A stretch of DNA of 64,000 bases from Mobula hypostoma (taxonomy: Eukaryota): positions 62,746,001-62,810,000 of the forward strand of contig NC_086108.1 in the NCBI RefSeq assembly GCF_963921235.1. The letters are read 5' to 3'. The notes below the pieces were generated by a model that had not been told where the DNA came from, searched no databases, and saw nothing but the letters and a program-made list of their open reading frames with translations. Shown in pieces: positions 1 to 64,000 of this stretch (position 1 is its first letter; the number at the start of each line of letters is the position of its first letter). Both the position numbers and the translations under genes were made by a program.

Positions 1-19
1 TACGACACTCGCGGTCAAG

Positions 20-215
20 TTGTCGCTCACACCATGGACCAGAAGGCTGGCCAAGATACTTGGAAAATGAATATATAACTGCTGACCCCAGAAAATGTTG
101 AGGAGCTAAAGAGGAAATATGCAGTTTGAAGAAGCATAGAACTTCTCTTTGACTCCCTGATGCAGCTGTGCAAAGCAATCATGGAGATCTTCAAAAGGTT
201 CTTGATTCTCAGACA
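20..215 (+). mobile_element. Decayed Tx1/L1-clade non-LTR retrotransposon ORF2 fragment (post-endonuclease region)
   Basis: Translates to ..GQDTWKMNI*LLTPENVEELKRKYAV*RSIELLFDS..IFKRFLIL, resembling the WKLN..LL motif that follows the APE domain in Tx1/L1 ORF2; has in-frame stops. Confidence 0.55.
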
Positions 216-249
216 TATTCAGTCATCCAGATGGAGTCGGCATGCAGAA

Positions 250-520
250 TCTGTTGCTTTCATAGTGAATGGAAGTGTAGGGGGGATGTCAGAAGTAGAT
301 TTTTTACACAGAGAGTGCTAAGTGCATGGAAAGTGCCTGAGGTAGTTGTAGAAGCCGGTACATTATGGACATTTAAGAGACTCTTAGACAGGTGCACAGA
401 TGAAAGTAAAATGGAGGGTTATGCAGGAGGGAAAGGTTCTAATGATCTTCAGTAGGTTAAAAGATTGGCACAATATCGTGGGCCAAAGTGCCTGCACTGT
501 GCTATGTTGTTCTATGTTCT
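250..520 (+). mobile_element. CR1 LINE 3' end
   Basis: ORF2 C-terminus RGDVRSRFFTQRVLSAW..VVEAGTLWTFKRLLD, then CR1 3' UTR ending tgttgttctatgttct. Confidence 0.85.
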
Positions 521-1029
521 GTGAATATTGAATGTAAATGCAGTACGTCAGCAGAGGAAGACTGCTAAGTAACTTCATGACACCTATAGAAGAAAATAAT
601 ACAATCATATTTTGAAATAAATCAACTTATACCTAAGTATCAATCTTGCATGTTCATGTTCCATGGCTAATGTCCCAGAATGGTCAACAATGGTAAGTGT
701 GAAGTTTACTACTTTACATATATTTTTATAAAGTTGTTTTTATGAATTCTTGAGATATCCATCATGATAGTGATAGTGTTCTTCCAGAAATGTTGTCTAA
801 TAATATGAAGAGGTTTTATTATACAAAAATGCCTATTTATAATATGGAATAGATTTATTCCTCTTCTTATTGTTATCTCAAGCAAATATCACAATCCTTG
901 GAATCTCCTCACTGTGTACAAGCATATTAAATTTAGACAAAGCATTAAAAAAGGAAGCCAACAGAATTTTGTTGAGTTGCTGTCAAAATTCAGTTGATTA
1001 TAATGGAGTTTCTGTACATTATTTACTAG

Positions 1030-1803
1030 TCTTTTAAAGGACGGCAGAATATAGAACAGATGGAAAGTTGGGCAGATGGAATTTAATTCCGACAAGATGA
1101 AGATCTTGCATTTTTAGAACTCAGATAGGGTCAGGACATATATAGTAAATGGTAAAGGAATAAGTCATGTTGATACACAGAAGAATTTCAAGTCTATATT
1201 TCCCTGAAATGTGGATAGGGCTATGATGAAGGCATATGACAATAATTTGTTTTATAATTTGAGGTAAGGAATATAGAAGTTGGGATGTTATGTTACAAAT
1301 ACCATTGAGACGGCTCTTGAATTTTGTGTACAGGTTTAATTGGCAAAATATAGGATGGATGTGGTTGCATTGGAGAGAATGCAGAAGAGATTCACCAGGA
1401 GATTTCCTGGACTGAAGAATGTTAGTTATGTAGAGATATTGGATAGGCTGAAGAGGTTGTTTTGAATGGAGTGAAGGAAGCTGAGGGGTGACAAAATTGA
1501 AGTAGGATAAATAGAATATTTTCCATGATAATGCTATTAAAAGCAAAAGATGAGGTGAGGAAGGAATTTTAAAGGGGATTTGTGGCGAAAGCTTCTTACA
1601 TAAAGAATGATTGATGTCTAGAACCGTCTGCCAGAGGAGTCAGACACAATTACCATGTTTAGGAAACTTTTAGATCGACTCAGTAGGCAAGGCACAGAAG
1701 GATGTGGACATAATATGAGCTGATGGGATTAGCACGGATGGACTAAAATGTTGGCATAGATGTGATGACTGAAGCATCCACTTCTGCGCTATACAACTCT
1801 ATG
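1030..1803 (+). mobile_element. Degenerate CR1 LINE 3' portion
   Basis: WQMEFN..K, LERMQKRFTR and the CR1 3' UTR are recognisable despite many indels. Confidence 0.75.
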
Positions 1804-4456
1804 AGGAATTATTTTGTTAAATAAATTGCAGCACATATTATGCAAGGTGTTTGAAGCCTCATTGCCTAGTGATTTTGATAATGTTGTTAATTAGTTTGGA
1901 GAACAAAGGCAAGTAAGGACAGCACTCTTGTAAAGAGTTGTGCAATTTGCTGTAATAGGTGATTTATTATTCTATGCTGGTCTCAAGGACAAGTAGAAGC
2001 TGGGATGAAAGCCAATATAGGACAGTAAAATACTTTTACCTGGATTAATTTTTAATTTAAAGAAATCACTTAGTTCTGAATATTACCAGAAGAAGAATGC
2101 CACCTCATATTACCACAAATGAATTGCAGTAACAGCAAAGCTATTTGCATTACCATTTCCTGCAAAGGTTAACAGTGATAGACCATATCAACTTCATTAA
2201 ACTACCATAATATTTGCTTGGACTGGATTTGATCTGAACTAATAACAAAACTTTTAGAGGGCAATCTTTGAATTTCAGTCTGACTTGTAACCTTCTAGAG
2301 TAACTTGCCCACTCGTTTTGGAATTTGTCTAATTCATGGTAATATCAATGAAAACCACAAGTGATGGGTCCTACATGCAATAAGTGATCCAGTCTACTTC
2401 TCAGGAAAGACTGAACTGGTGGCCTCATTTCTCGAGAAAAAAGAAATGGAGGCTATAGATAGAGGTTTTCAAAATCAGGGAATGCTTTAATGGGAGAGTT
2501 GCTGAAATTAGGTTTCCATTCTCTAGGATACAAATATTCTTGTATAAATACTGTATAAGGATGTCTCCAATAAACTAATAAGTAATTCAGGAACAATGTC
2601 TTTGCCACTAAAGAGTTAGAAAGTGAATGTTTCACATTCTAACTATTCAGCGGCAAAGACATTGACATACAGTAAGACAAACACACTGACAGACACACAA
2701 AGACATACAGTAATGGGATTTAATTGAAGTATGCGTCATAATGACACTCGGGGAGGCTGAACTGGATAAGGATGACTGGGAATGGCATAGAAGGTTATGC
2801 TGATTGAAAATAAATTGGACGAGGCACATATGAACTGTAAATAATTATAATGGCCAGCTATGTCAACATTTTGTTTAGAGCTGAATGTTCTGTTTAATCT
2901 GTTATCGTTTACATGGCAAAGTTCAGAACACAATTCTAAATTTTTATCATCTTGGCTTGATGGTTCCGCACTTGGCTTTGATGCAGAAGGCTTATACTCC
3001 ATTCTAGCATGATCCTGAATTCAGATGAAGCCAGAATATGAGCAAAATGTGCTTATTCCCTCACACAATTACTAAACGTCCTGTCAATGCAATAGCCACT
3101 TCATTACTCTAATACTCTACCGGCTAGCTTCCAAGCCTGCACTTGCTGCAAATGCCAATTCATTCAAAACAACTCCAACTCCTTTTGCAGGGAATTTCTT
3201 CCTTCAAATGCTCACAGGTTGTTAGTGTTGTTCCTGAGTTAGTGGTAATATACTTGCCTGTAAGTTATGGGGTCAAGTTCCAAAAACATTCATTCATTCA
3301 TATATATGCGGGCTTTTACAACCCGGTAAGGGCCTATACCCATAAACTAAATATCTAAGTAACAGATGCCAGTCCTGATGAGGGTTTTGAATAAGAATAT
3401 CAACCATCCAATTCGCTCCACAGATACCCAATGTACTGAGTTCCTCCAGTACGTTGTGTGTTGATTTCTAGCATCTACTGTCCCTTGTCTCTAAATGTCC
3501 GTGAAACTGTTTTTTTTTTCAATTTTTCAAATGCTTCATAATTGTCACACAGATATTTTGATTTATTTCATGTGACACTCACAAAACCTTTATAAGGGTT
3601 CCTTTATTATATCCCACTGTGGATCATGTAGCATTATATATCACAACAGCCTCTCACATCTTATAATCAATGTAATCTCAGCTGCACTTTTAACAGTCAT
3701 TAGCACTGTTTTCAATCTACTGATGCTACAGTATGTATTATTTAAAAAATGGTACTGAAAGAATGTAATTTCACTATAGTGCTCAGATGACATCCATAAA
3801 CCAGTTGAGTTTCTTTCAACTGATTTATGATATCATCAGAGCCCCTTGAGAAAGTTATAACTCTGATTACTCACTGAACCATACTTAATTAAATATGGAT
3901 GGACAATCATAATTTTTCTTTTCTCTTGATTCTTACTGTATAATTCTGTTCGTGTTCCTGATACGTCAAATTACTGTTAATTAACTTTAATTAGAACACT
4001 CTAGAAATGTTGTTACCTTTATTTTCTAACTTGTACAAAACTCTGATAACCTTTTAATTATATTACTACTTGAAGCCATTTGTGAGTTTAATATGGCAGA
4101 TTTTATGCATGGTATAACCCGAATGCACATCAATACTCATATGCTGCTACAGATGTGCAATGGAGAGCAGCCTAAAATGCTGCATCACTGCACGGTATGC
4201 TAACTGCACTGTGGTGAACATGAGGTCTCTACAACAGGTAGCCAAAACTCTCCAAAGCATTACTGGCACCAGCCTGCTTACCTTCAAGGTCATATATCCA
4301 GAAAAGGGCTTGTAACATCATGAAGGATCCCACCCACCCTGCTCGAGGTCTATTTTCAGAACTTTCAGGCCGTTGTGTTCAATGGATAATTGCCACTGCA
4401 GATCATTCATCCTCATGTTACAACAACCAGAATTCCTTTACATTGGCGCTTGATGC

Positions 4457-4872
4457 TATCACAACCACGGATTCAGCAGTGCAGCAGATTCGGCAATTGC
4501 GCTCGTGAATATGCATGTGTCCGCTTATTGTATTTCATTGTGATAGTATTTAACTCCATTCATTCCATTGTAGTATTTGTCGAGACTTGGACATAGCTAC
4601 ACTTCATTATCTGCATTCCGCCTTGCCTGAGAAATTGGACTGTCTAGTCAACTGACTCTGAAGACTAGTGGTATTTGTTTAATTCTTAGTTGTTCTTTTC
4701 AGTCGCAATGTAGGCTTCATTTTCCATTTGAGTGTTTTAGTCAAAGCCCTGTTTGGCCTAGCGTTTATTGTTTTCTTTTTTGTTTAACGTTGTTCGCATT
4801 GAAGTCTGCGAGCTATCGACCTGCTTCAGTGTCTCTGAATCCGCACTTGGGCTATATCTGAGCCTGGTGACA
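4457..4872 (+). repeat. 5' LTR of sushi-like element
   Basis: TATCACAACC...CCTGGTGACA; TATTTAA at 4547; aligns with 6453-6839. Confidence 0.85.
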
Positions 4873-5805
4873 GCAATTCTCAACCACGCAAAGATGGACC
4901 CAGCAGAGAGAGGACAGCGGCCCTTGGCCATGAGATTCATTGGTCAGAGTGATTCGTCAAGGCAACATGGTCTGTTGAATTCCTATGTAGAAACTGTTTC
5001 TGTCTCCAGCGTGACAGAAGGATCTTGCCAATAATGGACCCAGCAAAGTTTGAACAGTGACGTTTTGACATTGGTGGCTTGAGGAAAGGGTGCTTTCTAT
5101 TCTCAGTGCATGTCCTAACTCTACATTCCGAGAGTCCTGAGTCTACATTCCAAGCTTCTCTAGTCTACATTGAGTTTCTCCAGTATCTATTCTAAGCTTT
5201 TCAAGTCACAAGGATCCAGGTTCCCAGCATTGTGGTCCCATGACTCAGGTCTGGATAACAAATGAGCACTTCAAGCAAGCTTTTCAATTGATTCAACAAA
5301 TCATCATTCAAGTCAATAGTGTAGATTCTGGAAGAGTCCTACTCCAAAAGCTGATCCCTGGCTGGAGTGTGTGAATACGCAAGTAAAGTAACCCTATCAA
5401 AAGTATTTTAACTTCTTGATGAAAGTCATGGTGCAGACTGGGAAAATTGAACTTTCATGTAGTAAATTAAGCAGATCTACAGAGAACCAGCCAGTTTAGT
5501 GATGAAGGAAACCTGTCTATGCTGTCTTGATCAGTAAAATTGATTGCCTCTGGAAAAATTGTGAAAGATAAAACACTGAGCAAGATTTGAAAAGGTTCCT
5601 TCTCTATGTTTCAAGTTTCATAGTTCCAAGGTTTTCCAAGGACTTTTCTCTATGTTTCCAGGGCTTACTTTTACTGATCATTTTTCAATGTGTTTAGGGT
5701 TTTTCAATGTCCTCCCCATCTCAAGGACTCCCAAGCCTCCCTCTCGGCCCTGCCTGAGGTTTCTTGATCTAACCTGAGGCTCTCTGGCTCTCAGACCCTC
5801 AGGAT

Positions 5806-5910
5806 TCCCCGGTCTCTCAGTCTGTTGGGGTTCCCAGGCCCCCTCGGGATTTCCCAGGTCTCTCAGTCTGTTGGGGTTCCCAGGCCCCTCTCTCAAATTC
5901 CCCAGGTCTC
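5806..5910. repeat. Imperfect tandem repeat (~43-nt unit) inside the LTR element
   Basis: ggtctctcagtctgttggggttcccaggcccct occurs twice, plus a partial third copy. Confidence 0.8.
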
Positions 5911-6452
5911 TGGAATTTTGAGTCTTTCTGGGACATCAGGTGCCAGCTATAGGGAGGGGGGTCCTGTAGTGACTTCTTCAGGCATGCACAGGCCATCAGA
6001 GAGCATTTGGGCTCTGAGGATTTTAGAGTACCTGAATTGGTTAATTGCTGCTTAGCAGTTATTGAGGGTTTTAGAGTTTCTTGTGTTTTTCTCGAGTGAC
6101 TGGCTCTTTGTAATGTGGTTTCCTGGTGCTTCCTGTTTAAGCTTAAGTTTATTTTGATAAATTTCAGATTCTGCATTAGTTTTATTCTTGAAGTAGATGC
6201 CGGATTAGTTCCGATCGGAGGGCCCTCATTTTAAGAATGTTTTGTCTCATGGTGTCACATGGTCGAGTTACCTCTGTATAAGCTCTTGTTGCTGTCTCTA
6301 CAGGGAAGTCTTTGGCTCTGATATTAGCAGTGCACACCATGGCTCTTGTCTACCTGCATCACTGAAGGATGTGTTGGACAAGTCCCTCATTCCGACTTAC
6401 AGCAGATACAGGTCTGTGGCACCTCAGGGGCTGCGTCTAAAGAGGGGGGCCA

Positions 6453-6839
6453 TGGCATAACCACAGATCCGGCAATTGCACTCGTGAATATGCACATGTC
6501 AGTTTATTGTATTTCATTGTGATAGTATTTAACTCCATTCATTCCATTGTAGTATTTGTCGAGACTTGGACGTAGCTACGCTTCATTATCTGCGTTCTGC
6601 CTTGCTAAGAAATTGGACTGTTGAGTCAACTGACTCTGAAGACTAGCGGTATTTGTTTAATTCTTAGTTGTTCTTTTCAGTCGCAGTGTAGCCTTTGTTT
6701 TCCATTTGAGTGTTTTAGTTAATGGCCCTGTTTGGCCTAGCACTTATTGATTTCTTTTTCCTTTAACATTGTTCACATTAAAGTCTGAGCTATCGACCTG
6801 CTTCACTCCGCACTTGGGTCATTTCTGAACCTGGTGACA
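6453..6839 (+). repeat. 3' LTR of sushi-like element
   Basis: TGGCATAACC...CCTGGTGACA, preceded by a polypurine tract and followed by TSD GATGC. Confidence 0.85.
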
Positions 6840-7747
6840 GATGCATTGTAAAATGACTTCCTCTTAAATATATATATCTGGGGTAGTTTCCTAACACATG
6901 CTAATGTAATGGGTTAGCTTCATTTTATTTCTTCCACTACAAGTAATTTTATGTAATGTTCCAGGTGAATAACACCTATATTACACCTTTAACAAAAATT
7001 TTAAAATCCTGAAGTACCTCATGGAGGCCGATGATTGTTGGTGCCATTTGATGCTGCTGCTGGTCTTGGAGTCAGCAAACACTCAACTCAACATCCATTG
7101 TAATGTGCCTTCTGTATCCTGATAGAAGAAAAGCTGCAAAGTTTCCTTCAGAGTTTGCAGCATGTGAGCAACTGCTTCACTTGTGATATCTGCAAACGGA
7201 TGAGTTGAGAACATCATGCAAGGTCAATGTGTCATCTGGGGTTTTTACTGGTTCTCCTTTAACAGGCAATAACCAGAAAATTAACAAATGCCATGCCCAC
7301 ATTACTAAATGCCAGTATCAAACACCTCTACCTAAAAAGTACAGGAGCATTTCCTATCAGACACACAACCAGAGGTTTGTATTGAAGGAACTTGTACATT
7401 TGCCCCATTCTGAATTGATGCCAGCATAAGACGTAATGCTAAAAGTAATTTCCAGTTTAAATTAACCCAGGCAATCCTGAGAGTACAAAAGGCCAATATG
7501 AAGTCCATAATGCATCCTTCAGCAATTCCGGTTCAGCAAGTTTGGTTAAAATTGAATTTGAACTTTCATATTTAAAGGACAGAGTTCCAATCAAGGTAAA
7601 GGTCCCAGCCATTAAAAGCTTTACTGATTGTAATCTATGCACTGTTACAAATTTCTCAGTCTCATATCATAAATGTATGAATATATTAAAATAGAATGAA
7701 TTATATATGGATAATTGCTCATCTACAGCAAACATATTACAATACTT

Positions 7748-7856
7748 ACAAACAACAGAATATCTGCAGATGCTGGAAATCCGAGCAACATACACAAAAT
7801 GCTGGAGGAACTCAGCAGGCCAGACAACATCTATGGAAAAAAGTATAGTCGACGCT
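7748..7856 (-). mobile_element. Penelope-like pseudo-LTR fragment
   Basis: tctgcagatgctggaaatcc..tgctggaggaactcagcaggcc..gtcgacg, shared with the copy that carries the GIY-YIG ORF end at 62.5-63.1 kb. Confidence 0.7.
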
Positions 7857-7974
7857 TCTCCAGTATTATGTGTATATTACAATCGTCTTTATTGTATTTA
7901 AGATAGTTATCTTTTCTGTATATCAGCTGATCTACCCAGTTAGGGAAAATGTTCAGCTTTCCATTCTGTAATCC

Positions 7975-8520
7975 AGGTCTCCATTGGTCAAGGTCAACCA
8001 CGGATATGACATCCTAGCTGTCTACATCGAAGCTGATACACAAGCCAGTACGCAACCCAGGCAGTGGAGAGAAAACTGTTGCCCTTTCCACACAGCTGAT
8101 GAATCCAAAGGAATGGCAGAGACTGATACTGTTTGGCACCAATGGCGTTGCAAGAGTTGCCAGTCAATGTTGAACTCAATATAGGACTGACTGACTTAGG
8201 GACTCCAGAATTTTCTTCAGGGTTTGCTCCAGAAGCTGTTCCCTTAGGTGGGTATAGCCAGCCACAAGGCAGTGGAGGTTTGAGATCAGAGTTTCTCTTC
8301 TCTTAGAAGAGCTGTCAACCGCAGCTGGTGAGCCCCATCTGCCTGCAGTGACTTGTCAGTAACCCATCTTTGCCCCTTCTCTTGCCAGTAGAAACAGTTC
8401 TACCAGGCTGAGTAGCTAAGCCACATGGGAAAGCCAGGAGCTGGACTTGGTTGTCAGTGGCTATTGGAAATACATGCCATTAGGAGCATTTAATAGGTAT
8501 TTGAAGCTTATTCCCCATTG
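7975..8520 (-). mobile_element. RTE-type non-autonomous element / 5' UTR remnant
   Basis: Reverse-complement homologous to 13700-14000; family assignment by recalled similarity only. Confidence 0.5.
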
Positions 8521-9029
8521 CCCCATTATCCCCCTGGCTACAACACCCTTAAGGAACCAATTCTGCAATGGTGCACACAAATTTTGGGATGATGGAGCTA
8601 TTAATTGCTGTTCTTTTGATTTCAATATCAAGTAAGAAAACTTTTGGGACAAAAGAACAGGAATTTATGGTATTCATAGAAGGGACAAAAGGTTATGATG
8701 CGTTCACGGGAATTTGTTAATTGTGAAATCTAATCACCCCTTATCAGATAATAATTCCATGCCAAATATTTGAATCAATTTCATTTTCACTGTGTTATAT
8801 GAGGTGATGCTTGTTGTTTTGTGGCAGTACAGTGCAAAGCCATAAAATAAAAGAAATTACAAAACAAATACTCAGTGCAAAGGAAGTAATGATCATGAGT
8901 TCATGGACCATTCAGAAATCTGATGGCATAGGGAAAAAAGCTTGAGTAAAGATCTTCAGGCTCCTGTACCACCTCTGTGAAGGTAGTAACGAGAAGAGAG
9001 CATGTCCTGGATGTTGAGGGCCCTTAATT

Positions 9030-9320
9030 TGGACACCACGGTAACGTAGCAGTTAGAGCAGCACTCGTGCAGCTTGGGGTGTTCCAGAGCTTGGAGTTCA
9101 ATTCTGTTGCATTCTGTAAAGAATTTGCACGTTCTCCCCGTGAACGGCATGGGTTTCCTCTGGGTCCTACAGCTGTTTCCTCCTACAGCCCAAAGGCATG
9201 CTGGTTAGTAGGTGAATTGGTCATTGTAGATTAGGCTAGTGCTAAATAGGTGAGTTGCCGAGCAGCGCGGCTCATTGGGCTGGAAGAGCCTGTCTACGCT
9301 GTATGTTTAAGTAAATAAAA
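9030..9320 (+). mobile_element. tRNA-derived V-SINE
   Basis: A-box/B-box-like head (ggtaacgtagcagttag; ggagttcaattc) and V-domain tttgcacgttctccccgtg..tgggtttcctc. Confidence 0.7.
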
Positions 9321-9399
9321 ATGTAATGATGAATATGATTTTGTTGAGATACTACCTCTTATCTTCCAATATCCTCAAATTATGTTAATTATATTGAGT

Positions 9400-10225
9400 A
9401 AAATAGAGAAGTACAGCACAAAAACAGGCCCTTCGGCCCATTCACTCCACGCCTAAACCATTTAAACTGTATATTCCCCTCAAGCTATAATCGCTCCATA
9501 GCCCTCCATACTCCTACCATCCATGTTCATACCCAAAACTCTCTTGAACATTGAAATTGAGCCCGTATACACCACTTCTGCAGGCAACGCATTCCACACT
9601 CCCCAATCCTCTGAGTGAAGAAGTTTCCCCTCATGTTCCCCTTGAACTTTTCACCTTTCACCCTTAACCAATGACCTCTGGTTGTAGTCCCAACCTCAGT
9701 GGAAAAAGCCTGCTTGTATTTACCTTATCTAGGTATACTAATAGTTCTGTATATCTCTATCAAATCTCCCCTTAATCTTCTATGTTCCAAGGAAAAAAGT
9801 CCTAACCTATTCAATCTTTCTATATAACTCAGGTCCTCCAGTCCCTGCCACATCTTTATAAATTTTCTCTGTACTCTTTCAACCTTATTTACATGCTTCA
9901 TGTAGGTAGGTTACCAAACCTGCTCACAGTACTCCAAATTAGGCCTCTCCAACATCTTATACAACTTCAACATAACATCCCATCTCCTGTACTTAATGCA
10001 TTGATTAATGAAGGCCAATATGCCAAAAGCTTTCTTTATGACCCTATCTACCTGTCACGCCACTTTCAACGAATTATGGACCTGTATTCCCATACATTCC
10101 ACAACACTCCACAGCAACCTACTGTTCACTGAGTAAGACCTATTCTGGTTGGTCCAACTGGAGTACAACACTTCGGACTTGTATCCATTAAATTGCATCT
10201 GCCATTTTTTTCAGCCCATCTTTCC
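9400..10225 (-). mobile_element. CR1 LINE 3' portion
   Basis: Antisense CR1 ORF2 C-terminus (RPNLEYC..) and 3' UTR. Confidence 0.85.
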
Positions 10226-10229
10226 AGTT

Positions 10230-11825
10230 GATGCAGTCAGATGCATCAGTATTACAGTGGAGTAAAGGGAATTACAGAGGCATGAGAGAGGCGTTGGCTA
10301 GAATTAATTGGAAGAGAACACTGGCAGGGCTGTGCGCAGAGCAACAATGGCTAGAATTTCTGGAAGCAATTCGGAAGACACAGGGCATATACATGCTGAA
10401 GAGGAGGAAGTATTCTAAAGGCAAGATGACACAAGAGAAGTCAGAGCCAACATAAAAGCCAAAGAGAGAGCATGTAATGGAGCAAAAAATAGTGAGAATT
10501 TAGGGGACTGGTGGTGCATGGAGGCACATGATAAAATAGGTTGTAGTCAGCATCGTGTCCTCGGGGGAAAATCTTGCCTGACAAATCTGTTGGAATTCTT
10601 TGAAGAACTAACAAGCAGGATAGACAAAGGAGAATTGGTTGGTGTTGTGTATTTGGATTTTCAGAAGGCCTTTGGCAAGGTGCCACACATGAGGCTGCTT
10701 AACAACTAATGAGCCCATGGTATTACAGGAAAGATGCTAGAATGGATAAAGCAGTGGCTGATTGGCAGGAGGAAGAGGATGCAAATAAATGGAGCCTTTT
10801 CTGGTGGACTGCTGGTGACTAGTGGTGATCCACAGGGGTCTGTGTTGGGGATGATTCTTCTTAAGTTATATGCCAATGATCTGGATGATGGAATTGATGA
10901 CTTGGTTGCAAAGTTTGCAGACAATACCAAGGTTGGTGGAGGGGCAAGCAGTTTTGAGGAAATTGGGAGGCTACAGAAGGACTTAGACAGTTTAGAAGTG
11001 TGGGCAAAGGAGTGGCAGATGGAATACAGTGTTGTGAAGAGTATGGTTATGCACTTTGGTAGAAAAAATGTAGGGGTTTAATCATTTCTAAATGAAGAAA
11101 AAATACAAAAATCTGAGGTGCAAAGGCATTTGTGCAGGATTCCCTAAAGGTTAATTTGTAGGTTGTGTCTGTGGTGAGGAAGGCAAATGCAGAGATAATA
11201 TTTATTTCAAGAGGACTAGAATATAAAAGCAAAGATGTAATGTTGAGACTTCATAAAACACCGGTGGGGCCTCACTTGGAGTATTGTGAGCAGTTTTGGA
11301 CTTGTTATCTTAGAAAGGGTGTGCTAAATCTGGAGAGAGCTACAAGGTTCACCCAAAAAAGGTTCCAGGATAAAATGGGTTATCATATGAAGAGCGTTTG
11401 ATGGCTGTATTCACTCGAATTTAGAAGAATATTGGGTGATCCCATTGAAACCTACTGAATGGTGAAAGGCCTTGACAGAGTGATGTGGAAAGGATATTTC
11501 TTATGGTATTTGTGTCCAATGCCAAAGGACACAGTCTCAAAGTAGAGGGGCATCCTTTTAGAACAGAGATGAAGAATTTCTTTAGCTATGGTGTGGTGAA
11601 TCTGTGGAATTCGTTGCCACATCTGGTGTGGAGGCCAAGCCTTTATGTATATTTAAGGCAGAAGGTGATTAATTCTTGATTGGTTAGGGTATGAAGGGAT
11701 ATGGGGGTGTGTGGGGGGGAAGACAGGAGATTGGGCTGAGAGTAAAAGTAGATCAGCCATGATGAAGTGGCAGAACAGACTTGATGGGCCAAATGGCCTA
11801 ATTCTGCTCCTATAACTTATGGTCT
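10230..11825 (+). mobile_element. CR1 LINE ORF2 (RT), decayed with an internal deletion
   Basis: SCLTNLLEFFE, VYLDFQKAF, PQGSVLG, KFADNTK, PHLEYCEQFW; 3' UTR ends ctcctataacttatggtc. Confidence 0.9.
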
Positions 11826-11954
11826 CCTGGTCTTCTCTGCACAGGGTCCACGAAGATGCTGCTTTATTTTTTCCTGATCAAAGGCACATCAATAACACTG
11901 TTTTGTCACAGTTATCATTAAACCTGAAAAGGGATTTTGAATTAATTTCATTTG

Positions 11955-12760
11955 ATACAACCATTGCTGGCAGAATTCCAGATGGAGAGAAGAGGATATA
12001 CAGGAGCGAGATATACCAACTAGCTGAGCGGTGTTGCAGCAACAACCTTGTACTTAATATCATGGACTTCAGAAAGGGAAGGATGAAGGAACACAAACCT
12101 CATAGAGGGATCAGATGAAGAGCATGAGCGATTTCAAGTTACTGTGAGCTAGTATCTCTGAGCACCTAACCTGGTCCCAAAATATTGATGCAGCTATAAA
12201 GAAGGCAAGACGGTGGCCATATTTCATTAGGAGTCTGAGGAGATTTTGTTTGTCACCTAAAACACTCGAAAACCTCTACAGATGTACCGTGGAGAGCATT
12301 TTGACTGGCTGCATCAGCATCTGGTATGGGGGGGGGGGGTGGTGGGTTATTGCACAGGATTGAAGTAAGCTGCAGGGAGTTGTAAAATTAGTCAGCTCCA
12401 TCATGGGTACTGGACTCCGTAGTATCCAAGACATCTTCAAGGACACCACCATCCAGGACGTGCCCTTCTTCTCATTGTTACCATCAGGAAAGAGGTCCAG
12501 AAGCCTGAAGGCAAACTCTCAGCTTCCTCCCCTCTCCCATTTGATTTCTAAGTGGACCTTGAACCCGTGAACGCTACCTCACTACTTTTTCATTTCTGTT
12601 TTTTGCACTACTAATTTAATTTAACTATTCAAATACATATATATAATTACCATAATTCAGTTTTTCCCCTCAGTATTTATCATGTATTGTACTGCTGCCG
12701 CAGTTAACAAATTTCATGATATACATGACATGCTAGTGATATTAAACCTGATTCTGATTG
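11955..12760 (+). mobile_element. Rex1/Babar-type LINE 3' portion
   Basis: DTTIAGRI..YRSEI..NNLVLN, YRCTVESILTGCI; tail taaacctgattctgat. Confidence 0.75.
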
Positions 12761-13699
12761 ATAGGACAAATATCTTCTAGCTTCAAATTACATTAGACAG
12801 CATCAATCCAAATTCTAGACTCAACTAGATCCTAGCAGAAAACTATTTTGAATACGATAACACCACTCAGAGCCTGTAACATTAATAGTGAATGCAAGGA
12901 CATGTGGAACAATGTAAAAGGAATTGTAGTCTACAATTCTAATGTCATTCTGAGGAATATTGATGTTGTCACTGGATGTCTAAAATAAAAAAAAATTTTA
13001 ATTCTATCAATATTGACAATCTCCTCTAAAACATATTTAAACTATTTAAAAGTATTGTGGATGGTTGTCATCCATTATAAAGTTATTATTGGTCACAAAA
13101 ATGCAATAAAACAGGTATAGAGAATATATCCAAATAATTTCTGTTACCAAAACATTTCTCTTTTAATATTATTTATTTCTTCTGCAAAGTAATTTAGCAA
13201 GAGCAAAAATCGCATACAATGTTGGAAAACAAAGGAAGGACCTGATGGAAAAAATAGGACTATTTTGTGATTATTGTTAAATCGTACATATTAATATATT
13301 TATGGCTTCAAACTCTCTTCACACTCTCATTTCAAAAGAATTGTCCATGCTGTACGGTAAAAGCATGAGGTAGGATGGTGGATGCAGAATGCTCCAATTC
13401 CCAAAGGACCAGCTGAGAAAAATGAAATAAATGAACATTGCCAGAGCTGCATTACCAGCAGTTGCACACACATACACAGAGCAAGATGAGACGGGAAACT
13501 ACATAAAATCTATATAGTATAGTGAGACTATAATTATCCGCTTTTAGGAATTGCTATATGAATGTGTGAACTCTAATCCAGCCTGAGAGAACAGCATTTT
13601 GCTTTCCAATTGGGATTTCTGCTGAACTACACAGTCAAAGTTATAAAGGTTAATTGGAGGAATGGCATATACTTAGTTTTTGTACAAATGTACTCTAAT

Positions 13700-14000
13700 A
13701 GCCTCTGACAACTAGGTCCATCTCCTGGCCTTCATATGTGGCTTAGCCCAGTGGAAATGTTCCTACTGACAGGAGGAGGAGCAAAGGTGGGTTACTGGCG
13801 CCTTAAAACCAGTTGCTTTGGGCAGATGGGGCTCGTCAGTCGTGGTTGGCAGCTCATCTAAGAGAGGGAAATTTCTGATCTGCATCCTCTGCTGCCTTGC
13901 GGCTATGCCTAGTCATGGGGAAGGCTTCGGGAGTAATCCCCGAGGGAAATTTCTGGAGCTGGAGTCCCTAAGGCAGTCCTACATTGAGTCCTACGGATAG
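13700..14000 (+). mobile_element. RTE-type non-autonomous element remnant
   Basis: Homologous to 7975-8520 in the opposite orientation. Confidence 0.5.
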
Positions 14001-14249
14001 CTGGTGCAGCCCCTTTAGGGATTCAGGATGGTTCCACTAATTGGTAATCATGTTTTGGGTACCAAGAATCGAGTATTTAAGGAACATCTGAACTGCGGTT
14101 TGGTGCGCAATTGTCAGCCTACTAGTGATTTTGTCTGGCATTGGTTTTGTGCTCCGATTCAGTTTAATATCATGTCTCCAACCTTAACTTCAGAAACCCC
14201 AGCATTTGGGTCCAAACCATCCTCGACAAGGGCTCTTGTTTGAGGTAGC

Positions 14250-17200
14250 CAGGATCATAGCAACATGAGTAGCCATGCTGCACAAGAGGACAGGAAAAAG
14301 AATACAGAGCTATAGGTACGGGATGCCATGGTAAGTAGAACAGAGAGGAGTTTCTGTGGACTCCCAAATGGTGTGTTGCTTCCCAGGTGTAAGAGTCAAA
14401 GATACCTCAGAGCATCTGCACGGTATTCTGGAAGTTGAGGGCAAACAACCAGTTGCCATGATGCATGTAGGTAGCAGTGATACAGGAAAATATGCAGCAG
14501 GAGGTCCTAAAAGCTGAATTTAGGGAGCTGAGAGATAAATTAAAAAAGGACCTCAAAGCTAATAATTTCTGGATTGCTATCTGTGCCACGTGCTAGTAGG
14601 AATAGCAGCATAGTTAGGATGGATATAAGGCTTGAGCAGTGGTGCGGTGGGGGGGGGGTTCACATTCCTGGAGCACTGGAGCCAGTTCTGTGGCAGGTGG
14701 GACAAATACAAACCAAACGATTACACCTTGGCAGGTCTGGGATGGAATGTCCTATTGAGATTGTTTGCTTGTGCTGCTGGGGAGGGTTTAAACTAATATG
14801 GTAGCAATAGGACGCTGGGCAAAAAGGGCGGAAGGATGCAATCCAGAGACCAAAGGTAAGGTTAGGAAGGAGAAAAGTCAGAGTGGAGTACAAAACAGTC
14901 AAAAGCATACAACGGTTACTTGATTCTAAAAAGACAATGAGTGTAAGGGCACCTTATCTGAATCCAAAGAAATCAGTACAAAGGAGTATGATTCAGAAAT
15001 GTGGCTGAGGGTGGAAATGATTGGGAATTAAATATCCAACAGTATCAGAAGGATAGGTGGGAAGTTAAGGGAAGTGGTGCAGCAATCTTAAATAAAGATG
15101 AGATCAGTGTGATATTGACAGATAAAACAAGATGTAAGGAGGAGAATGTTTTGTCCATCTGGGTAGAGACTAGGAATAGCAAAGGAACAAAAATCTATGG
15201 TGGATATTGCCTATAGACCACTGAATAATAATATAATAATAATAATAATATTGCAGTAGCACAGTCAATAAACCAAAAATATCTGACACATTGTTAGAAT
15301 GGAATGGCAGTTGTCATGAGAGACATTAACTTGCACATAGATCGGTTAAGATATTAGAGGCAGCATGTTAGTGAATAAACAAGAGAAATTGCTTTTATAG
15401 ATCTGATCCTGTGTAATTATCAATCCTGTAATGAAGATTCCTCTTGAAAAGAATGATTACAGTATGACTGAATTTATCATACAAATGAAGGGTGTAAAAG
15501 TTCAATCTAAACCAGTGATTTATGCCAAACTAGAATGAGATGATGGAGGAACTGGCTTGTGTAACTGGAGCTACAGGTTATATGGTGGGACAGTTGAGCA
15601 AGAGTGGAAAACTTTCAAAAACTTTTTTCACGGTGTTCAACAAAAATATAATCCAGTTAAATGCAAGGACAGTAAAGGTGGAGAGAGCCAGTCTTTCATA
15701 ACTAGAATCAGAATCAGGTTTAATATCACAGGTATATGTCATGAAATATACTGTTTTACCTCAGCAGTACTTTGTAATACATATTGAAAAAGAACTACAA
15801 ATTACAATGAGAAATATCAATATAATAATATATTAAGTACTGCAAAAGGAGAGTAAAAATAGTGAGATAGCGTATAAGGGTTCATTATCCATTCAGAAAT
15901 CTAGGTGGTGGGGAAGAAATTGTTCCTAAAACGTTGAGTGTGTGTCTTCAGCCTCCTACACCTCCTCTGATGATAGCAATGAGAAGAGGGCATGTCCTGA
16001 GTGATGGGTGTCCTCAATGATGGATGCCATCTTTTTGAGGCATCGCTCTTTGAAAATCTCCTGGATGCTGGGGAGGCTAGTGCCCATGGTGGAGCTGGTA
16101 TAGTTTGCAATTCTCTGCGGCTTTTTCTGACCATGTGCAGTGCCCCCATGGTACTGCAACCAGTTAAAATGTTATCCATGGTACATCTGTATAAACTTGT
16201 GAGTCTTTGGTGACATGTCAAGTCTCTTCAAGCTCCTAATGAAATATAGTTGCTGTTGTGCCTTCTTGTTAATTGCATCAATATTTTCGGCCCAGGAGAG
16301 ATCGTCAGAGAAGTTGACACTCAAGCACTTGAAACTGCTCACTCTTTTGATTGCTGATCCCTAGATGAGGACTGGTGTGTGTTCCCCCAACTTCCTCTTC
16401 CTGAAGTCCACAATCAATTCCTTGGTCTTACTGAGTACATGGTTGTTGTGGGTAAAGTGACTGTAGCTCCCTTGGAAATGAGGAGGGGGATTAATATTGG
16501 GTAATATGGAAATCGTCAAGCCTTGATCAACTACTTTCTGTTAGTTTTCACTGTGGAAAATACATTTAACATCTAACATGGCAAAAAGAGATGTTATGGA
16601 TGGGATGGGCAGCGAAGACCTCGATACAATCATTGTCACTTAACAGGTAGTGATGAGGAAAGTCTAGGGGCTGAGTGTAAACAATTCCACTGGTCCCAAG
16701 GTACTGAAAAAATGGCGGAATTTACAGTAGATGCCTTTGTGATCATTTACCAATGTCATGACATTGTTTAAAAAAGGGTGTAGGCAAGTGTCTGGTAACC
16801 ATGAGCAGGTTAGCTTAACATCTGTAGTTGGGAAAATGCTTGAAGCTATCATTAAGGAAAATATAATGAGATATCTGGATGGCAGTGGCAGACACAGCAT
16901 GGATTCATGAAGAGCAGGTCCTGTTTGGCAAACTTATTGGAGTTCTTTGTGGACATAATGAGCACAGTGGATAGAGGGGAATAAATGGATGTTGTATACT
17001 TGATTTCCAGAAGTTGTTTGATAAGGTGCTGCTCATAAGGTTTATCTATAAAAATAAGAATGCATGGAGTAATATTTTGAGGATTGGTTAAGGAACAGAA
17101 GGCAGAGGTTTCTGATATGGGTGTTTCTCTGGTTGGCACCAGTGGTGAGTGGATTGCTGCAGGGGTTGGCTGGCAACTGCTCCTGATATCTATTAATGAT

Positions 17201-18987
17201 TTGGAAAAGTAGATCAAATGTAGTGTATCCAAGTTTTGAGTGGCAAAGAGTGGGAATAAAGTGGTTCTTTTCTGGTTGGCTACTGATGAATAGTGGTCAG
17301 AGGTTGGTGTTGAGACTGCTTCTTTTCACATTATATGTTAATGACTTGTTTGACGGAATTGATGGCTTTGTGGCCAAGTTGGCAGACAATACGAAAATAG
17401 GTAGAAAGACAGGTAGTCTTCAGAAAGCAGGGAGTCTGCAGTGATCTTTGGTAGATGAAATAAAGGCATAGACTATTTTCTGAACAAGAGAACATTTAGA
17501 AGTCAGTCAAAGGTGCAAAAGAATTAGTGAGTCCTTGTGCTGGATTCCCTACAGGTTGACTTGCAGATTAAGTCGGTTGTAAGAAATGCAAATACAATTT
17601 TAGCATTCATTTCAAAAGGTCTAGAATATAAAAGCAAGGATGTAATGCTGAGGCTTTACAGAGCATTGGTCATACCACACTTGGAGTATTTTGAGTAGTT
17701 CTGGACCCCTTACGTAAGAAAAAATGTGCTAGAAATGGAGAGTTCATGAGAATTATTCTGGGAATGAAAGAGTTAATATATGAGTGGGCCTATACTTGCT
17801 GGAGTTTAGAAAGTTGGTGGGGGAGAGTGGAATCTCATTGAAATCTATTGAATATTGAAAGGCCTAGTTAGAGTGGATGTGGAGAGGATGTTTCCTATAG
17901 TTTGGAGGGTGGGGAAGGAGTCTGGGTCCAGACGGCACAGCCTCAGAATAAACATGTCCGTTTACAACAGAGATGAGAGAAAATTTCTTCAGTCAGAGGA
18001 CATATTTAAAATTGAGGTTGATAGATACTTGATTAGTAAGAGCATTAAAGGTTATGGAAAGAAGGCAGGAGAATGGGGTTGAGAGGGGTAATATATCAGC
18101 CAGAATTGAATGGCAAAGGAGACTCAATGAGCCAAATAGCCCAATTCTGCAACTATGTTATGGTTTTATGACCCACCGAGAGATATAGATAGGTTAAGTG
18201 AGAGGGAGAGGTTCTGGCAAATGGAGTTCAACGTTGGTAAATGCAAGGTCAATCATTTTGGAGGGAAAAATAGAAGATCGGATTACTATTTAAATGGTGA
18301 ATGATTTGCAGAGGTACTTGGGAGTGCTTGTGCTTGAATCACAAATGATTAAAGCCACATGCAATATTGGCCTTCATTGCTAGAGGAATTGAATTTAAGA
18401 GCAGGAAAGTATAGTGCAAACGTATGTGGTACAGGTGAGGCCATACCTGGAGTATTGTGTGGAGTCCTGGTCTCCTCACTTGAGGAAAGATAGACTGGCT
18501 TTGGAGGTGATGCAAAAATGCAGAGGGTGTTAACAAGGTTGATTCTGGAGATGAGAGATGACCTATGAAGAGAGGTTGTGTTGCCTGGGACTATTCTCAC
18601 TGGAATTCAGAAAAATGACAGGGGCCTTTATAGAAACATTTAAAATTAAGAAAGGAATAGATAATATAGAGGCAGGAATGTTCTTTCCACTGGTGAGACT
18701 AGAATTAGGAGACATGGCCTCAAGTTAGATTTAGGACAGAGATGAGGAGAAACTCCTTTTCCCAGAGAGTAGTGAATCTGTGGAATTCTGTGCCCAGGAA
18801 AGCAGTAGAGGCTACCTCATCAAATATACTTAAGGCTCAGTTAGATAGATTTTTGCAGGGCAGATGAATTAAAGGTTATGGGGAAAAGACAGGTAGGTGG
18901 AGTTGAGTCCATGGCCAGATCAGCCATGATCTTATTGAATGGCAGAGCTGTCTCAACAGGTCAGCTCGTCTACTCCTGCTCCTACTT
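14250..18987 (+). mobile_element. Cluster of nested, decayed CR1 LINEs (esterase ORF1 remnant plus several ORF2 segments)
   Basis: ORF1-like VCCFPG..EFREL..ISGLLSVPRAS; ORF2 RT motifs (SCLANLLEFF, KLADNTKIG, PHLEY); two CR1 3' UTRs at ~18160 and ~18985. Confidence 0.8.
15704..16450 (-). mobile_element. Rex1/Babar-type LINE 3' portion inserted into CR1
   Basis: Antisense tail agaatcagaatcaggtttaatatcac; YRCTMDNILTGC..HHSGHALFSLLSS..THTQRFRNNFFP. Confidence 0.8.
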
Positions 18988-19401
18988 TTTTTTTGTAATT
19001 TATTTTTATTGAATTTCATCATCAAACAAACATTTCCATAAGATGTATTTCAGAGACTGTAAAAATATATCACATAATCATATTTGTCACAAATCTCCAC
19101 ATAATATTTGGGGAATACACTTATAGAAAGGAGAGGAAAGAAAGAACAATCAAAAGAAGAAAACTATGTATAAAGTAGGGAGTGATCTTTTTTTTTATAA
19201 CATGACTTGCGAGAATAAAATCAGGCCTATGAGATGTTATGTAGTTGAACCATTTTTCCCCAGTATGAATCAAATTGTTCCAACTTATGATTAACAGATG
19301 CTGTTATCTTCTCTATTTTGTAAATGTCCATTGTAATTTCCATCCATGCATTTAAAGTTGGGTTCTCCCGTGACAACCATTTCCTGGTAAGGGTCTTTTT
19401 A
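18988..19401 (-). mobile_element. 5'-truncated L1 LINE with TSD
   Basis: Poly(T)/tttatt at left; minus-strand KKTLTRKWLS..WMEITMDIYKIEKIT; TSD ctgctcctactt at 18976-18987 and 19402-19413. Confidence 0.8.
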
Positions 19402-20719
19402 CTGCTCCTACTTCTTATGTTCTTACAGTATTGCTTTGAACTTCACCCACATCTGAAAAAATTTTAAATATTCAAAAGGAAAATAATACAAATTTTTGAA
19501 ATCATAAATAAGAATAGAAATTGTGTATTTCCTGTATTTGTTTCTACATTAAAAGCTACTGTAGATTCTGTTGCTATGGATATCTGTTTTATGTTAAGAA
19601 TTTCTAGCTTTTTTAATAAACCTCTGCCACTGCAAATGCCTCCTCTTGAGTTATATCATTTTTCCCACTTGTTATTGGTGCATCTAGACTTTGAATGTTA
19701 CTCCTTCTTAATTTTATCAGTCCCACCCACACACAAATTTTATAGCAATTTTGCCTAATACATCTATATTTTATTAAATTATATTAAGAATGTTTGCTGA
19801 ATTTCAAACTCCTGTTCTTGCCCTATCCCAAATTTTCAAAGTAAGGCTTTCTGCTTTGATTTGAAGCAATTCAGTTCATGTGGAAGTGCATGCTGTTTTC
19901 AAGTTATTAACTGAAGACAGTGTGCCAGGATTGAGATGGGGATGAGGTGATATGCATAACACATAAAACAGTCAATTTCCTCAGGAAGCAATGCCTTTTT
20001 AAAGAGTGAATGTAACAGAAACCACAGATTCAGATTTTGATTTTTTACTTATCACAGATACATCAAAATTTACAGTGAAATGTGTATTTGCATTAACAAC
20101 CAACACAATCTAAGGATGTGCTGGGGACAGCCCACGATTGTCACTACACATTCCAGTGCCAAAATATCATGCCCACAATGTTCAGCAGAATAACACAAGC
20201 AACAGCAACATAATGGCAATGCTGCTGAGTTTGTTCATGTCTTTTTTCTCTTTCTTTAAAATTTATGTGATGTAATGCCCTGACCAAAAATGCAAAGTTT
20301 TTTTTTGCATTACTTCTTCCTTCTGTATATAGTTACTTTTTATCATGAATTTAGTCAGTTTTTGAAATAAAATAAAACTGTACTCCTGATTGCATTGGAG
20401 GGAATGTAGCATATTTTGGCATGGAGCGAGGCCCTAGCCAGATCCTGCAGCTAGATAGAAATTGTGGCTCAGCAAAAGAGCCCACACAGTGGTGCAGCCA
20501 ACAAAGCCACTGCCTCACAGCCAGAGACACTGATTAAATCGAAGCCTTCAGTGCTGCCTCTGTGGTGTTTGCAAGTGTGTGTTTCCCCAGTAAAAGCAAC
20601 AATAAAAACCATCACTTCCCTCAGAAAATGCAGCAACTGTTAAATAGTTACATGGTAAATTCTGGGCACAAAGTCGATCTCAGCTATTTACCTACCACTT
20701 TGGCCACCAAGCCTACTTA

Positions 20720-20811
20720 GAGTCATAGAAAACAACAGCACAGAAATAGGCCCTTCAGCCATTCAGCCCATGCTGCCCCATTTAAACTGATTAGTCCCAT
20801 CGATCTGCACC
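20720..20811 (-). mobile_element. CR1 3' UTR split by the Gypsy insertion
   Basis: Sequence continues at 25321 after the second TSD copy. Confidence 0.8.
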
Positions 20812-21040
20812 TGAAGCACCTTCAATTACTCCAAAAGACTGAGGTTTGGTAAAATACTGAAAGACTTTTATTCGCTGTACAATATGACCTCCACAGTGAA
20901 TGTCTGCCCCCGGACTGAGGGGGAGGGGCAAGGCGAACACCTTTATACAGGACTCTGTGGGAGGAGCCACAGGGGCAGTCAGCAGAGGAGTGTGTCCAGA
21001 CAGGTAACCGAGTTACAACATATATACATGGTTTACCACA
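20812..21040 (-). repeat. 3' LTR of Gypsy element
   Basis: Direct repeat of 25086-25315; PPT aaaaaaggaggggtgaa (minus strand, ~21041-21057) abuts it. Confidence 0.97.
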
Positions 21041-21109
21041 TTCACCCCTCCTTTTTTAAAAAAGAGTCCCGCGGGGTGAAGTGACTGACAATATTTACAA
21101 GAAGTATAT

Positions 21110-23434
21110 TTACAGGTTAAGTCTATCAGGCGGTCGAGTCCGTCGCTGTGATCTACGTAGCACCGGCGGTGATTGCACCGGCGATGGCGGATGTGCTGCC
21201 TCCGGCCTGACTTCAGGTGCCAGCACGTTAGGCGTCGGTAATCCCTCGTGCGTGTGCGTCGCGCCCGGTATGGGAGTGTCGTGTGGTGTCTGTATAGGGT
21301 TTGGGGTGCACGGTGTCTCGTAGGTACATACATTGGTGGGTACGGGGTCAATAGTCACCACGGAGTGTTCAGGGTAGGGGCCCGGAGCTCCTGCGGGCGC
21401 CAGGTCGCGGATGGAGACCGTGTCCTCCCGCCCATCAGGTAAAACCATGTAGGCATACTGGGGGTTCGCATGAAGTAAGTGAACCCTCTCGACTATCGGG
21501 GAGTATTTATTGCTCCTCACATGTTTCCGGAGCAGCACTGGCCCCGGGGACGTCAGCCAAGATGGTAGGGTGGTTCCAGTGGTCGACTTTCTGGGAAAAG
21601 AAAAGAGCTGCCCATGAGGGGTGGCATTGGTGGCCGTGCATACCAAGGAGTGGATGGAGTGGAGTGCCTCAGGAAGGACCTCCTGCCAGCGGGAGACCGG
21701 CAGTCCCTTTGACCTGAGGGCTAAGAGTGTGGCTTTCCACACTGTGCCATTCTCCTTCTCTACCTGTCCATTCCCCCGGGGATTATAACTCGTGGTCCTA
21801 CTGGTTGCAATTCCCCTAGCCAGTAGATATTGGCGCAGCTCGTCACTCATAAACGAGGACCCTCTGTCACTGTGGATATAGCATGGGTATCCGAACAGAG
21901 TGAAGAGCTTGCGCAGGGCTTTTATAACAGACATGTTAGTGGTGTCGGGGCAGGGGATGGCGAAGGGGAACCGCGAGTACTCGTCAATTACGTTAAGAAA
22001 GTACACATTGCGGTCGGTGGAGGGAAGGGGGCCCATAAAGTCAACACTCAGTCGCTCAAAGGGGCGGGTGGCTTTGATGAGTGGTGCCTTTTCGGGTCGG
22101 TAGAAGTGCGGTTTGCACTCTGCGCAGACTTGGCAGTCCCTGGTCATCGTCCTGATCTCCTCAAGGGAGTAAGGCAGGTTCCGGGCTTTCACGAAGTGGA
22201 AAAGCCAGGTGACTCCTGGGTGGCAAAGGTCTACATGTAGGGCGTATAGCCGGTCGATCTGTGCGCTGGCGCATGTTCCCCGGGATAGGGCATCGGAGGG
22301 CTCGTTGAGCTTCCCAGGCCTGTACATGATGTCATAGTTGTAGGTGGAGAGTTCGATTCTCCACCTCAGAATTTTATCATTTTTGATTTTGCTCCGCTGC
22401 TGATTATTAAACATGAATGCGACTGAGCGCTGGTCGGTTAGCAGGGTGAACCTTTTGCCGGCAAGATAGTGCCTCCAGTGCCTTATAGCTTCCACTATGG
22501 CCTGGACCTCTTTCTCTACCGCAGAGTGACGAATTTCAGGGCCTTGAAGGGTACGGGAGAAGAACGCCACTGGTCTTCCTGCCTGGTTGAGGGTAGCAGC
22601 CAGCGCAAAGTCGGAGGCGTCACTCTCTACCTGGAAGGGAATGGCCTTATCCACCGCATGCATTGCTGCTTTGGCAATGTCCCCTTTTATGCGTTGAAGG
22701 CCGCGTGGGCCTCGGCAGAGAGGACTTGACCGGGGGCGGGCCTTGTCTGCATAGTTAGAGACCCATTGGGCGTAATATGAAAAGAAGCCCAGGCACCTTT
22801 TGAGGGCACTGAGGGTATTGGGAAGAGGGAGTTCCAACAAGGGGCGCATACGGTCGGGGTCAGGGCCCATGACTCCATTCTCCACGACACACCCAAGGAT
22901 AGCAAGTCGGGTGGTCCCAAATACACACTTGTCCTTGTTATAGGTGAGGTTGAAAGATTTGGCGGCTTGGAGAAATTTTTGGAGGTTGTTGTCATGATCC
23001 TGCTGGTCGTGACCGCAGATGGTGATGTTATCCAGATATGGGAACGTGGCCTTCAGTTGGCACTGGTCCACCATCCGGTCCATTGCCCTCTGGAAGACAG
23101 ATACACCATTCGTGACACCAAAGGGGACGCGCAGGAATTGATAAAGCCTGCCGTCCGCCTCGAAGGCAGTGTAAGGGCGGTCCTCCCGGCGGATGGGGAG
23201 CTGATGGTAAGCGGATTTTAGGTCTATGGTCGAGTACACCTTGTACTGTGCTATCTGATTGACCATATCCACGATGCGGGGTAGAGGGTACGCGTCGAGC
23301 TGCGTGAACCTATTGATGGTCTGGCTATAGTCCACGACCATCCTATTTTTCTCCCCGTTCCGAACAACGACCACCTGCGCCCTCCAAGGACTTGTGCTTG
23401 TCTCAATGACCCCCTCCCTGAGCAGTCGCTGCAC
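21110..23434 (-). CDS. pol: Gypsy pol: reverse transcriptase, RNase H, integrase
   Basis: RT: SPW, DAYPLPRI, IDLKSAYHQ, VPFGV, YLDN; RH: VESDAS, EKE, TDQ, DALSR; IN: H..H..CQVC, VDFMGP, HSDRG, GNGQVEK. Locally frame-scrambled near 22690-22735; true N-terminus lies upstream across frameshifts. Confidence 0.95.
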   Translation of the reverse strand: MQRLLREGVIETSTSPWRAQVVVVRNGEKNRMVVDYSQTINRFTQLDAYPLPRIVDMVNQIAQYKVYSTIDLKSAYHQLPIRREDRPYTAFEADGRLYQFLRVPFGVTNGVSVFQRAMDRMVDQCQLKATFPYLDNITICGHDQQDHDNNLQKFLQAAKSFNLTYNKDKCVFGTTRLAILGCVVENGVMGPDPDRMRPLLELPLPNTLSALKRCLGFFSYYAQWVSNYADKARPRSSPLCRGPRGLQRIKGDIAKAAMHAVDKAIPFQVESDASDFALAATLNQAGRPVAFFSRTLQGPEIRHSAVEKEVQAIVEAIRHWRHYLAGKRFTLLTDQRSVAFMFNNQQRSKIKNDKILRWRIELSTYNYDIMYRPGKLNEPSDALSRGTCASAQIDRLYALHVDLCHPGVTWLFHFVKARNLPYSLEEIRTMTRDCQVCAECKPHFYRPEKAPLIKATRPFERLSVDFMGPLPSTDRNVYFLNVIDEYSRFPFAIPCPDTTNMSVIKALRKLFTLFGYPCYIHSDRGSSFMSDELRQYLLARGIATSRTTSYNPRGNGQVEKENGTVWKATLLALRSKGLPVSRWQEVLPEALHSIHSLVCTATNATPHGQLFSFPRKSTTGTTLPSWLTSPGPVLLRKHVRSNKYSPIVERVHLLHANPQYAYMVLPDGREDTVSIRDLAPAGAPGPYPEHSVVTIDPVPTNVCTYETPCTPNPIQTPHDTPIPGATHTHEGLPTPNVLAPEVRPEAAHPPSPVQSPPVLRRSQRRTRPPDRLNL

Positions 23435-23509
23435 CTCCGACTTAATGAAGGCTCTGTCCCCCTGCGCTGTACCTCCTGCTTTTAGTTGCCACAGGTTTAC
23501 AGTCGGGGG

Positions 23510-25059
23510 TCAGGTTGGCGAACAGCGGTGGGGGAGGGATCCTGAGGGTGGAGAGGCCGCAAGTGGTGTCGGTAGTGTGGCAGTTGGCATGATGTTGGGT
23601 GGGATACGCGGGTCGGTGTGTGTGTGTGTGGTCAGTAGCGGGGTACGTGACATATCTCTACAAAACAGGGGATTTATGACAGTAATTGGCGGGAGGGGCC
23701 CATCATACTTCATTGTCACGCTTTTCAGGTGGCTCTGGAAGTCCAACCCCAACAGCACAGGGGCACACAGTTGAGGCAAGACCAGTAACGTAAAGTCCCG
23801 ATATTCTGTGCCCTGCACCACTGGTGTCGCTACACAACCCCCCCGGATGTCTGTTGTATGCGACCTGGAGGCCATGGTGACCCTCCGACTTACCGGCCGT
23901 ATCATGAGTCCAGAATGCTGCACCGTGGCCGGGTGGATAAAACTCTCTGTGCTGCCTGTGTCAAACAGGCAGCTTGTCCTGTGCCCCTCCACCAGGATGT
24001 CCATCATTGACCTTGCGAGCTGGTGGGGAGAGCTTTGGTCGAGGGTCACGGAAGCCAGGGTGGGGTCGCTGTCTTGGTCCAGCGTGGTGGGGTGCCCCGT
24101 GAGCACTCGTTGGTTGTAGGCGGTGGGAGGTGGCACCGACCAAGATGGTCGCCCCCATGTCTCGCACGTGGTGGTGGCGTGCAGGGAAGATGGTGGCAGG
24201 GAAGATGGCAGCCTCCATGTCTCGCACGTGGTGGCAGTGTGCAGGTAAGATGGCGACCCCCATGTCTTGCACGCGGCGCTGCTCGATCCCGCTCGCGGTT
24301 TTGATTTACAGACCTTGGCGAAGTGGTCCTTCTTTCCGCAGCTGGAACAGGTAGCTTGTTGGGCCGGGCAGCGTTTCCGGGGGTGCTTCTCCAGTCCGCA
24401 GAAGCAGCACTTCGCGGACTCGCGACTGGCGGCAGCCGAGGTCGATTCGCCGGCAGGTTGCGGGGTCTGCGGCACCCATGAGGCCATCGGGGGATCGCGT
24501 GCCTGGAGAGCCTCGGAGTTATGCAGAGCGGCCTCCAACGTATCAGCCAGCTCCATCGCCGAATTTAGGGTAAGATCGGCTTTTTCCAGCAGCCGCTGGC
24601 GCACGTACACTGACCTGGTCCCCATGACGAAGGCGTCTCTCACTAGGAGTTCTGCATGCTGCGCCACCGTCAGCTCCTGGCAATTGCAGGCTCGCATGAG
24701 TGTCTGTAGGGCCTGCACAAACTCAGCACTCGATTCCCCGGGGCGTTGTTGCCGTGTCGCTAAGCGGTCCCGAGCATAGACACTGTTTATCGGTGCCAAG
24801 CATAGACACTGTTTATCGGCCGCAGGTATTGTCTTTTGAGTGCGTTCATTGCGCCGTTGTAGCTCGGCTGGTCTCTGATCAGCGAATAGACCCATGGACT
24901 GACCCTGGAGAGTAGAACTCTGCGCTTCGCTACGGGGTCGGTCGCTTTAATCTCCTCTAGATACGCTTTGAAGCAGGCCAGCCAGAGTTCGAAAGCGTTT
25001 CCAGCTTCAGGTGTTTGCAGATCGAGGTCTAATTTTTCTGGTCTCAGGGCCTGTTCCAT
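23510..25059 (-). pseudogene. gag: Gypsy gag-protease, interrupted by a 26-nt duplication
   Basis: ORFs 24787-25059 and 23510-24895 join into one frame if 26 nt at ~24773-24819 are removed; zinc knuckles CFCGLEKHPRKRC and CSSCGKKDHFAKVC; protease LFDTGS. Confidence 0.9.
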
Positions 25060-25085
25060 GTTTTAAAACGTACAGCGAATAAAAT

Positions 25086-25315
25086 TGAAGCACCTTCAAT
25101 TACTCCAAAAGACTGAGGTTTGGTAAAATACTGAAAGACTTTTATTCGCTGTACAATATGACCTCCACAGTGAATGTCTGCCCCCGGACTGAGGGGGGAG
25201 GGGTAAGGCAAACACCTTTATACAGGACTCTGTGGGAGGAGCCACAGGGGCAGTCAGCAGAGGGGTGTGACCAGACAGGTAACCGAGTTACAACATATAT
25301 ACATGGTTTACTACA
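25086..25315 (-). repeat. 5' LTR of Gypsy element (TATA 25222-25217, Inr near 25190, AATAAA 25146-25141)
   Basis: Minus strand TGTAGT...GCTTCA; TATAAA lies 32 nt upstream of a TCAGT initiator. Confidence 0.95.
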
Positions 25316-26019
25316 GCACCCAGACCATAGCCCTCCATACCTCTCCCATCCAAACTATCCAAATGTCCCTGAAGCGTTGAAATCGAAATCGCGTCCCCCA
25401 TTTGCGCTGGCAGCTCGCTCCATCCTCTCACCATCCTCTGAATGAAGAAGTTTCCCCTCATGTTCCCTCCCTTAAACATTTCACCTTTCTCTCTTAACCC
25501 ATGGCCTCTAGTTGTAGTCTCAACTAACCTCAGCGGAAAAAGCCTGCTTGCATTTACCTATTTATATCCCTCATAATTTTGTATAACTCTATCAAATTTC
25601 CCCTCAATCTTCTATGTTCTAGGGAATAAAGTTCCAACCTTTTCAATCTTTCCTTATAACTCAGGTCATCCAGTCCCAGCAACATCCTCTGTATTCTTTC
25701 AAACTTATTTGTATCTTTCCTGTAGGTAGGAGACCAAAACTGCACACAATACTCCAAATTGAGCCTTACCAATGTCTTGTACAACTTCAACATAACATCC
25801 CAACTCCTGTACACAATACTTGATCTATGAAGGCCAATGTGCTAAAAGCTTTCATAATGAAGCTATCTACGTGTGACACTACTTTCAATGAATTATGGAT
25901 CTGCATTCCCAGATCTCTTTATTCCACCACACTCCTCATTTACCTACTGTTCACTGTGTAAGACCTACCTTGGTTGGTCCTCCCAAAGAGCAACACCTCA
26001 CACTTGTCTGCATTAAACT

Positions 26020-26957
26020 CTTTCTTTTCTTTCTTTATTAATCTTTTTATTGATTTAAAAGGAACATAAATACAAACAGGAGGAGAATTATCTCATATAT
26101 GTATATATCATTAATCATGAAAATAGAGATTAAAATAGACACTATCAAAATTATACATAGTGTTAAGCTAGTGTATAATATACAATAAAAGAGAAAACAG
26201 CAATTCTTCTCTTATCAGTTCATGAAGAGGAAAGAAAAAGCTTTGAATTTTAAATGAAGAAAAAAAAGACCCCCACTACTTTTTTCCAAAAAGAGGGACT
26301 GGGCAGTCCATTCTGAGGATACGACCAGAAAAGAAAAAGACTTTCTGATCAGATCTAAAACTTCGAAAAAAAAATTTGGAAGAGTAATAAATCAAATCAA
26401 ATGAAAATATTGAATAAAAGGTCGCCAGATTTGCTCATTTTTAAAGGATGTATCAAATGTCTGACTTCTTATTTTCTCTAAACTTAAAGAGGACATAAAG
26501 GAGGAGAGCCAATAAAAGACCGTAGGTAATAAAGTTGAAAAGGCTATCGTATGTTGAGCAGAAGTAGGAATATTTCCTGGTTTCAATGGGGTAATCCCAA
26601 ATATTGCCGTAAGTAAATTAGGTTGTAGGTCCAGATCCAAGCCTTTTGATAATATTTTAAAAACATCTCTCCAAAAATTGTCTAGCTTTATACAAGACCA
26701 AAACATATGAGTTAAAGTGGCCACCTCAATATTACATCTGTCACAAATAAGGTTGATGTTGGAAAAAATACGTGCTAGTTTATCCTTTGACATATGGGCC
26801 CGATACACTACCTTGAACTGTATCAAGGAATGACGGGCACAAATAGATGAGTTATTAATCAAATGAAGAATTTTACTCCATTGATTATCTGAAAATGACT
26901 CTTGAATTTCCAATTCCCAAGCACATTTAATTTTATTGTTGGATATCATTTGTAAAT
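26020..26957 (-). mobile_element. 5'-truncated L1 LINE (ORF2 C-terminal CCHC domain)
   Basis: ORF 26392-26949 with ICARHSLIQFKVV..CDRC..TLTHMFWSC; A-rich tail at the left end; splits the CR1. Confidence 0.88.
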
Positions 26958-27669
26958 TCAGTGTCTAATCCAGTTTACTACCTTATCTTGAATGCCAAGT
27001 GACTGAACCTTCTTGACCAACCTCCCATGCAGGACCTTATCAAATGTCTTGCTGAAGTCCACGTAGACAATATATACTGCTTTTCTTTCATTGACTTTCC
27101 TTGTAACATCTTTGAAAAACTCTATAAGTTTGGTTTGACATGACCTACCACACACAAAATGATGCTGACTATCCTTAATTAATCCCTGTCTATCCAAACA
27201 TTCATCCAAAGTCTCTTAGAATAACTTTCCCACTACTGAAGTCGGGCTCACTGACCTATCATTTCCTGATTTATTTTTAGAGCCTATCTTAAACAATGGA
27301 ACAACATTTGTTATTCTCCAATCCTCCGGTACCTCATGGGTCGCTATGGATGATTTAATTATCTCTGCTGTGGCCCCTGCAGTTGTTGTATTTGCCACCC
27401 ACAGGGTCCGAGGGAACACCTTGTCAGGCCCTGGGGATTTATCCACTCTGATTTGCCTCAAGACATCAAACACCTCCACCTCTGTAATCTGTATAGGATC
27501 CATGACCTCGCTGCTGCTTTGCCTCACTTCTATGGATGCAGATTCCGTCTACTGAGTAAATACAAATGCAAACATTCCACTTAAGATCTCCCCCATCTCT
27601 TTTGGCTACATGCATAGATTAACATTCTGATCTTCCAGAGGACCTGTTTTGTCCCTTGCAGTCTCTTTG

Positions 27670-28043
27670 CTCCTCCAAGAGTACCACAACCTTGTCGTGG
27701 TTTGGAGGTTTGTGTGCCTCATTGATCCAGAGAACAATGCTAGCTGAAATCAAGGCTTTATGCTTTGGCTCCTGGCAGGGTCACCCCTGCCAAATAGATC
27801 AAAGGGTAGAGTCCAGACTAAGACTGGTCCACTGGTCCTCCAGATTCGGGAGGGGGGGAATTTCAGCTTACAGCTAACAACCTTAATTGGTTAAACAAAA
27901 TAGATATGGAAACAGCAATGAGGAATCTTTCTATATCTGAGCGCAACAGTCTCCACCTGGGACTGACAGTCATTAAAAACTGAAAGGAGGCAACTGCATG
28001 TTGAAGGAAGCTCTGAACACCATCAGAGATGAAAAAGTAAGTA
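27670..28043 (+). mobile_element. Short internally deleted RTE-like element
   Basis: Homologous to 58405-58807 (antisense); short aagt tail; interrupts the CR1. Confidence 0.55.
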
Positions 28044-28234
28044 ATCCTTTTTCTCTTAAAGTACCTGTAGAGACCCTTAGGATTCTTCTTCACCTTGTTT
28101 GCTAGGTCTCCTGATTTTTTTCTTAAGTGTTCTCTTGCATTTCTTATACGCCTCAAGTACCTCATCTGTTCCTAGCTGCCTATACATACTACGCACTACC
28201 TTTTTTTAAAACAGAACTTCAGTATCTCTCAAAA

Positions 28235-29497
28235 CCTTTTATTCTGACAGACCCTAGAGAGGATGGTCCTGGTTCAACCGAATCCCTGGTTAGATGAGAC
28301 CTCGATCCCCTACAGTTTGCCTAATAGGAGCACGTAGCAGTCAACGATGCTGTCATCTACCTACTCCCATTTGGATGAGGAGGACAGCACTGTGAGGATC
28401 GTGTTTTGATTTCTCAAGTGCCTTCAATACGACACAGCCCTCATTGCTGGGGGAAAGCTCTATTCAATGCAGGTTGGCACTTCCATTGTATCCTGGATGA
28501 TGGACTACCTGGCTGGCAGACCACAGTTTGTGTAGCTTCAGAATTGTGTGTCTGACATGGCTATAAGCAGCACTGGGGCCCCGCAAGGGGCTGTATTAGC
28601 TCCCTTCCTATTTACCCTGTATATCTCAGACTTTAGATACAACACTGAGTCATATCATCTGCTGAAATTCTCTGATGACTCAGCAATAGTTGGACAGGAT
28701 GGACAGGAGAATGAATCCAGGACCCTGGTAGAGGACTTTGCCAAATGGTGCAAGCTGAATCATCTGCAACTCAACATCAGTAAGACAAAGGAGATGGTGA
28801 TGGACTTTAGGAAGACTAAGCCTGCTATTGTTACTATTAATGGTGAGGATGTGGATGTGGTGAGGACCTACAAGTACCTGGGGATGCACCTGGATGACAG
28901 ACTTGAGTGGAGCACCAACATAGAGGCTGTGTACAAGAAGGGCCAGAGTCACTCTACTTCTTGAGGAGACTGAGGCCCTTTGTATGCAGGCCTCTCTCTC
29001 ACATGTTCTACCAGTCTGTTGTCACCAGTACAATGCTCTATGCAATGGTGTGCTGGGATAATGGCATCACCACGGGTGATGCGAACAAATTCAATAAACT
29101 GATTAGAAAGGCTGACTCTGTTATAGGAGTCAAACTGGGCTCACTGGAGCTTGTGGTGGAACAAAGGACCCTCTGGAAAATCCTGGCAATTCTGGACAAT
29201 GTTTCTCACCCTCTGCATGTCACATTTGGTGAACAGAGGAGCATTTTTAGTGATAGAGTAAGATAGATAGATACTTCATTGATTCCAAAAGAAATAGCAG
29301 TGTCACAGTAGCATTACAAGTGCACAAATATAAATATTAGAAGAGAAGTAGAAAGAATGAAAAAATAAGTTACCACTAACAGTCTAACAGGAGGGGGTCA
29401 TCACTTGCCCAGCTGTAGGTTGGCTCCTTATAGAGCCTAATGGCTGACAGAAAGAATGACCTCATTTAGTGCTCTTTGGAGCAGTGCAGTTGTCTTA
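28235..29497 (+). mobile_element. Rex1/Babar LINE copy 1 (RT) followed by an inverted 3' end (29261-29497)
   Basis: STGAPQGAVLAPFLFTLY..KFSDDSAIVG..LNISKTKEMVMDFR; 29261-29410 is the reverse complement of the tail type at 30770-30952. Confidence 0.85.
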
Positions 29498-30952
29498 AGT
29501 GAGAAGACGAGAAGGACTCTGGGGAAACTCAGACAAAGCAAAGCACTGGGACCGAATGCTGTGAACCCCAGGGTCATGAAGGAGTGTGCTGAGCTGTTGT
29601 GTGAAGTTCTCCAGCATATTTTTAATCTGAGTCTCAGCCTGGAAAGGGTCCCAACTGTGTGGAAGACATCATGTGTGGGCCTAGTACCTAAGCAGGGCCA
29701 ACCAAAAGTCTTGAATGACTAGTGTCCAGTGGCCATGACCTCACACATCCTGAGGACCCAAGAGAGGCTGGTCCTGGCTCACCTCCGACCCCCAGTCAGA
29801 TCAGCCCTCAATCAGTTGCAGTTTGACTGCTAGGAGCACATTGGAGTTGAAGTTGCTGTCATCTACCTGCTGAATAGAGCCTACTTCCGTTTGGATAAGC
29901 AGGACAGCACTGTGAGTATCATGCTTTTTTTATTTCTCAAGTGCCTTCAATACCACACAGCCCTCATTGCTGGGGGAAAAGCTCCATTCAATACGGGTTG
30001 GCACTTCCATTGTATCCTGGATAATGGGCTACCTGATGGGAAGGCCACAGTTTGCGTGGCTTCAGAGTTGAGTGTCAGATATGGCTATAAGCAGCACTGG
30101 AGTCCACAGGGACTGTATTGGCTCCCTTCCTGTTTACCCTGTATACCTCGGACTTTAGATACAACACTGAGTTATGTCATCTGCTGAAGTTCTCTGTAAC
30201 TCAGCAATAGTTGGGTATATAAAGGGAGGACAGGAGGATGAATACTGGGCTCTGGTGGAGGACTTTGTCAAATGATGCAAGCTGAATCACCTGCACCTCA
30301 ACATCGGTAAGACAAAGGAGATGGTGGTGGACTTTAGGAAGACTAAGCCTGCTCTGCTCCATGTTACTATTGATGGTGAGGGCCTACAAGTACCTGGGGG
30401 TGTACATGGATTACAGACTTAATTGGAGCACCAATACAGAGGCTGTGTACAAGAAGGGCCAGAGTTGCCTTTATTTCCTGTGGAGGCTGAGGTCCTTTGG
30501 AGTATGCAGGCATCCCCTTCACATGTTCTACCAGTCTGTTGTCGCCAGTACAATCCTCTACATGGTGGTGTGCTGGTGCAATGCAATCAACATGGGTGAA
30601 GCCAACAGGCTTAATAAACTGATTAGATAAGCTGGCTCTGTTATAGGAGTCAAACTGGGCACACTGGAGGCAGAACAAAAGACACGCTGGAAAATCCTGA
30701 CAACTTTGGACAATGCTTCTCACCCTCTGCATGCCATCCTGGCTGAACAGAGGAGTCAGCATGTTGTTGGGGAAGTGGCAACCCCTCCTGTTAGACTGTT
30801 AGTAACCTCTTTACCAGAACTCTGTTTAAGTTCTGTTTAGTTCTGTTTTATTTTTATATTCTTTCTTACTTCTCTTCTAATATTTGTATATCAGTCCACT
30901 TTAAAGCTACTGTGACATAATTTCCTTAGAGATCAATGAAGTATCTATCTAC
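29498..30952 (+). mobile_element. Rex1/Babar LINE copy 2
   Basis: KALGP..KECAELL..IFNLSL..WKTSC; homologous to copy 1; tail gatcaatgaagtatctatct. Confidence 0.85.
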
Positions 30953-31865
30953 CTACAAACATTATATTCTCAAAATTTCACTTTTGAAGGCCTCCTGCTT
31001 ACCAAGTACACCTTTACCAGAAAACAGCCTGTCCCCGTCCACCCTTGCCAAATCCTTTCTGATATCATCAATGTTGGCTTTTCTCTAATTTAGTATCTCA
31101 ACCCAAGGACCAGACCTATCATTTTCCATAATTATCTTGAAACCAATGGCACTACGTTCACTAGATGCTAAGTTTTCCACTTCACGAATTTCTGTCACCT
31201 GTCCTATTTCATTCCCTAATAGGAGACCAACTATCACATGCTCTTTTGTTGGGACTTCTATGTACTGATTAAGGAAACCTTCTTGAACATATTTGACAAA
31301 CTTTATCCTATTCAGTCCTTTTACAGTATGGGAGTCCCAGTAAGTATGTGGAAAATTAAAATCATCTACTATCACAACCTTATGTTTCTTGCTACAGTCT
31401 CCGATCTCTCTATACCCTCTATTCCTCTAAATCCTGCAGACTGTTAGGTGGTCTGTAATATAGCCTCAATAATATGGTCATACCTTTCTTATTCATCCGT
31501 TCCATCCATAAAGCCTCCCTAGACAAGTTCTCCAGTCTGTCCTGACTGAGCACTGCTGTTAGATTTTCCCTGACTAGTAATGCCACTCCTCACCCTTTAA
31601 TCCCTTCAGCTCTATCACATCTAAAACAACAGAATTTTGGAATATTGAGCTGTCACCCTTGCCCCTCCTGCAACCAAGTACAATATCATAATTCCATGTG
31701 TCGATCCATGCCCTGAGCTCATCTGTCTTTCCTACAATAATTGTTCAATTGAAATACATGTATCTCAGAACATTAGACCCACCATACACAACCTTTGCTT
31801 CTTGACTTTGTCTGAGGTGTTAACAACATCTATCTCCACAACCCCTCCACTATGTGTACTGGCAC

Positions 31866-32393
31866 TGGGGTTGCCAACTTTCTCACTCCTAAATAAGGGA
31901 CAAAAGTAGCAGTCAAATACGGGACACTTGTGTTTACCCCAAGAAAGACTACCATGACCATGAAGCCTTGCGCGGGCACCTGTGTGCGCATGCGTGTATG
32001 TGCCGATTTTTTTCTACAAATTGGTTTTGGCTTAATCTTCCTGATTCTGTTAAGTGAAACTACTGTACATACATTATTTCTACTTTATACAGGCTGTGTA
32101 TTTATCATATCATTCCTGCTTTTACTATATGTTAGTGTTATTTTAGGTTTTATGTGTTATTTGGTATGATTTGGTAGGTTATTTTTTGGGTCTGGGAACA
32201 TTCAAAAATTTTTCCCATATAAATTAATGGTAATTGCTTCTTCGCTTTACGCCATTTCGGCTTACGAACAGTTTCATAGGAATGCTCTACCTTAGTGGGG
32301 GAAATACGGGACAAGGGCGGTTCCGTATGGGACAAACCAACTTAGCCCAATATACGGGGTGTCCTGGCTAATACGGGACAGTTGGCTACCCTG
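31866..32393. mobile_element. hAT-family non-autonomous DNA transposon (MITE, Blackjack-like)
   Basis: TIRs TGGGGTTGCCAACT / AGTTGGCTACCCTG; 8-bp TSD actggcac / actggcaa; repeated subterminal atacgggaca motifs. Confidence 0.85.
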
Positions 32394-32858
32394 ACTGGCA
32401 ATCTGATTCCCACTCCGCTAGTTTAATTCCCCTCCCCCAAGCAATGCCAGCAAACCTTCCTGCTAGGATATTAGTCTCCCTCCAGATTCGGTGTTGTCTC
32501 TTCTGCACAGGTCCCACATTTCCTGGAAGGAGCCCAATGATCCAAAAATCTGAAGCCCTCCCTTGTACACCAACTCTTTAGCCACATGTTAAACTGTATC
32601 ATCTTCCTAATTCTGACCTCACTAGTACTTGGCATGTGTAGCACTCCTGAGATGACAACTTTGGAGATCCTGTCCTTTGATTTAACACCTAACTCCCTGA
32701 ACTCATTTTGCGGAACTTTGTCCCTCTTCCTAACCATGCTATTGGTACCAAAGTGCACTATAACCTCTGGCTGCTTACTCTCCCATTTAAGAATGCTGAG
32801 GATTTGATCCAAAATGTTCTGGACCCTAGCAGTCGGGATGCAACATTACATTCGGGAA

Positions 32859-33036
32859 ATACACTCAAAATGCTGGAGGAACTCAGTAGGCCAGGCAGCA
32901 TCTATGGAAAAAAGTTCTCGACCCAAAACATCGACCATATTTTTTACTATAGGTTCTGCCTGGCCTGCTGAGTTCCTCCAGCATTTTGTGTGTGTTACTT
33001 GGATTTCCAGCGTCTGCAGATTTTCTCTTGTTTGTG
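32859..33036. mobile_element. Penelope pseudo-LTR fold-back insertion
   Basis: Two pLTR pieces in opposite orientation; 14-bp TSD attacatt(c/t)gggaa at 32845-32858 and 33037-33050. Confidence 0.8.
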
Positions 33037-36000
33037 ATTACATTTGGGAATCTTGTTCTTGTCAACAGAATCCCCTTTCTGTTTCCCTAACTAATGAATC
33101 GCCTATCACCACAACTTGCCTCTTCTCCCCCTTTCCTCTGAGCCACAGAGCCAGACTCAGTGTCAGAGACCCCACTGCTGTGACTTTCCTCTACTAGGTT
33201 ATCCCCGTCCAATAGTATCCAAAATGATCTACCTGTTGTTGAGGGAGATAGCCACAGGGGTACTCTGCATTGGCTCTTTAACCCCTTTCAGCCCCCTGAC
33301 TATCACCCAGTTTCCTGTGTCCTGCATCTTGGGTGTAACTACTTCTCTGTCTATCACCCCTTCAGCCTCCTGAATGATCTGGAGTTCATCCATTTCCAGC
33401 TCCAAATCCTTAACACGGAGTGTTAGAATTTATGGGAACAATTACATCACCTCCAAAATGTCTGTAGCTTTGTCATTATATTCAACTTCTAATTTGGTAG
33501 TGCATACTTAGCTACTTCTGCTTTAATTATTCTTTTTAAATAGTTTTCTGCATTTTAATCTTTTTTTTCACTTTAGTTGGCTATAGTCTCAGCACTTCGT
33601 GGACCTTACTGGTTACAGCTAAAATTGGGAATCATTGCATAACTAGTATACAGTTACAGTTTCATTGACAACTTAAGTGGTATATTTGTTTGTGACAGCA
33701 AATAAAGTGCTCTTGCAGATCACATCACTCCAAATGTCAACAAACACATATTATGCTACCCCCATTTCTTTACAGAGACTGCAGCTACCTAACTTAGAGA
33801 TAAATTCAGATAGAGAGCATTTGTTTCTGTAAATGTTAAGATCACATTCTTTTTTTTCAAAAATTGTCTATTTTTCACTTCTACATTCAATCTTCTTTCC
33901 CCCTATTTTGTTTATATTTTGTATGTATATTCTAACTTCCAAATCTTTCTGTAGAGTGTGCTGTCTTGTTTTGGCCTTTGGTGATGTTGTTTGATCATTG
34001 TTGACCACAAAATACTGGCTATTATCTTTACATTGCATGTCAACTAATTCTATCCATGTTGGGAAGGAATCAAAATGATAAATAATTTATCTGATATTAT
34101 TGTCATGATAAATATACTCTAATGTGCTTCTCCTTGATAAACCTGTAAAATATGTATATCCTGCTACATAATTTAAGATGTTGAAATGCTGTACCACTGG
34201 ATGCAGTAGCTGTGGTGGCAGTCGTTTGCTAACGGGTTTTTCATTGGAGCCTTGAGGCTCTGGGTGCAGGATCTTAGTATGTCATTGCAACAGAGGGTTG
34301 CCAAAGATGAAGTGATAGTGTATACTGCTTTTTCCCCAGTTTGTGAGGGTACAGGATGCTCCCTTGTTTTTGCATGCTCTTGGTACCGGATAACTAAACT
34401 TGGCACAGACTAGTTTGCATATGCTCTCCCCGTGACTGTGAGGACTTCTTCAGTCTCCTTTGGTTTCATCCCAAATTGCAAAGGCATGCAGATTGACAGA
34501 TAAATAGCCACTGTGTGACTCTGTTGTAGAATCTGGGAGAGGATGGATTAATTGGCACATGGGGAGAGTAAAATAGAATCACCATTAGATTACAGTAATT
34601 AGTTGTTTTGTGATTTGAATGGGATTGGAACGTGGAAAGGCCTGATTCCATGCCATGTGACTCTATAACAAGAGCAGTTCGGAGATGACCTCCATGCAGT
34701 GCTATTTAAAACCACTTTTTTTTGTCAGCTGTGCAGTGATAAGACAAAATATGGCAGTGTTAAGTGTATGCCAATCTTCACTGGAAACAAATATGGTTTA
34801 AAAAAAACTAAGTTGAATTTTTTCATGCCAGAATGTATTGTCATATTCTCATTTACTTTTGTACTTAGATACAGCATGGTCGCCGGCCCACCTGTCCCTA
34901 TAAGCCCACACCACCAATTGCACCATTTCCGAAGACTCAGTATTGAAAATGCCTCTAATGCAGATTCCAGACTAAAAGCAATATCAGTAGTTAACAATTC
35001 CAGGGCCATTAAAAAGGCCGATGCTCAGAGTCTGGAATCTCTGACATCTTTCCTCTTACTACTTCTACTAGCTCTACAAAAATGAATTGTGAGTTAGTGG
35101 GTGCAGTTTTCACAAAGTGATTCTATCATATCTGGGTTCTATTGTTTTTTGGAGATAGAGGAAATATTTGGATCTATTTACTCTGGCCTCGTCATCTTGA
35201 GAATGACACAAGGAGAGAAAAGTTGTAAGATTTATCTTATTTTCAGGAATGATAGGCCAGATGTTGCAGCTGTAATAACAGGGCAAATGTCAACACTCAC
35301 TATTATTACTTTTAGAGACTGACAGAAGCTTCTGGATTGCATACAGGTTCACTTATAAATGAAAATCTTGAGATTTCTATTGATGATACCTTACACCTTG
35401 ACAGGGGTTGCTGTAGTGTCCTTTACCCAGAATCAGTGAACTAAAGTTAATTAAACCTTTTATGCTGACTGTTTTGGCTTTAACATAAGTAAAAACGATA
35501 CAGCATATTGTATGTTAAATATCTGAATTTTAAACAGTATGCAATGTCATAATTATAGCAGAGCAATCTATCACTAAAATATTTTATCCACTGGGGTTTA
35601 ATTTCTCAGAATAATTACTTCAAAATTCCTTGAATTCGCCAATAATAAAAAGTGATTAATTTTAAGTTTATATTCCAGCCTCTACGTTGAGTATTTCCCA
35701 GTATTTATTTTGCTGTGTGTGAAATGTCACATGAAAGTGGTTTTTTTCACTTACATTTCTGAGAATTTTACATTCCAATTGGCTCTGGCATTTAATGATA
35801 TCTGTGACAGTGCATGCCCTAGATCCTTCACACAAAGTACTAGACTGTGATTTGTCAAGAGAAATCCACATCAAAGTGCCAATTTCAAACAATTAAACAA
35901 TAATCTATGCGTGTTCTGCAGTTATGCATTTACCAAATTTTACAAGTGTAGGAAAATAGAAGTCTACCATACAAAACCCAGCAGTCCATCTTATACATTG

Positions 36001-37604
36001 CCACTATGGACAAATACAAACCCAATTTACCTGTTTTGCAAAATCAAGACGAAAGGTTAACTGTGCTCATGGAATGAATTGTCCTGATATAATAGGAATG
36101 CTAGTGGAGTCCTTCAGCTATTCATTTTCTCCCTCCATTCTGCACTTGTGTATTTAGCCAGTCTAGGGTAACATTAGCATAATGTGATGCATTTCGGATT
36201 TTAGGACCTTGTAATAAAACTGCCAAAGTCTGCATTACTGTCTTTTAAGAGGGAAAAAAAATCTTTATTCATCATGTTAACCTTTTGTATATTAAAGTAG
36301 TATTTCTGCAACAAAATGAAAAAATATAACAAGATTAAGACTTTTCCATTTTAAAAGCTTTGAAGGAGGTGACAAAACACATAAAACAAGTGTGTCCAGT
36401 CTGAAGAAATGGCAGCATGAAATAATTCAGTCTGGGCAAAGTTCACGTGTATGTGCGGAATACTAAGATTATAATGCAGGGCATTTTATCATTTCTGAGA
36501 AAATCTGCATTATTTCCTAGACTGCTATTAATCAGCTCAGTAATAAAAGTAAACTGTATTAAAAGTGAAATGTAAGTTCACAGCATAATATTAAGCTATA
36601 TTTCTAACACTATTTCACCACTTTACAGAACATCAAAGATAATAAAATGGGCAGTTTCCCAACTGTTTAACATTTTTGCAAACATGTTTTGAATTTCTAT
36701 TAATTCTTCATAGAAATATATAGGTTGATACGTGGTAAGGACTATCAGTAATCAATGTACCATCATGAACCAATTTATATCTTTCTACGATAACAGAAAC
36801 TTTTAATACATTTTGAACATGGATTTATCAGGTGATCATGTATCCTATGATCCTAACCATTTTTTCACTCCAGAACTATGCAGATACACAAGAGAAACCA
36901 GGGAATGAGTGAGGAAGACGGATTCCTGAAGAACAAATGAAATGGAGCTGGAGGGACATTGGGACCAGAACTGGCACAGATGAGTGAAAATAAAATACAG
37001 AAATATAATCGCAGAGTTCAAGGGGATGTGCAACAAGAACACAATTGATGCAAAAAGGCAAGGAGCCTGAACAGGATAAGTACTGAGGGATGGTCAAATC
37101 AACATAAAGCTCTGTAGTTCGGAAATGGGGCTTGAGATTTGAATAATGACGTTAGAAGCAGGAATATTACCTGGACGCTCAATATCCTGGTGTTTTTCTT
37201 TTCCCTGGGGTGAACGATGATAAGCAGCCATTTCTGGGTCATTTTATCCGACTTAGAACATTCAAAAAACACTTCTTGTCGAAGGTCACACTGGTAACCA
37301 CAACACAGTTTCCACATCAAGCGCACAGTATTATATCAACTTATCTGCATTACATCACTGGATTTATTGGTGATCTTCTTTATAATGAAGGCCTCTAGTT
37401 ACGGTCTTCTCCACCAATAAAAGCATTTTCTCTACATCCATGCTATCAAAACACTTCACTGATTTAGACACATCCGTTAGGTCTCTTCAGGGACACAACA
37501 GGTTGCAGATGCTGCAGCTGAAGTAATGCAAAAGGAACTAGAGGAACCAAATGGATCAGGCAGCCCTTAAGGAGGGAAATGCACAACCGATGTTCTGAGT
37601 CATG

Positions 37605-39300
37605 AAGTCAGAGAGGAAGACAGCATGGAAACAGTCCCTCTTGTCCAACCGATCCATGCCGGCCATAGTGTTCTCCCTGCTAGTCCCAGTCACCCACATT
37701 CAGTCCATAACCCTCCAAGCCCCTCAACTCCATGAAATAGCACCTGCATTGTCCACTTCCTCTGACAGCTCATTCCACGTACTCTAGCGGCCTTTATATA
37801 AATAAATTGCCTCTCAGATTGCTTTTAAGTCTTTCCCCTCTTTTCTTGTATCTATGCCCTTGAGTTTTGGACTCCCTAACCATAAGAAAAAGATTATGGA
37901 AACCCACTTTATCCAAACCCCTAATGATTTTATAAATTTCTATTAACTCACCCCATATTCTCCTGTTATCCAGGGAATAAAAATCTAACATAACTCATCC
38001 CTCCCTATAGTTCAAGTGCTTATCTCTAGGTCATACCCTAGTAAATCTCTTCTGCATCCACTCCAGCTCAACAATGTATTTTCTACAACAAGTTGGACCA
38101 AAACTACATAATTCTTCAAATGTGGCCTCACCAATGACTTATTTCACTGAAGCATAATGTCCCTACTCCTAAACTTGATGCCCTGACTGAAGGCCAGCAT
38201 ATTGAACAACTTCACTACCCTGTGTATTTGCGAGGCCACTTGCAGCAAACTGTGCACCTGTGTTCCCAGCTCCCTCTGTTCCACAACACTCGTCAGTGCC
38301 TGCCATTGTATAAATCCTACCTTGGTTTGAATGTCCAATATGCGTCAAAGGGGAAAGCTTTATTTAAGTCATATAGACAACATTCACTGCCCTACATTCA
38401 TCTCCTGTGCCTCTTTGGTATAAGACCATAAGATAAAGGAGAATTAAGCTATTTGGCTCATCGAGTATTCTCCATCATTTCATCATGGTTGATCCAATTT
38501 TCCTCTCAGCCCCAATCTCCTGCCTTCTCCCCATATCCCTTTATACCCTGACCAGTCAAGAAACTATCAATCTCTGCCTTAAATATACATAAATCTTGGC
38601 ATCCACAGCTGCCTGTAGTAAAGAATTCCACAGATTCACCACTCTCTGGCTAAAGAAATTCCTCCTCATTCCGTTCTGAAAGGCGTCCCTCTATTCTGAT
38701 GCTGTGTCCTCTGGTCTTAGATTCTCCCATCATTGAAAACATCCTCTCCACATCCACTTCGTCAAAGCCTTTCACCATTTGACGGGTTTCAATGAGGTCA
38801 CCCCTCATTCTTCTGAAGTCCAGCGAATATGGGCCCAGAACCATCAAATGCTCATCATAAAACAAGCCATTCAATCCTGGAATCATTTTTGTGAACCTCC
38901 TTTGAACTCTCTCCAGTGTCAGCACATCCTTTCTAAGATAAGGGGCCCAAAACTGCTCACAATACTCAAGTGAGGCCTCACCAGTGCTTATAAAGTTCTA
39001 ACATTATTTCCTTGCTTTTATTTCTGGTCGTTTCGAAATGAATGCAAACATCGCATTGTCTTCCTCACCACAGACTCCATCTGCAAATTAACCTTCAAGA
39101 AATCCTGCATAAGGCCTCCTAAGCCCCTTTGTACTTCAGTTTTTTTTTGTATTTTTTCTGTTTAGAAAATAGTCATCCCTTTCATTACTTCTACCCAAGT
39201 GCATGACCATACACTTCCCGACACCATATTCCACTTGCCATTTCTTTGCCCGTTCTCCTAATCTGTCAAAGTCCTTCTGTAGCATCTCTGCTTTCCCTTA
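37605..39300 (-). mobile_element. Two adjacent CR1 3' portions (37605-38400 and 38420-39300)
   Basis: LERVQRRFTKMIPGL..RMRGDLIE..TRGHS; two antisense CR1 3' UTRs. Confidence 0.85.
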
Positions 39301-40720
39301 TGTTCTGGTCTTCTCCCATATTTCTGGGATGTGAAAATGGGTTAATTTGTTGTGGCAAATTACTAATTGATATAGATAAGTGGCAAAAGAATTAAAGGGG
39401 AGTTCATGGACATGTGAAAGAAGAGGTTTCAGGGCTACAAAGAAATTATAAAAGAAGAATGTGATGGATAGGTTGCTTTGTTGGGAGTTAGCACAGGCAA
39501 AACCATGACCTTCTGTATTGCAGCAAGTAAACTTGTTTTGGTAGTGTCATTGTATCTTACGAGAGCTCGAAGAGGCAATGGTAAGATAGGGGATATATGG
39601 GGCTGCAGGACTAATTTTGACTGCTGTAGCTAAACATCAGTATGGATGGATATCTGTGTCTTGATATAATAGATAAATAGATGTTTTATATATTAAAAAA
39701 AACAATATTTCCAAATGAAAAGCAGCAGATGAATTTCATAATGAAAGGTAATAGAACAACAAGGATGTATGTTTACACTGGATGGTCTTCAATGGCCGAA
39801 GCCCATAACCAGGAGTGGTTCAGTAGCACTCCATTGAACATGTAAATTCCTCAAGGATTTTTGCAAAAGGGGACATGTGAGATGGTGATAGAGCCAATGT
39901 TAAGGAAAAATCTATCTAACCTCATCAATCTACTTGTAAACATCTTTTTCTGCGGTAAGTACAGCCATCACTCAGATATTGTGAAGGGAGCATAAGATAT
40001 ACCTGAAATATAGTGCCAAGCTGGTAATCTATCAGGCAGGGCAATGTGTAAAATGACTGCAGAAGCAACTGATTCTAACCCAACAAACCTGATAAAAATA
40101 TGCACTTATGAACATAGGATAACTTACAAATTAAATGGTTCTCGTAACGTTCCCATGCTCAATGACATGAAGCTCAGTAAAAGAGTTCAAAATACAGGAT
40201 CAAATAGACAATTGTTGACTCAGATCTAATGAAGTGATTCAAAAGGTTTGTTATAGCTCGAATTAATTCCTGCCTGAGCAAGGACCTGGATACCTCCTCA
40301 TCATTCCTTTTATGTATTCTATTTATTTACAATGCAATTTATAGTAATTTTGTTTAGCATTGAACTGCTACCACAAAAACAAGTTTCACATAAGACTGTG
40401 ATAAACCTGATTTTGAAACATCTTCAGCCAGAAATAAAGGAACCTTCTCAGCTTCCTCCTGAGACCTTCCACCATCTACCACCCATCTCAAACACTTAAC
40501 TCGAGTCAATTCAATTTGTACTTTCTGAAATCAAAATTTGATTCATAATTGAACTTGACAAAATACCAGTTGCTATTTAAAAAACATGCTCCAAGATAAC
40601 CACATCTCTATACATGCTGATCCTCAGTAACCACACCATTTGCATTTACCAACACATGGGGAAATTTACTCAAGTATGTTACAATCACAATAAAAGGGCA
40701 AATTCAATAGTCAATTCTCA

Positions 40721-41245
40721 TAAACACAAGAGATTCTGCAGATCTTCTATCCATCAAAAGTAGAATTTCCCGGTGGCCAGCTATTTTAATTCCTATTCCT
40801 ATTTCATTCCAATATGTTGGTCCATGGCCTTCTCTTTTGCCACAGTGAGGCCACTCTCAGGGTGGAGGAGCTACACTTCATATTCCGTCTAGGTAGCCAA
40901 AAACCTGATGCCCTGACCATTGATTTCTCCTTCTGGTAATTTTATCCCCTTCCTTCTTCTATTCTCCACTGTGGCCTCTTACCTCTTCTCCTCACCTGCC
41001 TATCACCTCCTCCTGTTGCCCCTCCTTCTTCCCTTTTACCCATGGTCCACTCTTCTCTCCTATCAGATTCCTTCTTCTCCAGCCCTTTACCTTTCCCATC
41101 CACCTGGCTTCTCCTATCACGTTCTAGCTAATCGTCCTCGACCCCCTTTTAATTCTGGTGTCTACCCCGTTCCTTTCTAATACAGAAAAAGGGTCTCAGC
41201 CTGAAACAGCAACATGGTAATTCATTTCCAAAGGTGCTGACTGAT
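40721..41245 (+). mobile_element. Penelope-like element 3' part: GIY-YIG C-terminus and pseudo-LTR
   Basis: PVASYFNS..VHGLL.C.SEATLRVEELHFIFRLGSQKPD..IDFSF*; pyrimidine-rich UTR; decayed hammerhead; short inverted pLTR piece at the 5' end. Confidence 0.8.
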
Positions 41246-41504
41246 TGCATACTTATCACTTCATCAATTTATCCTGTCCTTACTTAACGGCAAAAATGTC
41301 ATCTGCAGTATCTTCCATAAGTAATCATAAAAGAAACTGTTGAGTTTTGAGGATAAACAATTCATAGAAGATCACAGATACTCCCAGTGGCTAGTGTGAA
41401 AAGCATCACATGATGAATTACTGTCTGAACACAGTGATGAGAGCAGCACCAGGCAAGCTAGACCAGCAAAATATCCACAAATATTTATTAATATCAATAG
41501 CTGG

Positions 41505-41745
41505 AATATATTTATTGAGGCACAGTGTGGAAAGGCCCTTCGAATCTCACCACCCAACAAACGCAATTTAATCCTCACCTAATCATGGGACAATTTACAA
41601 TGACCAATTAATCTACCAACTGGTACATCTTTGAACTGTAGGAAGGAACCAGAGCACCCAGAGGAAACTCATGCAGTCACACAGACGTACAAACTCCTTA
41701 AACTGAACCCAAAGCCTGTGCAAACCACTGTTACCATGCCACCTG
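41505..41745 (-). mobile_element. V-SINE remnant
   Basis: Antisense V-domain ggaaggaaccagagcacccagaggaaactcatgcagtcac..gtacaaactcc. Confidence 0.65.
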
Positions 41746-42334
41746 AGTAGCAACACACAATACAAGAGTCTGGGATCTAAGGCCACAGCCTCAGAATAAA
41801 GGGCATCAGTTGTAATCAGAGATAAGGAGGAATTTAATCACAAACAAGAGAATTTCCAACACAAAATGCTGGAGGAACTCAGCATTCTGTGTGTTGATGA
41901 GGAGGAATTTCTTCAGCCAGAAGGTGGTGATTGTGGAACTTGGTGCCACAGAGAACTGTGAATGCCAAGACACTAGATATATTTAAGCCAGAGATCAATA
42001 GGTTCTTGATTGGTGAGGATGTTATGGGGAGATTGCAAGCAAATGGAGCAGAACAAAAACAAACATGATTGAACAGCACAGCTGACCCGATGAGCCTAAA
42101 TGTCTAATTCTGCTCTACATCATATGGTCCCTTAACTAGTTACAACCCAAGCAAAATATTGGATGTATGAAAAATTACGAATTTGAAACTTAAAAACTTC
42201 AATGATTCAATATAGAACTAGATTGTATTGCGTTATTCTACTCAGCGCAATTTTGAAATTACAAAAAAAGACTGGAGGTTTAAAAGCAAATTTGAACTTT
42301 AGTCAGTAGTTCCAGTGATGAGAGGGTGCACTGA

Positions 42335-42672
42335 GCCGACACAACTCAATGGACGCTCGGGTCGATCGGCTTTCCGTAGTGCGCATGCGCCGGTAGGACC
42401 TCTATCCGCAGCGGACCGCCTGAGAACACGTCCCACGGGTATGTGATGCCGCCGCCAACCTCGGCCGCTCCCGCTAGCACGGGAATGAGTCAGCTGCGTG
42501 CACGCGCACATTTCACTCCGCCTCACAAAACACTCAGTGGAAGCCTGTCGCCACTTGCCTCCGTCTCCCCGACGCCGACCCGCGGCGGCGTGGTGTGTCC
42601 TGGGAGCGGGACAGAGCAACGCCCATCCTCGGCGTCCGCCACTTCCTCTGTCAGCTGCCTATCAACCCCCGT
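42335..42672. promoter_or_regulatory. CpG island with NRF1, ETS, AP-1/ARE and E-box motifs; candidate promoter or enhancer
   Basis: About 39 CpGs in ~335 bp (hand count) against CpG-depleted flanks; TGCGCATGCGC 42380-42390, TGAGTCAGC 42486-42494, CACTTCC 42640-42646, CAGCTG. Confidence 0.7.
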
Positions 42673-45559
42673 AAACTGTTGCTGTACACTTTCAGACCAG
42701 AATTGCGCACAATATTCCAGATTTGGTCTCAGCGACCTATTATACAACTTTAACATAACATCCAAACTCCTGAACAAAATACTCTGATTTATGAAGGCTA
42801 GTGTGTAAAGCTTTCCCCCTAGAGTTGCTGTTCTTGTCCTCACTGACTGCTAATGGTTCTTGCACAATATTCTGTATACAGTACTGAGAACTTGAAATAA
42901 TGGAACATGCTATAAATATTAGGCATCTAGTTTTTTTTTGAGAAACAATGAACATGTTGCCTGACTCACTGTAGCTTTTGGACAATTGCCAATTCCCAAT
43001 CCAGGTGGTTCACTCCTATCCTGGAGTAGGACATGCTGTTAATGAAAATTGGATTAGATGGGCTTGATTTTGGACAGAATGCATTGTCAGAAGATCCACT
43101 CTCAGTCATATGGGATACCAATCTTGCATATGGTTTGACTCAAATGTAGACAGGGGTCAGGGAATGTTCTGTAGCAAGGACATGTTGTATGGCACTGCAT
43201 AGTGCTAAATTGGATTGACTCATAACATATTTGGCAGGTTATACTGGGCATCCATGTGGATGTTTGGCAGCATACATCACAATCTGTAACTTTGTGTTCT
43301 GGTATAGTCTTCACTTTGCCTTTATTATCAAGCCAGGGGATCTGCTGTGATTTAGTGAGGAATGCTGGGAGCAGAATCATGCTTGTCAAAAAATGAGGTG
43401 CCAATAGAGTGAAACTAAAGCACATGACTGCAGGTAAGCATTAAAAATAGTATGCAGTAATGCTTTTCCAGTAAATAGAGGAAATTAAAAGTTCTGCAAT
43501 TCTGTCACATAAAAATCTGCTTGCAGTGGATGGCTGAATAGTTAAACAAAGGAGATTCTATCCTCAATGGTCTTGTGTCCAGTCATTAAATGATGAAATC
43601 AAGCCTGAAGCATGGTCAGAAACTCCAAATATATTACTAATAGCACCTTTACTGAATTAAATTGTGGTAAATTAACACCGCAAACAAGAGGTGAGCGAAG
43701 GCGAAGTGAATTTGAGGGGTGAACCGTGCTGGTACGTTGCAGAATCGACATAGTTGGAGTGAGAAATTTGGAGAGAAGTCAAGGCAGAGGAGTCTCATTG
43801 CCTGCACAACCGGCCGGCCTGGATGGACTGGAAAGACAGGGTGTCGGGATCAGAGGCAAGATTTGATTTTGCTTGATCTCCCGCGGTGTCCACTCCTCTC
43901 TCCATGGTGCTGAGGCTATGAAGTCTGCCCCAGCTGCTGTGCTCTGTACCCGCTAATCTGATGAACTGATACCAAGGCTTTGGGCCCTCTCCGGCTGCTC
44001 TGGGGTTCAGATCTAAGGAGCCATTTTAGTTTGTAATGTTGTTGCTTACTTCTGTTGTTTGCATGATTTGTGTGTTTTTTTTTCCCTTTCTCTGTGTATC
44101 AGCTGATGGCCCTTACTATTAAAATTGGGTTATTTCAGGTTTCTTGCTTTGTGGCTGCCTGTAAGCAAAGAAATCTCAAGGTTGTATAATTTACACATTA
44201 TTTGATAATAAATAAACTTGAAACTTTGAAATATGATCTATGCTATATCCTGAAATCTCAATCAACACATGAGCCAGTTATCAGTTAAGTTAATTCAATT
44301 CACTCCAGTTATTATAAAGAGTACCAAATGCAGCAATTGCTTTGGGTCCAGACCACATAATATTGAGCTCCAGCATGAACTTTGCCTTGAGCCAGGCTGT
44401 TCCACTTCAGTTACTACAATGGAATCTACCCAACAAATGTGGAAAACTGCCCAGATAATTTCTGTTTGTATAAAAGCAGGATACGTCCAATCAGGCCAGT
44501 TAAATTGCAACTGGACTCCAGTCTGTTGTCAGCAAAGTAACGGAAGGTATCATGTTGTCATTGACAGTTGTATCTTGAGAATCAGGTTTAATATCACTGG
44601 CATATGTCGTGAAATTTGTTAACTTTATGGCAAAGAAATACATGATTAAGAAATACAGAGGAAAACTGAATTACAGTAAGTACATATATGTATTAAATAG
44701 TTAAGTTAAAATAAGTTATGCAAAAAAAAACATAAAAAGTAGTGAGGTAGTCTTCATGGGTTCAATGTCCATTTAGAAATCAGATGGCAGAGGGGAAGAA
44801 GCTGTTCTTGAATCACTGAGTGTGTGCCTTCAGACTTCTTACCTACTAGTTACCTACCTACTATGTGCAATTCAGCTGCAGACATCATCATAGCCTCAAT
44901 CATACTGCTGTTTCACCTTTGGAATTCAAGTTTATTGTTAATGCAACAATTCTGGAGTTGATATCTTCATTTATAATTCCTCCTTCAGGCTTCATATACT
45001 TTCTTGATTATCACAGATGAAGAAATGTTAACACACCCATTGCTTATGCTGCAAAGCTTATGTAACAACTTGTTTTTGCATGCCATCCCTTTCCTTGAGT
45101 CAACACACATTTGGCAAATATGTTTTTTTTAAAGCTGTTTCCAAGCATGTTTACACAAATGCAAGTGTCATACGAAGAAGTTTGTAGTCGATGCAAATAT
45201 TAGCCATGGTGGTTGATGTTGAAGGAGAAAGATGCAGGTTGATGGTATACAAAGCTGACAAAGGGAAGAAACTTCAAAGAAGTGTAAGGTAATAAATGTG
45301 GGGAAGGGAATATACAATAAATGATTTGATGCTTTGAAGTATGGAGGGAATAATGGATTATGGATTGCATGTCAATAATTGAAAGTAGCAAGACAAGATG
45401 GAAAACTGATGAATAGGTATACAGTATTTTGTTCAAATTACAGAATATAAGATCGATATAAGATTAGGATGGTTCCAATAAATGGTGACTCTTGTATGCA
45501 GCTCTGACGGGAGTCATCAAATATTCCTGCTTATGACTACTACAGCTGAAGTCCATAGT

Positions 45560-48135
45560 CACAGCCACAGGTACTTCAGTAAGCAGCATTGTTTTAACAC
45601 GTTTAAAAAATCTATTGATACTCAAAATTGGCGTACCCTGGATGGTAGACTCAGGTAGTGAATGCAGTTCCCCTTTAAGGGAACAGAAGCGGGGATGTTG
45701 TGCTGGGCTACAGGTACGATTGAAACGGAGAGGCTTTAGAGTCCCAGTTCCCAGCTATCCTGCTGGCGAATGTCCAGTCTCTGGACATTACAATTGAAGA
45801 CTGTTGCGCACAGATGTGGTTCTGTCGCAGTCCTGCTCACCTGACCTGGAATATCTAGCAGTCAAATAGCATCCTTTTTATGTCCCAAGGGAGCTTTCGG
45901 CCATCATCCTGGTAGCGATGTACATTCCACCTCAGTCCAAAGTCAGGCAGCCACTGGAGGAGCTGAGCAATCTGATCAGCAGGCATGAAACAGCACACCC
46001 TGATGTCTTCCCTATCATTGCAGGGGATTTCAACCAGGTCAACTTGAGAAAGTCTCTGGAACCAGAGGAGCTAACACACCTAACCACTTTATCCCTCCAT
46101 CAAGCAAGCTTATCATGCCTTCCCCTGCCCATACTTTGGAAAGTCCGATCACCTGACTGTACTTATACCCTCAGCAGAGATTAAAGATTGCAACACCATT
46201 GGTGGGGACCAAGAGGTATGGTCAGGGGAGGCAGAGGAGGGTCTACAGGACTGTAGTAAGTTGGTGGACTTAAAATGACCCGTGGAAGGTTATTTTAAGA
46301 GTGAAGAAACAATTTCAATTGAAGTTAAAGATGGCAAGTCAGCTTAGTCAGAGTTTGCAGGCCATTACAAAGTGAAACCTAATATCATAAATAGCTTGAT
46401 GCATCACACCTAAATGGGTTCGATGCACTTTGAAAGGGAGAATAAAACTACACCTGTGTGAATCCCTGCAGCATCTGGTGACCCTGTGATCTCTGTCTCA
46501 GAGTCTGACGTCCACCAAGAGGGTGAACCCTCGCAAGGCGTCACGCCCTGGTGATTTACTTGGTAGGGCTCTGAAAAACTGTGCCAACCAAATGGCAGAG
46601 GCGTTTAAGGACATCTTCAATCTCTCACTGCTGCCGTTGGAGCTTCCACCTGCTTCAAAAGGGTGATGCTCATTCCAGTGCCTAACTAGAGCAGGGTGAC
46701 TAGTGGCACTCACATCTACAGTGATGAAATGCTTTGAAAGGTTGGTCATGGCCAGAATAAACTCCTGCCTAAGCAAGGAGCTGGACCCATTTCAATTTGG
46801 CTATTGCCATGCAATAGGTCAACAGCAGATGCAATCTCACTGGCTATCCACTCAGCTTTGGATCACCTGGACAATAGTAACACCTATGTCAGGCTGCTGC
46901 TTATTGATTACAGTTCAGCATTCAACACAATCATACCCACAGGCCCGCTGAAGGGTTTCGGCTCAAAATGTCGACTGTACTTTTTTCCATAGATGCTGCC
47001 TGGCCTGCTGAGTTCCTCCAGCATTTTGTGTATGTTACTTGAATTTCCAGCATCTGCAGATTTTCTTTTGTTTGTGATACCCACAGATCTAAACAACAGG
47101 CTCCAAAATTTAGGGTTCTGCATCTTCGCAACCGGATCCTTGACTTCCTCACTGGAAAACCACAGTTCGTATGGATCAGAAATAACGTCTCCTCCTTGCT
47201 GACTGTCAACACTGGCAAACCTCAAAGATGTGTGCTTACCCCACTGCTCTACTGTCTCTACAACCACAACTCTGCAGCTAGGCACAGCTCCAACACCACC
47301 TATGAATTTGCTGATGACTCAAATATTGTTGGCAGAATTTTAGCTGGTGTCAAGGAGATATACAGGGGTGAGATAGATCCACTGATTGAGTGGTGGTGTT
47401 GCAACCATGCATGCAATGTCAGTAGGACTAAGGAATTGATTGTGGACTGCGGGAATGGGAAGTCGAGGAACATACACAAATCCTCATCAAGGGATCAACA
47501 GTGGAAAAGGAGTTGGTTCAAGTTTCTGACTGTCAACATCTCTGAAGATCTATCCTGGGGTCCAACATACTGATGCAGTTACAAAGAAGACACAACAGTG
47601 GCTATGTTCATTAGGAGTTTGAGGAGACTTGGTATGTCACCAAAGTCTTTCGCAAATTTCTACAGATGTACCGAGGTCAGCATTCTAACTGGTTACATCA
47701 CCATCTGGTATGGAGGGGCCACTGCACAGAATCAGTAAAATGCAGAAAGTTAGCCAGCTCCATTATAGGCACTAGCCTCTTCCAGCGTTGGGGACACTTT
47801 CAAAATGTAATGCCTCAAAAAAGTGGCATCGATCAGTGAGGGCCCTCATTACCCAGGACATGCCCTCTTCTCATTGCTACCATCAAGGAGAAGGTACAGG
47901 AGCCTGAAAACACACGACATCTTAAGAATAGCTTCTTCCCCTCTGCCATCAGATTTCTGAATGGTTAGTGAATCCACGAATCTCATTATTTTTTCTCTCT
48001 TTTTGCACTACTTACTTAATATTTTATATATAAATTGTGATTTATAATTTTTTTATAATTGTGTATTGCAATGCCCTTCTGCCACAAAACAACAAATTTC
48101 ATGACGTGCCAATGATGTTACACCTGATTCTAATA
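45560..48135 (+). mobile_element. Rex1/Babar LINE (APE endonuclease + RT), decayed
   Basis: [48 protein letters not shown]; tail cctgattctaat. Confidence 0.88.
46943..47076 (+). mobile_element. Penelope pseudo-LTR insertion with decayed hammerhead
   Basis: 10-bp TSD atacccacag (46933-46942, 47077-47086) within the Rex RT. Confidence 0.85.
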
Positions 48136-48870
48136 CTGATTGTGTTTTTTTTGTCAAACAGTATGAACATTACAAAAGTGTATAAGGAGCAGTTGGCCTG
48201 TCAGTTCCTTATACTCCTCCTTCTTTCAATAAACTTATGGTTTATCTGATTGTAACCTCAACTCTACATTTCTTGGTTACACATGGAAACCTTTCACTCC
48301 TGCACATCAATATTATATCCAATTCTACCTTAATAATATTCAGTGATTCTACGGAAACTACAATTCCATAGATTCACAGATCTCTTGTGTGAGAAAAAAT
48401 CCTCATCCTTCTTTTATTGGGGAATACTTTATTTTTCAAATAAATATAGGGTCCTCTCCACAACCACCCTTTCAAGACTCCTTAGGATCTTATCAGTTTG
48501 AGGCTCATCATCTGTCTTCCAGCTTACAGTGAGTACAAGCACAGTTTTTGTCCAACCATTTCGTATAGGTAACTTGTCGATTTCAATTATTCAGTTAGGT
48601 CATAGGTAGAGAACTGGATCCACCTCTCGTTATCACGTTAAGTAAAGGTGCGAGGATGAACAAAAGTTTTACAAGAGTAGAGAATTTTCATTATGAGAAA
48701 CAATTGGCTAGGATGGAGTTAGCCAATCATTTGGAGCATTGTAGGTTTTGATAGGTTTATAGAGAGAGGAAGAAATTTACTTTCCTTAGCAAAGACATTA
48801 CTAACTAGGGTCACACATCAAAGTTGCTGGTGAACGCAGCAGGCCAGGCAGCATCTCTAGGAAGAGATGC

Positions 48871-48906
48871 AGTCGACGTTTCAGGCCGAGACCCTTCGTC
48901 AGGACT
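48871..48906 (-). ncRNA. Minimal type I hammerhead ribozyme (Penelope-associated)
   Basis: Minus strand AGTC-CTGACGA-AGGGTCTCGGCCT-GAAA-CG-TC-GACT: stem I AGTC/GACT, core CUGANGA and GAAA, stem II, vestigial stem III, GUC cleavage triplet. Confidence 0.8.
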
Positions 48907-49198
48907 AACTGAAGGAAGAGTGAGTAAGGGATTTGAAAGTTGGAGGGGGAGGGGGAGATCCAAAATGATAGGAGAAGACAGGAGGGGGAGGGATGGAGCC
49001 AAGAGCTGGACAGGTGATTGGCAAAAGGGATACGAGAGGATCATGGGACAGGAGGTCCGGGAAGACTAGGGTCTATAACTAGGGTCATATATTTTAACGC
49101 AAATAACAGGAATTCTGCAGATGCTGGAAATTCAAGCAACACACATCAAAGTTGCTGGTGAACGCAGCAGGCCAGGCAGCATCTCTAGGAAGAGGTAA

Positions 49199-49234
49199 AG
49201 TCGACGTTTCAGGCCGAGACCCTTCGTCAGGACC
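49199..49234 (-). ncRNA. Minimal type I hammerhead ribozyme, second copy
   Basis: Minus strand GGTC-CTGACGA-AGGGTCTCGGCCT-GAAA-CG-TC-GACT; core intact. Confidence 0.78.
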
Positions 49235-52200
49235 AGGTCATATATTTTAAGTGCAATTGTTGTTAGAAAAGAGTTGAGGAAATTTATTCTAACTGAGAAG
49301 TTGATGGGATCAGAACCATGTTGCCTGAAAGCATAGCAGAGGCAGAAGCACACATTCATTTAAAAAGTAAAAACTAGAGATTCTGCAGGTTCTGGAAATC
49401 CAGAGTAAAGTACACAAAATGCTGGAGGAATTCAGCAGGTCAGACAGCATCTATGGAAAGGAATAAAGAGTTGATGTTTCGGGCCAAGACCAGTCATCAA
49501 GTATGTGTGTTATTGTTCATTTAAAAGTACTTTGCTGAGCCTCTTCTATGCTGTAATTTGCTATGTTCAATACGTTCTATAATATTTTTGTGATTTTAAA
49601 TAGAACTCTCTTCTTTGGAGCTTTCAGTTTTCCATTTCTAGCCTCCAGGAGGTCAATTGGATCTGTCTGAGGATATTCCCAAAAATGTGCTCCTTTTGTT
49701 ATGATTGTCAAGTTGCTGTCTCCTTAGCCTTGCATGGTGATTTGAAAGTAACTTGCCCCCACCCCATAACACTGCTAAAACTAAAGGCCAAATTTGTGCC
49801 TAGTAAAGGGCAACGATACAACAAACAAAATTACCTTAGCTTGATTATCGACCGTTGTTTGAAAGCTTCACGTTAAATGGGAAACATTTACCATTTGGTA
49901 TGCAGAATGCCGCTTTGTTTTTAAATACAGCTGATGAATTAAGTGCTGATAAAAGTCTGACAGTTGATATTGAATTTTGCTCAACAAATCTGAAAATTGC
50001 TAAACAAAACAAATATGAGGGAAGATAATTCAGTAAAGCAGCTTCAGTTGAGTATTTATTATGGAATTCCCTTCTATACCGCAGGTATATTTCTTTGCTC
50101 ACAAACTGGTAAAGCTGTACTTATTCTCCATTTGTAGCTGTTTCAAGGTTGTGGTTGTTGACTCACTGCCTTTATGATGATTGTGCTTCCATAATAGTGT
50201 AAAATGAGGACCTTCAGATATTGATTCAACTTGATTTATGTTCAGGTGAAGATAATATGTGACTTGGAGAGAAATGTGGTGTGGTTAAGATACAGATGTT
50301 CCATGATAACTTTGTTCTTTTCCTTTTCAGTATAAAGCTTGGGATAAAGGGAGGTAGTAAAAGTATAAACTTTCACATTTCCTCTTGAAATACAATCATA
50401 TGAATTTAAGAAATCATGAATTTATTTTCAAGAAATATTGATCTGTTTTGCATTTGAAAATTTTGTTTATTTTAAGGCTATAATCTTTTAGGAGAGTTAG
50501 TTCTGCTTTTCTGCTGACCTTAGAGAGAAAAGATTTCAAAAGCTCCCACATTGCCCCAGCTTTGAATGTTCTCAGTTGAGTGGGTTGAAATAAGAAATTA
50601 AACAGATCCTCCCAGCGTATGAACTCCTGACTTGTGTATTGCCCAAACAGTACATACAAACAAGTTTTTGAGAGATCAGTGGGATTGATTTTTGGGGTGC
50701 TGCAGGGCTGCTAGCATCCTCTGATGTGCAAACTTGGTTTAGGACCTCACTTTTGACTTGCCAATTGTTCAGGTTACAAATAGTTCTCAGGAATGGAATT
50801 TATCCTAACTTGGGGAGGGCCTGTATAGTCAGTCTCTTTGTGATAATAGAATATTTCATTGCTTAACATATAAACCTAAATCTTGACAATTTCATATATT
50901 TGTTAAATTAATTGAACAAGAAGTCTGTGCATTGTGATTTTCTTCTTCTTTAAAAGAAACAGACACCTCACAATTAGAATATTGAAAACAGCTAGGAGGA
51001 CAGCAAATGTTATTACTGCACAATCTAAACTGAAGGCAGCTATCTTCATTCTAAACAAGGATGTCTGACTACAATATATCAAAGTCAGACTACCTAGTAT
51101 ACTTGTTTCTTAAGATAAGCTTAGGACCATATATACTGGAGGGCATGAATAGTGAACCTTTTTGAAATTGTGCCGAAATTGACGATAATCTTTGAAAAAT
51201 TCTCTCGCGTGCCTTGGTAATTTTGAGGAGAGATCATCATTGATTAATGAATTAGTAACAATAATTATGGACTTTTTTAAGGAAAAAGGATGAGTTCTGT
51301 TTCTTATTTATGTGTATTTATTGTTTTATATGAATAAAAGTATAATAGAGACAGAAGAAGAATTTTGGAAGACCTGTTAAAAATATTATTCGTATTAATC
51401 TTTTAAAAAGAGACTTGAAAAATAATATCTTTTGTAAATAGTATTGTTATTGTAACTGTTTACTGTCCAAATCATTCAAAGTTGCGTGTTCTTGCAACCG
51501 TCTACCTGGCAGTAAGCCAGCATGAGACATGTCCTGTGAAAACATCTCATTGCTCTCGGGTTATAAAAATTCATTTGCTGCTTCATTGAGCAATAAAGAT
51601 AATTATTGTGTATCTGTTTATCATAGGTGGGGTTTAAAGGATCGAGGGGGCGGCTCTGCATGCCGTGTGCCAGTAACAACTTTGTGCATGCCATCTTGGG
51701 CATATGTGTGCAGGTTCACCGCCCCCGCAGGTGTTTAGCTGAAGGATAGTGCAGACTAGTTGGACTGCCTGAAGGAAAAAATTAAAGCAGCTGACCACAG
51801 GGGAAAAAAAATTTACTGTGATATATATTGTTTAAAAATGCCAAGAATAAGTATTTCCCTCCTTAATGGTTTAGTGAAGCAGCTGAGTGACAGTGACTAG
51901 AAATATCCCAGGATTTATTCTTCAGTCTGTGGTCTCTCAGACATGGCATTTATGTGTTGTTGGTACAAAATAGTTAAACTTAAGGTATTGTTGCATGAGG
52001 TACAAGAAAAATAACCAGATTCACACTACTGATTTCTCAGTGACCCCTGCTGGAAATGACATATTTAAATTGTTGGGAGAAGAGGATGATACTTCACTAC
52101 AATATTCCCAACTTGAATAGCCAAATCTTAGGTTTGAAAAATTTTGATTTGGCTAGGGTGCTGGTATATGACCAACACTCGTGTGTTCAGCACTGAAGGT

Positions 52201-52329
52201 AAAGAGAGAGAAAAGAATCAGTAAGGATAAATAAAAACGTAGATAAAATAAACAGCAAAAATATTCAATGAAGTGCAAGTACAAAGAACTGCAGAAATGA
52301 CATGTAAGAAATTAGCAACTGAATGCTAA

Positions 52330-52646
52330 TGCATCTTGGTCAATGTCTCTCATCCACTACATAATGTACTGGTTGGGCACAGGAGTACATTCAGCCAGGG
52401 ACACATTCCACCGAGATGCAGCACGGAGCATCATAGGAAGTCATTCCTGCCTGTGGCCATCAAACTTTACAACTCCTCCCTTGGAGGGTCAGACACCCTG
52501 AGCCAATAGGCTGGTCCTGGACTTATTTCATAATTTACATATTAGTATTTAACTATTTATGATTCTATTACTATTTATTATTTATGGTGCAACTGTAACG
52601 AAAACCAATTTCCCCCGGGATCAATAAAGTATGACTATGACTATGA
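52330..52646 (+). mobile_element. Rex1/Babar LINE 3' end
   Basis: ILVNVSHPLH..RKSFLPVAIKLYN; tail gggatcaataaagtatgactatgactatga. Confidence 0.8.
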
Positions 52647-53829
52647 AGAAGAAATTGAGGAACAGCTTAACTGATGGGTATTCAGAGTACAGATTGAACA
52701 TAACTCATCAAAAACAATACCAGACATTATTCCGAGAAGAAAATGTAATGAACAGTATGTACCATAAATTCATTAGATTAAATTATCACTTCGTAGTCTT
52801 TAGTCAAGGAAAATATTAAAACAGTTAAATAAGAAAATTAGTTGACTTTATTAAAAGTTACTTTGTGAAGAAACATAGATATTAAAATGAAAATAAGAGT
52901 AAGTTACTGGTTGAAAAATTGACACAATATATTGAGTCTTCAAAATAACAAACACCCCCATGTGGGCACACTGTTACAATCAGAAGTACACTATCTACAA
53001 AATGGATAATTGACAAGCATGTTGAAATCCTTTACCTGTGTCTAAAGTGGACATCGATCGCTTTTCCATGTTCTTACTCTTGGTTAAGTTCTGTTACAAG
53101 GCAGGTATTGGCCACACCCAGTGATATATCCACTGATCAGTACACCTGTGTTAAGGACTGTAGCTTCCTTTCATGTAGTACCTGAATGAACAGGAGTATT
53201 CATCCCAACATTAAACTGAAGAATCTTGCAGATCATTGCTACTCTGAACCATTGGAAGTCCAATCCCTCAAGAATTTTCTCCATGACACATGTTTGAGAA
53301 AAGTTGGAAGAGTAGCTTATATCTTATTAGTTCTCTCTGTACTTTGCTGATAGGCTGTGCTCCACGTTGGCTCTGAGACCCAGTATTACTACAGTGGGGC
53401 ATAAGCAAATCATGATTGAAAATGGCCACTGTAATCTTTTGCTGTAATACAAAATTCTAATGTGTATCAATGACAGATGTGTAAATTAAGTTACAATGTT
53501 GGTACTGTCAGGAAGTTTTGACTTTGACATTTTTTTTTGCGTTTTTCATGAGTTTGAAACCAATAAAGTTCTGTTTTTTTTAAAGCCAAGCCTGGTTTCG
53601 CATGGTAACAGTAGAAATATTTGAAGTATGAAAATAACTGTAGCTGCACAAACTTGAATACAACAATGCATATAAAGTTAAAATGGATAGATTAACTCCT
53701 TCTGTTAAAATAGTGAATATAGAACAGTAAAACAAGTTTGCTACATATCCATCTGGTACTACCTGTATCAGTAATTTATAACCATTGTGTTTCTTTTGAC
53801 CATTTCAAAACAGATTATTTTCCTCCATT

Positions 53830-55715
53830 GGAGACACAGGGAGATAGTTACACTCAAGGTGCAGGACACAGGTAACTGGGTGACAGTCAGGAAGGGGAAA
53901 AGGGATAGGCAGCTAGTGCGGAATACCCTTGTGGCCATTCCCCTCAATAACAGGTATACTCCTTTGGGTACTGTTGGGGGGGGGGAAATGACCAAGCAGC
54001 AGAAACCCATAGCAGTCAGGTCTTTGGCACTGTCTGGCTCTGTGTCTTATAAGGGAAGGGGAGAGAAAAGCTAAGCTGTTGTGATAGGGGATTCATTGAT
54101 TAGGGGAAAAGGCAAGAGGTTCTGTGGATAAGAACGAGATTCCTGGGTGGTATGTTGCCTCCCGGGTACCAGGGTCAGGGGCATCTCAGATTGAGTTCAC
54201 AGCCTTCTTAGGTGGGAGGGTGAGCAGCCAGAGATCATGGTCCACATTGATGTCAATGATATGATCGGAAGGGCGATGAGGTCTTGCAGAGTGAGTTCAG
54301 GGAGTTAGGTGCTAAGTTGAAGGACAGAACCTCAATGGTTGTGATCTCAGGTTTGTTACCTATACCGTGTGTGAGTGAGGCCAGAACTAGGAAGATCATA
54401 CTATTTAGCATGTGGCCAAGGCAGGGACGGCTTCAGAATTTTGGAACATTGGGCTCTATTCCAGGGATGGTGAGACCTTTACAGAAGGGGTGGTTTGCAC
54501 CCAAACTGGAGGGGGATTAATATCTTCATGGGAAGGTTTGCTAGCGCTACAAAGGGGTTGAGGGTGGGTAGTGTTTAAACTAGAGTTGCAGTGGAATGGA
54601 AAAAAGAGTGCCACAGCAGATAGTGATGGTTGTGGGGAAAATGTGACTTAGCCTACATACAAAGTCAGGAATTGAAAGGTTGAGTATGGTGGGACTGATG
54701 TTCTGAGTTGTGTATAGTTCAATGCAAAAAGTATTGCAGGAAAGGCGCATGAGCTTTGGGCAAGGATCAGCATGTGGAGTTATGACATTGTAGCCATTAG
54801 TGAGACTTGGTTGCAGGAGGGGTAGGACTGGCAACTTCGTGTTCTAGGTTTCCGTAGCTTTAGATGTTATAGAGCGGGAGGGATTAAAGGGTGAGAAGTG
54901 AGGGAAAATGTCTCAGCATTGGTCAGAGAGGACAGACTGGAGAGCTCATCTACTGAGGCTATATGGGTGGAACTGAGGAATAAGAAAGGGATGACCGCGT
55001 TAATGGGTTATATTATGGCCAACCAACAGTTCACAGGACTTAGAGGAGTATATTTGTAGAGAGATTGCTGACTGTTGTAAGTAATATATGGTTCTGATAG
55101 TAGATGATTTTAATTTCTACATATTGATTAGGATACCCATACTGTAAAAGAATTAGATGAAACAGAGCTTGTCAGGTGTGCTAAGGAAAGTTTCCTTAAT
55201 CAGTACATAGAAGTCCCAACTAGGGAGCGTGTAATACTGGATCTTCTATTAGGGAATGAAACAGGGCAGGTGACAGAGGTTTGTGTAGGAGAACACTTTG
55301 GATCTAGTGATCATAATGCCATTAGTTTCAAGATAATTATGGAGAAGGTATGGCTGGTTCTGGAGTTGAGATACTAATTTGGAAAAAGGTAAATTTTGAT
55401 TGTATCAGAAAAGATCTGGGGCATGGATTGGGCCAGGTTGTTTTCTGGCAAAAGTGTATTTTAAGGTCATGAAACATATACAGATGACAGAGTGTGGGAC
55501 AGCTGTGAAATTCATTGCAGTGATGGCTGTCGGGTCAAGTTATTAAGCATATTTAAAGTGGAGGTTGATAGGTTCTTGATTACTAAAGACGTCAAAGGGT
55601 ATGGGGAGAAGGCAGGAGAATAAGAGAGATATATAAAAAAAACAGCCTTGATGGAATGGTAAAGCAGACTTAATGGGCCAGATGGTCTAATTCTGCTGCT
55701 TTGTCTTATGGTCTT
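53830..55715 (+). mobile_element. CR1 LINE: ORF1 esterase and ORF2 endonuclease remnants, followed by a CR1 3' end
   Basis: GNWVTVRKGK..IPLNNRY; VIGDSL; EFRELGAKLKDRTSMVVISGLLP; IVAISETWLQ; SDHNAI. Confidence 0.85.
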
Positions 55716-56099
55716 GTGGACTGTGCTAGATCCAACAAAATGATTATGAATACTGCTACCAAAATACTTTCCATTATGCTCTTTCCATCTGCTATCTTCA
55801 ATTCTTAAATTAATGGAGAATGTACCTATTTGGATACATGAGTTGAATATGTTCCATTAGTCTTTTCAATCTTTAAATTGTCTCAGTACCATCTAAAATG
55901 TCATATTTTCACCCATCCATCAATGTCTTTAATTGTTCATCTGCCCGATTAAGTAATCTTGCACTTAGATATATACCATTAAATACATCTGGACTAACCT
56001 GACTCCTTGCTTGTTTATTTTCCAATGTTTGTTCACTTGTTCTTCCAAGTTCACTCAGTAATCTCTTGCCAACCATTTTAGTTCTGCTTTTCTGTTTGA

Positions 56100-56870
56100 A
56101 ATATCAATGCTCAGCTTCCCAACCCCCACTGTGACAAACTTCTTTAAACCCTCTGCAATAACATCAGCAAATCTGCCTGTGAAGATTTGGTCATTATTGG
56201 GATGCAACTGTTATGGTTTGTAGAGTTTTCATCTTCCTCAGAATTGGTCCCAAGATCTTTGAGGCTAAATGTCTCCTTCCTGAACTGTTTCTGTGCCATA
56301 TATTCATCTTCCCTGTCCTTCTATTTATTTACTTACTCGGCATGGGGAACAATTGGGATATTCCACTTTTGTGGTTCTGTAAGACCTAAGGCAATTGGCA
56401 TGTATTCTCTGAGCAGAAACCTTAAAAAATCTGCCTGCTACACTTAATTCATCTTTTGGCATTGGCGTGGACCATGATCTCTGACAAGTTACACTCCCTC
56501 TGCAGAATGTTCTGTAGCAACTTAGTAATGTCCTTGTTGTGGCACCAGGAAGGCAACATAACACCCTGGGATCTTGTCTGTGACCACAGTAACAAATGTT
56601 TTCTCCTTTATTTATGGTAACCCCTATACTATTTGCTGTCTTGACGATTCCTCTTCCTTCCAGTATCGGCATGGTCTTGCCTGTGGTTCCCAGGGAAACC
56701 TTACCCCCATCAATGTTGAAAATTTCTACTCAGAGAACAGACACCAATTGCCTACTCTATTTTGCAAGTATATTTTTTGCAAAACATTTGGCTTCATGGA
56801 TAAACTATAATGATGTCAGATGCAGCTCTTCCAGCTAACATTTCCTGCACCTGTACCTTGGAGGTTCCAC
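56100..56870 (-). mobile_element. Old CR1 ORF1 remnant
   Basis: ORF 56325-56672 contains VLCCLPGA. Confidence 0.5.
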
Positions 56871-56885
56871 GTTCATTTGGATATA

Positions 56886-57486
56886 CACTTTATTAGGTAC
56901 ACCACAGACACCCAGTGTGGTCTTCTGCTGCTATAAGCAAGAATATACTCTGTTCTTGGTTGGTGTAACTGTAACAAAACCCAATTTCCCTCGGGATCAA
57001 TAAAATATGTCTATCTATCTATCCATCCACTTCAAGGTTCAATATGTTGTGCATTCTGAGATGCTGTTCTGCACACCTTTGTGAAATGTATGATTATTTG
57101 ACTTACTGTCACCTTTCTACCAGTTTGAACTAGTCTGGCCTTTCTCCTCTGTCCTCTCTCACGAACAAAGCATTTTCATCCATTGGACTGCTGCTCACTG
57201 AATGTTTTGTGTCTTTCACACCATTCTCTGTAACCTCTAGAAACTGCTGTGTGTAAAAATCACGGGAGATCAGCAGTTTCTGAAATACTCAAACCACCCT
57301 TTCTGGCACCAACAATTATTCCATGGTCAAAGTCACTTAGATCACATTTCTTCCCCATTCTGATGTTTGGTCTGAACAACAATTGAACATCCTGAGTATG
57401 ACTGCATGCTTTTATCCATTGAGTTGCTGCCATGTGATAGGCTGATTAACTATTTGCATTAATAGGCAAGTGTACCCATTAGAGTG
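56886..57486 (-). mobile_element. Tc1/mariner internally deleted transposon, with a small LINE-tail insertion at ~56935-57022
   Basis: Inverted ends cactttattaggtacac / gtgtacccattagagtg, each flanked by TA; minus-strand transposase N-terminal remnant RLVQTGRKVTVSQI..GVQNSISECTT..TLKWM..SSRRPH. Confidence 0.75.
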
Positions 57487-58404
57487 TATATTCCCATTGG
57501 CCTGATGTCCCTTATATTAGATAAACCGTCTAGGAGAAATCAAGTAGCAGAGTATTATGTTTTTCACCTGCTTCAAGATCTAAAGGAACAATGCAATGGA
57601 AATGGGATCTTTGCTCGTCATCTGCATATGCATGCATTCCACACAGCTAGGAAAGCTAGTCTTTCTGTATTTATACCTTCTGATTTTTCCAAATATCTCC
57701 ATCTGCCTCTGCTGATAATAATTCACAGGCAATCTTCCTGACTACCTTTGTGATGGCACAAATGTCATCAGCAAGTAGCATTTTATCACTGATTAGAACT
57801 ATAAAATGAACTACAAATCAAGGCCAGTTTAATTAAATACTGCTAAGTTATCTACATTCTAAAAAGAGATTGAATGCTAAAAGAGTTAGAATTGCCCCTT
57901 TGACCAAAATCATTGATTTTGTTTTCTGCATGAAACATAATGCCTAGAAGTTGTCTCTGCACTCCTTACTTGTGCAGCAGTCAGGTTACAACATGTAAAC
58001 AAGTTTTGCCACTTTACACAAACATGCAAATCCATTCCTCCACACAACGTAACAGCATAGTGAGACAAATTGTAAATGTAATTAACCTGTGTGTTAAGGT
58101 GAGGGAGGGGGCAGATTGCTTTCTTAGAAAGTGAACCATATTATGATTTTCATTAATGTGAAGGTATACTTTTGAAACATGCTCCAAAACAAAGCAACCT
58201 TTGGTGTTAATTTTTTTCATCTAGGTTCTGTGAGAGCAAATTTTATCCCATATATCAATTTTTTTGGGCAGTAATTTATGAATTCTGTAAGGACTAATTT
58301 CAGTTCCTGAATGCCAATTAGACTGGGGTTGCCTGTAAGGGTACTTAGCTGAGTTGCCAACAAATTCACTTACATTTGATTGCATTCTTTTAGCGTTAGT
58401 TAGC

Positions 58405-58807
58405 TACTGTCTGTTACGTCGCTGGCGTTTAGGGTAGCAAAGAAGGTCCACCATCTCTGTGTGGTCAAAACCAGTTTTGTTCTTCGTCCTGGCAGTGTTC
58501 AGGGCTTCCTTCATCATGCCGGTAGCTTCCCCTCGGTTTTCACAAGTTATGCAAATCTCGGGTGGAGTCTCAGGAATACCGTCATTGCTGTTTATGTAAC
58601 AATTTTTTTCAACCCTGAGCTGAAACGTGAACCTGGAGAACCACTGGACCACTCTTAGTCTGGGTTTTACCCTTTGACCTATTTGACATGTTTGACCATA
58701 CCAAGAGTCAAAGCACAAGGCCCTGACTCAAGCCAACATAACTCTCTGGGTCATTGAGGCATGCAAGCCTCCGAACCCTATGACAAGGTGTGGATTCTCT
58801 TGGAGGA
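58405..58807 (-). mobile_element. Short internally deleted RTE-like element
   Basis: Homologous to 27670-28043; has an RTE-like 3' end. Confidence 0.55.
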
Positions 58808-60086
58808 TTATTTTAGTGTTGTGTAAGTTAAAGTCAACCACATCAGGGTTGCAATGGTGATTGATATGCAAAAAAAACTGTCAAGATAAAATTTTGGAAT
58901 GATGTAAATTAGCCTAGAAACATCAGTTATTGTATTTTGCTCCAGAAAAATATAAAATTCTAGTTAGACAACTTGATATTTTTCCGGACAATTTTGCATC
59001 ATGCCAAAGTTTTTTCTTGACAATTTTGGTGTGAATCACCCTTTCAACCCTAACGTGGTTGACTTTGGAGCAATGCAGAGTCACAGTATTTATATTGTCC
59101 TGGCTATGGTACCAGAACAACATTGTCTTTTGGACACTTGGCTGGTATATTATTGTGTTTATTGGAGGGCTTCCTTGCTTGACAAAATTCCAATTAACCT
59201 GCTGCTCTCTCTTCCATAATGCGCAATAATTTCCAACCCAACTACCACCCCATGATCCACCCAGCCCACTGAAAATATCGACCGTTGACTAGAATGGTTA
59301 ATGGCCCATCTGATCTTAATTCTAAAATTCCCAATGTACCCCTTTGAAATAAATAGTTTATTGATATGCTCCCTTCAAACAATGCTGCCCTATTTTCCTT
59401 CTTCTTGTTTCATGGTATACAAATCTGAACCACGACACTCCTTTTCCACAGTGCAGATTTGATATTCCCCATCCATTCTTTTAGCCACAACATAAGTTGG
59501 ACTGCTTACAAAAATGTGCAACTCTGGGCCTCTGGAGGAAGTGAAGTTTTCTGTAAAGGGACAATGGCCAAAATAATTATTGTCATTCAAACGATGTACA
59601 AGAATTTCTGTGGTTTTTAAAAATTAAGAATAGCTTTTTACTAACTATACTTAATTATTCATTTCTATCAAAGCAATGCCTTGACTACTCGGAACGTGCC
59701 CTCTTCTCATCACTACCATCAGGGAGGAGGTACAGGAGCCTGAAAATCCACACTCAACATTTTAGGAACTTACTTCCCCTCTGCCATCATAATTGGTGAA
59801 TGTTCCATGAACCCATGAACATCATCTTGTTATTGCTCTTTTGTACTATGTAACGTCTAGTAATTTGTTCTGTCTTTCACTGTACTGCTGCCACAAAACA
59901 ACAAATTTCATGACATGTCAATGATAATAAACTTGATTCTTATTCTGACAAGAGTGTTCAACAAATGGTTAACGTATTCATTTAGGGAAGTATTATCCAT
60001 ATTTCAGTGGCTACAGCTGTGCATAAGGAAATAAATTTCATGACAACATCCAAAAAGCTGCAGAGATTAAAAGAACCTTATTTTTT

Positions 60087-60663
60087 CTAGAACATAGAAA
60101 TTTATAGCACATTATAGGCCCTTTGGCCCACAATGTTGTGCTGACCATGTAACCTACTGTAGAAACTGTATAGAATTTCCCTAACTCATAGCTCTCTATT
60201 TTTCTAAGCTCTATGTACCTATCTAAGAGGCTCTTAAATGTCCCTATTGTATACACTTCCTCCACCGTCACTGGCAGTGCATTCCATGCACCTAGCACTC
60301 TTTGTGTGAAAAACTTACCCCTGACTTCACCTTGGTACCTATTTCCAAGCACCTTAAAACTATACCCTTTCGTGTTAGCCATTTCAGCCCTGGGAAAAAA
60401 AAAACTTTTGGCCATCCACAGGATCAATGCCCCTCATCATCTGATACACCTGTATCAGGTCACTTCTCATCCTCCGACACTCCAAGGAGAAAAGGCGAAG
60501 TTCACTCAGCCTATTCTCATAAGGTACGCCCTCCAATCCAGGCAACATCCTTGTAAATCTCCTCTGCACTCTGTCTATAGTATCCACATATTTAGTATTC
60601 CTGTAGTGAGGTGACCAGAACTGAACACAGTACTCCAAGTGGGGTCTGACCAAGGTCTTATAT
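60087..60663 (-). mobile_element. CR1 LINE 3' end
   Basis: VRPHLEYCVQFWSPHYR..RVQRRFTRMLPGL..FFTQRVLGAWNALP. Confidence 0.92.
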
Positions 60664-62526
60664 AGGCTTATTTTTTATGAATTAAGTACAAAACTAAAAC
60701 ATTATAACTTGACTTTTAAAAATTAGGAGCTCATTATGACACTTCACTGCTGCAAATAATAAATAGTTGTATGAATTAGGTCTAATTTATTTCTGTCCCA
60801 AATGATCTGATTGATATATTGTCTTCCATTTGTGCCTTCAGATTTAAGTAGTTACCCAACCCTGAAAAAAGTCTGTTTCTCACAGCACCAAACTGTTACA
60901 CTACTTGAAAAGCTCATTGTTGACATAAGAGGTTCACAGTTGCCATGTATGTAGCTTTCGAGTTTCAGCCAAAACTACTAATTGAGATTATTTTGAAAAA
61001 GTTGGACTTGGAAATTCTTTCTGGAACTTATTGATTTCCAAACAAGGGCAGAGCAGAAATGCCTGTGAGAGGTTTTATTTCCAATGCACAAGACCATTCC
61101 TGGGTTCTGTCCATAAATGAGAAGCTCTGTGTTTGAGATGGCCTAGTATGGATCCAACATTCTGAACTTTTATTAGTGCCACACTGTTTTTATGTTATGC
61201 AATAACATTTCATATGTATAACTGACAATGCCCTTTAGTCTGTAGTAGGAGTGATATCACTTGTTGAGCAACAAGAAACAACTTTGTGTTTTGAAAATAC
61301 TCTACACTCCATCCTTTGAAATCTTGAAGGAATGACTTCAAAACATAGATTGGAGTTAAAAGAATTTTGGTTTTGTTCCTTCAATTGTCTATGTGTCACT
61401 TTTGCATGGCAGCCATTTTCAGTTCCTTAATCTGAATGCCACTAGATAACTGGATTTTCAAGGTAAATTTTGCTGTTTAGCTATCAGGCTTTGGCTTTGG
61501 CATCTTGTGCATTGCCATCGTGTGTCACCAGCAAATCACGGGAGTAAATCAAAAGTAAAATGCTGCTAAATTCAAATGAAGCAGAAAATGTGGAAATACT
61601 CTGATGTCAGGCAGCATCTGCAAAATTTAAAAATAGTTAATATTTCAAGTTGATAAACTCGCTTAAGTTTGGTCATCAGCTTGCAACTCTAACTCATTTT
61701 TTTCTTTTTTTTCATTACTTGATGTGTTGAGTATTTCAGGAATTATCTGTTTATGAATGGGGTTGAGATTAGGGTTAAGGTGAAGAGAAGCACAAGTAAT
61801 AGAGGGTGATCAGAGTTGTGAATAGGTGCTAGGGATTTAGCAAGGGAGCAATGAGGAAGCAAGTGAAACAGTGAGAAGATAATGTGTTAAATAGCAAGGA
61901 GATAGTGGAGGACAGAGAGATCTAAAATAGTTATCCATTTAAAACATGACAAAAATTTGATTATGTGTGGTTAAAATAAAACATGCCTCATGAGATTAGT
62001 TCTCTGAAGCAGCATGGATTGTAAGATTGACCTTCTCTGCTAAGATTTGCACCATTAATCTACCCTCTTTTTTACACGTTACAATGAATTTGCAGTGAGC
62101 TGAGAAGTACATTTGCACATGGTAACCTCCAAGAAATACTTTAAAAGGATAATCACTCCAGTTTTTATCACTTACCAAGTTTTATCAATGCACCATAGAA
62201 AGTATCCTGTCTGGATGCATTACAGCTTGGTATGGCAACTGCTCTGCTCTTGACCATAAAAAAACTGCAGATTTGTGAGCACAACTCAGCAAATCAAGGA
62301 AACCAGCGTCCCATCTATGGACACTGTCTATACTTCTCGCTGCCTTAGAAAGGGAGCCAGCATAAATAAAGACCATGCCCACAATGGCCATGATCTCTTT
62401 TCCCCTCTCTCATTGGGCAGGAGGTATTAAAGCCTGAAAGCACATACCAAGTCTCAACGGCAGCTTCTACCTTGTTATAAAATGACTTGAATGATTCCCT
62501 AGTATGGTAAGATGGACTCTTGATGT

Positions 62527-63100
62527 CAAATCAGAGAGAATCTGCAGATACTGGAAATCGAAGCGATACACACAAAATGCTCGAGGAACTCAACAGGCCA
62601 GGCAGCATCTATTGAAAACAGTACAGTTGACATTTTGGGCCGAGACCCTTCAGCAGGACTGGAGAAAAAAAGATGAGGAGTAGAGTCAAATGGTGGGGGG
62701 AGGGGAGAGAGAAACACAAGGTGATAGGTGAAACTGAGAGATGGAGGGGTGAAGTAAAGAGCTGGGAAGTTGATTGGTAAAAGAGATACAGGGCTGGAGA
62801 AGGGAGAATCTAATTAGAGAGGACAGAAGGCCCTGGAAGAATAGAAAAGGGGGGAGGAACACCAGAGATGAGCAAGCAGAGAGGGAAAAGGCGATAAGGA
62901 ATGGTGAAGGAGAGGGTGTGAGGGCCATTACCAGAAGTTTGAGAAATTAATGTTCATGCCATCAGGTTGGAGGCTATCCAGAGGGAATATAAGGTGTTGT
63001 TCCTCCAACCTGAGTGTGGTTACATCACAGGCGTACCAGAATGGGAATGGGAATTGGAATTAAAATGGGTGGCCACTGGAAGATCCTGCTTTTTCTGGTG
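62527..63100 (-). mobile_element. Penelope-like element 3' part (GIY-YIG C-terminus, pLTR, mutated hammerhead)
   Basis: Minus strand TLRLEEQHLIFPLDSLQPDGMNINFSNFW*; agtcctgctgaagggtctcggcccaaaatgtcaact. Confidence 0.85.
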
Positions 63101-64000
63101 CAAAATGATGTCACAATTTACATTGTTATGATCTTACGCATTATTCTTCTGCCTGCACTGTACTTTCTCTGTAGCCGTAATACTTTATTCTATATTCTGA
63201 TACTGTTTTATCTGGTACCCCTGTGCTCTGTGTAATAATTTGATCTATATGAACAGTATGCAAGTCTGCCTGTGACAACACCAAACCAATTCCAATTTCA
63301 AAAGCGCCCACTGAGGTGAATGTCTTTCCTTTTCCAACACTCACTTCTAACAGGTCTCAATTCAAAAAGATTTATGGAGTCCATTAACTGTGATGTCACC
63401 AATCTGGCTGAGCAGCCAGTCACAAAGAAATCTCAGTCAGCACATTGAAAAGCAAAATGAATAATTGATTAACTTTTAATTAACTGTAAAATATTATACC
63501 GCTAAGAACAGAGCATACATATGGTTATCGTGGAATATAAAATATCATAAGTAAATATTTAAAGTTTTATTTTAAAATTACTTTGCTTAGAAAATGGATT
63601 GTATAGAGGTTTGTCCTTGTGAGTTTGTGGTTTTACTTCCATAAAAATAAAATATAATTTAAACTTAGATTTATCAGGTGGATCATGTCTGTGAATTTTG
63701 TTCTCATTCCTTCATGCACAGATCAATCAATATGTAATGCATGCCTGGGCAATAGTTAGTTGCTTTCACTGATGCCTGTATAGTTCATGCCAACCAAAAA
63801 TCATTCATATATGAACAAGCCTTCAAAGCACCTGATAGACTTATTCATTATTACTTAAAGGAAAGGTATCAATAACACCTACCCTCTGCTTCTAATTTTA
63901 TACTTACAGCACAGTTGATAATCACATTTGCTTTGTATAACAGTTGAACATTTATTCATTAAGTTTGTTATGATTTTGCATCACTGAATTGGAGTACCAG

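Follow-up and report, generated by a model that had tools for sequence, protein, structure and literature searches.

The window analysed here is a stretch of 64,000 nucleotides from Mobula hypostoma, and on its minus strand lies a broken 4.5-kb Gypsy element (25315-20812). Directly behind its 5′ LTR the element carries a segment complementary to that same LTR. The features are listed in the 5′ to 3′ order of the minus strand.

25316..25320 (-): target-site duplication GGTGC, 5′ side
25086..25315 (-): 5′ LTR, 230 nt, TG..CA
25217..25222 (-): predicted TATA box TATAAA, replaced by AATAAA in 22 of 86 copies
25186..25192 (-): predicted initiator (Inr) with +1 at 25190; distance to the TATA word 31-33 nt in 67 of 86 copies and 34 nt in a further one
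25140..25154 (-): LTR arm, the predicted self-primer end; AATAAA at 25146-25141 and G at 25149, ten bases away from the arm's 3′ end
near 25140/25139 (-): predicted cut
25135..25139 (-): 5′ strand of P2, the second helix; reads GTCTT in this copy and GCCTT in the majority of copies, an RCCT motif across families
25092..25096 (-): 3′ strand of P2, AAGGT
25070..25084 (-): primer-binding-site position, 1 nt past the CA of the LTR and exactly complementary to the LTR arm
21110..25059 (-): gag-PR-RT-RNaseH-IN coding region, broken, with RT motif YLDN and no chromodomain
21045..21057 (-): polypurine tract (PPT), followed by TGAA and then the 3′ LTR
20812..21040 (-): 3′ LTR, 229 nt, with arm and AATAAA as in the 5′ LTR and no downstream partner
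20807..20811 (-): target-site duplication GGTGC, 3′ side

Ty3/Gypsy elements are recognised by TG..CA LTRs, a target-site duplication, a polypurine tract and the domain order PR-RT-RH-IN, all of which are present here. Pfam detects protease, RT, RNase H and integrase in the window ORFs, and the best solved relative is the Ty3 Gag-Pol (E 1.6e-59). The LTRs are identical at 224 of 229 aligned bases, with one gap in addition, and the copy is disrupted by a 26-nt tandem duplication in gag (24765-24816) and by a frame change near 23510. A chromodomain had not been evident in the preliminary description of this DNA; Pfam found none in the window ORFs and in two intact relatives, and the precomputed domains listed for 120 relatives include no chromo family. 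The linker between gag and protease (24142-24281) contains three 35-nt repeats, spaced 60 and 45 nt, which encode repeated TTCETW-like motifs.

On the 3′ side of the terminal CA of the LTR, the minus strand continues with a single A (25085), the 15-mer TTTTATTCGCTGTAC (25084-25070), GTTTTAAAAC and the gag ATG at 25059. The spacer between LTR and ATG comprises 26 nt and is devoid of TGG. Reverse-complemented, the 15-mer is identical to 25154-25140, and 55 nt separate the two arms. These details, together with the LTR end and the AATAAA of the arm, had been reported before and were all confirmed in the sequence. Perfect inverted repeats of at least 15 nt within 100 nt exist at only two places in the 64-kb window, the fold-back being one of them, so that it cannot be ascribed to chance.

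A DNA search of the M. hypostoma genome delivered 2,303 first-look candidates, and the 40 that were scored show 96-100% identity across the LTR-gag junction. The layout is present in all 29 pattern-matched loci (29 of 30 loci retrieved). Gag searches of this genome brought in older subfamilies, and protein searches with two distant Gag N-termini yielded, among the loci retrieved from it, subfamilies of the same family only. The 3′ ends were obtained for 80 of 85 copies; 64 had both LTRs and 16 were excluded (no 3′ LTR found in 13, three unmappable). Variants on which both LTRs agree were taken as inherited, with positions numbered starting at the arm's 3′ end. Among the 64 copies, arm and primer site at position 8 read G/G in 41 and T/T in 6, with 10 discordant. 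The corresponding numbers are A/A 43, T/T 16 and 2 discordant at position 11, and G/G 39, T/T 18 and 5 discordant at position 15, where three resemble an intermediate subfamily. Beyond position 15 the pairing stops, with position 16 paired in 13 of 63 copies and position 17 in 0 of 59. Single copies whose primer site follows their own 5′ arm and not the 3′ arm were not used as evidence; these few cases lie at CpG, and independent decay or conversion is possible.

For the analysis of covariation, 20 copies spanning the M. hypostoma subfamilies were picked by hand. Within the 13-pair helix 99.6% of the cells pair and three pairs have changed on both sides. Covariation amounts to 0.165 versus 0.069 in shuffles that ignore kinship (equalled in 0 of 500), and slid controls give at most 0.05. 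The number of pairs with double changes in this 20-copy set is not above the shuffle expectation (396 of 500). The check for compensatory changes between primer site and LTR, suggested in the preliminary description, thus had a positive outcome: three substitutions are compensated on both arms among the subfamilies, and at least four primer-site variants exist in this one genome, each matching its own LTR. Because the subfamilies compensate substitutions on both arms, these sequences argue strongly against a fixed tRNA primer.

Relatives of the element with 51-92% identity in pol were found in rays, catshark, hagfish, cockroach, whipworm, liver fluke and sea anemone (Trichuris, Periplaneta, Myxine, Narcine and Actinostola are among the named protein sources), and 1,456 of 7,999 scored proteins pass 1e-100. 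Most intact relatives consist of one ORF of some 1,150-1,340 aa. A search of IMG/VR gave no relatives. The named species are represented by proteins, and the fold-back was followed in the M. hypostoma genome and in metagenome and MAG contigs. From 80 metagenome loci and seven MAG contigs we obtained 32 loci with a Gag start; after removal of two without usable upstream DNA and of nine second family members, 21 families were left, or 22 with that of the window. The seven MAG contigs (L111-L117) carry Gypsy sequences within prokaryote assemblies, most likely owing to contamination of the bins by the animal host. A permuted order of pol, PPT, single LTR and gag was observed at L034, L041, L049, L054 and L113, as in collapsed assemblies, tandem copies or one-LTR circles.

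With the motif CA-N-TTT as anchor, an uninterrupted run of 13-18 Watson-Crick pairs joins the primer site to the family's own LTR in 16 of the 22 families, which are related (three are close sisters) and hence not independent counts; most of their LTRs are dissimilar to each other. In all 16 intact families the pairing begins 1 nt past the CA, an LTR end that is corroborated by a 3′ LTR in the window element and in 6 of the 21 other representatives. The six imperfect families (three with 11-16 bp and one mismatch, one with 10 bp, two with none) may be decayed copies. When the site of one family was combined with the LTR of another, 13 pairs were reached in 2 of 462 cases, both within the sister pair L034/L035. 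Loops between arm and site measure 24-68 nt, and the mean pair probability predicted for the 5′ arm is 0.87-0.98 in the 16 families. The pairing ends abruptly, one G-U being included in the 17 non-Watson-Crick cells at positions 14-16; the lack of G-U within the first 13 pairs is partly circular, since the 16 families were selected by perfect pairing. In eight loci (L032, L031, L035, L036, L046, L057, L065 and the window) the sequence next to the polypurine tract is AA and then TG. At the right end stands CA-AT, or less commonly CA-TT or CA-GT, and the element termini therefore do not mirror each other.

The sequence signature of self-priming, namely an LTR complement of at least 10 nt that starts 0-5 nt past the 5′ LTR in the absence of a tRNA site, is present in the clade, and on this comparison the fold-back is a clade-wide feature. 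Relatives with a TGG primer-binding site or without complementarity had been named in advance as evidence against self-priming. TGG occurs at the primer site in 0 of 22 families, no other primer site was found in the 15-38 nt upstream of the gag start, and at least 11 bp form in 19 of 22 families if one mismatch is allowed. Together with the perfect stems and the compensated changes, the comparison strongly supports the self-priming that had been proposed from the window alone.

The junction behind the arm is conserved as well. All 16 intact families have AAA at the 3′ end of the arm, 15 of them a G ten bases from this end, and R, C, C and T follow directly after the arm in 15, 15, 14 and 13 families, respectively. 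The G keeps its register with the arm end in TAAA and TAAAA arms alike, and therefore tracks the predicted primer end and not the hexamer. The RCCT usually pairs with a downstream AGGY, and 15 of 19 families have a P2 of 4 bp or more at offset 0. The mean length of P2 is 4.1 bp against a shuffled mean of 3.1 bp (0 of 1000) and 3.7 bp for helices at control offsets. In 10 of the 20 hand-picked M. hypostoma copies one pair of P2 does not form, and P2 is a weak helix. The third duplex of the Tf1 'pretzel' is absent, with values of 6.1 within families and 6.1 across families.

In the M. hypostoma copies, TATA word and initiator are spaced 31-34 nt in 68 of 86 cases, and the distance from initiator to arm varies, mostly between 36 and 39 nt. 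These promoter motifs predict a transcription start about 36 nt upstream of the arm, which would then occupy +37 to +51. LTRs with AATAAA at the TATA position (22 of 86 copies) hold two AATAAA words. An alternative initiator-like word, GTCATA or GTCACA and in most young copies GTCGTA, lies 5 nt upstream of the arm. That the primer segment is internal, as already suggested for the window, is supported by the spacing in M. hypostoma, with the start itself being a prediction. Most families outside this genome have no TATA box, so the internal position does not serve as evidence for the clade in general. Six public runs, which are contigs of uncertain type, have neither start nor end peaks and, among the alignments listed, no loose poly(A) end; they carry no information on transcription.

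Self-priming from the LTR arm, all versions together, is the reading that we prefer on the basis of these sequences, with a probability of roughly four in five. Among its versions we lean slightly towards cleavage of the 5′ leader at AAA^RCC, by which an internal capped primer of about 50 nt would be freed. Transcription would start at the predicted site 25190. The arm would pair with the primer site, and the short helix RCCU..AGGY would begin directly after it; for both, the pairing potential is conserved in the clade. By analogy to Tf1, the RNase H of the element would cut the AAA^RCC junction, to within 1-2 nt; cutting of a self-primer by RT has a precedent (accessible part of PMC5341516). 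Minus-strand synthesis would copy the 55-nt loop and then jump to the 3′ end of the RNA, using an overlap of perhaps 10-30 nt between arm and poly(A) site. As the cut would have to precede the poly(A) site for this overlap to exist, the location of the arm beside the poly(A) signal may find its explanation here. Plus-strand synthesis would finally copy 13-18 nt of the primer and rewrite the primer site as its exact complement, and such rewriting could account for both the pure Watson-Crick pairing and the fast compensation.

A helix of structural function only, which conceals the poly(A) signal of the 5′ LTR or acts in packaging or translation while priming takes another route, is an unlikely alternative. 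The predicted folds of the window family are in line with masking: the 5′ leader reaches z=-3.64 (equalled by 0 of 200 shuffles) with AAUAAA wholly paired, whereas in the 3′ context the fold of this LTR stretch does not surpass shuffles (z=0.68) and the last three bases of the signal are unpaired. All arms end in NNTAAA, and a hairpin over AAUAAA represses 5′ polyadenylation in HIV-1 (PMC2645353, as far as accessible). AATAAA or ATTAAA stands in the arm of 14 of 22 families by the primer-site strand and of 9 of 19 by direct reading of the arm. However, 8 of 22 families pair with GTTAAA, TTTAAA or GGTAAA in the arm, so masking is not a universal reason for the helix; in two of these (L035 and L036) the loop holds a canonical hexamer in its place, and in L114 arm and loop each hold one. 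Masking also gives no reason for the onset 1 nt past the CA, for the avoidance of wobble pairs or for the replacement of the tRNA site, and the leader offers no alternative primer site. Of the earlier masking proposal there remains a fit to the window family, not a general rule. As a second role of the helix, in families whose arm contains AAUAAA or AUUAAA, the modelled folds make masking a tentative suggestion that we rate somewhat short of even.

Three further routes of priming differ in where the primer comes from. Plain self-priming of the Tf1 type, with transcription starting at or a few bases before the arm and the first 15-20 nt of the RNA as primer, is about as improbable as the purely structural helix. 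It would agree with the initiator-like word just upstream of the arm and with a pairing length of 13-18 nt, which could mark the 5′ end of a primer, and in Tf1, Tf2 and Tosmo the start site is indeed the 5′ end of the self-primer (bioRxiv 10.1101/2022.12.06.519325, accessible text). The conserved TATA-Inr pair nevertheless points 36-39 nt upstream, a TATA-like word with the spacing required for a start at the arm exists in just 1 of 22 families, and most arms start with a pyrimidine. Slightly less probable again is priming by the 3′-LTR copy of the arm at the end of the genomic RNA, its tail being trimmed or cut back to the helix. The arm is identical in both LTRs, and this route would likewise rewrite the primer site from the arm and make a leader cut unnecessary; but the 5′ arm lies at a distance of only 55 nt, and the prediction is that it pairs before the 3′ copy; we know of no precedent among LTR elements. 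Very improbable is a host tRNA half or other small RNA as primer, with the match to the LTR incidental. The covariation in these sequences already largely refutes it, given that the site variants within one genome and the differing sites across families each match their own LTR. In addition, TGG is missing and no Rfam match was obtained at E<=1, and nothing in favour of a host primer was found. The direct comparison with tRNA genes was a weak one: among 30 retrieved loci, which held Lys(TTT), Tyr and Leu types only, the best match of the primer site is 9 nt.

The affiliation of the clade was addressed with RT-RNaseH trees. A quick tree of 86 rows contained the window element, 20 of the remaining 21 families (for L115 no segment was obtained), the two stemless ones included, and 26 database proteins; window element, families and proteins form one group with SH-aLRT 100% on a long stem. 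In a quick LG+G4 tree of 27 rows, where four fungal and vertebrate proteins stood in for the chromoviruses in place of Tf1 and sushi themselves, joining the clade with these chromovirus-type proteins was rejected (AU p=0.0127). Membership in the Tf1/sushi group is ruled out by this result against stand-ins together with the missing chromodomain. Joining the clade with two K02A2.6-like proteins was neither rejected nor demonstrated (p=0.32). The Gag of four intact relatives is nearest to two outgroup proteins, one of which is named K02A2.6-like, a neighbourhood that we take to be of Mag type; the Mag-like gag of the preliminary description is consistent with this to the extent that the latter assumption holds. 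Cigr-1 has LTRs of ~245 bp, one ORF of ~1,210 aa and a SURL-like Gag. By size and Gag type Cigr-1, whose clade is found in Ciona and also in molluscs and annelids, is a candidate affiliation of our clade, going by its description. In the accessible supplement of PMC6238403, Cigr-1 is placed under Mag. As far as accessible, the main texts of PMC6238403 and PMC8556966, which name the Cigr-1 and MolGy clades, do not mention the primer-binding site, and the accessible part of PMC2774666 does not mention Cigr, Tor2, a primer-binding site or self-priming.

A further feature of the clade concerns the RT. In the window RT the motif reads YLDN and not YxDD (22975-22960 region, minus strand). YxDN was found in 95 of 123 motif matches among the 131 top proteins, intact ORFs included (9 had no match and two lie outside the clade), and N occurs in 2 of 97 matches among more distant proteins. 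The equivalent change in Ty1 retained activity in vitro, with kpol reduced 223-fold, and abolished transposition (PMC2148107, accessible part); a family bearing YxDN has nonetheless multiplied in the M. hypostoma genome. No paper turned up in our literature search for YLDN in connection with reverse transcriptase. We considered whether YxDN goes together with the fold-back and rejected this, as three fold-back families have YLDD (14 YxDN, 3 YLDD and 5 unread among 22 loci). The natural YxDN RT is a further oddity of this clade that can be put to the test.

Self-priming has so far been documented in fungal and vertebrate chromoviruses and predicted in two plant lineages. The clade shares with Tf1/Tf2 of Schizosaccharomyces pombe, Tj1 and the Tf1/sushi group a primer site beside the CA of the LTR that complements the element's own LTR, a further helix adjoining the predicted cut and a compact single-ORF layout (accessible parts of PMC4600332, PMC5341516 and bioRxiv 10.1101/2022.12.06.519325). 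Unlike the Tf1 group, it has no chromodomain, and its RT-RNaseH stands apart from the chromovirus stand-ins. The pairing of 13-18 bp is longer than the 11 bp of the Tf1 self-primer. Other differences from Tf1 are that the arm is predicted to be internal and not the 5′ end of the RNA, that it ends in NNTAAA resembling a poly(A) signal, that the third 'pretzel' duplex is missing and that the RT motif is mostly YxDN. Most likely, the clade works like Tf1 with a different geometry, outside the Tf1/sushi group. For Tcn1 (Gypsy) and TAR/Houba/Osr-1 (Copia) of plants, self-primers were predicted from LTR segments complementary to at least 10 nt starting 0-5 nt past the 5′ LTR (PMC6317226); this is the same kind of evidence as presented here, by a rule that our clade follows, in other lineages and hosts, and the accessible text of that source names no self-primers of animal non-chromovirus Gypsy elements. 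The HIV-1 polyA hairpin also covers AAUAAA (PMC2645353, in its accessible part), but there both arms lie inside the repeat and thus at both RNA ends, whereas in our clade the partner lies outside the LTR, at the primer site, so that the helix forms at the 5′ end only.

In the openly searchable literature we found no account of self-priming for an animal Gypsy clade outside the chromoviruses; this leaves aside subscription papers as well as GyDB and Repbase, and an earlier notice is possible. Some fish Gypsy families are reportedly noted as self-primed in Repbase. If the preferred reading is true, a separate and widespread animal clade would imply that self-priming arose again or is ancestral, and would bear on the order of hairpin and tRNA priming, a question raised in PMC3601003 (accessible part). 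A primer that lies internally and is coupled to the poly(A) signal would constitute a novel geometry, and would allow a compact discrimination of 5′ and 3′ LTR. The fullest version combines several claims: an independent, animal-wide origin of tRNA-free priming outside chromoviruses, in which a Gypsy clade of cnidarians, nematodes, flukes, insects, hagfish and cartilaginous fish would cut its leader after the poly(A) signal at G(-10)..AAA^RCCU, prime with a capped internal fragment and hide the 5′ poly(A) signal in the helix, with most members having asparagine in place of the second catalytic aspartate of the RT. As a whole we consider this combination doubtful. LTR elements are targeted by 3′ tRNA fragments through their tRNA site (PMC7472051, accessible part), and self-primed elements would have no such site. 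Since the family is large in M. hypostoma, its RNA ends are open to direct mapping.

Other repeats accompany the element in the window. A weak zf-RVT match (E 4e-4) at 26392-26964 is probably a LINE fragment, and 25320-25800 and 28250-29980 have the appearance of LINE pieces. At 32866-32988 a perfect 21-nt inverted repeat with imperfect inward pairing resembles a small foldback or MITE-type repeat.
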